From: Candidatus Micrarchaeota archaeon
Lineage (GTDB): Archaea; Micrarchaeota; Micrarchaeia; Anstonellales; Bilamarchaeaceae
Assembly: GCA_037440825.1 (NCBI GenBank)
Contig: JBBITJ010000001.1
Location: 24,686-39,727 of the forward strand
Direction of reading: 5' to 3'
Length of the DNA stretch: 15,042 bases
The notes under the pieces: model-generated
The model's input: only the letters and a program-made list of their open reading frames with translations
Databases searched by the model: none
What the model was told of the DNA's origin: nothing
Position numbers and translations under genes: made by a program
Shown here: positions 1-15,042 of the stretch, in pieces
Layout: the number at the start of each line of letters is the position of its first letter
Position numbering within the stretch: the first letter of the stretch is position 1

Positions 1-44
1 CTATTTTAATTGGTTTTGCTTGTTGTACGGAAAAAGAAAAAGGA

Positions 45-259
45 AAACGCAGGAAGGGCACCAGGCCCAGCCCAGGCACAATCTACCCTGCACTCAAGGA
101 ACTAAGGAAATGAGGCCCATCTCCGCTGACAAGCGCAAATACTATTCGCTGACAGCGAAGGGGCGCGACGAGCTCGCCTCCGCCTGCTCCGTGTTCTCCA
201 GGGCATTCTACGACGCGGGCGAGATGTTCGTGTGCGGCTCCTGTAAGGACCGGTGCTGA
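45..259 (+). pseudogene. PadR-family winged-helix regulator, frameshifted/disrupted (5' part missing or outside the window)
   Basis: Frame 3 (45-113) reads KRRKGTRPSPGTIYPALKELRK*, containing the PadR recognition-helix motif SPGTIYPAL. Frame 2 (110-259) continues ISADKRKYYSLTAKGRDEL, the PadR wing motif RKYYSLTxxG. The halves are in different frames, with TGA at 111-113. Confidence 0.75.
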
Positions 260-271
260 TGGAGGCTGCGC

Positions 272-285
272 AAGGTTTTTAAACG
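272..285 (+). promoter_or_regulatory. Putative BRE/TATA promoter for the DUF2892 gene
   Basis: aaggTTTTTAAAcg about 40 nt upstream of ATG 323; GAGGTG RBS at 312-317. Confidence 0.5.
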
Positions 286-322
286 TGGGATGAATACTGC
301 AAACGGTACTAGAGGTGTCTTG

Positions 323-571
323 ATGGAAAACGTTGGATACTGGGACAGGATCGCAAGGATAGTTATAGGGATGCTCCTTCTGCTCATCTACGCAGGGTAC
401 AGCACGGTGGCGCTCACGCCCATCCTTAGGGTGGTGCTGCTCGTGGTCGCGCTCATAGCCCTAGTGACTGGCATATCGGCGTACTGCCCGATGTACCAGA
501 CGCTCGGAATGAACACCGCCGGAGGCAAGGCGGAGAAGCCTGCGAAGAATGCGGCGAAAAGGAAGAGGTAG
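323..571 (+). CDS. DUF2892 / YgaP-like small membrane protein
   Basis: MENVGYWDRIARIVIG, two hydrophobic helices, then LVTGISAYCPMYQTLGMNT, matching the DUF2892 signature (NVG..DR..R; G.CP.Y..LG..T). ATG 323 follows a GAGGTG RBS, so it is preferred over ATG 290. Confidence 0.85.
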   Translation: MENVGYWDRIARIVIGMLLLLIYAGYSTVALTPILRVVLLVVALIALVTGISAYCPMYQTLGMNTAGGKAEKPAKNAAKRKR

Positions 572-609
572 CGAGGCAAGACGCCAAGCACGAGACTGGA
601 AACCGCCAA

Positions 610-624
610 GATAGCTTTAAAAAG
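610..624 (+). promoter_or_regulatory. TATA box of the 5S rRNA gene
   Basis: gatagcTTTAAAAAg about 25 nt upstream of the predicted 5S 5' end. Confidence 0.6.
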
Positions 625-645
625 CCTTCTTAGCACATTAATTGT

Positions 646-761
<116 letters not shown>

Positions 762-891
762 CTTATACTTCTTCTAGATAAATCTCTGCTTAGCGAAAGC
801 CGGGGTTTTCGGTCTCTGGTTTCAGGTTCAGCTGCTTCCGCCCTCGTGGCTCCGACTTAACTTTTTATATATTGACCTCAAATTATCTGCG

Positions 892-1290
892 ATGGATCTC
901 AACTCCGGACTTAAGAAGAGAGTGGAGGAGGAGGATTGGGACTACCTAGCCCACATGGCGCACACGTTCGAGCTCGAGTTCGAAACCGAGGATAAGGAGG
1001 ACAGCCGGCTCATGACCGAGCTCCAGATGGTCCGCAAGGTAGTGCACGCATACCTCTCCACAGAGAAGGGCAGGGAAAAATTCCTCTCCACGAAGTTCCT
1101 CGTGAAGATGCACAAAACGATAAGGAAGCTGGAAAAGAAGGTCGCGCAGCAGAAGATGAGGCGAGGCGAGTTCCTCACGTTCCTCAGGGCGCTCATGCAC
1201 AAGATGAAGCAGGAGAAGCTCGTGGTTTACAAGACCTTGGAAAAGACAAGGGAGTTCCAGAAGCACAAGGGCTTCGGAGATGTGCTATGA
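892..1290 (+). CDS. Hypothetical protein (charged, predicted helical)
   Basis: 132-aa ORF with genome-typical codon usage. TTTTTATA box at 862-869 suggests a leaderless or short-leader transcript. The stop overlaps the next start (ATGA at 1287-1290). Confidence 0.75.
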   Translation: MDLNSGLKKRVEEEDWDYLAHMAHTFELEFETEDKEDSRLMTELQMVRKVVHAYLSTEKGREKFLSTKFLVKMHKTIRKLEKKVAQQKMRRGEFLTFLRALMHKMKQEKLVVYKTLEKTREFQKHKGFGDVL

Positions 1291-2000
1291 CGCTGTATTA
1301 CGAGCAGCCGGTGAAGCTTGAGGTCCGGGGCAGGAGCGTATTCGTGAACGGCGAGGTCAAGGACTTCACCGTGCGCACGCTTTCCCAGATGAACGAGGTC
1401 CTCATGAGGAAACAGCAGATAGCCAACGATTTCCCGGTCTATTTCATGTTCCGCTCCATAGCCGAGAAGGACGGGCTCAGGTACGACATGACGATAATAC
1501 CCCCGAAGAAGATCGGGGGCGAGCACGCCAAGACGTACGGCCACTACCACGCGATTGCCGAAAAGGGGCTCAGCTACCCTGAGGTATACCAGGTGCTGGA
1601 CGGGAAGGCGATTTTCGTGCTCCAGCGCAGGAGAAGCGACTTGAGCGTGGACGTGATGATAACTTACGGCGAGAAGGGTCAGCTTGTGATAATACCCCCC
1701 AACTGGGGTCACGTGACCGTGAACGCGTCCGCAGAGAGCGTGCTGGTGATGGCCAACCTGGTCTCCGACAACTTCGAGTCAGATTACAGCGATTACAGGG
1801 TGAACCAGGGCGCTGCCTATTACTTCACGGAGTACGGGCTGGAGCAGAACAGCAATTACCTGATAAGGAGCACCGAGCGCCCCGAGCCTGCTGAGCTGAA
1901 CGCAAGGTACGGATTCCAGTGCTCCGACCTGCTGAAGGAGTTCTGGGAGAACCCGCGCAAATTCGAGTTCCTGAAGAAGCCGAGCCTCCTGCCCAGATGA
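1287..2000 (+). CDS. pgi: Cupin-type (archaeal) glucose-6-phosphate isomerase family protein
   Basis: LRYDMTIIPP, KTYGHYH, YPEVYQVLDGKA and IIPPNWGHVTVN provide the cupin metal ligands H-x-H...E...H typical of Pyrococcus/Thermococcus-type PGI. Confidence 0.88.
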   Translation: MTLYYEQPVKLEVRGRSVFVNGEVKDFTVRTLSQMNEVLMRKQQIANDFPVYFMFRSIAEKDGLRYDMTIIPPKKIGGEHAKTYGHYHAIAEKGLSYPEVYQVLDGKAIFVLQRRRSDLSVDVMITYGEKGQLVIIPPNWGHVTVNASAESVLVMANLVSDNFESDYSDYRVNQGAAYYFTEYGLEQNSNYLIRSTERPEPAELNARYGFQCSDLLKEFWENPRKFEFLKKPSLLPR

Positions 2001-2043
2001 GATTATGCAGAACAGGAAACAGAAGGCTGGAAGCATCCAACTG

Positions 2044-4692
2044 CTATACGCGGTCCAACCTGCCGCTAGCTAATTGGGCGCTTCCCCCTCCTTTCCCTCC
2101 GTGCTTCCTCACTATTTCGTCGAGGATTTCATTCGCCTTGAATTTGGATTTCTTCCCGCACGCGCACACCAAGTTGCCCTGCTTGTTAGCTATGGCCACT
2201 GCGCCCAGGTCCCCTGAAGTGATTTTCTGCGCGATCTTCATCAGTATCCCAGGCTCCAGGTCCAGCACCTTGTACACGTAAGCCCCCTTCTTCTCGCTCT
2301 CAAGCGCGAGCTCTTCGGCTTCTGCGTCAGCGAGGGTTGCGGAGAGCTCCTCTATCCTCTTTCCGCGCTGCTTCCACTCCTCGAAGAACCTCTCCACAGT
2401 CTTGGGAAGCTCCTGCGGAGAAACGCTGACCTTTTCCGCAGCGGTGCGCAATATCTCGTCCTGCTTCTGGACATAGGAAAGCGCGCCGAGGCCCGTGGCG
2501 TAGGTTATCCTCTCGAGCCCGTCCTGTATGCCTTCCCTCTTCATTATCTTGAAAAATCCTATTTCACCCGTAGTCTTGTTCATGTGATGGGTGCCTCCGC
2601 ACGCCTCCACGTCCACGCCCTCTATCTTGGCTATCCTGAGCTCCTTTCCTGGAACCGCTCCGCCCTGGTAGAGGCGGAAGCCGTATTTCTCCTCGGCCAC
2701 GTTGCGCGGAAGGACCTCCACGACTATGGGAAGGTCCTCCATTATCCACTCGTTCACCTTGCGCTCTATCGCATCCAGCTCCTTCTGGGTTATGCGCCGG
2801 TAGTGCGTGATGTCGAGGTGCGCCTTGTCCACGTCCTTGTGCGAGCCGCCCTGCCACACGTGCGGCCCGAGCACCGCCCTTGCGGCTGCGTTGAGCATGT
2901 GCGCTGCGGTGTGGTTCTTCGAGATTGCCTTCCTCCTCTTCATGTCTATTTTACCGGAAACCTTCTGCCCTGGCTTGAATGAGGAAAGCTGCTCGACTTC
3001 GTGCAATATCACGCCTGCTACTTTGACTACGTTCTTCACTTTCTTCCCGTCCAGCGTTCCGCTGTCAGCCACCTGCCCGCCGCTCTCGGCGTAGAAAGCG
3101 GTGCGGTCCAGCACCACGAACTTGTTCTCAAGTATTCCGAGCACGGTGGCTTCGAACGAATCCGAATCGGAATAGAAGAGCTGCTCGGTCCTCTGGAAAG
3201 CGGCAACGTCGGTCTTGGGCCCCGCTTTTTCCTCGGCCTCGTCGGACGCGCGCACGAGCTCGTAGAAGTTGCCCGGCATCTCCACGCGCACCTTGTTCTC
3301 CGCGCCTATCTCCACCACGTATTCCGGAGGCACGCCGTGGCTCGTGTAGAGCATCTTCAGGTCCTCGAACCCTATGGGCTTCCCGCTTCTCACCAGCGTC
3401 GTGACTTTGCCTTTTGATTTCTCCTTCGTTGCGAGGAACTTCCTGCGCTCCTCCTCTATCACGGCTGCAGTGCTCTCCACGCCTTCCTTCAAATGCGGGA
3501 AAATCCCGTGGAGATGGTCTGCATGGCCTTTCACTATCTTGTGGAAGTCGAATTCCCACCCATTCCTTTGTTCGAACCCGAACACCCTCCTCAGTATCAG
3601 GCGGAGGTTGTATCCGCCTCCGCTGTTCGAGGGAAGCATTCCGTCCGTGACTGTGAAGAGCGTGGTGCACGTGTGGTCCGCGGTCGCATAGATTGCCTGC
3701 AGCGGCTCCAGCTTGTCGAACAGCTCCTCTTTGGTGGTTCCGAGCTGCTTCGCCACTTTTGCTTTCTCTGCCTCTATATCCTGCACTTCGTCGAGCGCCA
3801 GCCCGCCCGATATTTTCGCGTATTTGGTGAAGAGCTGCTCGTCTATGTGCACATCAAAATCTTTTTTCATCTCCTTCACTACATTTCCGAAAACGATTTC
3901 GTAGCTCGTGGGCGAGCCGTGGGTTATCCACGCGAGGCGGGAAAGCCCAGCGCCCATATCTATAACTTTGGTCTTCAGTTCGCGGTCGCCGCTCTTGGTT
4001 ATCTCGTACTGCATGAAGACGCAGTTTCCGAGCTCCAGCCCTCTTGAGAAATATTCCATGCTGGGGCCGTAGTTGCCTCCGCCTGCCCACACATCCTCTA
4101 TGAACACGAGGTCCTGCTCCTTTATTCCAAGGGTCTTGAGGTATTCTATGTCGTGCCCCAGTGCCTGGTCCTTCCAGTAGAACTGCCCGGTCTTTTCGGT
4201 GTTGAACGCGTGCTGGCCCACCATAACGAAATTCGTGTAGTGCCTTCCCGTCACGCCCACGTTCCCTATGTCCCCGAACCTTATGCACGGCTGCGGGACT
4301 ATGAGCGGATTGCTCGGCGGATCCAGTTCGCCGTTCACCACATAGGGCTGGAAGTCGTTTATGCTCGCTATCGTAAAGTAGAGGTCGTCGCGCCATCTCG
4401 CAACAGTCGGATAGGGGGCGACATAGCCGTGGCCGTGGCTGGTGAAGTACTTCTTTATCTCGTTCCAGGTCTCCACGTAGCCCAGCTTCCTGTTCGATGG
4501 GGCGTTTCCTATGAATTCGTACCCTATGCACGCCGGATCAGCGCATTTCTCCCTTTCCTCAGGCGCCCAGAAGCTCCTTCCGCAGTTCCTGCATTTCTGC
4601 CTTGAAAAGCCCTTCTCCTTGAGCGATTTTATGTCATAGTGCTTCTGCCAGTCCTTCTGGAAGCGCGCGCGCAATTCGTTCTTGTCGACCAT
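2044..4692 (-). CDS. alaS: Alanine--tRNA ligase (archaeal type)
   Basis: N-terminal CxxC...C Zn motif, VARWRDDLYFTIASI, QPCIRF.DI.NVG.TGRH, GLELGNCVFMQY, IDMGAGL; editing motifs HTAAH and CGGTH; C-terminal GGKGGG (DHHA1). Confidence 0.98.
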   Translation of the reverse strand: MVDKNELRARFQKDWQKHYDIKSLKEKGFSRQKCRNCGRSFWAPEEREKCADPACIGYEFIGNAPSNRKLGYVETWNEIKKYFTSHGHGYVAPYPTVARWRDDLYFTIASINDFQPYVVNGELDPPSNPLIVPQPCIRFGDIGNVGVTGRHYTNFVMVGQHAFNTEKTGQFYWKDQALGHDIEYLKTLGIKEQDLVFIEDVWAGGGNYGPSMEYFSRGLELGNCVFMQYEITKSGDRELKTKVIDMGAGLSRLAWITHGSPTSYEIVFGNVVKEMKKDFDVHIDEQLFTKYAKISGGLALDEVQDIEAEKAKVAKQLGTTKEELFDKLEPLQAIYATADHTCTTLFTVTDGMLPSNSGGGYNLRLILRRVFGFEQRNGWEFDFHKIVKGHADHLHGIFPHLKEGVESTAAVIEEERRKFLATKEKSKGKVTTLVRSGKPIGFEDLKMLYTSHGVPPEYVVEIGAENKVRVEMPGNFYELVRASDEAEEKAGPKTDVAAFQRTEQLFYSDSDSFEATVLGILENKFVVLDRTAFYAESGGQVADSGTLDGKKVKNVVKVAGVILHEVEQLSSFKPGQKVSGKIDMKRRKAISKNHTAAHMLNAAARAVLGPHVWQGGSHKDVDKAHLDITHYRRITQKELDAIERKVNEWIMEDLPIVVEVLPRNVAEEKYGFRLYQGGAVPGKELRIAKIEGVDVEACGGTHHMNKTTGEIGFFKIMKREGIQDGLERITYATGLGALSYVQKQDEILRTAAEKVSVSPQELPKTVERFFEEWKQRGKRIEELSATLADAEAEELALESEKKGAYVYKVLDLEPGILMKIAQKITSGDLGAVAIANKQGNLVCACGKKSKFKANEILDEIVRKHGGKGGGSAQLASGRLDRV

Positions 4693-4741
4693 GATGAATC
4701 AGCCTTCTGATGTTGATGAGTATAGATGGCTGAAAACGATT

Positions 4742-5095
4742 TTAAAGGGATTTTTTGCCTTGTTTTTCGAGGATTCTGGAGATCTCTTTTTTGAGCTCAG
4801 GCACATCTTCCTGCACGGTCTTCCACACCGCCTTCAGGTCCACGCCCATGTAATCGTGCACGAGTTTGTCCCGCATGCCGGAGATGTCCTTCCATGGGAC
4901 TTGCGGATGGCCGGATTTGAATTCAGGGGAGAGACGCTTGCTGGCTTCGCCCACAATCTGGATCTGGCGGATCACGGCGTCGTGATAGACGGATGCGGAG
5001 GAGAACTTGTCAAAAACCATACCTTTCGTATATTCCTGAATTCTTGAAAGCGCATCGAAGATATGGCGAAGGTAGACGGAATCGTCCTTTTCCAT
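4742..5095 (-). CDS. hepT: HepT-like HEPN RNase toxin (DUF86)
   Basis: YLRHIFDA, DAVIRQIQIVGEASKRLS, VPWKDISGMRDKLVHDY; contains the HEPN R-x4-H motif followed by the Tyr that is AMPylated in this family. Start overlaps the stop of the upstream MNT gene (TGATG). Confidence 0.93.
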   Translation of the reverse strand: MEKDDSVYLRHIFDALSRIQEYTKGMVFDKFSSASVYHDAVIRQIQIVGEASKRLSPEFKSGHPQVPWKDISGMRDKLVHDYMGVDLKAVWKTVQEDVPELKKEISRILEKQGKKSL

Positions 5096-5391
5096 CAGTA
5101 GAGCACCCTGGCCTCGTCCTTCACGCGCTTGACGATATAGGGGCTGATGGCGCGCTCAGTAAGCAGGTTCGCCTTTATGCCCAGTTGCTCGGAAAGCTCG
5201 CGCTCAATCCTTGCGAATTCCAGCAGGCTCTTGTCCTGCTTGAATTCCACGAGAAGGTCAAGGTCGCTGCCTTTTCTCTGCTCGCCTCTGGCATAGGAGC
5301 CGAAAACGGCTATTTTTTTTGCCCCGTAGGAGCGCAGTATGGACACTGCCTTGCCGAAGAGCGCAGATGCGAGTTCTTTGTTTTTTGACAT
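5095..5391 (-). CDS. mntA: MntA-like minimal nucleotidyltransferase antitoxin
   Basis: VFGSYARGEQRKGSDLDLLVEF matches the GS-x10-DxD motif; 98 aa; directly upstream of and coupled to the HEPN gene. Confidence 0.92.
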   Translation of the reverse strand: MSKNKELASALFGKAVSILRSYGAKKIAVFGSYARGEQRKGSDLDLLVEFKQDKSLLEFARIERELSEQLGIKANLLTERAISPYIVKRVKDEARVLY

Positions 5392-5444
5392 GGTGAAAAT
5401 TAGCTCCCGTTGTTTTTAATTGTTTTGAGAATGAGGATTTGGGG

Positions 5445-5498
5445 AAAAAGAATGAAGAAAAGAAAAAGAAAGGAGAAGTGTTTTCCCTTGCGGGAAAA
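5445..5498 (-). terminator. Hairpin plus pyrimidine-tract terminator of the S-layer gene
   Basis: Immediately after the TAA on the minus strand: TTTTCCC-GCAA-GGGAAAA (7-bp stem, GNRA loop, 5481-5498), followed by CTTCTCCTTTCTTTTTCTTTTCTTCATTCTTTTT. Confidence 0.75.
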
Positions 5499-8360
5499 TT
5501 ACTTCAGCCTTGCAAGGAACTCGTTTCCTGCAGCCATCGTGTCGTCAGCCGTGAGACCTGCAACCACTATCCTCTTGTCGAATGCTCTTACGACAACAGG
5601 GGTAGCAGCGAAGTCCACGTCCGATCCCGCAATGGTCTCGGCAGTGACCGAGTTGACCTTGTCGCCTCCGACGGTGATGAGCACGGTGCTCGTTACCGCA
5701 GCCGCGTCCTTATCAAGGACAACAAGCTTCGGGTCGAGTCCAGAGTAGGGCACTACCGCCTCAACGCTCGCTGCGTTGTTCGGCATTATCACCGCGCTGA
5801 TCTGGCTTGCCGGAACCGTACAGGTTGCCGATCCGCCAGCAGCCTGGCATGCGCCCACAGTCTCGTCGATGCTCTTGACCTTTATGGTCACGTCGCCGAT
5901 CTCGGTCTGCTCTCCCTCCGCAAGGGTCACCTGCGTGGTCGAAGCACCGGTCTCAGCTGCTTCCGCGGTCGCGAACTCGTACTGCGCCTGGGCAACCTCC
6001 TTCGCAACCTTGAAGGTTACGGAAGTGTCGCCGATGTCCGTGAACTGAGTTCCCCTCGGGCTGATGAACTTGCCCTCCTCGTACGTCCCATCGGAGTACG
6101 AAAGGACCGTCAGCGCGTCCGTGTATTTCACAGAGTCGTCGACGTCAGTTCCCTGAGCCTCGAACTGGGTGCTGCTGGAGTCGTACTCCACGCCCATCTT
6201 GCCGAGTGCGTGCTCGTCCGTGTCTACTGTTCCGATGTCCTCGTAGAGCCAGATAGCCGGATCCGTGCCCGGAGTGAAGGATATTACTCCTCCGTCCGTG
6301 GTCGAGGCCAGCTCTCCAGCATTCGCGTAGTCTACGGTCGTCTCACCCGTGAACGTGTCCGACACGTAGTACTCGTTCGAGGTCGCAGTCTGCTTTATCA
6401 GGTAGACCGCGTTCGCCGCAGCGATATTCGAGTTGGTGAGTTCGTTCACCGTGTCCGCGTTGTCGTCGCTACTGTCCGTGTCCGTGTCTTCGTCAACGTC
6501 CACAAGCCCGTCAATTATGTCGACCTGCTCGTCCGCGCCGTCGTAGAAGATCACGTCGGATTTGTCGTCGCTGCCGTTAATGATTCCGTTTCCGTCCACG
6601 TCAATGGTGGCATCGATTACCTTGTACACCGTTCCGTCCTTGGTAACGATGTATCCGTCGTCGTCACCGTCCGTGGCACCGTCTTCGTCGAGGTCAACTT
6701 CGCCGTCGATTATGTCGAACTGGCCGAGCCCCACGTAGTAAAGGGTGTCGCCTTCGCCTCCGGATCCGCTGAACGCGCTCTCGTCCTGGCTCGTTACCTT
6801 TATGTAGTCGCCGAGCTCAACAGTGTACGCTCCGACGTCCACGCTCTGGCCGTTGCCCTTCGTGTACTTGAGGGTGTCGTAGTCAGAGCTCTTGAGGTTG
6901 AGTCCCTGGTAGGTCAGTTTGTACGCAACCGGGTCCTCGATCACGTTCAAGCTGTCCCCTTCAACCATCGCGACGTTCTCGCCGCTGAAGGTGAATGCGT
7001 CCCTGTAGAGCAGTATGCTCCTAAGGGTATCGGGGTCGTCGACATCCGCGTCTCCCGGCGTTCCGGCATCCTTGTTCTTCCAGATGAGCTCTACGTTCCA
7101 GTTCTCGTTGTCCTCATCGTCAACGGTGTCTCCGTCGTTGAGGGTCAGCTCGTTCTCCAGAAGAGCCATTTCAGCCCACTTGGCGCCCAGGGTGTAACCC
7201 GGAGCAGTCTGGTAGACCTTGATCTTGTAGGTCACTCCGCCTACGATCTTCTCAAGCGTCTCTCCCGGCTCGATCTGGTCCTGCGAAATCACAGAGCCGT
7301 CAGACCTCAGGAAGCTCACGATTGCCGGAGCAGTCTGGTCAGATCCGACCGGAGTCGAAATGTCGTCCAGCCTAATTTTGAGCTGCCCGTCGCTCGTGTC
7401 GAGCGTCTCGCCGATGTTCACGATTCCGTATACGCTCTCTTTCGCGAGCGTCACGGTGCCGCTGCCCGAAGAAGCGTCCGTGGTCGTGGTCAGCGAAGTA
7501 GTGTCCGGAGTCATGTCCGTTATGATCCACGTGCTGCCGAGGAACTGCACCGCAAGCCTGTGCTTTCCGATGTATTCAGCGTCGGTGGACTGGCATGCTG
7601 CGTAGTCCTTGTCGCCGTTCACGTCATCGGTACAAACCGGTATTCCGCTGTGGTCCGCGGTGTCGAACTTGACCTGATATACTATCATATCGGGCTTGAA
7701 TTCGATCTTGCCGTCGGAGTCAGCGTACTCGGTGGTTCCCTTCACCCACACGCTCTGCGTCTCAGTGTAGGAGTCGCCAGTCTGCGAGTCCGTGAGGGTC
7801 GCCGAGTTGAACGGCATGAACTTCTTCGAGTCGACCTTGTAGAGGTCCTCATCGCTCAGGATTGCCGTGCTTCCGAGGTCGAACGGGTTAGCGTCCGCGC
7901 TGGCCTCGGATACGTCCTGGCTGTAGAGGTCCTCCGGGTTTGTGTTCACCCTGTTCTGGAGCCTCTTGTCTATGTAGTCTCCGATCAGGGTCGCGAACTC
8001 GTGCACTCCTGCGTTGGTTGCTCCAGGTACAGTAACCTCAAGGGTCACTTTCTCGTCGGAGACCGCGCAGGTTCCGTTGGATGCTCCAGCAGTGCAGGTT
8101 CCGGTAGCGTCGTTCGGCACAGCTGCGGTGTAGGTGACCTTCTTGTAGGCCGCTCCAGCGATCTTAGCCGCTATCGCTGCCGCAACAGCTCCGTCCGAAG
8201 GCGCAGCTTTGCTTCCGAGCACGACCTTGGCCACAGGCTGTCCGTTGTCGTCTACCAGAGCCGTGTTGTCGAACATCAGTCCGGCAAAGGCTACTGAGCT
8301 GGCCAAGATAGTCGCGCCTGCGACAATCGCGCCAATTTTCTTCAGGTTTACTCCTTTCAT
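5499..8360 (-). CDS. S-layer protein (S_layer_N/S_layer_C type), secreted and highly acidic
   Basis: Signal peptide MKGVNLKKIGAIVAGATILASSVAFA; N-terminal VVLGSKAAPSDGAVAAAIAA; C-terminal LITVGGDKVNSVT...IVVAGLTADDTMAA, which are conserved terminal motifs of Methanococcales/DPANN-type S-layer proteins. D/T/G-rich, strong codon bias, TGAGGTGA RBS at 8365-8372. Confidence 0.9.
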   Translation of the reverse strand: MKGVNLKKIGAIVAGATILASSVAFAGLMFDNTALVDDNGQPVAKVVLGSKAAPSDGAVAAAIAAKIAGAAYKKVTYTAAVPNDATGTCTAGASNGTCAVSDEKVTLEVTVPGATNAGVHEFATLIGDYIDKRLQNRVNTNPEDLYSQDVSEASADANPFDLGSTAILSDEDLYKVDSKKFMPFNSATLTDSQTGDSYTETQSVWVKGTTEYADSDGKIEFKPDMIVYQVKFDTADHSGIPVCTDDVNGDKDYAACQSTDAEYIGKHRLAVQFLGSTWIITDMTPDTTSLTTTTDASSGSGTVTLAKESVYGIVNIGETLDTSDGQLKIRLDDISTPVGSDQTAPAIVSFLRSDGSVISQDQIEPGETLEKIVGGVTYKIKVYQTAPGYTLGAKWAEMALLENELTLNDGDTVDDEDNENWNVELIWKNKDAGTPGDADVDDPDTLRSILLYRDAFTFSGENVAMVEGDSLNVIEDPVAYKLTYQGLNLKSSDYDTLKYTKGNGQSVDVGAYTVELGDYIKVTSQDESAFSGSGGEGDTLYYVGLGQFDIIDGEVDLDEDGATDGDDDGYIVTKDGTVYKVIDATIDVDGNGIINGSDDKSDVIFYDGADEQVDIIDGLVDVDEDTDTDSSDDNADTVNELTNSNIAAANAVYLIKQTATSNEYYVSDTFTGETTVDYANAGELASTTDGGVISFTPGTDPAIWLYEDIGTVDTDEHALGKMGVEYDSSSTQFEAQGTDVDDSVKYTDALTVLSYSDGTYEEGKFISPRGTQFTDIGDTSVTFKVAKEVAQAQYEFATAEAAETGASTTQVTLAEGEQTEIGDVTIKVKSIDETVGACQAAGGSATCTVPASQISAVIMPNNAASVEAVVPYSGLDPKLVVLDKDAAAVTSTVLITVGGDKVNSVTAETIAGSDVDFAATPVVVRAFDKRIVVAGLTADDTMAAGNEFLARLK
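6452..6719 (-). repeat. Three degenerate tandem acidic peptide repeats inside the S-layer protein
   Basis: DIIDGEVDLDEDGATDGDDDG / KVIDATIDVDGNGIINGSDD / DIIDGLVDVDEDTDTDSSDDN, spaced about 31-34 aa apart. Confidence 0.7.
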
Positions 8361-8377
8361 GTTTTCACCTCATTTTT

Positions 8378-8565
8378 TTAGCCGTCCTTGCATCCATTCC
8401 CCGGCAGGAAGCCGAGGAGGTGCTTATGGGGGCCAGCGCGGACGCGGGATGCGCCTGCGCAAAACGATTACCGAACGGCTTGCATGCCCGGATGTCGGGC
8501 ATTTTTCGGCCCCAAGATCCAGAGAGTCCTCTGGGCTCCTCGCAGTAGATGCCCTACTGGGAGGG
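8378..8565 (-). ncRNA. Structured leader (5' UTR) RNA of the S-layer gene, family unassigned
   Basis: GC-rich island in an AT-rich intergenic region, with at least five hairpins and two long-range helices. Several pairs work only as G-U on the minus strand. Confidence 0.65.
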
Positions 8566-8587
8566 TTGAGATACATCAAAAGACAAC

Positions 8588-8635
8588 GTTTAAAAAGATT
8601 TGTCCTTTGTTATAAACTTTTGTTTATAAAAAGTT
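8588..8635 (-). promoter_or_regulatory. Tandem TATA boxes upstream of the S-layer leader
   Basis: Minus strand: aatcTTTTTAAAc (8588-8600), agTTTATAAc (about 8609-8618) and aacTTTTTATAAA (8623-8635). Confidence 0.6.
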
Positions 8636-8645
8636 GAGAGGGGTT

Positions 8646-8680
8646 CGTTATTTGTCCTAAAAAATGTAAGACAAATAACG
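8646..8680. repeat. Perfect 11-bp inverted repeat (operator or terminator hairpin)
   Basis: CGTTATTTGTC (8646-8656) - 13 nt - GACAAATAACG (8670-8680), about 10 nt downstream of the ParB-like gene stop. Confidence 0.8.
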
Positions 8681-8689
8681 TAATTCGCG

Positions 8690-9088
8690 TCAATAGAGCG
8701 ACTTGAGCTTGCCGAGCACGGTTTTCTCTATTCCGAACTTCTGCTTCTTGTCCGGCACCAGCAGGAGCACCTTCCACGGAAGCTTCTTCTTCCACGCGAG
8801 CCTCAATCGCCTGTGGCCGTCGAGCAGTATGAGCTGATTTCCCTTCTTGAGCGCAATCGCGGGCACGCGGTAATCCGGAAGCGAGTCCTCGACCTCCTTC
8901 ATCTTGTCAGCTGCCAACGACTCTATTTCTTCCCCGCCGTACGTGTAAAGCACCTCTCCAATCTGTTTCGGGTTCAGCGTTTTGTCGCTCTTCGAGAAAC
9001 TGATTTTCGGGTAGAGGCGGGAGTAGAAATCTGCTATCCTGTAGAAAAGGCGCAGTTCGTCCTTCATGGATATTAGCCCGTAAGGCAT
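8690..9088 (-). CDS. Stand-alone ParB/Sulfiredoxin N-terminal domain protein
   Basis: RVPAIALKKGNQLILLDGHRRLRLA matches the ParB/Srx P-I-x-V...(I/L)DGHRR nucleotide-binding motif. No HTH or dimerisation domain follows. The start could also be ATG 9067 (MKDEL). Confidence 0.75.
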   Translation of the reverse strand: MPYGLISMKDELRLFYRIADFYSRLYPKISFSKSDKTLNPKQIGEVLYTYGGEEIESLAADKMKEVEDSLPDYRVPAIALKKGNQLILLDGHRRLRLAWKKKLPWKVLLLVPDKKQKFGIEKTVLGKLKSLY

Positions 9089-9138
9089 GAGACTCTACTA
9101 TTATACGAAATTATTAACTTTATCGGCGATTTCCGCGC

Positions 9139-9741
9139 ATGGAGACTGGAAAGGCGCTGATGGCGCTCTATTCGCGGCTGGACGCAGAACTCGAAACCCG
9201 AAACTGGAAACAGGAATGGCCAGGTGAAAGCCCTTACGAGATAGCAGTTGGAGCGGTGCTCGCCCAGAATACTAATTGGAAGAATGCCGAGAAAGCCATC
9301 TCCAACCTCAAGGCAGCAGGATTGCTGGACGAGAGAGAGGTGCTCAAAGCTCCAAACCCAAAACTCGAAACGCTCATACGCCCGGCCGGCTTCTACAGGC
9401 AGAAGGCAATACGGCTCAAGACGATGACCGAGACGTGGCTGAAAATCAGGAGGATGGATGATGTTGCGGAGATGAGGAAGCGCCTTCTCGAAACCCACGG
9501 AATAGGAAACGAGACCGCGGATTCCATCCTGCTCTACGCCTTGCACAAGCCCGTTTTCGTCGTTGATGCGTACACTAGGAGGTTCTGCAGCCATTTCCTG
9601 AGGAAGGAATTCAAGGCCTACGATGAATATAGGAAATTCTTCGAGAGCAACCTGCCCAAAGACGTGGGATTGTACAAGAGATACCACGCGCTCATAGTGG
9701 AGTGGGGCAAGAGCACAAGGACAAATCTGCGGAAGATTTGA
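9139..9741 (+). CDS. Endonuclease III-related HhH-GPD DNA glycosylase family protein (MJ1434-like)
   Basis: EIAVGAVLAQNTNWKNAEKA, IRPAGFYRQKA, HhH motif LLETHGIGNETADSILLYA, FVVDAYTRR, YHALIVE. Confidence 0.9.
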   Translation: METGKALMALYSRLDAELETRNWKQEWPGESPYEIAVGAVLAQNTNWKNAEKAISNLKAAGLLDEREVLKAPNPKLETLIRPAGFYRQKAIRLKTMTETWLKIRRMDDVAEMRKRLLETHGIGNETADSILLYALHKPVFVVDAYTRRFCSHFLRKEFKAYDEYRKFFESNLPKDVGLYKRYHALIVEWGKSTRTNLRKI

Positions 9742-9901
9742 CAAATGTGCGCAGGTGCTTTATAGATCTTATCGAGCGCACAACTTCCGGCAGCCGCTGC
9801 TTGTCCTCAGGCTTGTGGTAGGCTGAGAACGAGAGCACTGGCTTGCTTCCGTCAGGATGATGAAGTATTACGCTTATCTCCTCTTTCTCCCGGTTCAGCA
9901 T
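9692..9901 (-). CDS. Possible small hypothetical protein (69 aa)
   Basis: ATG 9901 overlaps the TGA of the upstream gene (TGATG coupling) and the ORF fills an otherwise empty gap. However, its 3' end overlaps the convergent glycosylase gene by 50 nt. Confidence 0.4.
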   Translation of the reverse strand: MLNREKEEISVILHHPDGSKPVLSFSAYHKPEDKQRLPEVVRSIRSIKHLRTFVKSSADLSLCSCPTPL

Positions 9902-11046
9902 CAGATCGCCAGCTTTTCCATCTCCTGCTTTTTGCCTTGGGCTTCCTTCGCAAGCGCTGGCAGCGCATCTTTTGCCTGCGCGTAAGCGCTCCACTCAGCC
10001 TCCAGCTCTTCCATAGGGACGAAAACCTGCTCCCAATTTATAGAGATTATGCGCTCGAGCTGCGCCTTCACGTCTTCAGGCATTGGCTTGGTCAGGTAGT
10101 GCTTCGCTGCATTCTGGAATTTCGCTATTGCGCTTTCCTTCATCGCCTCTGTGCACTGGAAAGAAGGGTCGAATTCTTCAAGTTTGGAGAGCGCGAACTG
10201 CCCATCGACTATTTTCGGCACGTGCCCCAAGGTGCGGAAATAGAGGTATTTAACTACTGTAGAGGAGCGCACGTCGGAGATGAACTTATTGACTAATGCA
10301 TCCTTGCCTCCTGGGAAAGAGCGATGCTCAACCGCCGGGATCTCATCAGCATAGGTTGAGCCGAGCATCATGTAGCCCATGTGCGGCTGGAGGAGCTTGC
10401 ACGCAAATTCGAAGAAGTGGTCCTCGCCCCTGAATTTCCTGAAGGGAGCGTGCGCCACTTTTCCCTTCAATTTCCCGGATATGCCGGAATTGCCTCCGGA
10501 GATTCCCCTGACGGCGTTCTTCTTCTCCGGGCTTTCCGCTACTCCGCGCAGGAACTGTTCAGCTTTTTGGGTGAAGGATTTTGAATTGAAATCAGACTGC
10601 GATTTGTACAGTAGGTCGAAGAAGAACACCATCGCGTGCACGTAATTACCCGTGCACCCTTCGAAATTTCCGGCTACGAGGTCGTATTTCCTGAATGCGC
10701 GGGCATACGTATCGCGGGTTTCGGATTTAGGGAAAATGTCATCTTCCAAAAATACGAGGGGCTCGTCCTTGCCCATTGCGATGCTGGAGAGCTGGAAAAT
10801 ATCTTCAACGTGCCCCAGCGTGCCGCTCCGCTCTCCGGAAGGGATGCCGAAAATCCTGTCAGCCTCTTCGGGATGGAAAAGGATGGCTTCGGGTTGAGGG
10901 TTCAGGGTTTTGATGAATTCCGAGTATTTCCCTTTCTCATCCTTCTTGCAGCAGATGAGGAAAAGGTCGTCGCTGAAATGCTTCGCGGTTTGCGGGAACG
11001 AGAGGGAAAATGACTGGAAGTTCCAGCTCGAAATCGCTATGTGCAT
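9901..11046 (-). CDS. Hypothetical protein, probable GT-A fold glycosyltransferase-like
   Basis: LVFLEDDIFP (hydrophobic strand plus xDD metal motif), ISGGNSGIS, FRGEDHFF (GT2-like ED motif) and a downstream VEH, in the order expected for GT-A enzymes. Confidence 0.6.
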   Translation of the reverse strand: MHIAISSWNFQSFSLSFPQTAKHFSDDLFLICCKKDEKGKYSEFIKTLNPQPEAILFHPEEADRIFGIPSGERSGTLGHVEDIFQLSSIAMGKDEPLVFLEDDIFPKSETRDTYARAFRKYDLVAGNFEGCTGNYVHAMVFFFDLLYKSQSDFNSKSFTQKAEQFLRGVAESPEKKNAVRGISGGNSGISGKLKGKVAHAPFRKFRGEDHFFEFACKLLQPHMGYMMLGSTYADEIPAVEHRSFPGGKDALVNKFISDVRSSTVVKYLYFRTLGHVPKIVDGQFALSKLEEFDPSFQCTEAMKESAIAKFQNAAKHYLTKPMPEDVKAQLERIISINWEQVFVPMEELEAEWSAYAQAKDALPALAKEAQGKKQEMEKLAI

Positions 11047-11165
11047 ATTTTGATATGGGTGGCTATGCTTAAATTATGTATATTCGGCGATAGACGAAGC
11101 AGGCAAGGTTAAGGTTATAAATGCGCAAAATGAACCATACAGTACCGTTAACGAGAGTGATACTC

Positions 11166-12209
11166 ATGGTCGGAATAGTCGGATACGGGGCTTACGTGCC
11201 CTCTTACAGGATAAAGACCGAGGAGATCGCAAGGGTGTGGGGCGAGGATCCGGACCGCATAATCGACGGGCTCGGAATAAAGGAGAAGGCAGTCCCTGCC
11301 ATTGACGAAGATTCTGCAACCATCGCAGTTGAAATTGCGAGGAACGCGGTCGCGCATGCTGCAATCGACCCCCAGAAGATAGGGGCAATTTACGTTGGAA
11401 GCGAGAGCAAGGTATATGCAGTCAAGCCGAATGCGACGATTGTCGCGGAAGCCATAGGGGCTGGTCCGAAGAACCTCACCGCCGCTGACCTGGAATTCGC
11501 GTGCAAGGCAGGCACAGCAGGGCTCCAGATGGTTATGGGCATGGTGAAGTCCGGGATGATAGAGTACGGCATGAGCATAGGCTCGGATACCGCGCAGGGA
11601 AGGCCCGGAGACGCGCTCGAATACTCTGCTGCTGCAGGAGGAGCAGGGTACATAATCGGAAAGGACAGCGAGAGCATAGCGATAATAGAGGACACTTATT
11701 CATTCACTACCGACACGCCGGATTTCTGGAGAAGGCAGCACGCAGATTATCCGTCGCACGGAGGAAGGTTCACGGGCCCTCCGGCTTACGTGAAGCACGT
11801 GACGAATGCCACGAATGGACTTCTGGAGAAGATGGGAAGGACGCACAACGATTACGATTACATCGTTTTCCACCAGCCGAACGCGAAGTTCCCGCTGAAC
11901 GTTGCGAAGAAGATGGGCATACCCAAGGAGAAGGTGCTTCCCGGGCTTCTCACGCCTATAGTGGGGAACACTTATTCAGGGGCTACGATGCTCGGCCTGG
12001 CGAACGTGCTGGACACGGCAAAGGCAGGAGACCGGATACTCGTGACTTCTTTCGGAAGCGGGGCGGGAAGCGACTCGTTCTCCATAAAAGTGACGGACCA
12101 GATAGACAAGAAGCGCGCCAGGATTAGGAAGGTCGCGGACTACATCGCGAACAAGAAATACATAGAATACGCGATATACCTCAAGCACAGGAGAAAGCTG
12201 AGGATGTAG
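11166..12209 (+). CDS. Hydroxymethylglutaryl-CoA synthase (archaeal type)
   Basis: [17 protein letters not shown]; catalytic residues in VGSES (Glu), EFACKAGT (Cys) and FHQPN (His); [18 protein letters not shown] 11166 is preceded by GAGTGA, and a TTATAAA box lies at 11115-11121. Confidence 0.95.
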
Positions 12210-12210
12210 G

Positions 12211-12456
12211 ATGGGTGCAAGACCCAAGAGTGGGAATGGAAAACCCAGGCTGGTCTGCCCGGGCTGCGAGAAGGAAGTGCGGCTTGCTGACTATTATATG
12301 GATGCGGGCTTCGTTGGCGAGGCAGTGGCTGCGATCACTAATTTCATAGAGTGCACGAAGTGCGGATACTACGGGCTTCCTATAGAGATAAAATTCGTTG
12401 GAAAAAAGAAGGCAAGCGGGAAAAAGGTTAAGCCGAAGAAAGCGCTTAGAAAATAA
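12211..12456 (+). CDS. Small Zn-ribbon protein with basic tail
   Basis: CPGC...CTKCGY.G pairs, a Lys-rich C-terminus, and a start 1 nt after the HMG-CoA synthase stop. Confidence 0.7.
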   Translation: MGARPKSGNGKPRLVCPGCEKEVRLADYYMDAGFVGEAVAAITNFIECTKCGYYGLPIEIKFVGKKKASGKKVKPKKALRK

Positions 12457-12476
12457 GGAAGAAAAAAGAAAAGAAG
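12457..12476 (-). terminator. Pyrimidine-tract terminator of hppA
   Basis: Minus strand CCTTCTTTTCTTTTTTCTTCC just after the stop, at a convergent gene junction. Confidence 0.55.
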
Positions 12477-12483
12477 GCGGAAT

Positions 12484-14451
12484 TCAGATCAAATGAATTC
12501 CGTACTTCATTATGATGCCTGCTGCGAACACGAGCGAAACGGTGTTCACGACCTTTATCAGCGCGTTGAGCGCCGGTCCCGCAGTGTCCTTGAACGGATC
12601 GCCCACAGTGTCTCCCACGACAGCGGCCTTGTGCGCGTCGCTTCCCTTTCCGCCGAAGTTGCCTTCCTCTATGTACTTCTTGGCGTTGTCCCAAGTGGCT
12701 CCTGAGGTGCACATGAGCAATGCGAGCATGAACCCGCTGGCGATCGCGCCTCCGAGGAGTCCGCCCAGCGCTTCAGCGCCGAACAGCAGCCCCACGACCA
12801 TGGGTGTGAAGACTGCGAGCGCGCCCGGAACGAGAAGTTCGTTGAGTGCCGCAGCGGTGCTTATGTCCACAGCCTTTGCGTAGTCGGGCCTGCCCTTTCC
12901 GGACATGAGGCCCTTTATCTCCCTGAACTGCCTCCTGACCTCCTCTACTATGAGGAATGCCGCCCTGCCCACAGCCGTCATCAGGAAGCTGGAGAACAGG
13001 AACGGAAGCAGGGCACCGATGAAGAGCCCGATTATCACCGCGGGAGAGATGAGGTTCACCGTGGTGATCTTCGCCTCGGTGGCGAATGCTGCGAAAAGCG
13101 CGAGCGCGCTGAGTGCCGCCCCTGCTATCGCGAAGCCCTTCGTCGTCGCCTTGGTCGTGTTCCCGACCGCGTCCAGCTCGTCCGTGACTTCCCTCACTTC
13201 CTTGGGAAGCCCGCTCATCTCTGCTATGCCTCCTGCGTTGTCAGTTATCGGGCCGTAAGAATCGACAGCGATCACTATCCCGCTCAGGGAAATCATGGAA
13301 GCTGCCGCAAGAGCGACTCCGTACACGCCTGCGAGCTTGAACGAAAGCGCTATCGCCACCACTATCAGGATGGTAGGAAGCGCTGTGGACTCCATGCCCA
13401 CCGCAAGCCCCTGTATCAGGTTGGTCCCTGCGCCGGTCTTCGCCGCGTTCGCGACGTTCTTCACCGGCTTGTGCTCCTTTGCCGTGTAGTATTCCGATAT
13501 CCAGAATATCAGCACGGTCACTGCTATGCCTATTACTGCGCTGAGGAAAAGCTCTATCTTCGGCACCACGAAATACGCTCCTATCACCATGAGCGCGGCC
13601 GAAGCCAGGATTCCTTTGTAGAACGCATTCATTATCTTCTTGCTCCTGCCCAGGCGCACGAACAGCGAGCCCAATACTCCGGCTATTCCCCCTATTCCTG
13701 CGAGCATGAGGGGGAACGCCACGTAATCAGGCGCTATCGCAGCGCCGAGCAGCATCGCCGCTATCACGGTGACGACGAAGGACTCGTACACGTCTGCAGC
13801 CATTCCTGCGCAGTCGCCTACGTTGTCTCCCACGTTGTCAGCTATGACAGCAGGGTTCCTCGGATCGTCTTCAGGTATCCCCTTCTCGATTTTTCCCACC
13901 AAGTCTGCGCCGACGTCGGCAGCCTTGGTGTAGATTCCTCCGCCCACCCTCGCGAAGAGCGAGATGAGCGAGGCTCCGAAACCGAAGCCCACCATGGGCG
14001 AGAGGTCGCCGAAGACGTAGTAGAGCGCGCTTATCGCGACCAGCCCGAGCCCTACGAGGCCCATTCCGGTCACGGCTCCGCCCTGGAACGCCACGTTGAG
14101 CGCTTCGGCGAGCCCTTTCTTGGCCGCTTCGGCCACGCGCACGTTTCCGCGCACGGAAACCATCATCCCCACGTAACCGGCGAGCGCGGAGCTCAGAACC
14201 CCAATCACGAACGCTACGCCGGTCTGCCAGCCTATGAAATATCCTATTATCAATGCCAGGATCATGGCAAGGGGCGCGAGGGTCCTGTACTGCCTCATAA
14301 GGAAGGCGCCGGCGCCCTCCTCTATCGCCCTGGAAATGTCCTCCATCTTGGCGTTCCCTGCAGGCGCCCTTACCACGCTGAATGCGAGGTAGGCAGCGTA
14401 GAGGAGAACGAGCATTCCGGCACCTATGCCGAAGATAATCGCATCTACCAT
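12484..14451 (-). CDS. hppA: Membrane-bound H+-translocating pyrophosphatase, K+-independent type
   Basis: GGGIYTKAADVGADLVGKIEKGIPEDDPRNPAVIADNVGDNVGD, DSYGPITDNAGGIAEM, GNTTKA, WDNAKKYIE, GDTVGDPFKDTAGP. The start is placed at ATG 14451 (MVDAII), after a GAGGTTGA RBS. Confidence 0.97.
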   Translation of the reverse strand: MVDAIIFGIGAGMLVLLYAAYLAFSVVRAPAGNAKMEDISRAIEEGAGAFLMRQYRTLAPLAMILALIIGYFIGWQTGVAFVIGVLSSALAGYVGMMVSVRGNVRVAEAAKKGLAEALNVAFQGGAVTGMGLVGLGLVAISALYYVFGDLSPMVGFGFGASLISLFARVGGGIYTKAADVGADLVGKIEKGIPEDDPRNPAVIADNVGDNVGDCAGMAADVYESFVVTVIAAMLLGAAIAPDYVAFPLMLAGIGGIAGVLGSLFVRLGRSKKIMNAFYKGILASAALMVIGAYFVVPKIELFLSAVIGIAVTVLIFWISEYYTAKEHKPVKNVANAAKTGAGTNLIQGLAVGMESTALPTILIVVAIALSFKLAGVYGVALAAASMISLSGIVIAVDSYGPITDNAGGIAEMSGLPKEVREVTDELDAVGNTTKATTKGFAIAGAALSALALFAAFATEAKITTVNLISPAVIIGLFIGALLPFLFSSFLMTAVGRAAFLIVEEVRRQFREIKGLMSGKGRPDYAKAVDISTAAALNELLVPGALAVFTPMVVGLLFGAEALGGLLGGAIASGFMLALLMCTSGATWDNAKKYIEEGNFGGKGSDAHKAAVVGDTVGDPFKDTAGPALNALIKVVNTVSLVFAAGIIMKYGIHLI

Positions 14452-14546
14452 CCTATCAACCTCTCTAATTGGTCTGTTGAGTCTGAACCCGGAGCCCAAA
14501 AACCTCTCTGGAGGGCTTAAAACGGGAAAGAAGATAGAGAAATAAG

Positions 14547-14576
14547 GTTTAAAAAGATTGGGTTTGCGGCCGCAAA
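14547..14576 (-). promoter_or_regulatory. hppA promoter (TATA) with an adjacent 14-bp perfect palindrome
   Basis: Minus strand AATCTTTTTAAAC (14547-14559), identical to the S-layer promoter core; palindrome TTTGCGGCCGCAAA at 14563-14576. Confidence 0.55.
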
Positions 14577-14602
14577 ACGCGGAACGCAAGAGGGGAAACC
14601 TG

Positions 14603-14965
14603 CTATCCGTACATGGTCTCCGGCGGGCGCGTGCCTATTATCCTTATCTTCGGATGGACAGGCACGGGCTCCTGGAGCTTGCCGAACTTCTCCTCGTATT
14701 CCCCGAGGCTCTTGTTCAGCCAGGCTATCATGTGCTTGAGCGTGGACGGCGTTACGATTACTTTGACCTTGTGCGAGACCTCCACTATTTGCTCCTTCCC
14801 GTCGCCGAGGCTCTCGAGCTTCCTGTTCGGGGAATAGAATATGATATGGAATCCGCCCTGCGAATCGAACCCTCCCAATGCGCCTGTGGCGTAAATCTCC
14901 TTGTATCCCGGGTCGCGCACGTGCTCCAGCTTCGGAATCTCTTCCTCTTCGGCCTTCTTCGCCAT
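14603..14965 (-). CDS. DUF3467-like hypothetical protein
   Basis: EIYATGALGG...FHIIFY...KVIVTPSTLKHMIAWLNKSLGEYEEKFGKL resembles the DUF3467 pattern (Y.N.....F...F....I.(M/L)SP...K.L...L...I..YE..FG.I). GGTGA RBS at 14971-14975 favours ATG 14965. Confidence 0.65.
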   Translation of the reverse strand: MAKKAEEEEIPKLEHVRDPGYKEIYATGALGGFDSQGGFHIIFYSPNRKLESLGDGKEQIVEVSHKVKVIVTPSTLKHMIAWLNKSLGEYEEKFGKLQEPVPVHPKIRIIGTRPPETMYG

Positions 14966-15042
14966 AATGATCACCGAGAGGAAATGGAAGGGAAGTTAAA
15001 TAAGAGTTTGGAAAATCAGGATTGCTGCGGTGGCTTGCCTTC

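Follow-up and report, generated by a model that had tools for sequence, protein, structure and literature searches.

A conserved pseudoknotted leader RNA upstream of the main S-layer gene in Micrarchaeota

The locus examined here raises the question of what the long stretch between an archaeal S-layer gene and its promoter might be for, and whether it acts as a folded RNA. The window, a stretch of 15,042 nucleotides from the genome of a Candidatus Micrarchaeota archaeon (875 kb, 95.6% complete), carries on its minus strand the gene for an S-layer protein of 953 aa (5499..8360, from the list of open reading frames; start codon AUG at 8360-8358), which matched S_layer_C in Pfam with an E value of 1.8e-6. 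Homologues of the N-terminal 200 aa of this protein are present in 85/99 genomes of the family and 134/151 genomes of the class according to a homologue search. The original prediction held that the sequence in front of this gene is an undescribed archaeal cis-acting leader RNA, and the region from the stop of the upstream open reading frame (8690) to the S-layer start codon was examined on the minus strand, on which all features described below lie.

A TATA-like box, TTTTTAAA, can be read at 8589..8596, and octamers of the TTTATAAA, TTTTTAAA or TTTAAAAA type were recovered by pattern search in 77/89 upstream regions of the family, in which the distance from the TATA-like box to the first hairpin is fixed. 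Read only from this conserved box, the transcription start of the S-layer mRNA would fall near 8566-8570, approximately 26-30 nt past the first T of the box, in the conserved context (C)UCUCAA and 2-6 nt before the first hairpin of the leader. At the other end, the Shine-Dalgarno sequence GAGGUGA (8365..8371), read in the sequence and nearly invariant across 95 aligned leaders, is part of UGAGGUGA (8372-8365), which follows a spacer of seven A (AAAAAAA, 8373..8379) that separates it from the last helical strand of the leader; the spacer columns of the leader consensus are A-rich or missing. The best explanation of this arrangement is that 8361 to ~8570 forms the 5′ untranslated leader of the S-layer mRNA.

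RNAfold, applied to 8355-8570, gave a minimum free energy of -90.7 kcal/mol with z = -3.39, which was equalled by 1/200 dinucleotide shuffles, compared with z = -1.96 and 7/200 shuffles for the plus strand, in agreement with the earlier assignment of a structured RNA to the minus strand. Both the minimum free energy (MFE) structure and the centroid contain all six nested helices, P1 to P6, and the seven pairings named in the original prediction, the crossing one among them, were all located by script at the minus-strand coordinates that it had given. Beside the predicted 5′ end, the MFE structure contains the hairpins P1 (8538..8564; 8564-8554 with 8548-8538) and P2 (8519..8534; 8534-8529 with 8524-8519). 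They are followed by the helix P3, which is stem 1 of a pseudoknot and was placed by both the MFE structure and the script; its 5′ strand GGGGCC lies at 8508..8513 and its 3′ strand GGCCCC at 8429..8434. The strands of P3 enclose the hairpin P4 (8484..8502; 8502-8496 with 8490-8484) in loop L1 and the hairpin P5 (8436..8460; 8460-8451 with 8445-8436) in loop L2, while the hairpin P6 (8398..8418; 8418-8411 with 8405-8398) lies in loop L3, P5 and P6 again as read from the MFE structure. Stem 2 is formed by the 5′ strand AGCCGUUC (8473..8480) and the 3′ strand GGACGGCU (8380..8387), located by script and by covariation, whose pairing (8480-8473 with 8387-8380) comprises 8 bp including one U-G and crosses P3. 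Immediately 3′ of AGCCGUUC lies an unpaired loop motif, GGUAAUCGUUUU (8461..8472), with the consensus G-N-U-A-A-y-n-n-U-u-u-U derived from column counts of alignment A7.

When the full structure of 54 pairs was scored on a MAFFT alignment of five leaders of the genus (the window and four other species), 84.3% of the cells were paired, compared with 33-47% with slid partners, and 16 pairs had changed on both sides, a result as good as which was found in 0/500 shuffles. Among the single helices, P1 was paired in 90% of the cells with two pairs changed on both sides, P5 in 95.6% with three such pairs, and P6 in 67.5% with four, while in P3 two pairs had changed on both sides, from G-C to A-U and from A-U to G-C. 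The counts for P2 and P6 are underestimates, since MAFFT aligned these two hairpins inconsistently. Most relatives have a first hairpin equivalent to P1, and a hairpin is also found in relatives at the position of P2. Both hairpins vary and lie close to the predicted 5′ end. P4 occurs in G000, G004 and G005 and is missing from G007 and G001 of the same genus and from most of the family, P5 is missing from the compact forms of the leader and has comparable inserts in a few other lineages, and the compact forms are also devoid of P6, their L3 measuring 2-17 nt. Judged from these alignments, P4, P5 and P6 are inserts of the genus of the window and a few other lineages, which lie outside the conserved core. 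The multibranch architecture that had been proposed is thus present in the window as far as its helices are concerned, but three of these are lineage-specific and the core itself is a two-helix pseudoknot.

This core is best seen in the 90 upstream regions that were extracted from the family, most of which follow one compact plan without P4-P6. In 5′ to 3′ order, the plan consists of the TATA-like box, one or two hairpins, UUU-GGGCC containing the 5′ strand of P3, an A-rich loop, a strand of 7-9 nt, the motif G-N-U-A-A-U…UUUU, the 3′ strand of P3 (GGCCC), a further 2-17 nt, the complement of the 7-9-nt strand, the A-rich spacer, UGAGGUGA and AUG. The two pseudoknot strands are wholly different between lineages and always mutually complementary, as in the pairs GAAUCGUC/GACGAUUC, UACUGCC/GGCAGUA, GAGCCACC/GGUGGCUC, GCUGUGG/CCACAGC and AUGUCGUC/GACGACAU. 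The conserved core, as defined by comparison of sequences, is a compact two-helix pseudoknot of ~80-100 nt.

Covariation supports both helices of this core in alignments made with and without knowledge of the structure. Given a MAFFT alignment of 29 compact leaders that was built without structural information, RNAalifold returned the crossing helix as its main prediction, and in the MAFFT alignment A2 the two helices together were 97.2% paired, with 0/500 shuffles reaching the covariation score. Two covariance models were then used, R1 carrying the crossing helix and R2 carrying P3 as a paired helix. Over the 95 matches of R1 from 100 loci of the order, the pseudoknot helix was 98.6% paired and 7/7 of its pairs had changed on both sides (154 cells; 0/500 shuffles; slid controls 29-71%), which makes the pairing of 8473-8480 with 8380-8387, singled out earlier for a check of covariation, the best-supported helix of the leader. 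Over the 98 matches of R2 across the order, P3 was 94.9% paired, again with 7/7 pairs changed on both sides (107 cells) and 0/500 shuffles reaching the score; slid controls over the R1 and R2 alignments together gave 22-71%. The R1 and R2 alignments are fitted to their own models, a bias of which the MAFFT-based results are free. Furthermore, alignment A6 retains a few reverse-strand or truncated matches, and the leader of the window itself was aligned only partly by R2 (L035 2098-2153). G-U pairs are present in both conserved helices and would be A-C mismatches on the opposite strand, so that the folded strand is that of the S-layer gene, as had been argued from the G-U wobbles of the window.

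The helices follow the order S1, S2, S1′, S2′ of an H-type pseudoknot, and each of them is independently supported. P3 and the crossing helix have no nucleotide in common and covary in the same sequences, so that simultaneous formation is the simpler reading, and we infer from the alignments that the two probably do form together. The crossing helix had been described earlier as either a pseudoknot or an alternative conformer; the former description is upheld, while no conserved alternative pairing was found for the latter. The description of this helix as switch-like fared worse, because neither a conserved alternative pairing nor sequestration of the Shine-Dalgarno sequence was found. Single alternatives can be drawn, as in g32 and some other genera, in which the pseudoknot 5′ strand can also pair with sequence overlapping the 3′ strand of P3, and in g32, in which it can also pair with GGUGA of the Shine-Dalgarno sequence. 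Such pairings were rejected as conserved features since, by eye, they are absent in the genus of the window and in family f6.

While both helices change in sequence, six unpaired positions of the loop after the pseudoknot 5′ strand are 80-100% conserved. In alignment A7, the first of these columns are G in 76/92, U in 88/91, A in 90/91 and A in 81/93 sequences, and the later ones are U in 83/83 and U in 80/93. After strict filtering for gaps, 50 rows remained, in which loop lengths were 5-35 nt for L1, 12-22 nt (median 16) for L2 and 2-17 nt for L3, and the median duplex energies were -11.0 kcal/mol for the pseudoknot helix and -12.4 kcal/mol for P3; the distance from the 3′ end of the pseudoknot to the start of the Shine-Dalgarno sequence was 2-21 nt in 90 leaders. 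By eye, it was noted that the A-rich L1 may pair with the U-rich L2 and thereby extend P3. Taken as a whole, the leader is almost certainly a real, selected RNA structure.

The element is largely confined to one gene. In its own genome, only the S-layer leader was matched significantly (E 9.8e-5), and the runner-up had an E value of 0.054. The R1 model matched 64/90 upstream regions of S-layer-type genes in the family at E ≤ 0.003, and in a scan of the order 89/151 genomes had a match at E ≤ 0.01, mostly one each, representing 9/12 families. Among the 33 matches outside the family that were fetched, 29 are followed directly by an S-layer-type protein start (MKG.N.KK.AA…), two end at the Shine-Dalgarno sequence, and two weak ones are not the motif. 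A sample of the whole phylum at E ≤ 0.001 yielded matches in f15 (4/6) and f19 (2/2) and none in f13 (0/46) or f14 (0/25). Twenty further upstream regions of S-layer genes, inspected by eye, contained the motif in f29 and f31, other structured leaders in f16, f17, f18, f20 and f21, and short leaders without the motif in f13 (5/5) and f14 (4/4). The extra S-layer-like paralogues of the family also lack the motif. Within the genus of the window, G003 (95% complete) has an A/G-rich leader without structure in its place, and G006 has a shortened leader that retains the UUAAUCGUU loop together with a different complementary pair. Since G003 does without the structure and f13 and f14 have short leaders, the element is dispensable. 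The shared core is old, being found upstream of S-layer genes in the family, in the order and in some further families of the class, and this conservation supports the original prediction of an archaeal cis-acting S-layer leader RNA.

The element could not be assigned to any catalogued RNA family, as had been expected from the absence of known consensus sequences. At the gathering threshold of Rfam 15, the whole window matched only 5S rRNA (647-761), the region 8300-8700 gave two chance-level matches far under the thresholds at E ≤ 10, and 20 compact or out-of-family leaders gave at E ≤ 1 a tRNA lying upstream in L096 and one chance match. No description of the leader element was found in full-text searches of the literature, and a preprint about a cultured Micrarchaeon and its S-layer (10.1101/2021.04.28.441871), which reports very high expression, contains none of the words UTR, leader and promoter. 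The pseudoknotted leader, which a large clade carries specifically on its main S-layer gene, appears to be an undescribed RNA family. As a side observation, one paper on archaeal GGDEF proteins employs riboswitches solely as an assay.

With regard to function, we consider a constitutive leader for message stability and translation the most likely role, and hold it at about even confidence. The leader would act in cis and constitutively to sustain a very high output of S-layer protein; its hairpins near the 5′ end, together with the compact and GC-rich pseudoknot, would shield the mRNA from decay starting at that end, the pseudoknot would also end the structured part immediately ahead of the ribosome-binding site, and the invariant loop would be a site of tertiary contact or factor contact required for the fold. 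Consistent with this role, the segment from the predicted start to P3 contains 1-4 hairpins in 95/95 leaders, with a median z of -3.46 (79% with z < -2), and the first paired base lies at a median distance of 5 nt from that start, so that stable stem-loops at or near the 5′ end, as in leaders of the slpA type, were found throughout, relative to a start that is itself predicted. The duplex energies given above, which mark both stems of the core as strong, also fit this role. The host genome encodes three proteins, two of them short, of the beta-CASP family, which includes archaeal 5′-to-3′ exoribonucleases, and one LSM-family (Sm-like) protein of 76 aa, and given these proteins both protection against 5′ decay and Sm-type binding of the U-rich loop are feasible. 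Furthermore, the S-layer gene ranked third by expression in the transcriptome of a cultured Micrarchaeon, and no protein was more abundant there than its product (10.1101/2021.04.28.441871).

The related idea of an insulator, by which the leader would hold the ribosome site open, no longer counts as positive evidence. In a comparison computed without pseudoknots, the mean unpaired probability from the Shine-Dalgarno sequence to AUG was 0.517, compared with 0.510 with shuffled upstream sequence (n = 90, Wilcoxon p = 0.27), and as accessibility is the same as in shuffled controls, we do not claim that the site is kept open. Inspection of the leaders also turned up no conserved alternative pairing by which the Shine-Dalgarno sequence would be hidden, which fits a constitutive role. 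Constitutive stabilization also leaves something to be explained, because plain stabilizing hairpins need no conserved loop, and the motif is confined to one gene per genome rather than common to highly expressed genes; these two features suggest a specific partner. For this reason we retain a tentative alternative, held well short of even confidence, in which pseudoknot and invariant loop together would sense a signal, as a riboswitch of a new class or as a dedicated operator for a protein. These host-dependent archaea with small genomes would then adjust S-layer synthesis to, for example, a precursor of the envelope, a metabolite from the host or S-layer protein left unassembled.

As a translational operator, the leader would present the invariant G-N-U-A-A…U-rich loop on a pseudoknot scaffold to an RNA-binding protein, for which a gene-specific regulator, surplus S-layer protein or an Sm-like protein are candidates, and, bound within 2-21 nt of the Shine-Dalgarno sequence, the protein would hinder or assist the 30S subunit in binding and so tune synthesis. 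Operators in which a pseudoknot adjoins the ribosome-binding site occur in E. coli rpsO/S15 and in phage T4 gene 32. The conservation of the unpaired positions in lineages where both helices have changed, the narrow range of L2 lengths, the presence of mostly one copy per genome with the inspected matches preceding S-layer-type genes, the family f6 pseudoknot that ends 2-3 nt before GAGGUGA, and the combination of a 76-aa LSM-family protein with a U-rich loop all fit such an operator. Nevertheless, the spacing between pseudoknot and Shine-Dalgarno sequence varies, and no candidate partner is linked to the locus: no conserved neighbouring gene pointing to a partner was found in the 29 loci searched, and the upstream 132-aa open reading frame, conserved in only five loci of the genus among these 29 and without a match in Pfam or NCBIfam, was rejected as a linked partner gene. 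An operator is somewhat improbable in our estimation. A riboswitch appears unlikely to a clearly greater degree. In that reading, a metabolite or ion, perhaps a precursor of the envelope or a compound supplied by the host, would bind an aptamer made up of the pseudoknot and the invariant loop, and ligand-dependent pseudoknot formation would change translation initiation. In its favour are the wide conservation and strong covariation of the motif and also its layout, since compact pseudoknots that have conserved nucleotides in junction and loop and sit immediately before the Shine-Dalgarno sequence are common among riboswitches (SAM-II, preQ1-II, fluoride). The bacterial SLH motif, an orphan riboswitch candidate, is likewise tied to S-layer-related genes (PMC6429828). 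However, no expression platform was found and the Shine-Dalgarno sequence is never in a conserved helix, the element controls one structural gene and was not found before genes for transport or biosynthesis, it has no Rfam match, and few positions outside the helices are conserved. The six conserved unpaired positions, a small number, could belong to an aptamer but also fit a protein site or a tertiary contact.

A separate small RNA gene, or a protein-binding site at the level of DNA, could lie upstream of the S-layer gene by chance, and the strong conservation of the upstream promoter region, with further TATA-like and palindromic elements, does mean that DNA-level constraint exists nearby. 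Against this stand the compensatory changes that keep the pairing, including G-U pairs valid only on the strand of the gene, the orientation of the motif, which is always that of the gene, and the distance of 2-21 nt between the pseudoknot 3′ strand and the Shine-Dalgarno sequence, too short to accommodate a terminator or another promoter; we regard this reading as highly improbable. A leader peptide was also tried and rejected: the candidate, an open reading frame of 45 codons (8502-8365), has its start in P4, and this hairpin is missing in 2/5 leaders of the genus and in the compact forms.

Archaea have yielded few structured mRNA elements that act in cis and, to our knowledge, the DPANN lineages next to none, and the leader described here adds an element backed by covariation in about a hundred genomes. 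It would be a sound candidate for a new RNA family entry. Its compact form of ~80-100 nt suits probing, structure determination and reporter assays. In these genomes, the leader could help to annotate the main S-layer gene together with its promoter, and it could also be a candidate element for driving strong expression in archaeal hosts. A loop that proved to bind a ligand or a protein would offer a direct route to the control of envelope synthesis in host-dependent archaea, and if the element is indeed a sensor, it would join the very few RNAs known to control genes in DPANN archaea.

H-type pseudoknots beside ribosome-binding sites include the E. coli rpsO/S15 operator, the T4 gene 32 leader, and the SAM-II and preQ1-II riboswitches, and the present leader resembles them in having crossing helices S1, S2, S1′, S2′ directly 5′ of the Shine-Dalgarno sequence. 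It differs from them in its long middle loop (12-22 nt), which bears the conserved motif, and in that its Shine-Dalgarno sequence and start codon lie outside both helices. The flavivirus xrRNA is a compact pseudoknotted fold that resists exoribonucleases, and the leader may be likened to it by analogy only, as a compact pseudoknot placed where 5′-to-3′ decay could halt before the functional RNA; the two share no likeness in sequence or in any demonstrated fold. The SLH motif, an orphan riboswitch candidate before genes with S-layer-homology domains (Stav et al. 2019, PMC6429828), shares with the leader the association of a conserved structured RNA with surface-layer genes. It is bacterial (Synergistaceae, Firmicutes), whereas the present leader is archaeal. 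The slpA leader of the Lactobacillus type is a structured 5′ untranslated region that is reported to give its mRNA a long half-life and to expose the ribosome-binding site, its truncation lowering expression (review, PMC10221546). Both are long leaders on the mRNA of the most abundant envelope protein, and in both a strong ribosome-binding site is preceded by stable stem-loops close to the 5′ end. That of slpA, however, is bacterial and shares no sequence or Rfam relationship with the archaeal one, and where slpA has a plain hairpin, the conserved part of the Micrarchaeota leader is a pseudoknot with an invariant loop.

The pseudoknot core of the S-layer mRNA leader was not kept throughout the class. 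In the window's own genus, the S-layer upstream regions of two species, G003 (L040) and G006 (L041), deviate from the motif: the former leader is unstructured and A/G-rich with recurring GGAG words, and the latter is short and AU-rich, retaining the UUAAUCGUU loop together with a complementary pair of other sequence, UUCCCU/AGGGAA. Different leaders were also found in families f13, f14, f16–f18, f20, and f21 of the class (L210–L227), being about 35 nt long with one small hairpin each in f13 and f14, and carrying unrelated GC-rich hairpins in the other five. Such differences among families indicate that the leader of the S-layer gene has been remodelled repeatedly in this class. An ORF of 45 codons also lies inside the window's leader (8365–8502, minus strand), starting in the hairpin insert P4 and stopping at a UGA inside the Shine-Dalgarno sequence; since two genus relatives and the compact leaders lack P4, this ORF is not conserved.

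Upstream of the proximal TATA-like box, two additional TATA-like boxes, TTTATAAA (8630–8623, minus strand) and GTTTATAA (8617–8610, minus strand), were retained in most upstream regions of the family S-layer loci, and the former is enclosed by the palindrome AACUUUU-UAUAAAC-AAAAGUU. This pair could serve as a second promoter or a binding site for a regulator. Directly 5′ of the S-layer promoter is an ORF of 132 aa (8690–9088, minus strand), which had no match in Pfam or NCBIfam; among the 29 loci searched, its homologues occur at 54–58% identity in five genus loci, and none was found beside S-layer genes of other genera. Just past its stop codon, an inverted repeat, TTATTTGTC … GACAAATAA, surrounds a T-run (8648–8678, minus strand) and is probably the terminator of this upstream gene; genus relatives carry an inverted repeat of different sequence at the matching position. 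A tRNA gene (L096 97–180, plus strand) is located directly 5′ of the S-layer promoter in one genome of the family.

The window also contains a 5S rRNA gene (647–761, plus strand; Rfam RF00001, 81.4 bits). Directly 3′ of the S-layer gene, on the minus strand, are an MNT-type nucleotidyltransferase gene (5095–5391) and a HepT-like ribonuclease gene (4742–5095), which overlap by one base, the same arrangement as the usual layout of HepT/MNT toxin–antitoxin pairs.
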